In this document: positions 1 through 64,000 of the stretch, piece by piece
Numbering within the stretch: the first letter of the stretch is position 1
Layout: each line of letters starts with the position of its first letter
Source: Eledone cirrhosa
Taxonomy: Eukaryota
Direction: 5' to 3'
Length of the DNA: 64,000 nt
Assembly: GCA_964016885.1 (NCBI GenBank)
Contig: OZ024746.1
Coordinates: forward strand, 55,118,001 to 55,182,000
Position numbers and translations under genes: made by a program
The notes under the pieces: model-generated
What the model was told of the DNA's origin: nothing
Seen by the model: the letters and a program-made list of their open reading frames with translations, nothing else
The model's database searches: none

Positions 1-1321
1 TACTTATGTGTAGGGGGAAAATGCACGATAATAAGGGAGAGAAAGATCTTAGCTAATGGTGTGGCCACCTCCATATTATATGGTGGGTTATACCATATAA
101 TGCGTCGGGATCTATTACTTCTAGGTCTATTCTCGTACTCTGCATATGCTACCTTATCGACAAATCCACTCTGAGCAAGATCTTCATTGTAATATGTGGA
201 ATGGTCGTTGAAAATATGCTCGTTAGTACATAGATTGGAAAGCCTCAAAGAAACGTTTCTTACCAGGTTCTTGGTTATGCTGGCAGGAGGTTTAGAAAGC
301 TTAATTATGTAATTAAGCGTATTATTCGGCTTCTATACGGGTAAAGAAAGCCATTCGATAAAATGAGGGTAACGTTGAGATAATTAACGACAGAGAGGTT
401 GGCCTCAACCTGTATGGAGAGGTTGAAGCCTTTAAAGAAGGCTGTGAGTTCTTTTCTGAACCTGTCGCAAGCACGAGGTTCGCACTTAGTCATGGTCAAA
501 AGACCATCGTCACGGTACAAACCACCGCCCGCGTTGGGGAATTAGTTCTTGATAGAGAAAAGAAGGAAAAGGCCAATAAGATCAGTAACCTCCGCAGAGT
601 CACCGGCACCCATACTCACGTCGAATGGGGTACTATTGGATTTTTTAATCCAAATAGAGTTTTCAAAATTAATCACCGACTTTCGGGCATTAAGGATGAC
701 ATCAACTTCGAAATCCTTAACCACTGTGAGTGTTTTAGCGAAATTGATAGCTCTAAGGAGAAGTGGTAAAGTGATGGAGGACTAGTAATTGTTGATGTCG
801 AATTGGATAAAACGGCAATGTTCCTTGTTACATATGCCGTTGAACCAATCAATCACCGCGAAAGAATTGTTCCACAGTGCCAGAGGGGCCAAACTTCTAA
901 TTTCAGGTATAATTCTATCAATAATCGTTTTACTAAATCTACCTAAATCGGACTTCGTAGGGTTAATAAGCTGAATAGAAGGGTTGTTCGGAAAATTGGA
1001 TTTGTGATCCTTCAGGGTAAAGTGGGGAGAAATAGGGTCCAGAGGTTCAGTCCGGTCCAGGATGTTGAGAGCAGGGGTGATTTTAAAGCCAGCATCGTTG
1101 ATTTCATTAATGACGTTCCGATTAGTTTTACGGTAATCCGTAGTTACAGCATTATGTAGCAGTTGATGGTAAGTACTGCGCTCCACTTGATATAGATTGC
1201 CAGTTTTGTCGGAATGGATGTACACGGCATTAGAATCCTTAATAGAACGAATTCTATTCATCAGGTCCAGCTGGAAGGAATTGCTCCTAATCCGAAATTT
1301 GATACTCCGCATGAGTTCCAA
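1..1321 (-). mobile_element. Penelope-like retroelement RT region, decayed; left (inverted) arm of a fold-back, runs off the window start
   Basis: Minus ORFs 782..1414, 542..724 and 305..520 give PLE RT motifs HSDKTGNLY, FTLKDHK...LINPTKS, FIQFDINNY*, FDVSMGAGDSAEVTDLIG and LYRDDGL, with stops. Confidence 0.9.
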
Positions 1322-2680
1322 AAACTCCTGATACAGAAAACAGATGCGTTCATTAAAAGGTTGCTTTGGCGTGCCTTTTATTGCGATAATCAGCGAAAAG
1401 CAGACAACAAACATAATAAATTTGGATTTAAAACCTATAATAACCCTCCGAGTAACCTAGGATTGCTACCCATCGAAAATATAGTCTTGGAACTCATACG
1501 GAGTATCAAATTTCGGAATAGGAGTAATTCCTTCCAGCAGGACCTGATCAATATAATTGGTTCTATTAAGGATTCTAATGCCGTGCACGTCCATTCCGAC
1601 AAAACTGGCAATCTATATCAAGTGGAGCTTACTGATTCTGCGGAGGTTACTGATCTTATCGGCCTTTTCCTTCTTTTCTCTATCAAGGAAGAATTCCCCA
1701 GCGTGGGCGGTGGTTTGTACCGTGATGATGGTCTTTTGACCATGACTAAGTGCGGCCCACGTGCTTGCGACATGTTCAGAAAAGAACTCACAGCCTTCTT
1801 TAAAGGCTTCAACCTCTCCATAGAGGTTGATGCCAACCTCTCTGTCATTAATTACGTCGAAGTTACCCTCAATTTATCGAATGGCTTTCATTACCGGTAT
1901 AGAAAGCCGAATGATACGCTTAATTACATAAGTAAGCTTTCTAAACCTCCTGCCAGCATAACCAAAAACCTTATAAGAAACGTTTCTTTGAGGCTTTCCC
2001 ATCTATGTACTAACGAGCATATTTTCAACGACCATTCCACATATTACAATGAAGCTCTTGCTCGGAGTGGATTTGTCGATAAGGTAGCATATGCAGAGTA
2101 CTAGAATAGACCTATAAGAAATAGATCCCGACGCATTATATGGTATAACCCACCATATAATATGGAGGTGGCCACACCATTAACTAAGATCTTTCTCTCC
2201 CTTATTATCGTGCATTTTCACCCTACACATAAATACAGTAACATTTTTTAATAGAAATACTATTAAAATTTCTTACTCTACGACTCCTAACCTTGCACAT
2301 AACATCACAGCTTCAAAATTAGCTAAACTACCTAGCCGTAGGAACACGTGCAACCCTGTAGTTAGTACTAACTGTAATTGTAGAAATCGGCTTCACTGCC
2401 CCTATCCGGGAAATGCCTCTTTAGTAACATTGTCTACAAATGTGAGGTTGAAACACCCCCGTCCCGTAGGGCCTACATAGGGTTACCCGCCAATAGATTC
2501 AACCAGCGTCTTTACATGCATACCCATTCTTTTCGTTACTCTTTCAGAAGGAATATGACGTCACTTTCAGCTTATATCTGGAGTCTAAAAGACAACCATA
2601 CCCAATATAAGTTACACTGGGAGATCCTTGCTTGGGCTAGATCGTATAACGGAAATAAAAGACCATGTGACCTGTATGTT
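1311..2680 (+). mobile_element. Penelope-like retroelement with internally deleted RT plus C-terminal GIY-YIG endonuclease, decayed
   Basis: ORF 1214..2104 contains FIKRLLWRAF, DKTGNLY, GLYRDDGL and YRKPNDTLNYI. 2373..2680 reads CNCRNRLHCP...IVYKCEV...AYIG...TSLSAYIWSLK...WEIL...PCDL, with a frameshift. Confidence 0.9.
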
Positions 2681-3260
2681 TTATGAAGGTACGTATACTT
2701 CCTCGTACGTATATTTGAATGTATGTGTTATGGCGTATATATTATATATTCTGGTACATTTGCTTTTGATTATGTGTATACGTGAGTTTTGCGTCTGTGT
2801 GAGTATGCGGGTTCGTACGTATGTAGGGTTTGTGTATATGTGTACTTCGTGTTTTGGTTGACGTGCGTCTCCGAACATATGTGTATTTACATGTAGGTAT
2901 GTGTGTGCGCTTGTTATATACGTATTTATTTATTTATATACGTTTATTTAATTATATCTATACACGCACACACACACAAATATATATGTTTTAATATATA
3001 TATTCTATATATATTTTTGTGTTTATAAATTCGTATGCGTGCGGGTACAGGCGTCGTTGAGTGTGTTCTGTATGTGCCTGTGGGTTTTCTTGTTGTACTT
3101 ACGTGTATTTGTATACCTATGTATAGTGTTTTCGCGTATGCTTGTGTATGTACGTATATGGATGCGTGTTTGTATTTATTTCAATTACCTCTGTATTTTA
3201 TTTACTTTATTCTTAACTCTGAAGCCGAGAATCATTCGGTTTATTAGTTAGAATTTTAGT

Positions 3261-3672
3261 CTACGACTTCAGTTATACTGTTTACGTGGTTTTGTCTTTG
3301 CGTGCTATTGTTCTCCCCGGTCCACATAAGACGTATTATCTTCGTTTTTTCCGTTCATTGCCTGAGAACGTCTCTATGAACCACCTAATAGAATATTTGC
3401 CTACGACTTCTTTTATACCATGAACGTGGTTTTGTCCTTGCGTGTAATTGTTTTTCACCGCTCCGAATAATGACGCATTATATTCGTTTTTCCCGTTCTT
3501 TGCCAGGGAACGTTTCCTCAAACCAAAGTATCGTCTACCTGTTTTCCTCCGGTTGCAACGTTTCTTGAAATGTTCACTTCTGCGTTCACATATTGACTTT
3601 ATTAATTTCAGAAGATCCCGTCTAGGGTAGTAAGCAGCGAATCTTTGCTTAAACTTTAATTTATTATTTTAA
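3261..3672. repeat. Unclassified interspersed repeat with an internal ~140 bp tandem duplication; second copy at ~26425..26660
   Basis: ctacgacttc...acgtggttttgtc occurs at 3261 and 3401. 3445..3670 aligns by eye with 26430..26660. Confidence 0.7.
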
Positions 3673-3816
3673 TATATATATATATATAATTTTAGCGAGA
3701 TCGTATATCGGCTGTGTTCAAAAACAAAGCGAAACGCAATTTTTGAGATTTGCGGCAATCGCTCAATGGAATAAATGAAGACAAGAAGAGCAATTAACAT
3801 ACGTTATATATATATA

Positions 3817-4039
3817 CAAAATGGCGTAGGACAGAACAGAGAAAAGAATCCCCAGTCACTGAAGAGGTCACAGAATGTGTGACGAAAGAACTTTGACAAT
3901 ATATAAACAACTATCTGGTTGTGGAGCCAACCAACCAACCAGAAATTTATAAATTCCTAAATTTATAAATTTATTATAATAAATTGAAGTGAAAGCAACT
4001 GGTGCGTGTGTTTCTTATTGGCAACATGACCCTCCCAAA

Positions 4040-4044
<5 letters not shown>
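3817..4044 (+). mobile_element. Solo PLE pseudo-LTR containing a minimal hammerhead ribozyme, flanked by (TA)n
   Basis: Near-identical to 36135..36392, which follows the GIY-YIG ORF ending at 35985. Confidence 0.85.
3855..3897 (+). ncRNA. Minimal type I hammerhead ribozyme motif
   Basis: gtca-CTGAAGA-g-gtcaca gaatg tgtgac-GAAA-gaac-t-t-tgac. Stem I gtca/tgac and stem II gtcaca/tgtgac. Confidence 0.75.
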
Positions 4045-4094
<50 letters not shown>

Positions 4095-4446
4095 TAGCCA
4101 TATACAATTTTACTCATTCATTTATTGCCAGTGATATCAAATTGGCAACCACAAATGCGGTAGTTTGCACCTATGAAATAATTGTTAATGGTTGACCAAG
4201 TCAAACTGTTATTATATATCATCCAAATTTCCACTGTATATAATGGTGCTGACTGCTCATTTCCTTTGTTTGTACGCGCCTATGTATGTATATATGTGGG
4301 CGTGTGTGTGCATATACATGCACATCTAACTCTCCGTCCATGCATCGATTTAGATAGCTAGCTATATTTATTTTTATTTTTTTATCTATCCATGCATCTA
4401 TCTATCAATGCATCTATCTATCTATCTATATATCTAAACATTCATG

Positions 4447-4523
<77 letters not shown>

Positions 4524-7128
4524 TAACTCGTTTCTCCTCTGCTACAGAAATCAGTATTTTCATGAGAGATGATGAGAGATGGCAACGTTTTCTCTATAAC
4601 TTAAATTACTATATATTTCGGTTACTATGACCACTTCCACATTTATATATCATATCCGTGCGACAAGATGATTTATTCACTGTACGAAGGAAAGCACCAT
4701 ATGTATATATAGGTCAGTCATACTACAATTTATTATTTTATTCTTGTAATAATTTACTGGTTTCGCTCATTTGACTGTAATTATGTTGGGCATCTGCCTT
4801 CATTGAATATAGTCGAATGTAATCGATCGTATTACATATTTTCAAGTCTGGAACTTATTTTACTGATATCGTTTTGTCGAATCGCTAAGTTACAGAATAT
4901 AACTAACGACACAAACATAAACAGGGGCAGGGCCAACATCTCAGACACCGCCAACACACACACACTGTGGCGACGAATTGACCTAGTCGTTAGAACGTCA
5001 GAATGGATGCTTTACGTTATTCGGTCCAGCTCTCTGCTCTTCGACTTAAAATCGCGCCGAGGTCACCTTTGCCTTTCATCATTCCGAGGTCGATATATCA
5101 CTTTCTCATTTCCTCTCTTTCACTTTTCTATTTCTGTGGAAGAAATCTGCTGTACTCAGGTCTGGAGATAGATGGGCACTGCCGGGCTTAAAATGTCCAA
5201 GAAACGCCATATTTCTAAACGGCGCCCCTACGACTCTATCAGGAGTTATGGGACTATGCATACATATATGATGGTCTTCGCATCTAGTATTCATTTTGCC
5301 GATCTCCTTTTCTTTAATGTCTACGTTACGGTACATACACACAGATAAACTCAGGCACAGATGCACGCATATACAATTATATATATGTGTCACTATGCGT
5401 GCCATGTTTGTTCAGTGCTTTATCTCTAAACGTCAGCAAGTATACTGTCACCAATGTCTAAACAGACAGGCTCCTAGTGTGACATGAAACAGGTTGGTCT
5501 GAGGCTTATTTTAATACCATAATTCAAAGCTGACTGCGAGGAAAACACACTGAAATGTGGTGACCTGAGAACGTATGGTATGTCATGCAATTATTACTAT
5601 TTTCTATACTGTCTACTCTGATCAGGAAGAGAATTACAAATATATATTCTTATTCTGGCGGTTTGTGTTGCTCACAGCCGTCTTTGTGAACCTATTCAAC
5701 CATGACTGGCATCTGTCACACTTGTATAAAACATCTTAGATCTATACAGACATGTCTCATTTATCTCGATATGTTTCTTTAGATTCCCCAGTTCCCATCA
5801 GCTCACACTAATAATGAAAACCCACCACCACCCAAACTTAAATGAATTCGTTTTAATAGTCGTTTTTCTCTGACAACTTTCAACTTTGACTTGAACGAAA
5901 ATTTTAGATTTCGGTATATTTTGCAGTCAGTAAAAACATCAAACAAACTGTAAGGTTTATAGCATTTTGTCTGCTTGCCTCTGAATGTATTGACTATATG
6001 AGACACACACGAACGTCTTCTTCAATCAGTGAGATCGTCGGCAAAGTCAATAGAAATATATAGCTTATGTTCTTAAATTGATAAAAGAGATGTGATGGTT
6101 GTGTTTGCCGCTATAAAGTAAGTCAATGACCCAAATAAAATCACATCAGCTTGTACTGCAGTTAGTCAACGTGAGAGAAATAATATGAACGAACATAACG
6201 ATTTATAGACGAGAGATATTTTATTTTATATTTATTTATTTATTTATTTATTCTTTCATTTATTTATTGTTTTCTTATCCAGAAATATAGTTTTACTAAT
6301 GGTTAACACATAAAAGAAACGAAAGTAACAATTTGTTTTGAAATATCATATTAATATGACATAAGGTTGACATCTTGTGTGTTATATATTCACCCACGTC
6401 TTTGTGACAGACCGACTTCAAAGGAACCAACGACGATAAGTGTTTCCAAAGATAAAATGGACGATAGAGTTATAAAAATATTGATTTCTTAATTTCTTAC
6501 GAAGCTTTATCCATTAAAGTTATGTTGTATTGGAATCAGGAAGTTGTGGTGTTAATGACCTATTACTAGAGAATTTCCCACGGAAACAGTTCTAGACATT
6601 ACAAAATAATATCGACCAGTTTTATTTCGTTTCCAATATTTTGTCCGATATAGCAGGAGAAGGGGGATTGTTATATCCATAGATTGTGTAGAAAGTCCAA
6701 AACCTGTCGACGCCATACATTCTATAAACAATTCCAGCAGTGCTTGAATTCATTCAGGAAGGAGGATTATATTTATATACATAGACTCTTTTGAAGGGTC
6801 AGGTTGATGATGATAATTAAGAAATGACGATGGGTTGCTATATCAATAGACTGTGTAGAAATTCCAGGAATTCTGATCTCCGATAAGGGAGTGAATTTTA
6901 TTTCTATAGCATTTGTATAAATTCCAGAAGTGCTCATCCCTAATAAGAAAGAATTACTATGCTCACATATTTTCTAAGACATCCAATAGTGCTGAGGATA
7001 TATAAACTCTTAAGAAATGCAGGACTCTTGAGGTCAATATAGTTGATATTTTCCTTCTAAGTTATGAAGCCAAACATACTGAAACCGGCCATGGATCTAG
7101 GATATGAAACTAAAAACTGATACTTTAC

Positions 7129-7590
7129 CACGGTGGATTGTCTGTATCGGTAGAATCGGACTTGTCTGTATCGGTAGAATCGGACTTGTCTGTATCGGTA
7201 GAATCGGACGCCATGCTTTTCAGCATAGAGTTACGGCCCTTTACGATCTGACTTCAAATCCCGCCGAGGTTACCTTTGATTTCATTCTTACGGAGTTGAT
7301 GAAATAACGCACCAGTAACGTACTGGATCAATTTAATCGACTTTCCCCTCCTCCCAAATTATTGGCCTTGTGGCTATAGTAGAAATCATTATTAAACCAC
7401 AGGGCGGTGGATTGGCAGTATCGATAGAGGGTCGGACGCCATGCTTTGACGCATAGAGTTACGGCCCTTGCCATTCTGAGTTCAAATCCCGCCGGGGTTA
7501 ACTTTATCTTTCATCCTTACGGGGTCGATGAAATAAAGTACCAGTAATGAACTGGGTAATTGCTGGCCTTGTGCCAAAAGTAGAAACAAT
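7129..7590 (+). mobile_element. Two tandem tRNA-derived SINE copies (family A); the first has a 24-bp triplication at 7138..7209
   Basis: A-box-like tggcagtatcggtagag, B-box-like gagttcaaatccc, then gccgaggttaactttgcctttcatccttacgggatcgataaaataaagtaccag. Same sequence recurs elsewhere in the window. Confidence 0.85.
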
Positions 7591-8498
7591 TATTAAACCA
7601 CTTTAAATTATTTATTATTTTCGAATTTATTAAAACATTATAATCTTTCATTATGGTATCGTAATTCTTTAAAGATTCTCGGATAAATCATGTAGACACA
7701 CGTGGCACAAATACATTGGGGGCAGATAGTGGCAGAGTTTATTGAAAGGACGGTTTTGTGGATATGATGTATGTTTTAACATGTTTAATCAGAGATGAAA
7801 GGGCTTCCAAGATTGATGAAGCTATAGGAGGAAGGGAGGTCTCCAAAAGAGTAGAACCTGTTGCGAATATTTACAGCAAATTTGGACTTCGCTAACGTCA
7901 ATCCCGAATCAGTTGATAGAGTTAATCCAGGTAATGAGATATGCGTAACAATTTATTAACTATTTAAATTTGATTTACTTATAGAACGTGAAAGCTATAA
8001 TATACGAGTGCTTTAAATATTGAATACATATAAAAATAAGGCTAGCATTTTAAGGAAGACGTTAGAATTGCGGATGCCGTGACAGATATATTACACGTCA
8101 TGCTGTATTTTGAGATAATGTTTTAATGAAGGATTCTTTTCCTGGCGCCCACCATTTCAGTTGTATATTACGACACGCAGGGACACATATTTAGTATAAT
8201 TAGAGAAATAATATTATGCTTTTATTTTTATTTTAAAATACGTATTACTCTACTTTCAATAATGTGTAGGAAAATTGTTTTCACATTAAAAAAAGATTGA
8301 AAATCTGTCGTGGAAAATATATTTAACGAAGAGAGTTCGTCGAAGGACGATTGCTTCCATACAACTTTTGTCTGGATACCAATGTTTACTCTTTTATCTC
8401 TTCGAATCTCTACTCCCTCCCTCTCCCTCTCCCCTCTATCTATCTATCTATCTCTCTAACTATCTATCTATCTATCTCTCTCTCTCTTGCTCTCTCTC

Positions 8499-8534
<36 letters not shown>

Positions 8535-8865
8535 TACACACACACATATATATATATATATATACAAACACACGCACACACACATACACTCCCACACACC
8601 GAAAATAAACAATCAAGGCGTTATGAAGATTTGAATTTATTATATAACTGTAACCACAGTCGATTGCCCTGTAGATTGAAAGGAACCATGCAGCTACTAC
8701 TAGATATTTACTTCCATACCCCTAATATTTCGGCTGGGTGCTTTAAGCCACGCGTTGTAGGCGTTGCAATTATCAATATCAGTGCTTGTGATATATACAC
8801 TTACTAAGATATATATATATATATGTACATATATGCGCATGTATGTACATATGTTTGAGTATGCT

Positions 8866-8922
<57 letters not shown>

Positions 8923-9456
8923 TCATAGGTGCGTTGACAAAGAGCAAGGGGGTGTATAGAGGGAAGGAGGGTGTGAGAGCACAAACAAATAGACAAGTAC
9001 ATATTACTGCCTGATAGTGATTCTCTTTATTATATTATGATCGTCGATCGTCGTCCTTGGTAACGTTTATCGATTTATCTTTATGCATAGAATTGTATAT
9101 GGGAAAAACTATTGCAAGCAGGTTTACAATCGTGTGTAGCGTAACAGCTATTCGATCAAAGGCGATCTCCAATCGTTTATCGTAGCAGTAATTCATGAAA
9201 GGTCTTTTTTTTATAATTAGCCTGATCATTTATTGGATCTATAAAGTTGACAGACGACCAACAGCATCTTATCAATTATTCCTGCCATCTATGTACACAT
9301 GAAAAGAAGGAAGGAAAAGCATCAATTGCCTGTGTTCTATTTGTTTGTTTTTTCTACAGTTTTGTTTTGTTATGGTATCACTATTGTTTCGCATTTATTC
9401 AAAGTCGCTTTTTATGCTTGTTTGATTTACATATGAGTATATGTGTGTAAGCATTC

Positions 9457-9686
<230 letters not shown>

Positions 9687-12559
9687 CTTATCAACTTAAA
9701 ATGTTTGTCCTCATTCTCTTTGTTTTACTAAATTATCACCAATGGATCTGTCATTATAATACATTTCCTCGTGGTTTCGAGTGCAGTTACACTGCGCAGC
9801 TCAAAGGGACATTGTTTTCTAATATAGCCTCGGTTTGAACATTGCCTAGCCCGTAAAATTTAGTATATTGAAACTGCAGGAGACAGTAATATGTGTATGT
9901 AGACGTGTGTGTTTGTGTGTGTGTCCGTGCATATGCATTCATGTTTATATTTAGAGCTCATTGCGAAACGGTTTAACAAAAACAAATCGATAATTAAGTA
10001 ACAGACTTTGAAAAGTAAAAATTGGGCTCGATATTGTCGTCAATCCACATTTAAGGCTCTATTGAAGCACGACCGCAGTCTAATTATTGAAACCAGATCG
10101 AGAATATCAATAAAAAATAAAATGCATTTTACCTTCACAGCCCAATTAAATTGTTGGGTTTGATCAAAACTTTCTCACATATATATATATCAAATGTTAC
10201 TTGACAATGTAATTTCGTAATTAGTGTTAGCTCATTAAATACTGGGCATTAAATACTACCTGTCTTGTAGTTTCGTAATAATATAAAACTCTCTGACAAT
10301 CAAAAATCACGATCTTATGATAGTGAGTCAACAACCTAATGGTCAGATGGTTAGGCTCTCTATTTTCATTCATTTATACCCTAGTCGTATTTATTACTAA
10401 GGGTAGCATATTATCTAAACGTTTCCAATCTATGTTCCTTACATCAAACGAGTTTGCCTTATTTTTTGCCGTTGTTGGCATAGACGTACGAGTTAAGAGA
10501 TTCGCTTCGGAACTGCCGGCTGTTACCTAACATACAGTATGGCAGTTACCTAACATTCAATGAGGCCACAATTTGAGAAGAATATATTGTCTTCCTACAC
10601 CTCAATTATTTTGGGAAATATTATTCATAGAATTCATACCAAAATCGAAATAATGTTTAAATCAACTTATCATTCATTGGATGTTTTACTGTTTACTTCT
10701 TATAGTAAAACATTTTGATGTTTGGTTCTAATATTTAGGTATTCTTTCGAATGTTTTGGTTCTTTGAGGAGGTGAGACTTGTGAACACTCGAATAAAGGA
10801 CCTACTCTTGATCCTTCAGCACCTTGAAAATCAAAGGAGACCATTGTGATTACTAGATTTCAAAATTCGCTGAGAATGGACATAATTTAATACGGCATGA
10901 CATTTTTGTCCGGTGCTGTACCGATTCTGATATCCCATACACGACGAATAATAGCTAAATTCCCATCTATGATGAAAATAATAATAATAATATCATTTAA
11001 AACAATAATAATAACGATAATAAACAATATATTTGTTCTTAATTGGTAAGAAAGGTTCCAGGTTTTGAATATAATACAAGTAGCATAAACAGCACAAAGT
11101 GGATTTTTGATCGACTAAAAGGATAGAAAAATCATAAAGGAAAACAGGAGATGTGAAAATAATAATAAAAGCTACAAAAATATTATAGTAATACAAGCAA
11201 TAAAATAAATAGAAATGTCAACGAGGAAAATTGTCCAATAGAAGAGGGCGACACCAGAGGCTAATTCTTGTGAAAATTCCAGCACTAACGCTAACATTAA
11301 ATTTTTCGCAGTAAGGGCATTGAAATCCTCTCTCCAGGTTTCTTTCCTAGTGTTTAGAAAAGGTATAATCAAAGTAGACCCATTCAGCTTTGTCAAATTT
11401 GCTGCTGTTATCAACGACAATAATCACAAGGCAACAACAACAATAGTAAGGATATTGTAGATCTGATTCGCTGTCTAAATATGAGTATTATCTTGTGAAG
11501 TGCCATTTGAAAGTAAAGCATTTCATAACATCATAGAGAAAACCCGAATAAACTCTGTCGCATCAAGGACATTGGAAGTGTCCTTTCCCGGGTTTGTTCT
11601 CTCTTGTCTAGAAAATAAGTAAAGCCAGTGTAAGCCCATTGAACCTTGTCAGTCCTTCCACTAACAACGATACAAACAACAACCAATAATAATAACAACA
11701 ACATAAAGAACAACAGCTACAACAATAATAATATTAATAATAATTATATTGAATGCTTGAATTTCTGTCTAAAGATGAGTAGTATCTTGTGATGTACCAT
11801 TTGAAAGTAAAACAATTCATAACGCCATATTGTTTTCGCCCTTTACATCCGTTATGCAGTGCACAGATTTTTTTTTCTAATGCATTCTTTTTTTTTTTGC
11901 TTTCTTTTGTACTTTCTTTGTTGTCGGTTTGTTGCTTCTTTTTACCTGCAACTACCACCATCGCCTCCACCACCTTTCCTCTCTTCATTTTTTCTCCTCC
12001 TCTACCCCCAGTATCTACTTCATCTTCATTATTCTACTTCTTTACCTTCCCGTCATCCTACTCCTCTCTCATCCTATTCTATTATCTTCTCTTAAGATGC
12101 CCTGCCAAAATAATCGATGTGAATTTTTCCCCATTTGTTTACCACGTCAATAATGTTCTATTGAAATAAAACATTATGACATCTACTGAATGAGTTTGGA
12201 TCGCTTCTTACCATCAAAATCTATATGAAGGAAAAATATTAAAAAGCAACAAAAAATACTAAAAACGGGAAATAACAAAAAGAACATCAACACAATGCAA
12301 ACAAAAATAAGAAACAAGAACAAGCCCCTCACGTACAAATATATAAACAAATATAACAAAGACATAGTAAATTTGTAAAAATAAAAATAAGACATGAAAG
12401 AATAAGACATGAAAAATACAGAAAACAATATGAATGAAAATATGAAGGAAAGAAAGAAAAAGAGATTATGAAAAAGAACGAAGTTTAGAAGCAAGCTTTA
12501 GGCTGTTCTATTGTACTGACTCAGTACAATACATAACTTATAGCTATTTATTGTGATAC

Positions 12560-13350
12560 TTTGGTGTTGTTGGTGGTGTTGGTGTAGATGCAGGTGGCGT
12601 TATTGCTCTTTTGGTTGTTGGTGTTTGTGATGATGGTGGTGGTTGCTGGTGGTGTTGCGGTTGTTGATATTGTTAGTAGTTGATGTTGTTAGTGTTGCTG
12701 ATAGTGGTGGTGTTAGTGATTGTACATAGATGTGTTGGTGATGGAGGAGATGCTTCTAGAGCTGATTGTTATTATTAGTAGTTGTGGTTGTGTTGATGGA
12801 GGTTACCGTTGGTAGTGATTCTTCTTGGTAGTAGTTATTAAGGTTGATGTTGTGATTGTTGTTAGTGGTGGTGGTGTTTGGTGGTGATGGTAGTGGAGGT
12901 TACCGTTGGTAGAGATTGTTCTTGTTGGTAGTGTTTATTAAGGTTGATGTGATTGTTGTTAGTGATGTTGAATTTCGTTGATGGATTTTGTTGTGGTAGT
13001 TGATGTTGCTGGAGTTATCGTTGTTGTTGATGTTGGTCTTTGCTATTGTTTGTTAATGTTGTTGTTGTTGGTGTTCATGATGGCGCAAATGTAGTTAGGC
13101 GCGGGGAAAGGGATGAGCTGTTAGTGGTTGTAGATTTGCTGCTGGTGCGATGTTGATGATGGTGTAGTAACAATAGGGTTTGTAGTGTAAGAGTTGTGGT
13201 GGTGTTGGTGACAATGGTCAGGATTGTACCTGTGCTATTTTGGGGGGAAGTTGTGCTGGTGATCATCTCGCTGATGTTGATGATTGTGGAGTGCTTTTCT
13301 TGCTGCTGGTTTAGTGATAATGATGGGGTAAATGGTTCTGGTGATGATGT
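12560..13350. repeat. Degenerate (GTT/GGT/GAT)n low-complexity tract
   Basis: Directly visible trinucleotide-rich sequence. Confidence 0.8.
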
Positions 13351-14074
13351 AATGGTAGGGCTTCTGTTTGCATCGATATGTTCATATGCTCGTGTGTATT
13401 GTTGGTGACACTAACGCTGGTATTTGAACAGGTTATATCGAATAAGTTTATATCTGTGGGTGATCTTACGTCGGCTATAATAATTAGTTTTCTAGTAGAT
13501 CAATCAATTGAACAACTTACTCATTGAAAAATAGGGTAGGTGACTATTTAATTCAGTGATAGTGGCACCCTTAAAGTAATGCCCAGGCGGAACTTCCATG
13601 TTACAGTATACTAGAAATTTGGGGAATTGAATTACACTTGCAAATTTATCTGAGGGGCTTATCTGAACGCTATCACCTTATCATTACTTTCATAACCATC
13701 ACCAATGTCATCATCATCATTATAACCGCACATCACTGTCATAAACGCCATCACGATCTTAATCAAAATTCTCCTCATTTTCCTCGTAATCATCATCAAC
13801 GGCATCAACATCATTATTCCTTTTACCATTATACACATCAGCACCAAACACATTCTCAACATCATCATCATCATCATAATTTCGTTCATCATCGAAGCCA
13901 TATTAATCCATATTATAAATTTCCCGATAATCGTAACCTTCACTATCATCATTATAAATTCATCGACAACTTCATTTCAACGCTATAGTCATCATCATCA
14001 TAATCATGATCATATTCATTATTATCATATATTTCGCCAACATTAACGTCATCTTTCCCACTTTATTATCATGA

Positions 14075-14252
14075 ATTGGCAGTATCGGTAAAGAGTCAGA
14101 CATGCTTTCCAGCGTAGTTACGTCCCTTTACGATCTGAGTTCAAATCCCGCCGAGGTTAACTTTGCCTTTCATCCTTACGGGATCGATAAAATAAAGTAC
14201 CAATAATACACTGGGATAATTGCTGGCCTTGTACCAAAAGTAGAAACAATTA
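14075..14252 (+). mobile_element. SINE family A copy
   Basis: Matches 7401..7590. Confidence 0.85.
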
Positions 14253-14394
14253 TTTTTATTTGAAAATTCTTTTGAATTCTGCTTCTTTCTCATATCATTC
14301 CGAGTGTCAACCTGACACATAAGACAATCAATTGCCCTACAATTGATGCCACAAGGACATAACAAACAGTAAATGTATTTGCAAGGTATTTAAA

Positions 14395-15300
14395 TTGAAA
14401 ATTCCTTTATCAGGACATGAGCATTGCCAGTCAGCCACATTCTAGGCATATCTTGCAGAGATAGCTTTCCAGGTATCCGTTCGAAATATGTTTCACTTTC
14501 CTGTTATATCATTCCCAGTACACAGATTATCACTGGTATTATACAGGCTTTAAGATGCCATATTTACTCAGTTTCATTTGTCAGATATTTATATTTACTG
14601 CTATTTCAAATTTGTTCCGATCGGATGGAATATTCATGTCAATAAGAAATATGTTATTCTCTTTAAGATCCGCCACAACCTTATCCAGACTGGTGGCTTA
14701 GATTTTCTGACAATGTTCAAAGGGAAATCCTGTAAGATTTTCATATTCTGGGCTCCTGTTACCTCAACTAGTTCGTATGATTGTCCCTCTGTTTTATACT
14801 AAAAGACCGCCATTACACTGAAATTACATTCCTGTGGAGCTAATACTTTGTAGCCAGAAAACAGCTGATCAACGATTTGAACACCCTCATCATAGAATTC
14901 AAAGTTTGGGTCAGTTCAAATTCTGATCACATTGGTTTGAAAATTATGCGTTGAAAAATTCTAGTTTTGTGCAGCCAAAGTTAATCCACCAGTCTACTTT
15001 TAGCCCAGTACTCCGAAACTACTGATGGCTAAGGGCTTTATACACATCATATTCTTTGTTATGGAGACCCTACTGCCCAGGGTGTGGCTTTTCCTCCCTT
15101 TTACTGCAGTTTCAGTTGAATTTCATGCTCTACCAAACTTTTGGTATTCTTTTTATGTCCTTCACAATTATATCAAGTCTGTTGGCCTTGACATTCTTAC
15201 AGTGTTCAATGGAAAATCCTATATGACTGTCTCACTCTCGCCTACTGTTTTTGCATCCATGTTGTACCAGGTTCTCAGTTTTTAGACCATACAACCTGCA
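14395..15300 (-). mobile_element. Possible heavily decayed DIRS-type tyrosine-recombinase retroelement relic
   Basis: Fragmentary minus-strand peptides: FPLNIVRKSKP / FPLNTVRMSRP (duplicated) and KLSLQDMPR..ADW. They resemble the YR C-terminus but contain many stops. Confidence 0.25.
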
Positions 15301-15483
15301 TAACACCCAGTATATATATTGCTCCACTCTATCATGCCTCGTTTCATGTACCTTACTGGTACTTCATGTTATGGACTCCCGACGGAAGAATGTTATCCTC
15401 GGTTGGATGATGATGACAACAAGAAAAACACCACTATACTTTACAACAATAACAGCAGCTACTCCTCGTCTTTCTCGTTATCT

Positions 15484-15522
<39 letters not shown>

Positions 15523-16041
15523 ATGTCGTGTTATCTTGTTCATTGAATATATAATCAGTAATTTATATACTTACATAACATTCCATATATGTATATATTC
15601 ATGTCTGCATATATGTACATGCATACAAACTTAAACACAGATATACATATATATGTATATATAATTGGTGTGGGAGGCTTAAAGTGTCTGAATGCGGTAG
15701 GCCGTTTGAGCACTCGATGCTCTTACAGAGCAGAGTGTAATATCACAAAAGAATTTTGTGATATTTATTAAAATTATTAGACATATTACAATCGTTTCCC
15801 TGGCGACCAGCTCGAGGCACGATCGATGCAATGATCGAACCTGACTCTGAAAGGAAGCATTCCACAAATCGGTCCTCCCCCATAACTACATAGGATTTGA
15901 CCTCCTGTGGTTGATTTGGGTATGGCGGGGGGCCGATTTAAGGAACGCTTCCTGAACAACCAGTCGACAAACGATAATCCACAAAACTCGCCAGCTAAGT
16001 ATGGTCCCTCAAGGACTAAAGTATAGACTACTTCATCCAAT

Positions 16042-16230
16042 GGAAAGCCATACGCAAGGGGAAATCCGGCTTGTGGACTATGTATTGATGAACGGATAAA
16101 TATTCTAAAGAGATTACGCTATAGTGATTGCCTAAACTCAAGCAATGAATTCTTCACACGTTGTCCACATGTCTGGAAACACCTCTTACATAACTACAAA
16201 GCTCCAGATCGAACAACAACAACATCCTAA
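16042..16230 (+). mobile_element. PLE GIY-YIG C-terminal fragment
   Basis: GKPYARGNPACGLCIDERINIL...CLNSSNEFFTRCPH, matching the CxLC..E...LN..E...C.H pattern. Confidence 0.75.
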
Positions 16231-16490
16231 TTTTCTTATCAATTAGAAACTTTCGGACTTTCGGGGTTATCTCTCTTATACGTCTCGCACGCAGTTTTGT
16301 ATTGCCTGGGTGAAGTGATTTTTCTTGCGCATGGGCGTTCATACGGTTGTATTTCCTGTTCCGTATAACAATGTTCATTACGAGCTGGTGAACTAACTGT
16401 TGTGTTACCACTTCTACCTAACTCGTCCCATGGATTGAGTGCTCTACCACTAAGGATATTACCTTACAGTGTTCAACCTCTCTCTCTCTC

Positions 16491-16566
<76 letters not shown>

Positions 16567-16635
16567 CATATATATACATATCTATATATATACATATATA
16601 TACATATATATACATATGTATATATATATATATAC

Positions 16636-18530
16636 ATTGTTATACTTGGGGAGGGTCATATTTGTGTAATATTCCCAGAATTAATAACAGACCACACTCA
16701 CTGTTTGGTTGGTTTTCGCTTTTCGCTTCTGTGTCTTTTATATCGGTAATCTAATTTATTCAGTCCTCAATGTTGCCATTGACTGACCAACGGTCAAAAA
16801 TAATACAGATACAATATAGACACATACACATATATATAGTTTATCAAAGTTCTTTCGTTGCACATCTGCAACATCGTCAGTGGTGCTATTGTTTCCTCCC
16901 GCACTAACAAGTTTGATTTAGAACGTAGCACAATGGAAAGTATCCAGAAGATAGCTAATTCCATACACCAGAGTATAACTGTAACTATCGTCTACCCTTC
17001 CAAACACTCTGACAATAGACTACCTGTATTAGACACGGAACTCTGGATTAACACTATAGACGAGAGAGCCCAAATTCTCCACTTACACTATGCTAAACCC
17101 ATGGCATCCAAATACCTGATACTCAAAAACTCAGCAATGTCCAGTAGTGCTAAGTTTAATATACTGATCGCAGATTTGGTACGAGTGATGAAGAATGTGT
17201 CCCGCATGTGCGACCCAGCAGAAATGGAAAGACACATCCAACACTTCATCAATCGCATGCAGTTCTCTGGCTACAACCAAAGAGACAGAGTCAGAGTATA
17301 CGAAGGAGCCATGGAGAAGTATAAAACCCTCATAGAAGTGGACATGAAAGGAATTTGCCCATTATACAGAAGCAAATCATGGAATAGCTTAGATACGGCT
17401 AGACATAAGATAGGGAAAGCCACCTCATGGTACGACAACCAGAGATACCAGAGTGTCATGTTTGTGGACGCTACCCCTGGAGGGAAATTAGCTAACCAGT
17501 GTAGAGAGGCACTGAGAAAGATTCACTTAAAGATACTAATAGGAAATGTATCATATGTAAGGTAAACCCCCGGATAAACTGTAAAACTAGAAACGTAGTC
17601 TATAGCCTAAGATGTACAGAGGGTACTTGCAGAAACATGACAACAACATACATAGGCGAGACAGCTCGTAGCATAGGTGAGAGGATAGACCAACACTGGG
17701 GGGAACTATAAGGACGAAAAAACGGTCCAGTACTATACGAACATGCCAGACAACAACACGACGGTAACATAGACAACATAGAAATTAGAATAATATCTAA
17801 ACATAGAAATGACCCAGCAGATAGGCAAATCAGAGAGGCCAGTGAAATAGAACTTAGAAGGCCATGACTAAACAGAAAGAATGAATGGAATAACAACAAC
17901 ATCCAAACAAACAATACTGACCTAAGAAAAGTATAAATAAATAAATAAATAAATAGATAAATAAATAAATAAATAGATAAATAAATAAATAAATACATAC
18001 ACAAGCACAATAACAACAAACACATATAAACACACACTAGTAAAGATAGAATACATTAACCGATACACAGTCACCCAATCACGAACACACATCAAACAAA
18101 ACACTATACACACACGCAAACGCATGCGCAAAGTAGACAAAATAAAATAAACAAACAAACAGATAAATAAATAAGTATATAGACAGACTAAATAAAAATG
18201 GCGTAGACATACAATGTAACGGGAGGAATCAATAGCACCACTGACGATGTTGCAGATGTGCAACGAAAGAACTTTGATAAACTATATATATGTGTTTGTG
18301 TCTATATTGTATCTATATTATTTTTGACCGTTGGTCAGTCAATGGCAACATTGAGGACCGAATAAATTAGATTACCGATATAAAAGACACAGAAGCGAAA
18401 AGCGAAAACCAACCAAACAGTGAGTGTGTTCCGTTATTAATTCTGGTAATATTACACAAATATGACCCTCCCCAAGTATAACAATATTTGTTTCGACACA
18501 CGATTTCATATAAAAAACCTCGCAAAACTA
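16636..18530 (+). mobile_element. 5'-truncated PLE (RT thumb + GIY-YIG) with 3' pLTR and an inverted pLTR copy at the 5' end, inside (TA)n
   Basis: ORF 16858..17565 has LPVLDTELW, HYAKPMAS and RMQFSGY. 17577..17890 reads [13 protein letters not shown]...[12 protein letters not shown]. 16636..16901 is the reverse complement of 18220..18485. Confidence 0.92.
18236..18280 (+). ncRNA. Minimal hammerhead ribozyme motif; mirror copy on the minus strand at 16841..16885
   Basis: cacca-CTGACGA-t-gttgca gatg tgcaac-GAAA-gaac-t-t-tgat. Stem I is weak. Confidence 0.7.
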
Positions 18531-18605
18531 TATATATACAGATATATGTACATTTATATGTATATGTATATACATACATATTTATATATATATATATACA
18601 TATGT

Positions 18606-18701
<96 letters not shown>

Positions 18702-18841
18702 TTATATATACATATATATACACATATATGTAAATTTATATGTATATATATATACATACATGTATATACGTATATATATATATACATATATATATATAGA
18801 TATTTATATATATACATATGTATATATATATATATAAATAC

Positions 18842-18874
<33 letters not shown>

Positions 18875-19001
18875 CATACATATGCATATATATATACATA
18901 CATATACATATATATACATATACATATATATATATATACATATATATATACATATATATATGTATATATATACATATATATATATACATATACATATATA
19001 C

Positions 19002-19044
<43 letters not shown>

Positions 19045-19090
19045 TCTATACACATATATACATATATATATACATATATACACACATATA

Positions 19091-19123
<33 letters not shown>

Positions 19124-19164
19124 TAACATATGTATATATATATACAAATATATATATATATACA

Positions 19165-19907
19165 AATAGTATTAAGGATACTATTTATGGTTATGTATGT
19201 AATAAAACCTTTTATGGTTATATATTTTTTATACAAACCCTAAATAGTGACAGATAGTCATTAATTACTATATTATTACCAGTAAGATAAATAGCTCAAC
19301 GTAATAACATCGGTTGTTTTACAGAGCAGTTATATAGAGATTACAAGAATCAAAGTTCAGTTTAAATCATTTATTTGCTTACAATTGTTTCCTCCAAACC
19401 GAGGTTTGGATTCTTCGGAACAACTATTTAGTGATCTATAACATACTTGACCTTCTTTTCAACACAAGAGACATATAAAAACATATGCACATATTGATCC
19501 ACACTCTAATCCTGTATAAATAAGACACGCGTGCATGCTACACGTGAGATTGTTTCATACACTGACTACTCTAAACTTTCCTCTTGCTTTATCTTCATAT
19601 ACTGCCAATGCTTCATTTTTATTTTTATTTTTATTTTTATTTTTATTTTTATTTTTATTTTTATTTTTATCTTTATCCTCTAACCTTTATATGTAAATTG
19701 CCAGGCTATATCATTTTGATGGATGTCATCCCACTGTGGATCAATATGTGCATATGTTTTTATATGTCTCTTGTGTTGAAAAGAATGTCAAGTATGTTAT
19801 AGATCACTTAATAGTTGCTCCGAAGAATCCAAACCTCGGTTTGGAGGAAACAATTGTAAGCAAATAAATGATTTAAACTGAACTTTGATTATTGTAATCT
19901 CTATATA
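19165..19907. mobile_element. Fold-back pLTR-type repeat with hammerheads on both arms; paralog at 41565..42151
   Basis: 19331..19503 is the reverse complement of 19735..19907. Flanked by (TA)n on both sides. Confidence 0.85.
19815..19863 (+). ncRNA. Type I hammerhead ribozyme with variant CCGAAGA core; copies at 19375..19423 (-) and 42070..42117 (+)
   Basis: ttgct-CCGAAGA-a tccaaacc tc ggtttgga g-GAAA-caattg-ta-agcaa. Stem I ttgct/agcaa, palindromic stem III, GUA site. Confidence 0.75.
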
Positions 19908-19944
19908 TATACAAGTATATATATATATATACATATATATATAC

Positions 19945-19979
<35 letters not shown>

Positions 19980-20068
19980 AATATACATATATATATACAC
20001 ACACATATATGTATATACATATATATATACACACACACACATATATATATACATATATATATATATAT

Positions 20069-20272
20069 GTAGATAGCTGTTTTAGGTTATGTAACTGTTA
20101 TAGAAACACGTGTCAATAAATTCCTTTCAACTAAACTGTATCCATTCAAATCTTTCTATTTTTCTCCGGATTACTTTTGGAACTACAACTGGAACCGTCG
20201 AGCAAACTCTACGTGAGCTGATAATCTACTGTGTGTAATATTTATATTACAACACAACGGAAAATACTGTAT
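20069..20272 (+). repeat. Fragment of the repeat family that forms the 42856..44466 fold-back
   Basis: Reverse complement of 42856..43062. Confidence 0.85.
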
Positions 20273-20294
20273 ATATATATACATATATATATAT

Positions 20295-20341
<47 letters not shown>

Positions 20342-20346
20342 TATAT

Positions 20347-20494
<148 letters not shown>

Positions 20495-20555
20495 GTGTGT
20501 GTGTGTATATATATATGTATATACATATATGTGTGTGTATATATATATGTATATT

Positions 20556-20588
<33 letters not shown>

Positions 20589-20682
20589 GTATATATATAT
20601 GTATATATATACGTCTGAATACATATATGTATGTACATATACATACTTATATTTATATATATATGTATATATATATATATGA

Positions 20683-20766
<84 letters not shown>

Positions 20767-20794
20767 TCATATATATATATATACATATATATAT

Positions 20795-21312
20795 AAATAT
20801 AAGTATGTATATGTACATACATATATGTATTCAGACGTACAGTAGTATGTATATATATATATACATACATGCACACCTATATATATGTACGTATGGATTC
20901 ACCGAACATTTATTATAATGCTCGGTGTGTTTGTAAACAAACATCCTGAATTAAGCCGTACAGTGTCTAGCAACCATCGTTGCTCATTTGTTCAACACTG
21001 ACAAACGAACGATGTACTAGTTTCATGCGTATTAGCTATCGTCAGCAACGTATACCTTCCTGCCAGATGATTGAACGTCTGAAAGTATATACGTTCCTTA
21101 TGCATATTAACGGCTGAGCAACCTAATTTGCATATCGAGTGAGTTAATCGGCCGGGCGCACTGAAAACGATAAGCGGAAAAATGAAATGAAATTTCATTT
21201 CTCACTCTTAGTACGGCTGTTACTTAAATATAAGTATGTATACGTACATACATATATGTATACAGACGTACAGTAGTATGTATATATATATATATATATA
21301 CATACATGCACA
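20795..21312 (-). mobile_element. Retrozyme-like non-coding repeat, ~430-bp unit plus partial tandem, with hammerhead at 21010..21050 (-)
   Basis: Unit boundary aaatataagtatgtat at 20795 and 21226. Minus strand reads cgttg-CTGACGA-tagctaatacgcat-GAAA-ctag-ta-catcg. Confidence 0.8.
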
Positions 21313-21914
21313 CATATATATAATACGTATATATGCACTGAATATTTATTATATGAGTACATATCCATACGTACACATATATCTATATGTGTGCATGTAT
21401 GTATATATATATACATACTACTGTACGTCTGTATACATATTAAATTTATTAAATATTATTACATTTATACCTAGATATACAGAAAAAAACAAGTGCAAAT
21501 CTAACTTTCTGAGTCCCCCCAAACATATTCAAAATGAATAAAAAAAATATATATATATATATATATAAAATATGCAAACGCATGAATGATCCACAGTTCA
21601 AATTATAATCAGTCAATTTACAAGTCAAATATACAAACTATATATTTAAAACAGAGACAGATAAATAAAGATCTGAATTAAAGTTATAAATATCCAAAAA
21701 ATCATAGGGTATGTATATCTATCAAGTAAACAAGTTATCAAACGAATGTCCTTCATTCAAACATTAATTCTATTCTAAATGATCAGAAGATAAAGCATTA
21801 TTAAAGTTTTATAAACCGTTATGGCTTTTATGTTCAATAGTTGATAATAGATGTCAAAACACAGGCCTGATTGCTTACTGTTTTTTCCGGACTTTTTGCG
21901 AGGCTTGGAATGTA

Positions 21915-22255
21915 GACAAAGCTTTATGAAGGCATTTTGAGAATAATTCACTTTTTTTGTTAATTAAGTTATCATAATTATTAATGATTAATAGGGTCTC
22001 CGTTGTACAGAAGTTGCAGTTAATTTATATTGATGAGTTGGTATAAATTCCACTATTACAAAGCTTCGTCCAAAAGATCGAGTATTTTAAATGTTTGTCT
22101 TTTAATGACCATATAAGCTGTAATAAAGAAGTGGAAGACTTCCTATTAAAATTCGAAAATGAGCATTTGTGATTCGCAAATCTCGATTTAAATTTCGAAG
22201 AAGTTGCTCCTATGTAGTTGTATGTGTTGTTATTTGTTTATACGGTGCATCGTAA
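21915..22255 (-). mobile_element. PLE GIY-YIG fragment
   Basis: RCTV*TNNNTYNYIGATSSKFKSRFANHKCSF...STSLLQLIWSLK...CNFCTTETLLII...LINKKSELFSKCLH. Confidence 0.85.
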
Positions 22256-22539
22256 ATCCTTTAAATTTGTTTTCATAAAATTTGAATTTTAGAAATTAAA
22301 CATAATTTTATTATAATATTAATACAAATACCTATTAAACTTTTAAAACCTAAAATATGATTCTTTACCCTGAAATAACTTAAATTAAATATTTTGAAAA
22401 TTAACAGCCAACTATTTTATTCTGGACACATATTGATTATATAGAAATCTGTGTGTATATAAACTTGAACATGAATTACCCCCTTTGTCTCTCTGTCTCT
22501 CTTTAATCATCTTTCATCTGTCTTCTCAAGCTACCTACA

Positions 22540-22656
22540 AAATATATTATCACTTCAGCTGCTTCTTCTTCTATGCTTTCTTTCCCTCCTCTTTCTGCAG
22601 AAAGAGGAGGGAAAGGAAAGCATAGAGGAAGAAGCAACTGATGTGATAATATATTT
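22540..22656. repeat. Near-perfect spacerless palindrome centred on ctgcag (22595..22600)
   Basis: aaatatattatcacttcag...ctcctctttctg|cagaaagaggag...ctgatgtgataatatattt. Confidence 0.9.
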
Positions 22657-22740
22657 AGGTTTTGAGTTTTGTCATAAGTTAATCACTACCTTGATTGAAT
22701 CTTAACCATCTACTATGTCAGGGTATGTCATGTATCATTT

Positions 22741-22807
22741 TATTTTATCTGATGAGGACGTACTGTTGAACTTAACTCAGTACCTCTGAAATATGTATTA
22801 TCAAATA
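22741..22807 (+). ncRNA. Hammerhead ribozyme motif, somewhat decayed
   Basis: tattttat-CTGATGA-ggac gtactg...cagtac ctct-GAAA-tatgta-t-t-atcaaata. Confidence 0.6.
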
Positions 22808-22956
22808 TAATTGATCACAAGAATATCTATTTGGTTAATATTTTGAATTAATATTAATAACTCTGGAAAACATCACTGTTGAGTGCTTTCAATCTATTGT
22901 AAAACTCATTCTTTGGTGTATTCATTGAACCTTGTGTAACTCTTAAATATATATTA

Positions 22957-23006
<50 letters not shown>

Positions 23007-23311
23007 TATAAAGTATGTCCATAGAATCATTTGATAATATATATACACCATTTCCTCTCCCAACTAGCATAATCAACCACACAAAAAATCAATTAAACCA
23101 GGCTATAAGATTAAAAGCCACCAATGAAGAAATAGTAGATAAATAAACGACAGCAATCTATTCGCGACCAACCGCTATAGAATATTTATCCAACATTTCA
23201 ATAGCACGTGGAGATCGATTAAATATACCGTCAACCATACACAATTAGGTATAAAATAAAATTAGAAGAAAAAATACATATACACATACCAGGATTACGT
23301 TTCAATATATA

Positions 23312-23483
23312 TGTTTGAGCACTCGATTTTCTCGTGTGATGATCGAACCAGAGTCAGGTTCGATCATCACATCCATGGTGCCTCGAGCTGGTCGCCAGAG
23401 AAACGATTGTAATATGTCCAATAAATTCCATTCGTCGCAACACTGATTCTCTTTTTTTCTGTGAGAGCATCGAGTGCTCAAAC
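23312..23483. mobile_element. Short element with 16-bp terminal inverted repeats in TA context; related sequence at 15703..15850 (-) and 54990..55170
   Basis: tgtttgagcactcgat...atcgagtgctcaaaca, with an internal hairpin gtgatgatcgaacc/ggttcgatcatcac. Confidence 0.7.
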
Positions 23484-23662
23484 ATATATATACTTATATA
23501 TACATATACTTATATATACATATACTTATATATACATATATATACATATATAAGTAAATACATATATACATAGCAATATAATTCTATGTCATACTATACT
23601 AAGACCCATATCACTAGACACATATAAGTAGAGAATATCAAAGATTATATATTATATAAGAA

Positions 23663-23852
23663 GGCATGGATTGACAGTATCGGTAGAGGGTCGGACGCCA
23701 TGCTTTGACGCATATAGTTACGGCCCCTGTCATTCTGAGTTCAAATCCCGCCGAGGTTAACTTTGCTTTTCATCCCTACGGGGACGATAAAATAAAGTAC
23801 CAGTAATGCACTGGAATAATTACTGGCCGTGTGCCAAATGTAGAAACAATTA
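23663..23852 (+). mobile_element. SINE family A copy
   Basis: Matches 7401..7590. Confidence 0.85.
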
Positions 23853-24316
23853 TATATTATATTACTGACATTCCACTCAGTTGCTACTCCGAGGTTCACA
23901 ATTACACTCTGAGCATGCAAAGGTCACAAGCAGATTGACCTAACCCGAACATACAGCGATACGAAAGGAACCTCTCAACAGCACCGTTAAATCTGATTTT
24001 TATAGTTTTTATTAATCGATAATTTGTTTGAATTTTCTTTCATACATATATCATTTCTTTTTTATATTTCCTATTAAACACTCCTATATCATGCCTTGTT
24101 GAGTTTCATCTTTAAGAGCTAATAAAAAATAAGAAGTTAAAAGCTAAAACATATCTATAGTTGTACTGCATTTCAATTAAATATAATGATAGAGATAATT
24201 TCTGCGGGAATTATACATCTGAGAGCAAAGAAAAGTCTAAATGTCAATAGCTCATTTAATGACAATATAGGCGCATACGCACTCATTAACACCAATCCCT
24301 TACGTATATAATTGTA

Positions 24317-24387
<71 letters not shown>

Positions 24388-24862
24388 TTGTACGCTTATC
24401 TGGTACCTAAGGTTGGTTTAATTTACGTGTATTTGTTAAACTCCAGTAAATGTTTATACTGCTTTTGTGTTTAACTCGACAATAATGTAGTTAGGCTGGA
24501 AATTATATGTCAATACATAGATATGTTTTGCAAGATACTTCATTTGCAATTGTTTGTGGAAGTAGATATTGTTATATTTCAGGAGAGACATGTCCGTGAA
24601 ATCATACGCAGCATTTGTGTTTTCAGATAATTTAATATTACTCAGGTAACACCTCCACTCAACACTTTCTTTATTGGTTTATTGATTCATTATCAAATTT
24701 CATACGTCACACATATCTGTGACCTTCTCAAAGTTTAATTTGTCTTCCTACGCCTCTTCATTATGTTTGATTTCTACTTAGACAGTAATGACAAGACGGT
24801 ATGCTTAGATCAAAATCGAATCGAAAATCTTTGATATTTATATAATCCGGGCACTAAATATA

Positions 24863-24926
<64 letters not shown>

Positions 24927-24938
24927 TATATACGTAAA

Positions 24939-24976
<38 letters not shown>

Positions 24977-25099
24977 TTTACGTATCGAGAGAGAGAAAAA
25001 AATGGGAGGATAGGTGATACATATAGTTATTTGCCAAGTAGCGTATGCCAAAGGTGCTCGATACTAGTGCCGGCAGTAGTGTTAATATTTAGTGGGCTA

Positions 25100-26060
25100 G
25101 AGAATTAGCAGAGCGTAAGCACGTGGGTAAGTAAGAAATCAGAGAATATACCGTTAAAATATGTTTATTTAAAACAGCACCTACGTACGTTTGGCCCAGT
25201 AGGGCTTCTCAAGGGCATAAATAACCAAAAGTGTTCCTTACATTGCTCGGAAAGAGTATTTTGGGTTAAATTCACGTCAAGGTTCATTGCTCGCAAAAAT
25301 AGCTTGTTTTGATTTTGCAGCAGGTCAAGGGAGGTCACTCTAGCCGGTGTTAGGGCAGTCTTTCCCGGATAAATTTTTATCCGCTACAAGATGAGGTTAC
25401 AACCTTACCATTGTCGATACGCACAGGGTCATGTAAACAACGCTTATTTTGAGACATTTGTTTTTTCCGCATCTGTTTGTCTGAGTCGTTTGAGGCTGGG
25501 TCTGGTATGCAAGGTTAGTTTCTTGATGTTATTTTGCAGCGCCTGCCCGCCGGGGTGTTAAGACTTGTTGTAGGGAGATTCGGTGCACGGTTTCACTCCT
25601 CATCCTTAAACCATCTGAAGAAGGATATTTTTAAGCGATGTGTTAAAGTCATCGCTGTTTCAGCTCTGCTGTTGATGAGCTCGTGGGGTGCATTTATTAT
25701 GCGGTAGTGCTCCATGAGGCAACGATCGCATTTCATCATTAAGTTGTACGGTGCAGCCCTGCCGACAATATCCCAGTGCGTGGAGAAGCTGATGTTTAAG
25801 TCCTTTAGTGGTGTGATATAGTCCGCGAGCGAAGTGGAGTGTCTTACTTTTTTATTTGTGAAAGAGTGGAGATGTGTTCGAAACCTAATTTTAAACGGGC
25901 CGGAGGTAGCCCCTATATAATGTTTAACGCTATCGTGGCTAGTTACAGTGCATCTATATATAACCCTATCAGTCAAGCAGTATCCTCTAAGGGGGCAGCG
26001 TCTTCTGTCGCGGCAGTTGCAATTTCTGTCGCGGTTCCATCTATTTCCCACGGGCTACGG
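25100..26060 (-). mobile_element. PLE 3' end: intact-looking GIY-YIG frame plus pLTR with a degenerate hammerhead at 25177..25216
   Basis: ORF 25593..26051 CNCRDRRRCPLRGYCLTDRVIYRC...YIGATSGPFKIRF..H..SF...CDRCLMEH. Downstream TTGAGAA-gccc tact gggc-cAAA-cgtacg-ta. Confidence 0.88.
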
Positions 26061-26069
26061 CGCATTAAC

Positions 26070-26418
26070 ACACATATATGTATGTACATATACATACTTA
26101 TATTTAAGTAACAGCCGTACTAAGTGTGAGAAATGAAATTCCGTCTCATTTCTTCCGTTTATCGTTTTCAGTACCCCGGCCGATTAACTCACTCGATATG
26201 CAAATTAGGCTGCTCACCCGTTAATATGCATACGGAAAGTATATACTTTCAGGCGTTCAACCATCTGGCAGGAAGGTATACGTTGCGGACGATAGCTAAT
26301 AAGCTTGAAACTAGTACAGCGTTCTTTTGTCAGTGTTGAACAAATTAGCAACGACGGTTGCTAGACACTGTACGGCTTAATTCGTGATGTTTGTTTACAA
26401 ACACACCGAGCATTATAT
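26070..26418 (+). mobile_element. Retrozyme-like repeat copy, hammerhead motif at 26281..26321
   Basis: Reverse complement of the 20910..21260 unit; core reads CGGACGA. Confidence 0.8.
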
Positions 26419-27124
26419 GTCTTTCCGTCTAATTGTTTTTCATCGCTCCAAATAATGACGTATATATTCGTTTTTTCCCGTTCTTTGCCAGGGAACGTTT
26501 CCACGAACAAAAGTATCGTCTTCCTGCCTTCCTCCGGTTGCAACGTTTTTTGAAATATTCACTTCTACGTTTACAGATTGACTTTGTTGGTTTCAGAAGA
26601 TCCCGCTAAGAGTGAAAGCAGCGATTCTTTGCTCAAACTTTAATCTGTTATTTTAATAAATATTTGCTCTACGGTTCTTATATATTTGATATATATTTAT
26701 CTTTATCGAGCCCTCTTTGGATTTTAGTCTTCAAATGTATTATTATTACTATGTATATATGAATATATACATATGTATATATTTGGGCTCAGAGCGTGGA
26801 GAGCCATAGATCTATGCTGTAAAGCAATTATAATAATACTGGACTGTAATACGAACGGCTTTAACTATTCGAACTCTTGAAAGTAAACAGTTGACATAAT
26901 TGTGTAATCTTGTATCAGTAATAACGGTAATATATATATGTATATATATGTGTGTGTGTGTAAGTGAGTAGCGTGTGTGTGTTTGTTTGTATGTATGAGA
27001 GTTGTTGTGTGCGCGCGTATGTATGGGTGTGTATGCGCGCGTATGTGTGCGCGTGTGTGTATGTCGTACGTATAAGTGTCAATAAGTGAGTTTTTTTTTT
27101 CCTTTTGCGCGGGGACATAGAAAT

Positions 27125-27388
27125 AATCGGGCTGGATGCCCGATCGCGCAGTTAAACCACTAGGAGTGAAGAACCCCTAGCCCTTGTCAGGGCATTCTTC
27201 TAGGAGAAGGCATCTCAGGAAACTGGGTTAACTCGGACATAAAACCTGCGGCTCTGTAGTTACCGGTGATGTTGATATTTACTTCTTTTCGGGTTATAGC
27301 TACTGTCGCACAGAGAGTGGAATTGGCTCAGTGCACAGTCTTTCCTCTCTTTAAAAATATTCGCCACGCACAGGCATTGCACGATTGC
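27125..27388 (+). mobile_element. Probable RTE-type LINE 5' UTR fragment
   Basis: Similar to 40405..40602 (ccctagcc..tgtca.ggca..ttctaggagaagg...gagagtgg...gcacaggcattg). Confidence 0.5.
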
Positions 27389-27389
27389 A

Positions 27390-30365
27390 TTAATAATTAT
27401 TAATAGTGTATTATCATTGTTCTTTGAGTCTCAGTTACTTCACCTGATCGTTTTCTATCACCGACTCTGGCTTATGCTCATACCTCTTCTCAGAATGTGG
27501 TAAATTGTTTACTTTGCATAGGTGCCAGTGGATCACCCTGCCCATCACATCATGTCTCCAGCCCTTATAGTGAGTCTGGACTAGGTGTTTACACTCGGAT
27601 ACAATGTGAGCCACAGTCTCCTCTCTCTCTACACAGATCCTGCACAGTGGGCTAGCCTCCTCCTTGTAAATATGGTGTTTCAGCCACTTCGTTTTGAGGG
27701 CCTGCTCTTGCGCAGCCATTAGCATTCCTTCTGTAGCTTTTTTCAGGTCTCCTCTTTTCAACCAGTTCCATGTCTGTGGATCTCTGAATTCAGTTTTCTC
27801 AAAGAAGGTACTATGAAGGGATTTTTCATGAAGATTGCTCTTTCTCCTTGTTGTTATTTCCTCCTTGGACATCCCCTGGTCTATTGTCCTCTTCTTCAGT
27901 ACAATTCTGAGCATTGGCTCCTTACTATAAGTCACGTATTTGTGTAGGTTGTTTTTCTCCATCTGAACACAGTCCTCTATGCTGATAAGACCTCTTCCAC
28001 CTTCAAATCTCCTTAAGTAGAATCTATCGACATCACTCCTCTTGTGGAACATGTTGTAGATAGTCAATAGCTTCCTAGTCTTCCTATCCATTTTCTTTTG
28101 TTCAGCAACATTCCATCTCAGAATTCCCGCACTGTACCTAATAATAGACACAGCTCGGGAATTTACTGCACTTATGGCATTCCTACTGTTCAGATGTTAC
28201 TTTAATACGCTCCTAACACTCCGAATGTATTCAGATCTTATCAATTCCTTCATTTTATTGTTCTTGATGTCATCAGCCTCCAGAACACCCAAATACTTGT
28301 ATTCTTCTTCAGTGTCAATTTGCTTTATCACCTCACATTTTGGTACCTGGATTCCGTTGCTTCTGCTCAATTTACCCCTCTTCATCACAAGGACTCCACA
28401 CTTACTAATACCAACTTGCGTACATATATCATTGCTGAAAATACGGACAGTGTCAACAAGCACATCCAAATCATTGTCACTCTTCCCGAAGAGCTTAAGA
28501 TCGTCCATGAAGAGGAGGTGATTGATGGTAAGCTCTCCCTTTCCCAACTTGTATCCTGCTCTCACTTTTCGCAGTATAATGGTCAGGGGCATCAGGGCAA
28601 GGACAAACAACAGAGGGGACAGACTATCTCCCTGGAAGATACATCTCTTGATCTTCACGACTCCCAAGGATTCTCCAGCTGATGTTAACTCTGTTTTCCA
28701 GGACTTCATACTTTTGCCCAACAACTGACTGATGTTATCTGCCACCTTGAAGATCTCTAGGCTTTTGGTGATCCAAGAATGAGGCACCATGTCAAATGGC
28801 TTTTTGTAGTCTATCCATCCCATGGCAAGACCAGTGTGTCTCCTCTTGCAATTCCTCATTACCATCTTATCAATAAGTAACTGGTCCTTTGTACCACAGG
28901 ACTTCTTTAGGCAACCTTTCTGTTCGTCTGGTAACAAGTTGTTTGTGTGGAGGTGATGGTAGATTTCCTCAGACATAATGCTTGTCAACAGTTTCCACAT
29001 TACGGAGAGACATGTGATAGGTCTATAGTTGGTAACATCATTACCCTTGATTTGGTCTTTCATTACCAGAACTGTGGTACCTTTTGTCAACCACTCTGGT
29101 ACATCACCTGACATCAAGCAGTCATTGAACATGGTTGTCAGTTTCGGGTGGAGGGATGTTATATTTTTAATCCAATACCCCTGCACGCCATCTGGGCCTG
29201 GTGATTTCCAGTTGGTTAGATTTTTAGCCTGCCCCTTAAGAGTTTCAACTGTGATCCTCAACTCAGTTTGTTGGTGTGCCTGTTCACTAATCTCCTTTTG
29301 TACTGTCTCAATCCACACTGCCTGGTCATTATGTTTAACATCCTGCTCCCATATTCCTCAGAATGTCTTAGATTGTTCCGCCTCAGGGATCAAGTCGTTT
29401 CCTCTTTCTTTCCTTTCAAGCTGTCCAAACAGCATCTTCTGGTTGTTGTCAAACATGTGGTTCTGTCTATACTGACTGACTCTGCTCTCGTATCGCCTAA
29501 TTGTTGCACTCTTTGCTACAATGTGTTGCGTCAGTTCTTCTATGATAATATTTAGCTTTTTCCTCCTAGTTTTGTACTTTATTTCCAGTCTATTTTTAGT
29601 GTCTATGTTTTTTAGTGTCCCATTCAGCAGGGACTCAAGCTTTCCAATCTCATTTCTCATTTCCCTGATTTGACCATTCAGTCGTTTCTTCCACCAAGCT
29701 TCTGATCTTTCTTGTTTGTTGTTTCCTCTCGCTTTTAGGCCAAGTAATTTCCTCACCGCATTTGCTGTTGCTTTGAGGATGTTGTTGCAGCGGTGAAGGC
29801 TCCTCGCCTGAAGGTATGGGATGACTTTGTTTACCATAGCTGTTGTTTATTTTAACTTTTTTCCTGTCTACAAATCTTAGGTTCACCTCTTCACCTTCAT
29901 TTCCCACTGGCTCGTTTGCCTGGCATACTCCACTCTCCAGTTCCAACTTGCTTATCCACCCATTAGTTCTTATTACCCGAGCCTGCCCGGCCAATTTTTG
30001 TTCATCTAATTTAAATAGAAGAATCTCGTTCCAGATGTTATGCATCCATTTCCTATAGCCTTTCTCCTTGGGGTTACTCTGCAGGTAACATTGCATAACA
30101 GTTCTATTCAATTCTTTCGTCCAGTTGGATCTGGTCCCTTTCCTTCTTCTTCCTCTGACACCAGCAGTATTTGGTTGACAGCCAGGTCCCTGCTGCTGAG
30201 CCAGGGAGCACCTGCTGGGTGAGAGTCTGTCACATGATATTCCAGTCTCCACTTCACCGTTATTCGAACTGTTTAGGTTCGACATTTAAACACTCTTATC
30301 GAGGATTGGTGAATGTATGGTTACATAACCACCGGTGATTTTAGTGTGGCACTATCACGCTGTAG
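27390..30365 (-). mobile_element. R4/Dong-like non-LTR retrotransposon (RLE type), decayed, nuclease C-terminus deleted
   Basis: ORFs 29650..30285, 29358..29837, 28197..29318 (KSPGPDG, NYRPITCL, WIDYKK, IFQGDSLSP, FMDDLK) and 27435..28151 (CRIC...ETVAHIVSEC...RHD, a CCHC zinc knuckle). Confidence 0.9.
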
Positions 30366-31379
30366 ACCAACATAAATAAACAAACAAACAAATAAGTAAA
30401 AAAAAAAAAAAAAGAATACGCATAAGTTTCATTGTAATGTAATGTTTGAATGTCAGACTTAGTTTTTTTCCCCTTCTCTGTCTGTCTGTTTGTTTGTTTT
30501 TCCTTTCATTTTTCCTTTCTTTACGTTTTTCGTTGTTGCTGTGCTGTTTTGATTTTGATTTCTGTTTTTTTTTTTATCTTTTGACCGGGTCATCAAATCA
30601 GTCTATTTATATCTTTTGATGCCTTCCTCTTTTAGTGGGGACACTACGATGCCTGTCTTAGCAGGAGGTAGTGGGAGAGAATAGCGGCAGTAGCGATAAA
30701 GAGGTAGTGGTGGTGGTGGTGTTGTGCTAGTAGTACTTAGCAGGGGGTAGTGGGAGAGAATAGCGGCGGTAGCGATAATGAGGCAGTGGTGGTGGTGATG
30801 TGATCGTAGTACTATAGTGATGGTGTTGAAGTTGAAGTAGAAATAGAAGTTGAGGTAACTTGACAAGAGTTTTTGGCGTGGCGGTGGTGGTGTTGGTGTT
30901 GAAATTATTTGCCTGGCTGGTCACTTAGCCATTTAGCCATTTTGCCATTTTCCTCTTTTTCGACTATAACATTTCTGATCCAAAATTAAATATTAAATAT
31001 TGGGGCCCTATGCCGTACAGTGATGCGTTATGGCTTGCTGAGCGTGACAAACTGTAATCTTATACTTCATTTGTAATAAGAATTATTCTATCACAGTTGT
31101 TTTAAATAAGTAAAAATGAAAAACTTACCTGAGCGATTCCATAACGATATATATTCACCATGTGCGTTTTCTTCCCTATATTATTATTATTATTATTATT
31201 CCACTTATTCCTAACTTTTTTTTCCCAATTTAATGATGTTCCAGAACAATATAAAAGAGATAATTGGCAATTTAGGTTCTGGAATAAAAAAGATAATTGG
31301 CAAAAAGGGCAGGGGCCCCAGGTTGTCACAGCCTGGGCCCGCTCGTCATCGTGCCATTGTAATAGAGCGAAGCAAGGTA

Positions 31380-34300
31380 TTTAGTCTTGGCTGCTGGAAG
31401 AAGGACGCTGTTTGACAGGGATTCCTTGGAGCGTCCTGAACGAAAGACCGCTCTTGTTGCAAAGGAACTTCGACGTTACGATCTTGACATCGTGGCTTTA
31501 TCTGAGACGAGGTTAGCTGGAGATGGTCATCTTACAGAATTTTGTGGAGAATATACATTCTTCTGGAAAGGAAGAGATGAAGGAACCAGAAGAGAGGCTG
31601 GGGTGGGATTTGCTGTTAAGACTATTCTTCTGAATACATTAGAATAATTCCCAGTAGGGATTAGTGAGCGTCTCATGTCCATGACAATTCCGCTGGACAA
31701 AGGAAGAAATGCGACCCTTGTGAGTGTGTATGCTCCAACTATGTATTCTGTCGATGAAGAAAACGTGTCCTTTTACCATGCCTTGAAAGGTGTTTTAAGA
31801 AATATCCCTCAGGCAGACACAGTCATCGTGCTTGGTGAATTGATGCTAGAGTGGGTAGGGATTTTAACACATGGAATGTAATCGAAAGGCATGGGGTGGG
31901 AAATTGTAACAACAATGGTATGCTCCCGCTGCAGATATGTGAGGAGCTGGATCTGTGTGTTACCAATACAATGTTCCAACAAAATAACAAATTCAAGACC
32001 ACATGGATGCATCCTGCATCTAAGGAATGTCATCTTTTGGACTACGCCCTAGTCAGCATGCGTGACAGACAGGATGTACAGTGTGTTCGTGCTCTTCGTG
32101 GAGCTGAGTGCTGGACGGTCCACCGCCTGGTACGCGCAAAAGTGAAATTAATCACTAAACGTAAAATCCGGGCTCCTGGTGTTGCCCTGCCCAAAAGATT
32201 GAATGCTGCTCGTCTTAAGGATAAAAATGTGAAGAGGACATTGGAAGAAGAGATGCAGGCTGCAGATCTTGGTGAGGATTGGCTGGCCCTTAAAAAGTCG
32301 GTTTATGATGTAGAGAGGCGTATTCTGGGATTGGTGCAGAGAAAACATCAGGACTGGTTTAATGAGAATGATGTACATATAGAAGACTTGTTGGCTGATA
32401 AGAGGCGTGCTCTGTCACGCTACTTGACGGCAAAACCACAGGAGAGGAATACGTTGCATGAGGAACTCAAGGATGTAAAATCACGTGTTAGGCAGAGTCT
32501 TCCTCAGATGAAGGATCAGTGCTAGAGTGAGAAGGCTGGTGAGATACAAACTGCGTCAGATTCCAATAACACGAAGCTGTTGTACAGTCCCTTGCGTGAG
32601 CTTTATGGACCGTCTTCTTCTCTGGTGACACCGCTTCGCAGCAAGGATGGCAAAGAACTTCTTCGTGCCTCACGAGGAATTCTACGAAGGTGGCGAGAGC
32701 TCTTTGATGATCTTTTGAATCAGCCGTCTGTCGTCAGTGAAGATTTCCTCAATCTCATTCCAGAAAGTCCTGTGAAAGTAGCTCTCGCAGAACCTCCGAC
32801 GCTTGTGGAGATTGCAGTGGCTATCTCGAAGCTGAACAGTGGAAGGTCTCAAGGTATGGATGGCATACATGTTGAGCTCCTACAATATGGTGGTGAGAGA
32901 CTCCTGCAACATCTTCACTATTTGTTTGGAAGGATATGGGCTAATGAATCCGTACCTGAGCACTGGAGAGCTGCAGTAATGGTGGTATTGTACAAGGGAA
33001 AGTGTAACAGGAATGATTGTGGGAACTACAGAGGTATATCATTGCTTTCTGTCGTAGGGTAAGTTTTATGTAGGGTGCTTCTGGACCGTCTGCTGACACA
33101 CATTGCAGATTGTGTTCTTCCTGAAAGTCAATCTGGTTTTCGTGTTGGACGCGGCACTACTGATATGATCTTCTCAGCTAGACAGCTCCAGGAGAAGTGC
33201 ATGGAACAAGGTTTGGATCTGTATCATGTTTGGTCGATCTGACAAAAGCTTTCGATACTGTTAACAGAGATGCATTATGGAAGGTTCTCCAGAAACTTGG
33301 TTGCCCTGATAAGTTCCTTGCTTTAGTTAGGTCTTTCCATGACGACATGAAGGCTTGGGTTAATATCGGAGGTAACATCTCGGAGCCTATCTCAGTAAAA
33401 AATGGAGTGAAACAGGGGGATATTCCAGCACCGACCCTGTTTGCCATATACTTTGCAATGGTTTTCTCTATTGCATTCAGGAATTGCGAGCATGGTGTTT
33501 ACATCCGATATCGAACCTCAGGCAGCATATTTGACATTAGGCGCTTTGCTGCAAAGACAACAGTATGTACATCAATCATAAGAGACCTCTTGTATGCAGA
33601 TGATTGCGATCTTGTAGCGCACACAGAGAGTGATATGCAGAACATTTTGAATGCATTTTCTGACACTTGCACTGCCCTAGGATTGACTGTCAGTCTCAAG
33701 AAAACCGTCGTCATGTACCAACCTGCCCCTAGTAAGTGGTACACTGTACCAACTATCTATGTGTATGGTAAACAAGTTGGAGTGGTTGATCAGTTTGTCT
33801 ACCTGAGAAGCACTGTCAATCGAAACAGCAACCTTGATAGTGAAATCTCATTTAGGATTAGGAAAGCAAGTGATGCTTTCGGAAAGCTAGAAAGGCGACT
33901 CTAGGGTCGGCGAGACATATGCAAGAAGACAAAGATAAAAGTGTACAAGGCATGTGTGCTCTCTTGTCTTCTTTATGCCTGCGAGACCTGGATCACATAT
34001 CGACACCACCTTAAGCAATTGGAGCATTTCCATCAGATGTGTCTCAGACGGATCCATGGCGTTCACTGGAGGGGCAACATCAGTGATGTCGAGATTTTGG
34101 AAAGCTCTATGTGTGACAGTATACAAACTCTTGTGCTTAAGCAACGACTCCGTTGGAGTGGTCACCTTGCCAGGATGAAGGATTCTAGAATACCAAAACA
34201 ACTCTTTTATAGAGAGTTAGTTAAAGGAAAACGATGTCACATAAACAAAAAAAGAGGTATAAGGATTCCTTGAAAGCCTCTTTGAAAGATGCTAATATCT

Positions 34301-34750
34301 CTACTGATATATGGGAAAAATATTGCTGCTGATCGTAATAAATGGAGAAAGACTGCATATGAGGGAAAAGTTGTCTTTGAGACATCTCGAATCGCATACA
34401 AGAAAGTAAAGCGGGATGTGAGGAAGGGCAATGCTGTTGCACTTCCAGACGGCGAGAGTCCTACTATGGTGCTGACATTCAGCGTCTGTGCGAGACTCTG
34501 CCTAAGCAAAGCTGGACTCAAAAGACATCTTCGCAGTCATAAATGAGACCATTGGTTGACTACGAGGCTGCTGTTGGAGATGCTACTTATGATGCTTGCA
34601 AAGCATGTGGTAGAGAGTGTAAATCAGTAAGAGGGCTCAAGAGACACGCAAAAGTACATGAAATCCAACCACAGCCGGCTATTGCCAGTGAATGTTTGGT
34701 TGCCGATTCTGTGCAAGACATTTTATATCATTGGCTGTGCTAAAAAAGCC
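31380..34750 (+). mobile_element. RTE-clade LINE (APE + RT + C-terminal C2H2 fingers), decayed; likely terminal piece at ~35030..35076
   Basis: DIVALSETR, GVGFAV, SVYAPT, TTWMHP (APE). NYRGISLL, DLTKAFD, GVKQG, LYADD, LRWSGH (RT). CARLCLSKAGLKRH and [17 protein letters not shown]. Confidence 0.95.
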
Positions 34751-34858
34751 ACATTCGATCGCAGCGCTGTTAGTTGCTATCGTGTGTGTGTATGTATAGA
34801 CATGTTTATGTGTGTGCGTGTGTGTGTATATATGTATATTATTATTGTTGTTGTTGTC

Positions 34859-34900
<42 letters not shown>

Positions 34901-34953
34901 GTTATTACTATATGTGTATGTATATGTATGTGTATGTATATGTATATATGTAT

Positions 34954-35001
<48 letters not shown>

Positions 35002-35163
35002 TTATATATGTATTTATTTTTTATTATTTTTCTCTCGTGCAATGGCCATACTCGATAACGAGGGGGCAGTCATCTTATGTATATATATATGTATATATAT
35101 ATGTATATATATATATGTATATATGTATGTATATACATATGTATGTATATATATATATGTATG

Positions 35164-35196
<33 letters not shown>

Positions 35197-35201
35197 GTAA
35201 G

Positions 35202-35294
<93 letters not shown>

Positions 35295-35299
35295 GTATG

Positions 35300-35331
<32 letters not shown>

Positions 35332-35351
35332 TGTATGTATATATATATATG

Positions 35352-35424
<73 letters not shown>

Positions 35425-35499
35425 GTATATATATATGTATGTATATATGTATGTATATATATATATGTATATATATATATATGTATATATATATGTATG

Positions 35500-35534
<35 letters not shown>

Positions 35535-35564
35535 GTATATATATGTATGTATATATATAATAAT

Positions 35565-36455
35565 TGTTATTAGCAAGACATACCCGTTCCAAAGACCCTC
35601 ATGTATAGATAAGAAATGTATAACCTGTAAAATAAGCCCCCATATTAACTGTAAAACTAGAAATGTAGTGTATAGCATAAGATGTACTGACGGACAATGT
35701 AGAAACAAAAATATAGTGTACATAGGTGAGACAGCTCGTAGTATTGGGGAACGGATAAATGAACACTGGCGAGACCTTCAAGATAATAAAGAATCATCTG
35801 TACTCTACCAACATGCTAAGATAGAACACAAGGGTAAATTAGAGAACATAGAAATTAAAATAGAATCTACACACAGAAAAGATGCAATGTTTAGACAAAT
35901 TACAGAGGCAATAAACATAAAAGAATTACAACCAAAATTAAATAGAGAATATGAGTGGAACAGCAACATCACAACTTACAATTAAGGACAAAATAAAAAA
36001 ACACACACACATAGAACAAACAACCAACCAATAACATGTACATAAATAAACAAATAGATAAATGAACACAAACACACACAGACACCCGGATGTGGCGCAT
36101 GCGCAAACTGAGCACACAACACACACACAGAAACAAAATGGCGTAGCACAGAAGAAAGGAAAGGCACATAAACAAAGAAAGGAATCCCCAGTCACTGAAG
36201 AGGTCACAGAGTGTGTGACGAAAGGACTATGAATATATATAAACAACTATCTGGTTGTGGAACCAACCAACCAACCAGAAATTTATAAATTTGTAGATTT
36301 GTAAATTTATAAATTTATAAATATATAATAAATTGAAGTGAAAGCAACTGGTGCGTGTGTTTCTTATTGGCAACATGACCCTCCCAAAGTATAACAATAT
36401 CGGTTTCAACACACGATTTCAGATAAAGAATCCTGCTAAACAAATTCAGAAACGA
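35565..36455 (+). mobile_element. PLE 3' end: GIY-YIG plus pLTR with hammerhead at 36191..36233
   Basis: CITCK...[13 protein letters not shown]...[16 protein letters not shown]...RQITEAINI...LNREYEW. Downstream gtca-CTGAAGA-ggtcacagagtgtgtgac-GAAA-ggac-ta-tgaa. Confidence 0.92.
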
Positions 36456-36599
36456 AATATGTATATATATTTGTATGTATACATATATATATGTAAGTAT
36501 GTTTTGAAATAGTGAGCAGGTTTGAAATTAGAAAATAGAATAGATTTCACCGTATTTTTGACTAAAGGAATTTTAGCCCGATAATGGGGTTTAGAACCC

Positions 36600-39500
36600 T
36601 AGGATGAATGGAAAAAAGATGAGTTATATATTTCTTGGTGAGAAAGGTGATTTTGGACATCCTGCAGGACTAAAACAAAACCTGTCAAAGGGTAAGGAAC
36701 TCCTGGAAGCTCTTAAGAGCTCTTGGAGTCAATGGCCATCCAAAATCAGCACGGCCTGCCGAAAGGCGCTGCAGTGCCGGAAAAGTCAACTTCCTGCTAC
36801 TAATATGCTGGTAAGCTAGTACAACGTATCTCCAGACGGATAGAGTGGGTCCGTGGCTTTGGTTAGCGACTACTCTAGTGCTTGCAACACGAACAATTAG
36901 GGCGAGGGTATAAATGCCAGGTTGGTATCTGGCGCCGGGTAACCCACCACACGGAGGAGAAAGCACCTTCTTCAAGACTTGGCTGTCAAATTATTTCACA
37001 TGTGTGTAGTAGTGGCGCCCACACACATTATTAGCTATTTGAAAAGATGATGATTTCGTAACTGACTGCACCAGGGTTCCTGTTCCTCAGGGAACCACAC
37101 TATATGGTATACCTATTGATATATGTCCAGCCCCTGCTTTCCCGGGTCCCGTTTCTGATCATAATGCACCTACAAAGGCATCGAATAATGATGCATCCTC
37201 AAATCTCAAAGGACGGGGTTCAGCTTATGGAGAAGAAACTGGTCCTAACCAAACAACAAGCAAATCTCGCCTCCTTCCAGCAGGTAGACTCCAGGAGCTG
37301 GCAGAGAATGCCAAACTTCAGAACATTGACATCCTTGCGGTCCAAGAACACCGCTTTTTCCACCCAAAGGATGATCTCAAGTATCACACCCTAGGATCCT
37401 ACCAACTTGTCACCTCTTCAGCCACCAAGAACCCTGTCAATGCCTCCGTCGGAGGAGTCGGCTGCCTTCTCTCATTTAAAGCCAGCAATAATCTTATGGG
37501 GATTGAAACAATCTCTCCCAGAATCTTGGTGCTTACAGTAGAGGGCAATCCTAGAACCACTGCGATATGTGTATACAGTCCTCATAACGCCTCTCCTGAG
37601 GATGAGGTAAGAGAATTCTACACGACCCTTCGCACAGCTGTTGAGCAAGTACCCTTACACAACTTTCTTATCATCGCTGGAGACCTCAACGCTCAACTTG
37701 GCCCGGATGAAGTAAAGTTCACATACAATAGGGTTACTAACCGAAACGGGGAATATCTCAAGGACTTCATGGAAGAATTCAGTCTATTCAGCTCAAACAA
37801 CAGCTTCATGAAGACCAGAGGCCGGCTTTGGACCTTCGAATACCCAAACCAAAAACGAGCTCAGATTGACTATTTGATATTTCGCAAGGAATGGAGAAAC
37901 TCAATCAAGGATTCTAGATCTTATTCCTCCTTTAGCTCTGTCGGCTCAGATCATCGAGTCATCTCGGCAACAATCAAACTTAGTCTCAGGATATCCAAGA
38001 GGGCCGAACCTCATCCCATGAAAAGAATAGACTGGAAAGCCGTTTCTTCCAACAAACAACTATCCAATAGCTTCACGCTTCAAGTCTATAACAGATTTCA
38101 ATCTCTCTCAACTTCTGACATCAATGACGATAATATTGAGGATGTGTATGACTGTCTTAAGCAATCAACAGAGGAAGTTGCACTTGCCACGCTACCTAAA
38201 AAGAAAAGCCGAAGCCAAATGAAACCTAGTGCCTTAGAGTAGGTAGTTGAGGCAAGGGCCCATCTTAGGTCAATATCCCAAACTCAGCATCAATCACCAT
38301 CTCAAGGGAAAAAGATACAGCTTATCATGGCTAAAAAAATCACTAGACGACGCTTATCTTAATGCTGAAGCCGACTATATCTCAGGTGGGATTGATCAGC
38401 TACCGCAACATCACATCAGCAAACACCATCATCTTGCTTGGAAGGTTGTCAAAGATCTTTCAGGCGAAAACTCAAACTCTGCAGTTAGAATCAAAGAAGG
38501 CTCTGCCAAAAAACGTCTTGAAAATTGGTCTGCTCATTTTAAAAAACTTCTAGGGAAAAAGGCCAGACTCCCTGATAACTATCAACTGCCATCCGTTCAG
38601 GTTTCAGAGCCTTTAGGAATCAACACCTCTCCTTCACCATGCCTGAGCTCAAAGAAGCCATCAAACAGCTCAAAGCCTCAAAAGCCTTTGGGCACAGATA
38701 ATATACCTACCCTGATTTGGAAGGATGAGCATTTCCACATTCTTTTGCTCAACCTATGTAACCATACTTTCGAGACCAATAAACCACCTAGCGTCTGGCA
38801 TGCAGCTCAAATTATCCCCATGCCCAGAAAAGGAGATCTTTCTTTAGCCACCAACTATAGAGGAATTTCTCTCATGGCAATTGCTGCAAACATATACAAC
38901 AAGCTTCTCCTTAACCGCTTAATTCTATTCGTAACAACCAGAATGGATTTAGGAGAGGTAGATCAACACTTAGCCAGATTCTCTGCCTTCGCCGACTTAT
39001 AGAGAAGTCCCAAAACCGCAATCTAGACCTTGCACTTATCTTTGTTGATTTTTCAAAAGCCTTCGACTCAGTTGACAGGTCGGGGATGTTTGAAATTCTA
39101 CAACTTTATGGGATTCCTGATAAAATCATCGCGGCCATACGTGTAATGTATACATATACCAAATCAACTGTCCTGACGCCAGATGGGGAAACACCACCTT
39201 TCTCATTCCTCGCTGGAATTTTACAGGGCAATACTCTTGCTCCGTATCTATTTATAATTGTTGTGGATTATGTTTTGCGCATGTCTGTGGATAGGATTCA
39301 GGATAGGGGATACCACCTACAGCCTAGGAGAAGCTCACGCTACCCAGCAAAATACTTGACCGACACCGACTTTGCTGACGACATCGCATTGATCAGTCAG
39401 TCACTGGAAAATGCTGAGAGTCTTTTGAAGTCATTAGAGCAAGCGTCCAACTGTGTTGGACTGTACCTCAACGAATACAAGACTGAGTATGTGAACAGAT

Positions 39501-40130
39501 GCGCAAACAGCCCAAACTACCCCATCAGAACCCTTAATGGTACCACCTTTAAGCAGGTGGAAGATTACAAGTATCTTGGCTCATATATCTCCTCCTTCAA
39601 AAAATATTTTCTAACCAGGAAGGGTATGGCATGGTCAGCGTGCAATGACATGCACGCCATATGGACATCTCAACTTACCAACAAGCTAAAACTGGAAATA
39701 TTCCAAGCAACCATTAAGCCCATATTACTTTATGGATCCGAAACTTTGACACTAACATCGCAACTTGAGAGGAGATTGGATGGCACATATACCCGCCTCT
39801 TAATGAGAGTGCAAAACCTAACCTGGAAACGACATCCCACCTTGTCTAAAATCTATGGCAAACTCCCTCGAGCCTCTGCCCTTCTAAAATCCCAGAGAGC
39901 TCAATTTGCTGGCCACTGTCACCGTGCCAGCAATGAAACATATCCGCTCTCTTGCTCTGCAACCCTGACTCCAGCCTGACTAGGAATAGAGAGCTGTCAT
40001 TCCCTGACGTTATCTCTAGGGATACGGGATTCAGTAGACGGGACCTGGGGGCAGCGATGGGGGACAGGGAATTCTGGGGCATGAGGGTGAGATCCATCAT
40101 TTCGACAGTGGTCGACGGATGATGGTGATG
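36600..40130 (+). mobile_element. Near-full-length APE-RT LINE (RTE-like) with long 5' UTR and (GAT)n-like tail, decayed
   Basis: ORFs 37496..38242 (CVYSP, AGDLNA, QIDY, SDH), 38247..39002 (NYRGISL) and 39086..39979 (GILQG, FADD, YKYLGS). Ends gatgatggtgatg then (TA)n. Confidence 0.93.
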
Positions 40131-40167
40131 ATATATATATATGTATATATATATAAGTACGTATATA

Positions 40168-40278
<111 letters not shown>

Positions 40279-40403
40279 ATATATATATATGTCTATATAT
40301 ATGTGTATGTATATATTTATGTATATATATATGTATATATATATATGTCTGTATATATATATGTATATATATGTATGTATATATATATGTATGTATATAT
40401 ATC

Positions 40404-40845
40404 CGGGAGAGATGACCCCTTAGCCTTTGTCAAGGCAGAATTCTAGGAGAAGGAAAACTCTGATATAACACCTGCAACCCTGATGGTAATCCAATGATGT
40501 TGACTTGTTCTTCTTTTTGGTAAATATCATCTTGGTTAAGAGAGTGGGACTGGCTTTGTGCAGTGCCTTTGCTCACTATAAAAGCTTCACGGCACAGGCA
40601 TTGCTTTATATCTGGAGATCTCTCTGCACTTGTCCTCACATGGGCCCAGCACTATGTGTCAATAATTGTCCTACCATGGGCCCAGCACTATGTGTCAATG
40701 ATTGTCACAGGTGTAGTGTTTGTACCAGAGGTTCACAAGTCGCTGGCTGGACTAAAAAGTCACACTCGTTCAGCGCTTCGGTAGGGGTTATCCTACATGG
40801 ATGTAAAGTAGTGGCCGTACTCGAAAACGAGTTGGCAGCCACCAT
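40404..40845 (+). mobile_element. Internally deleted non-autonomous RTE derivative (5' UTR + C2H2 3' end) inside (TA)n
   Basis: 5' part resembles 27125..27388. 3' part encodes HRCSVC...KSLAGLKSH. Terminal ggccgtactcgaaaacgag..ggcagcca resembles 35044..35075. Confidence 0.6.
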
Positions 40846-41208
40846 GTATATATATATATATGTATATATATATGCATATATATATATGTATGTATATATA
40901 TATGTATGTATATATATATGTATGGATATATGTATACATACATATATGTATATATATATGTATATATATATATAGATATATATACATATATATATATAAA
41001 TGTATATATATACATATATATATACATATATATACATGTATATATATATATGTATATATATATATATGTATATATATATATGTTTATATATATATATAAA
41101 TGTAAGTATGCATGTCTGCATTTTGGTAACTGCCGTACTAAGAGTGAGAAATGAAATTTCGTTTCATTCTATTCCATTTATATATATACACACACACACA
41201 CACACACA

Positions 41209-41300
<92 letters not shown>

Positions 41301-41479
41301 AATATTTACATTGACACCAATTAAACAAAGTCACATATATATATGTGTTTTGGCAACCATTCACGATGTGGCTGAATGAAGATATAATAAATTCAATAAA
41401 TTAAATAAAGTAAATAAAGAAATGATGCATATATATTATCAAATGATAATATATATATGGACATATGGACATGTTTTAC

Positions 41480-41564
<85 letters not shown>

Positions 41565-41568
<4 letters not shown>

Positions 41569-42145
41569 GATACTATTTATGTTTATGCATATACAAAAAC
41601 CTTTTGTAGTTATATATATTTTTACAAACCCTAAATAGTCGTAGGCAGTAACATATTACTACCTTATTACCAGTAAGATAAATAGCTCAATGTAATAACA
41701 TCAGTTGTTTTACAGAGCAGTTATATATAAGTTATAAGAATCAAAGTTCTGTTCAAATCATTTATATGCTTACTAATAATATAATATTATATTAAATAAT
41801 ATTATATAAATAAGACACACGTGCTTGCCACACGTGAAACTATTGCACACACTAACTGCTTCTGACTATCCTATCGCATTAAACTCATGTTGTATTTTAA
41901 ATTTAATTTTGATTTTATCCTCTTTTGATATGAAGGTAATCTTAAAATGTATACTGCCACGCTAAATGTTATAATGGATGTCGACCCACCAAGCAACAAT
42001 ATATGCATATGTATGTGTATGTCCCCTGGGTGGAAAAGGAGGTCATACATGTGATCATTCATTAATAAATTGCTCCGAAGAAGCCAAACCTCGATTTGGA
42101 GGAAACAATTGTAAGCATATAAATGATTTGAACAGAACTTTGATT

Positions 42146-42151
<6 letters not shown>
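41565..42151. mobile_element. Second copy of the 19165..19907 fold-back pLTR family
   Basis: Aligns with 19175..19380 and 19515..19890. 41733..41773 is inverted relative to 42111..42151. Confidence 0.85.
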
Positions 42152-42216
<65 letters not shown>

Positions 42217-42364
42217 TTATATATACATATATATATGTATACATATATATATACATATATATATTCATATATATATATACATATATATATTTATATGTAT
42301 ATATATATATGTGTATATATATATATGTATATATGTGTATATATATATATGTATATATATATGT

Positions 42365-42399
<35 letters not shown>

Positions 42400-42755
42400 T
42401 GTATATATATATATATATGTATATATATGTATATGTATATGTATATATTTATATGTACACATATATATGTATATATATATGTACACATATATATGTATAT
42501 ATATATATATGTACACATATATATGTATATATATATATATGTATATATATATATGTATACATATATATGTATGTATATGTATATATATATATGTATATAT
42601 ATATATATGTATATATATGTATATATATATGTATACATATATATTTATACATATATATATGTATATATATATGTATACATATATATGTATGTATATGTAT
42701 ACATATATATGTATATATATACATATGTATATATATATATGTATATATATATAAG

Positions 42756-42808
<53 letters not shown>

Positions 42809-42855
42809 ATATATATATATATATAAGTATAGATATATATATATGTATATATATA

Positions 42856-44495
<1,640 letters not shown>

Positions 44496-44578
44496 CATAT
44501 GTATGTATATGTATATATATATATGTATACATATATGTGTATATGTATATATATATATGTATACGTATATATGTATAC

Positions 44579-44610
<32 letters not shown>

Positions 44611-44624
44611 GTATACATATATAT

Positions 44625-44677
<53 letters not shown>

Positions 44678-44709
44678 TGTATATATATATATATGTATAT
44701 ATATATGTA

Positions 44710-45035
44710 TATCATAAACTCTTTACACGACGGTATGCAGGGGACGGTGAAGTTTGACGGATCCCTCCGAGCCGTTCCCCATCTAGAGCGGAGTGAAACA
44801 GGATTGCGTCCTGGAGACGACGCTCTTCGGAATTTTCTTCTCCCTTGTCCTGTCCTAAGCCTTCAGGACATCCGAGGACGGAGTGTTCCTCCACACCAGG
44901 TCTGACGGCAGGCTGTTGAACCTCGCACGCCTCAGGGCCAAGACCAGAGTACGCCAGGTGTTCAACAGGGAGATCCTTTTTGCTGACCATGCCGCCCTAA
45001 CATCCACACCCACAGTTCTCCCAAGGCTGGTCAGC
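44710..45035 (+). mobile_element. RTE (BovB-like) RT fragment
   Basis: [48 protein letters not shown]. Confidence 0.85.
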
Positions 45036-45453
45036 TCCCTGGTACTCGCTTACCTTCGTGAGCCACTTTTTTTATTGTCATAAAATTCTCTAAATGGCTA
45101 CAAAAAAAATTCCAACCTACGGGCGGGAAATTTAATGAACTTGTTCACTTGATAACCATAATTTCATTTATAAACAATCGAATTACATTTTTAAAAAAAG
45201 CGTTCGTGAGCCCCTTTTTTTAAGTGAAAAGAAATTCAAACACTCATATATGAAAAAACAACCTGACCCCCGCCCTTGTTTGAAGAACTTTGTAACGCGA
45301 ACTGGCGCGAAATTTATTATACTTATTGACCAACCAATCAAATTACTTCTCTAAAATCCTGGCGTTTCGAGCCACTTTTTTCCATATAAAACAAGTAACA
45401 TTCAAAGACCAACCAGATGTGAGAAAAACCACAGACCGTCCATCTCAACACTA

Positions 45454-45489
45454 CTTTTGAAAAGCAGAAGAACTGCGAAACCGGTAAAG
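45454..45489 (+). ncRNA. Minimal hammerhead motif with U3-A8 core, inside a dispersed repeat (45415..45557); second copy 49895..50023 (-) with motif at 49953..49988
   Basis: ctt-TTGAAAA-gcag aagaa ctgc-GAAA-ccgg-ta-aag. Confidence 0.6.
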
Positions 45490-45558
45490 GCACCAAATAA
45501 ATATATATATATTTTATTAAATAAGACTCCAGTTGCATTTTCGATTTCATCTTTTTTT

Positions 45559-45608
<50 letters not shown>

Positions 45609-45612
<4 letters not shown>

Positions 45613-45675
45613 CATGTTACCTATGAAGTGGAATAGTCATAAATAGAGTAGAGATTAGATAGAAAGATAGAGTGG

Positions 45676-45729
<54 letters not shown>

Positions 45730-45800
45730 ACTTTATCTTTGTATCTAATCTCTACTATATTTATGTTTATGACTATTCCACTTCATAGGTAACATGAAAT
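45609..45800. repeat. Inverted repeat (~70-bp arms) with (TA)n centre
   Basis: atttcatgttacctatgaagtggaatagtcataaa... versus ...tttatgactattccacttcataggtaacatgaaat. Confidence 0.9.
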
Positions 45801-46072
45801 TTTAGACATTGTTAAAGTATTTCTACGTTTCCCTCATCACTATGTGGAGGTGTACAATCCATACTAATTACAAAACCAGGCTTTAGAAAACTTGTTAGAA
45901 TCATCTGTATGTAGACATACGCAAAATATTTCCAGACTGCATGTGTGCTTTCATAATTGCTGGCAGGTAAATTTATCTTCTATAGTAGATATAAAAGCTC
46001 TTGTCAGCTACACGTTCCTTGTTAGCTCCGTTTATTGAGTGATCTGTCAATTTTTAGTACACCGCCACCTCC

Positions 46073-46108
<36 letters not shown>

Positions 46109-46713
46109 GATGTGTGTGTGTGTCTATATATATAAACACGTAAAATCGAGACATCCGCACAACCTACATATACAAGCATTATAGCACTTGACCATATATA
46201 TATATATATACACCAAAGCACAAGCACACATAATCACATACAAACACATGACAATCACGCAATTACACCGCCTATGGACGTACATAGATATATACATACA
46301 TACTTACGTATATTGAAGACATATTGTCATATTCATGTATACAAATGCAAACATAAACATATATACATGCAATACGAACATTACAGCATGTATACACAAA
46401 AATACATGTGATTCGTTATATTTTTTCTTCCGTTTAATTTCATACATAAGTTCATATATATACATCTTTGCATAAACGTGTATATTTTACTAATCCAATA
46501 TGCATAGAGACATAAATTCGTATGCAATTTCGCTCATGAATGTATACACAGAAACATACACAGACACCCTTATACATATATTTATTATTCATGTATATAT
46601 ATATATATGCGTGTGTGCGTGCGTATAATATATATATACGTGTGTGCCTGCGCATGTGCATACGTATACTTGCACACAAACATACATATATATATACATA
46701 TATATATATATAC

Positions 46714-46833
<120 letters not shown>

Positions 46834-46834
46834 G

Positions 46835-46970
<136 letters not shown>

Positions 46971-47007
46971 TATACACGCATATATATATATATATATATA
47001 CATATAA

Positions 47008-47064
<57 letters not shown>

Positions 47065-47093
47065 TATACATATATATACATATATATATATAT

Positions 47094-47138
<45 letters not shown>

Positions 47139-47143
47139 CATAC

Positions 47144-47384
<241 letters not shown>

Positions 47385-47385
47385 C

Positions 47386-47502
47386 AGGCGTGTGGCTGAG
47401 TAGTTAGAGAATTGGATTCACAATCTTGAGGTTGTGAGTTCGATTCCTGGACCAGGCGATGCGTTATGTCCTTGAGCAAGACACTTTATTTCACGTTGCT
47501 CC
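47386..47502 (+). mobile_element. tRNA-derived SINE head (family B); related copy at 55830..55932
   Basis: A box tggctgagtagttag, B box gagttcgattcc, then tgtccttgagcaagacactttatttcacgttgctcc. Confidence 0.85.
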
Positions 47503-47606
47503 TTCTACCTGGAGTTGCGACCGATAGATAGTATTAGCAATTGGAAAGACCAACGGAAACATTGTTTCCTCGGTCCGATTTGACGAAAGTCGATCGAGTA
47601 AAAAAA

Positions 47607-47721
<115 letters not shown>

Positions 47722-48756
47722 GTATAAAAAAGTCTGTGAAATTGGAAGTTGGATGGAGGCGTTATACCACAGATAAAAACAATTCTGTTCTTTCTGAAAA
47801 GGAAAACCAGATCATAAGCAGTAATTAGTTGTAGATTAACTAATTACAATATAAAAAATATAAAAAAAAACAAAAGAAAAATATCTAGAATGTTCTTGTG
47901 ATTCCATCGGCTGTTTCTTCAAAATTTTGGCGGCGATGCATTAACGGATACAAACATACTATGAAAATCTACAAATAAAATTAGAAATACAATTGAAAGG
48001 AATATAAAAAGAAAGACTATTCCCATGTGTATGTAAATGTTCAGTAAATATTTGATAATGTTAAATGCTGACGATGTACAAATACACAAGTTATACAATC
48101 CGCATTATATATACACATATATAAGCGTACGCACACACGGATATACATACATACATACATACATACATACATACATACATACATACATACATACATAGAT
48201 ACATACACACATACATACATACATACATACGTTTGTGTACATACCGAACACTGCTTTTTATAATTTAAACAATATGCCTGTCTCAGCGTCTTTGGTGTCA
48301 ACTTGCAAGCAGATGACAACGCGAACCAACTTTCAACGACGTCGATAAAAAATAGCCTGAAGGAAGATTTCACAGCTGGTTCCGAATATTTCAGATCGCC
48401 TGTATTATTTAGAATGTTGTATAGAACGGCAGACATCTTGTTTCCTTTACATATCAAGAGCGAAACATTTCTTAATAATGGTTTCTTTATTTTTCCACCT
48501 TTATTTTGCTAAACTCCGAAAGAATACACCTGATTTATGTTTGAGTGATGAGAGAATAACAGCGCGAGAACGTGGAAAGTGAGAGGAATAGAGAGATTAA
48601 GCTATGAAGTATTTATTTTATGAATCAGATATAATTATTTTCTATATATTTATTTTTCATTTGATTTGATTTTTCGTTGAGAAGTATCTCATCTATTTGT
48701 ACCTGCTATTTTAGCGCAATAAATCGATGTGAGTGTGTGTGTGTGTGTATATATAC

Positions 48757-48836
<80 letters not shown>

Positions 48837-48837
48837 G

Positions 48838-49185
48838 ATATAATAATAAATGGAAAACTATATTTATAAAACCATAATTATTTTATTATATATATTTCAA
48901 GGGCAACCAAGGCAGTATTGGTGTGCTTTCATCAGATAAAATACAAAATTTGTTTTATAAATAGTGACATAGCCGTGGAAAACAACATTCACGGTTGAAA
49001 ATTTGCTGGATAGTCAGTGAATTTTCAACCGTCAAGGTTGTTTTCCACGGCTATGTTACTATTTATGAAACAAATTTTGTAATTTATCTCATGAAAGCGC
49101 ACCAATACTGCCTTGGTTGCCCTTGAAATATATATAATAAAATAATTATGGTTTTATAAATATAGTTTACATTTATTAATATATT
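48838..49185. mobile_element. ~350-bp hairpin palindrome carrying divergent hammerheads at 48881..48941 (-) and 49082..49142 (+)
   Basis: ~170-bp arms with a loop at ~49009..49014. Minus strand: ttttat-CTGATGA-aagcac accaa tactgcc ttggt tgccctt-GAAA-tatata-ta-ataaaa. The plus copy has CTCATGA. Confidence 0.88.
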
Positions 49186-49285
49186 GAATATTTACTCCAG
49201 TATTTGTTGAGTGCTCTACATATGTTATAAACTTTTAAGTTTGTTGGAATCCCAACGAATTAAATATAACTTATGCATATATATA

Positions 49286-49423
<138 letters not shown>

Positions 49424-49777
49424 ATGAAGAAGAAGAAAATAATAATAATAAAATTATTATAATTGTTTCTATTTTTCGTACGTGGCCAGCAATTAACCAC
49501 TGCATTACTGGTACTTTATTTTATCGACCCCGTAAGGATGAAATATATATGTGTGAATTTGAAAGAAGCATCAGAATTGGTTGACCATAAAAAGTTGTCT
49601 GATAAGTTTATAGACATGATCTCCGTCTTCAGGATTTTATACCCAACATATAACAGATTCATGCTTTCAATTGATACTTCATATCACTCAATGATTCTAA
49701 AATTAGATTGCGTGTATTTATGCACACACACACGCACACACACTCACAGGTACACACACACACACAAACACACATGT

Positions 49778-49837
<60 letters not shown>

Positions 49838-50486
49838 GAGGGTTTTTTACAAAATGAAAAAAAATAGATGTCCTACACGAGTGAAAGTATAAGGAAAAAA
49901 AGATGAAATCGAAAATGCAACTGGAGTCTTTTTAAGAATATTTATTTGGTTCCTTTACCGGTTTCGCAGTACTTATGCTTTTCAAAAGTAGAATTGAGAT
50001 GGAGGGTTTGTGGTTTTTCTCATATATATAAAGTATGCATGCGTACACACATATATATGTGTGTACGTTTGCATACTTACATTTTTTCATATATATATAT
50101 TAGGGATATGATATGTGTTGATGATAAAACTACATAAGGCATTCGGATATTTAAAGATCTAATGTAATTTTATCCACTTCAAGATTGGTGAAAGACGATT
50201 CCATTCTAAATGAATTAAATGCTAAATCCTTTGTATGTTAATCAAATATAAGTCGATCAATCTAGTAATGTGTTAATATATGGAATCGGATTACCTGTTA
50301 CAAACACAACTTTTTGGGGCGAAACAGATTAATCTCTCATCTGTCCGGGAAATATAGTTATTGAAACGGTCAGTACATTTTATTTTTATCTTGTATTTTC
50401 CGTTTGATTCAGAGTTTATATTCGTCAAACCAATGTAGTCTTACTACACCTGTAATTCTAATCACACAATTTTCTGTGATTATTCC

Positions 50487-50645
<159 letters not shown>

Positions 50646-50649
50646 TCTT

Positions 50650-50825
50650 ATGGGCCAAATCCTGGATATACTGCAATACCAGGCCAACCCGTGGCAAAGG
50701 CGGAGCAAGCCTCTAACTCTTCGCCAAGTTCTAAAAATCAGTTTAATATCGATGGTCCCATATAGGGACCATATCAGATAGTAAGCTGATAAGAACAGAT
50801 ACTACATTTTGATCTTAGCCAAAAG
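50650..50825 (-). pseudogene. RNU2: U2 spliceosomal snRNA copy lacking roughly the first 13 nt (probable retrocopy)
   Basis: Minus strand cttttggctaagatcaaaatgtagtatctgttcttatcagcttactatctgat, Sm site gatttttag, gcttgctcc stem-loop and cctggtattgcagta..tccagg stem-loop IV. Confidence 0.93.
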
Positions 50826-51927
50826 AAATGTTTTTCTTATATCAAAGTTTAATGGGCTTCCACTGATGATTTATAAACGCCCACCTAAATATATTCTTAC
50901 ATGAATGTATATTAGGCTTCTACATAAACTGGAAATATTCTCCGAATTTGTAGAAAACTTATAATGAAACAATTGTTTGGAAAGAGAGATATATTTAACT
51001 TTAATTATATCTCATAAAATAATACAACTGGCTTTTCCACATAATACATATTGTTAGCACCCCAAACACTTAAATTGGGTTTATATTAAAATATAACCTA
51101 ATGTTTGTTGAGTGAGATGGTTACCAGTCAGAGATTAGCTTTAAACTATCTCTGTTATTGTATTAATATTTTACTCTTGATTGGCCAGAGGTCTTTATTT
51201 CCAGGTACCTTATAAATTTGACTTTCCGTATTTATTACTGTTGTGCGATATTGTGTTTTTTTTTTGGTTGTAACTTCTCTGTTTTTTAGCCTAAGAAAAT
51301 ATATATATGCCTATGTATATAATTACATGCATACATTTATTTTTTTAAATTAATTGAGTTCTTTACACTAGGAATTGATATTAGTTTTGAAATAACTAAT
51401 TAACCCGCGTGTGTTTTATATTTTACTCTTAATTCGGCCGGAGATTTACATTCCCATTTGCCCTTTAAAGCATAACTTTCCGTATTTACTACGGTTACGA
51501 GATGCGGTTTCTTATTCAGGTACAACCTCTGATTTTAGCCTAAGAAAATATCTATATGCGTGTGTAATTTATACACGCATATATTTATTTTTTAAATTTC
51601 AATTGAGTTCTTAACACGTTGGATTGATAATGTTTTCGAATAAACTGATTAACCCGCGGGTATATTATTTTTTTTCCTCCTTTCGTGGATCGTAGTTGTC
51701 TCCCCTTCCCGCTTAGTGACGCTATAACACTTCCTCAGTCAAAAACTGCTGGAATTTCAAATTTGCCGGTCATTCGATGCGGGAAGGAGCAACTTAACGG
51801 ACACGATTTATAACCGTGGTAAGAAATGTTTTTCTTATATCAAGTTTATATTAAAATATAACCTAATGTTTGTTGAGTGAGATGGTTACCAGCCAGAGAT
51901 TAGCTTTAAACTATCTCTGTTATTGTA

Positions 51928-51930
<3 letters not shown>
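50823..51930 (+). mobile_element. Non-coding pLTR/retrozyme-like repeat with partial tandem organisation; family copy at 63595..64000
   Basis: aagaaatgtttttcttatatcaa at 50823 and 51821. 51080..51167 is repeated at 51846..51932. Internal ~250-bp duplication. Ends in (TA)n. Confidence 0.75.
50858..50982 (+). ncRNA. Hammerhead ribozyme motif with large branched stem II insertion
   Basis: ttcca-CTGATGA-t ttataa [~80 nt, two hairpins] ttataa t-GAAA-caattg-tt-tggaa. Confidence 0.7.
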
Positions 51931-51986
<56 letters not shown>

Positions 51987-52924
51987 GTGTGTTTGTGTGT
52001 GTGTGTATGGATATATAGGGAAAGAGATACGGCCGGAGATCAGCCGTCGGGGTCCTGATTCTTTTCCTATTACGCACTCTACTACCTTAATTAACGAGTA
52101 CGCTGGTGCGTTATAGCCCACCTCGCTACTTACCACACTTTCCCCATATGAATATATATATATTTAAATATGTGTGTTTTCGTGAGTGAGTGAATGTGCA
52201 TGTATTGGTTTGTGTCATTCGTTGGTTGCTCTCTCGGTTCATTTACGTCGGATAATCCGGCGGTCTGGAGGAGCGATTCGCAGGATAATCCGGTAACGAC
52301 ACCCGCACTATCCGTTATGATTTTTCCTCCAATCACTCTTCCAGCAAACAGCTCCACATTTCTGGCTCCATTGCATAAAATGTGTTTCTATACACGCGCT
52401 TTATAGCCGGGTAAATATGGAAATTTTGACATGGAGACATCAATAGATCGCACTTACCCCTCCGGCTCGGCTCCTCTAACCTCCATATACTTTTATATAA
52501 ATGTATACTGACACGTCTCCATCTATTACACAAACGGATCTAGCTCTCATACGCAGCCACACATCCCAAATGTAGACATAATCACACATGTATAAACGAC
52601 CCCCCTCATATACCTCTAGACATACATAACTCACACATTTTCATACATAACGCACACATTCTGATTAATCAAGGGCATGTACACATGATATAGCCCCACG
52701 TTCAAACAGGACACATGTTGTAGCCGTCTATGCCGAAACCAAAAGACATATAGACGACATAACTACAGAATAGCACCCCTTCCACCCTGAATTTCTAGAA
52801 TAATGGCTATTTTGCAAATGCCCCTATAGGAAAATTTACATAATGTTTATGTTAAAATAAAATGTCATGTTTACACACGGAAAAAACAAGTAGATATCTT
52901 TTATCATAAAAAGAATGATTGCCA

Positions 52925-54680
<1,756 letters not shown>

Positions 54681-54796
54681 ATATATATATATATATATAA
54701 ATCTTATAGTACACACAAACGTGCACAAACACACATGCACACACATATAATTATATGCAACAAATATAGATGTCCAAATATACATATGTTTGTATT

Positions 54797-54851
<55 letters not shown>

Positions 54852-55216
54852 GGAAAAAATGAAACGAAATTTCATTTCTCACTCTGTATGTATATATATA
54901 TGTTTGTATATATATATTTTTTTTCTGGCACAGGACAGAAATTCTAAGGGTCGGAGTCCAACAGACAGAGGATTTGCTTCGAAGTCACTAGACGTATCTG
55001 AGAAACTTGCGAATCCAGAGTCAGGTTCGATCCACAAATCGATCGCACCTCGAGCTATTCGCCGGAGAAATAATTGCAATACGTTAATGAATTTTGACCC
55101 GATGCATCACTGATTCTTCGTTTTCATATTATTATACTCGGCTCCGAAGGAACATTGTGTGCTCAACCGGCATACCGCCTATGGACGCATCCTAGCAAAT
55201 TTACTAAAAGAAAAAA

Positions 55217-55285
<69 letters not shown>

Positions 55286-55948
55286 AGTATGTATACGTAC
55301 ATACATCTATGTATACATACGTACAGTAGTATGTATGTACATACAAATATGCACACATATATATATGTACGTATTTGTTTGCATACTACTGTATACATAT
55401 ATCTAAGTCGGGTAAAATTCCAGAGATCCATGGACGAGTTCTCTCCAGCGGTCTCTGTCCCTCATTATCGCTGCCATGCCCTGCGTCTCCAACAGACCAG
55501 TCTCTGTCCTTAGGGCATCAACATACGTTAACCTTGGTCTTCCACTTCTACTGTGTCAATGTAGGGGCTCCTACAGGAGCACTGAGTGCAATGTCTACTC
55601 TGGATGTCGGTGAGCATGTCCAGCTAACCTCAGTCTCCTCTGTGTCACATATATGTATACATACATATATGTATACATATATGTATGTACATATATGTAC
55701 TGTATACATATATGTATGTACGTATACATACTTACATTTAAGTAACAGCCGTACTAACAGTGGAAATGAAATTTCATTTTCTCAATATATATATATATAT
55801 ATATTTATTAATATCTATGTGTGTGTGAAGACGCTGGGCTAAGAAGTTAGAGCGTTCGACTTGCAATCGGGAATGTTGTGAGTTCATAATTCAGAACGGG
55901 TGATGCGTTGTGTCCTCTAGCAAGGCACTTTATGGCCCAATGGCATAT

Positions 55949-56270
55949 TTAGGTCGGACAAGTTAGATGAACCATTGTGGCGCATTCCGTTTTTATTCTA
56001 TTTCTGATTGTGCGGGGTGTTAGTTGTTCAATCAAAAGGACTTCTTTGATTCTCAACGTGCCTATACTGCATTCGGTAGCCAAAATGTTCGTGTTTATTT
56101 TAGTCCTGGTTCCCCCTTTCATGATGACTTTGAGGAAGGAAGACCACTTGGTGTTAATGTTTCGGAGATGAAATGATCTAATAGCGCTGCCAATAAAGAA
56201 TTTTTTGCACTTGTCACATTCTAACCTGCATACAACATAGGCACGCTGGCAACATTTAGTATTGAAGAAA
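55949..56270 (-). mobile_element. PLE GIY-YIG fragment
   Basis: VVCRLECDKCKKFFIGSAIRSFHLR...ILATE....LRIKEVLLIEQLTP. Confidence 0.75.
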
Positions 56271-56542
56271 GGGCATACACTTATTTTAACTCGGATGTTG
56301 GTTTGTGGATAGGATTCTCCGCAGGGAAGGCTAGCCTGAACCAGTCTATTGGGGCCAATTCCTTTCCCTTTGGCAACATCGGTGGCGTGGAGAGGGGGGA
56401 CTTGTATCCATGTGTGACTGCTGGTCTCACACAAAGAAACCTTGCCAAGGCTAGTGCTTCGGAGGGACACTTTCTAGGGGAAAACCATGGTCATTAGTGA
56501 TCGAAGGGGGCCTCTCTGTCCTTCTCTCACTCTGTCTGTCTG

Positions 56543-56596
<54 letters not shown>

Positions 56597-56650
56597 AACA
56601 CACTCACACACAAACACACACACACACACACACATACACACACACACACA

Positions 56651-56691
<41 letters not shown>

Positions 56692-57265
56692 ACACATATA
56701 TATTTATATATATATAAATATAGTGAGAGAGGGGGGAGAGAGAGAGGTAGTTCTGCCCATAGTTTTGGCACGCGGACATACTCTTATTTTAAATACTATA
56801 TTAAATATATATATACATGCGTACACAGTTTCTATAAATACACGTAGACGTTGATATATACTTAACAAATGAATAATACAGTCACACACATATTCAAAAG
56901 TTTATCTGTTTATTTTCATTCGTTTGAGTGACATACTAAATGAAAGGAATTATGCTACACATTTAACATTACGGATTCGTAAGCGGGGACTCAGACAGTT
57001 CGTATAACTGTCATCTTGGTGATAACAATATATGCTTCAGAGAAATTCCTGAGTATCGGGTTGCTGGATTAGACTTCGTCTAACACTTCATTTTACTATA
57101 GAATTGAGTGCCACTTCATCAGTTAGTTAAAAGAAGCACACACACACACACATATAGTGTGTATATATATATATATATACAAACACACACACACATACGT
57201 ACATATATATATGTATAAATAGATATATGTATATATATGCATGTATTTACATTTATACATATATA

Positions 57266-57349
<84 letters not shown>

Positions 57350-57575
57350 CATATATATATAGAGATAGATAGATAGCTAGATAGATAGATAGATGTATAG
57401 ATAGATGTAATCCTTGATTGGTTCGTTAAAGTAGCAGTCCATTAAGTAATTACTTAAAAATTGATTAGACCTAACACTTGATACTTGGCCTGTTAAATTA
57501 GTTTGGACATATAAACACAAACACAACAATTCTCCACATGTTCTCAATATTCTCACACCTACACACATTTGTGTT

Positions 57576-57621
<46 letters not shown>

Positions 57622-58118
57622 TACGGGCACGCGTACACACCAAGGCATACAGACATATACAAGTGCATATGTACTTCTGCGTTAAGATAGTTCTCACATC
57701 AGTAGGAATGTCTTCGTGTCTTTAAATTTTCTTATTTCTAGATAATACGAGAATCAACGCTATACCTGATGGGCGTTTAACAAAATTTGCATTTACAAAA
57801 GGAAATATACAGAACATTTAACTTCTATTAAATTACCAGTCGCGTAGCTCCCCTCCTTTGGCTTCGTAGCATTGAAGAGAAGCTATGTTTAAAAACATGT
57901 GCAATAGAGTGGATTATCACAGACTGAGATAGCTCGACGGAATGTGATGGTGTTGGTATTTTTGAGAATTCAGCAATGTGTATGCATTTTAGAATCGTGA
58001 TAAACAGCCGTGAAGTTCGGAGTTCAATCTCACTGCGTAGACTTCATGCACGCAGCACACGAACGTGAAAATTAAACCGTGCTACCATGTTTCATCCTGC
58101 ACGTAATATAATGATTTC

Positions 58119-58475
58119 TACTATAGGCACAATGTCAGCAATTTTGGGGGAGGGGAACATCGATTAAATTGACCAAAGTGCATTACTGGTACTTTATTTT
58201 ATCAACCCCGTAAGGATGAAAGGCAAAGCTAACCTCGGCGGGATTTGAAATCAGATCATAAAGAGGCGTAACTTTTTGCTGCAAAGCATGTTGTCCGTTG
58301 CTCTAACGATATTGCCAATGCACCATTATATTGTGAACGTAATATAATTGCTTCAACTTCTGGCCAAGGCCAGCACATCACCAGTGCATTACTGGTACTT
58401 TATTTTATCGACCCCGTAAGGATGAAAGCAAAGTTAACCTTGGCGAGATTTGAACTCAGATCATATACGGCCGTA
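58119..58475 (-). mobile_element. Two SINE family A copies; another at 59537..59738 (+) and a partial one at 49463..49542 (-)
   Basis: tactggtactttattttatcgaccccgtaaggatgaaa..caaagttaacct.ggcg.gatttgaa. Confidence 0.85.
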
Positions 58476-58542
58476 CCTCCATGTGAACGTAATGTAATGA
58501 ACGCGTAATATACGCCACGAAATATTCAGATGATGATGTTTT

Positions 58543-58573
<31 letters not shown>

Positions 58574-58882
58574 CTGTGATCATGTTTGTGTTGTTGATGA
58601 TGATGATGATGCATATGATGTTTATGAGCACAATATTCATGATTGAGATGAGGATGTGTTAGACGATATAATAGAATTGACAACTCTACAATTGCAAATT
58701 TCCCTGCACCTAAATTTAGTTTCTGTAACCATAACTATCACGCATTACTTCCCCCTAATATTACATCATGCATGTAATCAGATACTACCTACTTACTTTG
58801 AAAGTTTCCGGAGTATTTGGTTCAATAACACACACACAACATATATATATAATATATAATATATAATATTATTTATATAATG

Positions 58883-58924
<42 letters not shown>

Positions 58925-58949
58925 AGATAATATAATATATAATGTAATA

Positions 58950-59046
<97 letters not shown>

Positions 59047-60557
59047 GTAAGTGAGAGAGGGTTAAATGGGGAGAGTATGAGGCATATCGCTTGAAATCCA
59101 CGTAAAATCATAAAGATTTTCTTTCTCTGTATCTTCACGACTCAACACCACAACACGCTACCACCACTACTTAAACCATTACTATTATACACTGTAACAT
59201 TTAGACATCAATGTCATTATACACTGCTATCTCTACATCACCACTACAGATCCTCATTTCTACTACACCCCCACTACACACTACCACTAACTCTCTTTAA
59301 ACATCATCCGAAATATATGCCATCACATCACCACTTTGACTCCACATTGCCATTTCATTTTACCATTAGTTAATCTACTGCCTTTACACATTGCTTTACG
59401 TACAGCCCTTGTATCACAGGCAATACAAAGCAACCACTGCAAGTACACAACGTCATATTCCCTCACATTACAACCAGTAAATCACATCTATACACTATGT
59501 CCTCTATACCGAACACGAAGTCGATACACCATCATATGGATTGGCAGTATCGGATTGGCAGTATCAGTAGAGGGTCGGATGCCATGCATATCTGCATAAA
59601 GCTACGGCCATTTATGGTCTCAGTTCAAATCCTGCCGAGGTTAACTTTGCCTTTCATCCTTACGGAATCGATAAAATAAAGTACCAGTAATGAACTGGGA
59701 TAATTGCTGGCCTTGTGCCAAAAATAGAAACAATTATTTTTGCCTCCAGTACCTCCACCACTAGTATATATCCCAACAAATACTACCACATATATCCTCA
59801 CAGCTATACATCACCAAATGTCAACTTTCCATCACCAACAACCACATCTACACAAACGCCAACATCACAAACTATATACCATTATCTCTACAATAACATT
59901 CACCGAATCTACACGCAACCATATCTACACGCTACCATATCTACACGCTATCACCTATATACATCATTGCTATACCACAAAGAACCAACTGTAAACCACC
60001 AACAGCAACCACCTCTACACCATCACTATGAAACACCTTAGTCCATCTCTACACACTATACTCTCTCTCACAGACAACCAGCAATCTAAGTCTATTTTAA
60101 AAATGACAACTATAATTAGAAATTGATCTGCGGCGAATTGCCAATAAAATAATGTTTGATTGATCTGTGTATGGTTGCAGGTGATCGATACTCTTATCAT
60201 TGGTCAGTGTGAAATTAAATCTCAGAGTTCAAGCTCCTGACCGTTTGACCTAGTACCTTTCACCTCTTCAAGATTAAGTACTTTCATTGAAATGTTGATT
60301 TTAGAACACGTCACTCGTCATTTCCCAGTTAGTGTACTTTGTTTGGGGGATTTGTTTTGTTATAGAAATTATTTAGTCTGCTCTACTGAGACAGTTGACG
60401 TCTCCCACTTGCAAGCTGTTTATCGTAATTTACCAATTAAACACTCACAGAAACACACATCCGCATCTACACAAGTACATACATACACTCATTTCCACAC
60501 ACACACACAACACACACTCACTTGCACACGCCTAAACACTTACTTTTTCTCTATCTC

Positions 60558-60644
<87 letters not shown>

Positions 60645-60927
60645 CTTCAAGAAAATGCTGTATCCACAAATATTTAAAAATGTATTTTAACTAAAGCATC
60701 AAGTTACGCACACCAACACATATTTAATCATACATACAGCAGTGGTGCATCCTTATTGGTAGAGCGACCAAAACATTTCTTTGCAGTGTTTAATTATGAC
60801 TCATTATTTTCTGTGTAAAAAAATATATCTTCGATATATTTCCTCGTTCCGTTGTCCAACACAATAATTTACCACTCAAGTACTGGAGTTTTTATACTCT
60901 ACTTTCTTCTAACAAGAGAACGCGCGC

Positions 60928-61004
<77 letters not shown>

Positions 61005-62329
61005 ATCTACTGTCAGTGTGCTTAAATGAGAAATTGCTTCAGACAAGGATATTTGGATTATCAGAATCGGATGATCACCATGAAAATGATTTGTGTTATT
61101 TAGTTAGGGCTCTTTATTTTCTAAGTTCAAATTCTACCAATGTCAACTTTGTCATTTATTTTCTGGGGTCTATAAAATATATAATTAGTCAGGTATCGAA
61201 AAAATCCTTTTACCCTTCATCTTAAGTTATGAATTATTATTACATCTCATTCTATCAGTCTTACAAAGACATCTAATATGCTCAGCCACCTAACTCCACA
61301 CGATTTAAATATGTGACATATCTTTACTTTCCAAGCCAATTACATTCTCGGGTGATCAAAAAATATTTTCCCCAATCGTGCTTTTTGAAACTCTACCCTG
61401 GAGATTCCTTATTATTGTGTATGGTTTTCCTTTCTATACACCAACCGAATTATTATATATTAGACAAACAGCAACTACGTTACCAAGAAGGACAATAATA
61501 ATTCTACCTGACATGTACAGAAAGTGCCATGTGTTTTAGCCTCTTCCTCTCTTCACCTTATGAATATTAAGAACATCATCATCTGCAGCAGCAATGACAT
61601 CAATAGCGACGAAGACTCCGACTAGACTCCGACTTAAAAAAAAAGAAAGACAACAACATCAACAACTAAAATAGCTTTGGCAAAAAAAAAGCTAGCATCA
61701 AAAGTAACCATAACAAACATCCTGAGGTTGTATTCTCTGTTAAAGAAGATGATAAGCTTCCAGGAACCATGGCCATACCCACCAGTGTCCTTTTCTGAGA
61801 CTTTCTTTTATTGACAGGTGTCCTTCCTGGCGCCAACATGTTTACTCATCATTTACGAGAGACAGGGTAACTATGTACCTAGTATTGCCATGCACAAGAC
61901 ATATATTTTGACTATATCTTTCAGGAAATAAACTATTTTCATTTAATTAATGAAGAATTTCGAGCACTTATCATAGTTAATTGTTTCAGTAATAGGAGAA
62001 TTTGCTATGTGATTCTTACACAAAAATATGTTGGCAGATTTTAATTTAAATTGGAACCCTTTTAACAGGGTGGTTTTGTATCAAAATATTTAAGTACTTC
62101 TCAAAACGGCAACTTTCCGATATAAACTTACATCTTAATCTTATTCAAAATACACAGTAGACTTCACGCACGGTAATATAAACTTTGCTCAAAATTTAAT
62201 CGACAGTATTTAACTATTTGTATTTGAATACTTTTTAATGTTTTGAAGATATTCAGTGTTAATGTACACACAATATAGCACGAATGTAAAAGATGCGATG
62301 GTACACATATACTCCGCTCTACAACTACA

Positions 62330-62790
62330 AATTTTCATCGCCCACATCTTCCTGAGCGGGTTGGTGGGGGAATAATCCTCAAACACTCCCTCCAGCGGGT
62401 CCTGTAAGAAGCAACCGTCGCCAACTGATCAGGCTTTATGCCCAATCGTGAGCAGCCAATTATCGGAGCTGTGATCTCTTATTCGGTAGCGGCTCTACTT
62501 GGTGTGAGACTCTGATCTCCGAGCTATGCACTTTATCGAGTAACGTTACGCCAAAGACCCTTGTGGGAGTCGTACTCCGCCAAAGGTGCATACTGTCACC
62601 TCTCCTGTTCATTATTTATATGAACAGGATTGACATGCGCAGCCGGATCGGAAATGGTGTCTCGACCGGTAGGTGTCAAATCAGTCACCTGGAATTTGGA
62701 GACGACATGGTGTTACTCAAGCTAACAGGAGTTGACCTTCGATTTACACCTCAAAGGTTTGATACCAACTTCGGCATTGCGTAATGAGAA
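62330..62790 (+). mobile_element. RTE-type LINE remnant (UTR-like segment + RT fragment)
   Basis: ORF 62563..62784 GVVLRQRCILSPLLFIIYM...ISHLEFGDDMVLL (QG/SP and FADD motifs decayed). Confidence 0.75.
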
Positions 62791-63493
62791 GAAGGGAGGT
62801 AGCCGTAAAAGCCTAACTAGCTGTTTTCAATTCGGTTTTCGTGCCAACTATAACTTACAAACAATATATATGTTTATGGATACGTATATAGCATACTACA
62901 GCAAAATGTATTTCAATAAAAAGAAAAGAAAAAATGTATGATTGTGCAGAGGGATACACATGTAATATCATGCATTGACTCATGCTGCTGAGTTTTCGTG
63001 GGGGTTTAGGGCTGAGGGTGGTGGTTGTAGCGGCAATTGTGCCTTGTGTTTTGATGTGTTGTGACGGTGGTGGGTGGTTTTGTGACGACTGGATACTAGA
63101 GGTCGTATAGTGGTGTTGGTTGTATTCGATGCCTTATGTGTTGATGTGCGGCTGTTGTATCTGTGGGAATGTTATGGGATTTTTTTTTCATTTGCTGGGT
63201 GTGATGGCCGATGAAATTGAAACTGGAGAGGTTAACGCAGGGCGTGGAGAATTGGACACAATATTGATAATGGAAGGAAAGGAGACGAGTATAGATAAAT
63301 TATCTGAGTGGGTGTAACTAGTGGTCAGGAATGGTTGTCTTTGCAGTAGAGGTAGAAATGGGATACAGAAAGAGGAGCGTGAGTAGGAATGATTTCCTGG
63401 GTTCAATGTAAGACAAATTTATGTGGGAGCAGCATCGTCACACACATGGAAGCACTATTCCTTAGTGCATCTTACGTAATTATTGAAGAGGTT

Positions 63494-63596
<103 letters not shown>

Positions 63597-63844
63597 CTAA
63601 TTGAGTTCTTAACACGCAGGGTTAAAATTGTTGAAAAAATTAATTGACCCACGTGTAAATTATTTTACTTTCTTGTGTTTCGCGATTGCCTCCCTTTTCC
63701 GCTTCGTGACGCTGTGAAATTCCTCATTCTGAGACTGCTGGAATTTCAAATTTGGCGGTCATTATGATGCGTGGAAGGACAATTTGCTGACATGAAAACT
63801 GAGAGTGGTAAGAGATTTTTTCTTATATCAATGTTTGACGGGCA

Positions 63845-63966
63845 TCCACTGATGATTTATAAGTGCCCACCTGCATATGTTCTTACAGAAAAATATGCAG
63901 GCTTCTACATAACCCGGAAACATTCTCCCAACTTGTAGTAAACTTATAATGAAACAATTGTTTGGA
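63845..63966 (+). ncRNA. Second copy of the large-stem-II hammerhead motif
   Basis: tcca-CTGATGA-t ttataagt [two hairpins] acttataa t-GAAA-caattg-tt-tgga. Confidence 0.7.
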
Positions 63967-64000
63967 AAGAGAGATATATTTTAATTTTAATTATATCTCA

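Follow-up and report, generated by a model that had tools for sequence, protein, structure and literature searches.

The window analysed here, a 64,000-nucleotide stretch of the Eledone cirrhosa genome (contig OZ024746.1, positions 55,118,001 to 55,182,000), contains a minus-strand U2 snRNA sequence lying head-to-head with a plus-strand repeat element, the pair being enclosed by two (TA)n tracts (Table 1). The U2 sequence was detected by an Rfam scan as a match at 50645-50832 with a score of 133.5 bits against a cut-off of 46, and is identical to the genome's own tandem U2 genes at 173 of 176 positions (98%). Its 3' end is separated from the left tract by a short filler, and no poly(A) is found at the copy, as the sequence-only reading had described. 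The fusion of U2 and repeat through three shared bases and the termination of the far repeat end in (TA)n were likewise borne out; the unit itself, which that reading had closed at 50982, in fact runs to 51932. The filler and the adjoining TA match the minus strand of the element at 11 of 11 nt, a post-hoc and weak correspondence, and the filler may have been templated by that strand. The fillers of the two other fusion loci described below (L002 and L032) gave no exact match in the templating check.

Table 1. Features of the U2-element locus, and a second copy of the element family, in the 64,000-nt window.
Feature	Position	Strand	Remarks
Left (TA)n target tract	50487..50645	.	
4-nt filler between U2 3' end and (TA)n	50646..50649	-	
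U2 snRNA retrocopy	50650..50825	-	covers nt 14-189 of about 191; differs from the gene array at 3 positions; promoter and 3' flank absent
3-nt microhomology at head-to-head junction	50823..50825	.	Bases common to U2 and repeat
Segment Z, 345 bp	50823..51167	+	Conserved across subfamilies; last base is the family's fixed end
Predicted type I hammerhead	50854..50983	+	By eye and alignment; no Rfam match
Internal subrepeat X1, ~250 bp	51168..51418	+	
Internal subrepeat X2, ~250 bp	51419..51672	+	75% identical to X1
Segment Y	51673..51820	+	Completes the ~998-bp monomer
Second Z copy (Z')	51821..51932	+	hammerhead lost through a ~228-bp internal deletion; its 3' end is the family's fixed one
Right (TA)n target tract	51933..51983	.	
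Second, more diverged copy of element family	63577..64000	+	TA at both ends, no U2; continues past the window end

Most of the U2 genes of this genome are found in a 2.2-kb tandem array on contig C3. In the assembly (G000), tandem U2 arrays are located at C3:307.34-307.46 Mb (about 50 copies) and C13:36.17-36.18 Mb (about 5 copies), and a U6 array at C19:31.78-31.84 Mb (about 30 copies). No homology to the upstream or downstream regions of U2 genes was detected around the window copy (L001), although five gene-like U2 loci do show upstream homology; the flanks of the window copy match a SINE-like repeat only. Its 3' end, at nt 189, coincides with the positions at which many other retrocopies stop (189-192). 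The score above the Rfam cut-off, together with the lack of gene flanks and the stop at the end of the RNA, identifies the sequence as a retropseudogene, and in all likelihood the copy is dead and the locus functionless. Among 58 dispersed U2 copies, the 5' start lies at nt 1-7 in 26 and at nt 14-16 in 10, so the truncation at nt 14 in the window represents a common stop. No U2 gene context is present in the window. Least probable of the explanations considered here is a U2 gene that has decayed and been interrupted by the element, or else a chimeric assembly, given that true genes retain upstream homology, that the copy stops at the inferred mature 3' end and carries private differences, and that the same anatomy recurs at two other loci. 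What can be said for it is that no contig piece from other sequencing runs, among those listed, spans the junction, a negative of no informative value, since repeats interrupt contigs and the insertion may be polymorphic.

The element joined to U2 has the order Z-X1-X2-Y-Z' followed by (TA)n, corresponding to 1.1 monomers of a ~998-bp repeat. Its family was mapped from 29 distinct close copies, and in all 29 the 3' end falls at Z345-351 within (TA)n while the other end is variable; 25 of the 28 scorable 5' ends are in TA and the other three are not. Eleven of the 29 copies are longer than one monomer, and one carries a self-inverted arm. A second young subfamily has a ~790-bp monomer with the same Z and the same end. 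A fixed 3' end with 5' truncation, together with partial tandems, a TA target and inverted arms, is the pattern expected of a Penelope-mobilised element; the 30-40 bp tail that is an optional Penelope feature was not present at the sampled 3' ends. A tblastn search with a Penelope-like protein gave no match to the element in the window, and no ORF-linked copy occurs among the loci of either subfamily. No copy was met in 150 kb of arbitrarily placed sequence and two were met in 488 kb of unselected flanks, encounters few enough that the copy number is a rough one. When 56 element loci (52-54 distinct) were scanned with Rfam, no further ncRNA turned up at the variable end, indicating that capture is rare per element copy. 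The only other match was at a duplicated locus (L026/L027), where an internally deleted 5S rRNA copy is situated in the TA tract just past the element's 3' end, fused to a short SINE-like tail. The divergent geometry of the U2 fusion had been likened to self-inversions elsewhere in the window; inverted pairs do exist there (1-602/1633-2235, 19331-19503/19735-19907 and 52926-53241/53955-54267), but they belong to other repeat families.

The hammerhead noted by the sequence-only reading is supported by a recognisable core, stems and a palindromic tetraloop in an alignment of seven sequences, but not by Rfam, which returned no hammerhead match in 50820-51990 at E<=10. The predicted core comprises 50863-50869 and 50966-50969, with a predicted cut after 50977. 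Stem II is long (~95 nt) and branched, and stem III consists of 2 bp closed by the tetraloop. All eight aligned rows retain the CUGANGA and GAAA motifs of the core without change. In a subfamily of 74% identity the palindromic loop is replaced by a different palindrome and the triplet is GUC. Across the alignment, 94% of cells are paired and four pairs have changed on both sides, three of these being in an inserted hairpin; the support for the structure is moderate, since it comes from just seven related sequences from which the structure itself was drawn. Modelled as a monomer, the constrained hammerhead fold falls short of the minimum-energy fold in stability by 4-14 kcal/mol, and the hammerhead may need the pseudoknot or a dimer to form. 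Segment Z is predicted to carry a type I hammerhead with putative self-cleavage activity. Position Z43, inside the hammerhead core, is the site of two unrelated junctions (L002 and L044).

Rfam-family searches of the genome for U2 and U6 returned mostly gene arrays, and exact sequence patterns were therefore used. A U2 3' motif was matched 97 times and a 5' motif 128 times, the latter being used for the 100 matches listed; copies lacking both motifs escape such a search. Removal of the arrays, of the five gene-like loci (L105, L109-L112) and of a duplicate (L126, of L113) left the 58 dispersed copies referred to above, with two small U2 gene clusters represented by one member each. Three of the 58 (the window copy, L002 and L032) are fused head-to-head to the element family, and none of the remaining 55 is joined to it in any orientation. 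Ten of the 58 end directly in (TA)n, and the three fusions account for three of these ten. The sequence-only reading had proposed, as a check, to score how often truncated snRNA copies abut such repeats head-to-head inside (TA)n; for U2, the fusion recurs at two loci besides the window. In the window, U2 nt 14-189 meets the element through a 3-nt overlap. In L002, U2 nt 1-191 is joined at Z43 via short re-copied repeats, and in L032, U2 nt 127-202, which includes precursor sequence and ends at a TA-like stretch of the precursor, is joined inside X1 via a 5-nt filler. The three fusions involve three subfamilies; for the two besides that of the window, identity to the closest copies of window type is 85% and 91-92%.

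The divergences of the two partners are compatible with a single age at each of the three loci. In the window, U2 differs from the genes at 3 of 176 positions and the element from its nearest sister at 15 of 998; in L002 the values are 6 of 189 for U2 and 3.6% between internal duplicates; and in L032, U2 differs at 1 of 76 positions and the element is 98% identical to its sisters. The age intervals are wide (0.4-4.9%, 1.2-6.8% and 0-7.1%, respectively). If U2 and the element shared TA tracts by chance, 0.025-0.15 such loci would be expected, with a probability of three or more of 2e-6 to 5e-4, assuming about 2 million TA tracts and 5,000-30,000 element copies, a range based on the element density in the sampled sequence. 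These figures bear on the possibility that two insertions took place, in which a U2 retrocopy first entered (TA)n and the element was afterwards added beside it, with deletion of the intervening TA and of the U2 5' end as the 5' side was joined. Such a sequence of events is physically possible, as free U2 copies in TA without such an element exist (L071, L121 and L188) and three of the 28 element copies have non-TA 5' junctions, and U2 and the element have a common target. It would have to have happened three times on the same side, in the same orientation and with total loss of the TA, against an expectation of at most 0.15 before geometry is considered; moreover, U2 nt 1 is intact in L002, and the ages of the partners are compatible. 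Two separate insertions are accordingly considered unlikely.

It is instead considered probable that U2 and the hammerhead-like non-autonomous element were fused in one twin-priming insertion involving two RNAs and, probably, a Penelope-type enzyme. The enzyme would cut both strands of the (TA)n target; element RNA would be copied from one cut, in the bottom strand, and U2 RNA from the other, at the top-strand TA end, and the two cDNA ends would then join via a few shared bases or filler. U2 is placed on the top-strand end because the plus strand reads as U2 antisense running into element sense. The element RNA would correspond to the plus strand, with a multimeric or circular form as the template and internal priming at a fixed site that lies about 190 nt beyond the predicted ribozyme cut. 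U2 would be primed at its mature 3' end in the window and L002 and within a 3'-extended precursor in L032, and reverse transcription of the window copy would have stopped at nt 14. Priming on two strands is plausible since a purified Penelope-like protein, as described in the main text of PMC11167929, cuts and extends both target strands, and it also starts internally. Counted against twin priming is that the target-site duplication is unreadable, both ends being in (TA)n, and the 3-nt overlap alone is weak evidence for the manner of joining. The earlier proposal that a Penelope-like reverse transcriptase primed U2 in trans at the second nick is supported: the geometry requires a U2 cDNA primed from the opposite strand, and it recurs at three independent loci of compatible ages. 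The Penelope-like identity of the enzyme is an indirect assignment.

The genome contains a young, abundant autonomous Penelope-like family with TA ends and many head-to-head pairs (L099-L102, L092). The autonomous element has open frames of up to 1261 aa and weak Pfam matches to a reverse transcriptase and a GIY-YIG nuclease, both below the curated cut-offs. A CX4CXXC motif read from the sequence ahead of the nuclease fits the Neptune/Nematis linker as presented in the main text of PMC8557442. A sense-strand hammerhead motif lies about 200 nt before the TA-joined 3' end, and the arms are head-to-head; the motif in L092 gave no Rfam match at the gathering score. Fragments of the family occur in the window at about 16900-17870 and 35550-35980. 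No similarity was found by blastn between the element fused to U2 and the one autonomous Penelope-like family examined; with the two families unlinked by sequence, the reverse transcriptase is taken to be probably Penelope-like from the structure of the element and its target. By analogy with the autonomous element, the plus strand of the non-autonomous element would be the RNA, and U2 would stand in place of the inverted 5' arm.

The missing sequence link also leaves room for a single twin-priming event performed by a LINE-type reverse transcriptase, an alternative judged quite improbable. Twin-primed snRNA chimeras are documented for L1 (PMC4476161, main text), and LINE-like ORFs as well as sense chimeras of U2 and U6 with SINEs are present in this genome, where LINE-type machinery also copies U2, as seen in sense fusions to tRNA-like SINEs. 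The element, however, brings with it neither poly(A) nor a simple-repeat tail, and the Penelope-like structure set out in PMC8557442 is matched by its permuted, multimeric copies, by a fixed start at an internal site, and by the hammerhead, the inverted arms and the TA target. Very unlikely is a different polarity, in which the element RNA is the minus strand and the reverse transcriptase switched templates from U2, or U2 was ligated to ribozyme-cut RNA, so that the chimera would have a single sense. The predicted hammerhead core is on the plus strand, the fixed end lies away from U2 at all three loci, and the three junctions differ, none being at the predicted cut. Such a polarity draws some support from the position of both outer ends in TA, from which the order of events is not directly readable, and from L244, where a U6-repeat junction is present in both arms, such that chimeric templates or fold-back may occur. 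Fold-back or a pre-formed chimeric RNA of the L244 type cannot explain an arm that is present only once. Ligation of U2 to ribozyme-cut RNA was rejected on the grounds of orientation and of junctions away from the predicted cut.

The twin-priming insertion favoured here has a close precedent in mammalian LINE-1. The main text of PMC4476161 describes Group IV chimeras in which inverted U1, U2, U5 and one U6 are fused to L1, and explains them by twin priming; antisense 5S, tRNA and U5 chimeras are treated in the same way in PMC13174262. The mechanism is less of a novelty than the sequence-only reading had implied, since antisense snRNA/LINE-1 twin priming, U2/L1 included, is already published. 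As in the Group IV chimeras, the snRNA at the three loci here is opposite to, and directly joined with, a 5'-truncated element. The Group IV cases described there pair L1 or SVA with an snRNA that internal priming has shortened at the 3' end, whereas the partner here is a hammerhead-bearing non-autonomous element in (TA)n, and the U2 sequences retain the 3' end of the mature RNA or of its precursor (at nt 189, 191 and about 202) and are variably truncated at the 5' end.

The element also resembles the non-LTR retrozymes, which are proposed in the main texts of PMC7229834 and bioRxiv 10.64898/2026.07.22.740005 to be non-autonomous Penelope derivatives. Like these, it is non-coding, AT-rich and multimeric with a predicted type I hammerhead, and it has a palindromic tetraloop and, where stem II begins at its base, a U-U, both similar to motifs described for axolotl in the retrozyme papers. 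Retrozyme monomers are given there as 170-400 nt, whereas the monomers here are about 998 bp and about 790 bp, and, unlike in the retrozymes presented, stem II is long and branched and the copies are dispersed, 5'-truncated and in (TA)n. The element may therefore work like a non-LTR retrozyme without being a typical one. With Penelope-like elements, as portrayed in the main texts of PMC8557442, PMC3846280 and PMC11167929, it shares partial tandems, 5' truncation, a head-to-head arm, a TA- or AT-rich target, an internal start of reverse transcription and the capture of unrelated sequence. It departs from them in that the inverted arm is a cellular snRNA and in that the element has no ORF, while neither a tail nor homology to the pLTR of the autonomous family was found.

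How the inverted head-to-head arms of Penelope elements form is described as an open question in PMC8557442, and self-priming on an antisense template is the proposal of PMC3846280. An arm made of foreign RNA is impossible by fold-back of one template, so the three loci constitute natural evidence for two-template priming. They also lend themselves directly as substrates to the in vitro Penelope assay that is already established (PMC11167929), and they show how pseudogenes of snRNAs and pre-snRNAs can arise without poly(A). In a literature consisting mostly of the main texts of open-access papers, supplements aside, no account of Penelope-like elements or retrozymes capturing snRNAs was found. 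Within that literature, what is new is the Penelope/retrozyme host, the recurrence and the priming at the U2 3' end, the mechanism itself being known for LINE-1 and snRNAs including U2. A broader reading is slightly favoured, in which any RNA can be used at the second cut made by Penelope-type machinery, with U2, pre-U2 and U6 being primed there repeatedly. If it is true, Penelope head-to-head arms would arise at least in part from two separate templates and not from self-priming, and Penelope-type reverse transcriptases would be an unrecognised source of snRNA pseudogenes in invertebrates.

snRNA sequences occur in comparable positions on other TA-targeting repeats at five further loci (L124, L127, L150, L244 and L260). 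In L124 (G000:C22:16.369 Mb), U2 nt 2-170 ends in a short TA run and is head-to-head with a ~165-bp piece that carries a degenerate hammerhead-like motif. In L127 (G000:C2:217.908 Mb) U2 nt 41-189, and in L150 (G000:C10:48.07 Mb) a full U6, lies between two inverted arms of another family with a hammerhead motif. L244 (G000:C1:148.857 Mb) is a palindrome in which the same fusion of the U6 3' end to a TA-targeting repeat is found in both a short and a long arm, which suggests an origin by cDNA fold-back or from a pre-existing chimeric RNA. Fusions in the sense orientation are also present: U6 is joined in sense to another TA-ending repeat family, which has a hammerhead motif elsewhere, in L168 and L175, and U2 is fused in sense with the 5' end of a tRNA-like SINE in L103, L108, L113/L126 and L123. 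Four copies (L108, L123, L070 and L135) match the U2 gene as far as nt 206-209, corresponding to a 3'-extended precursor.
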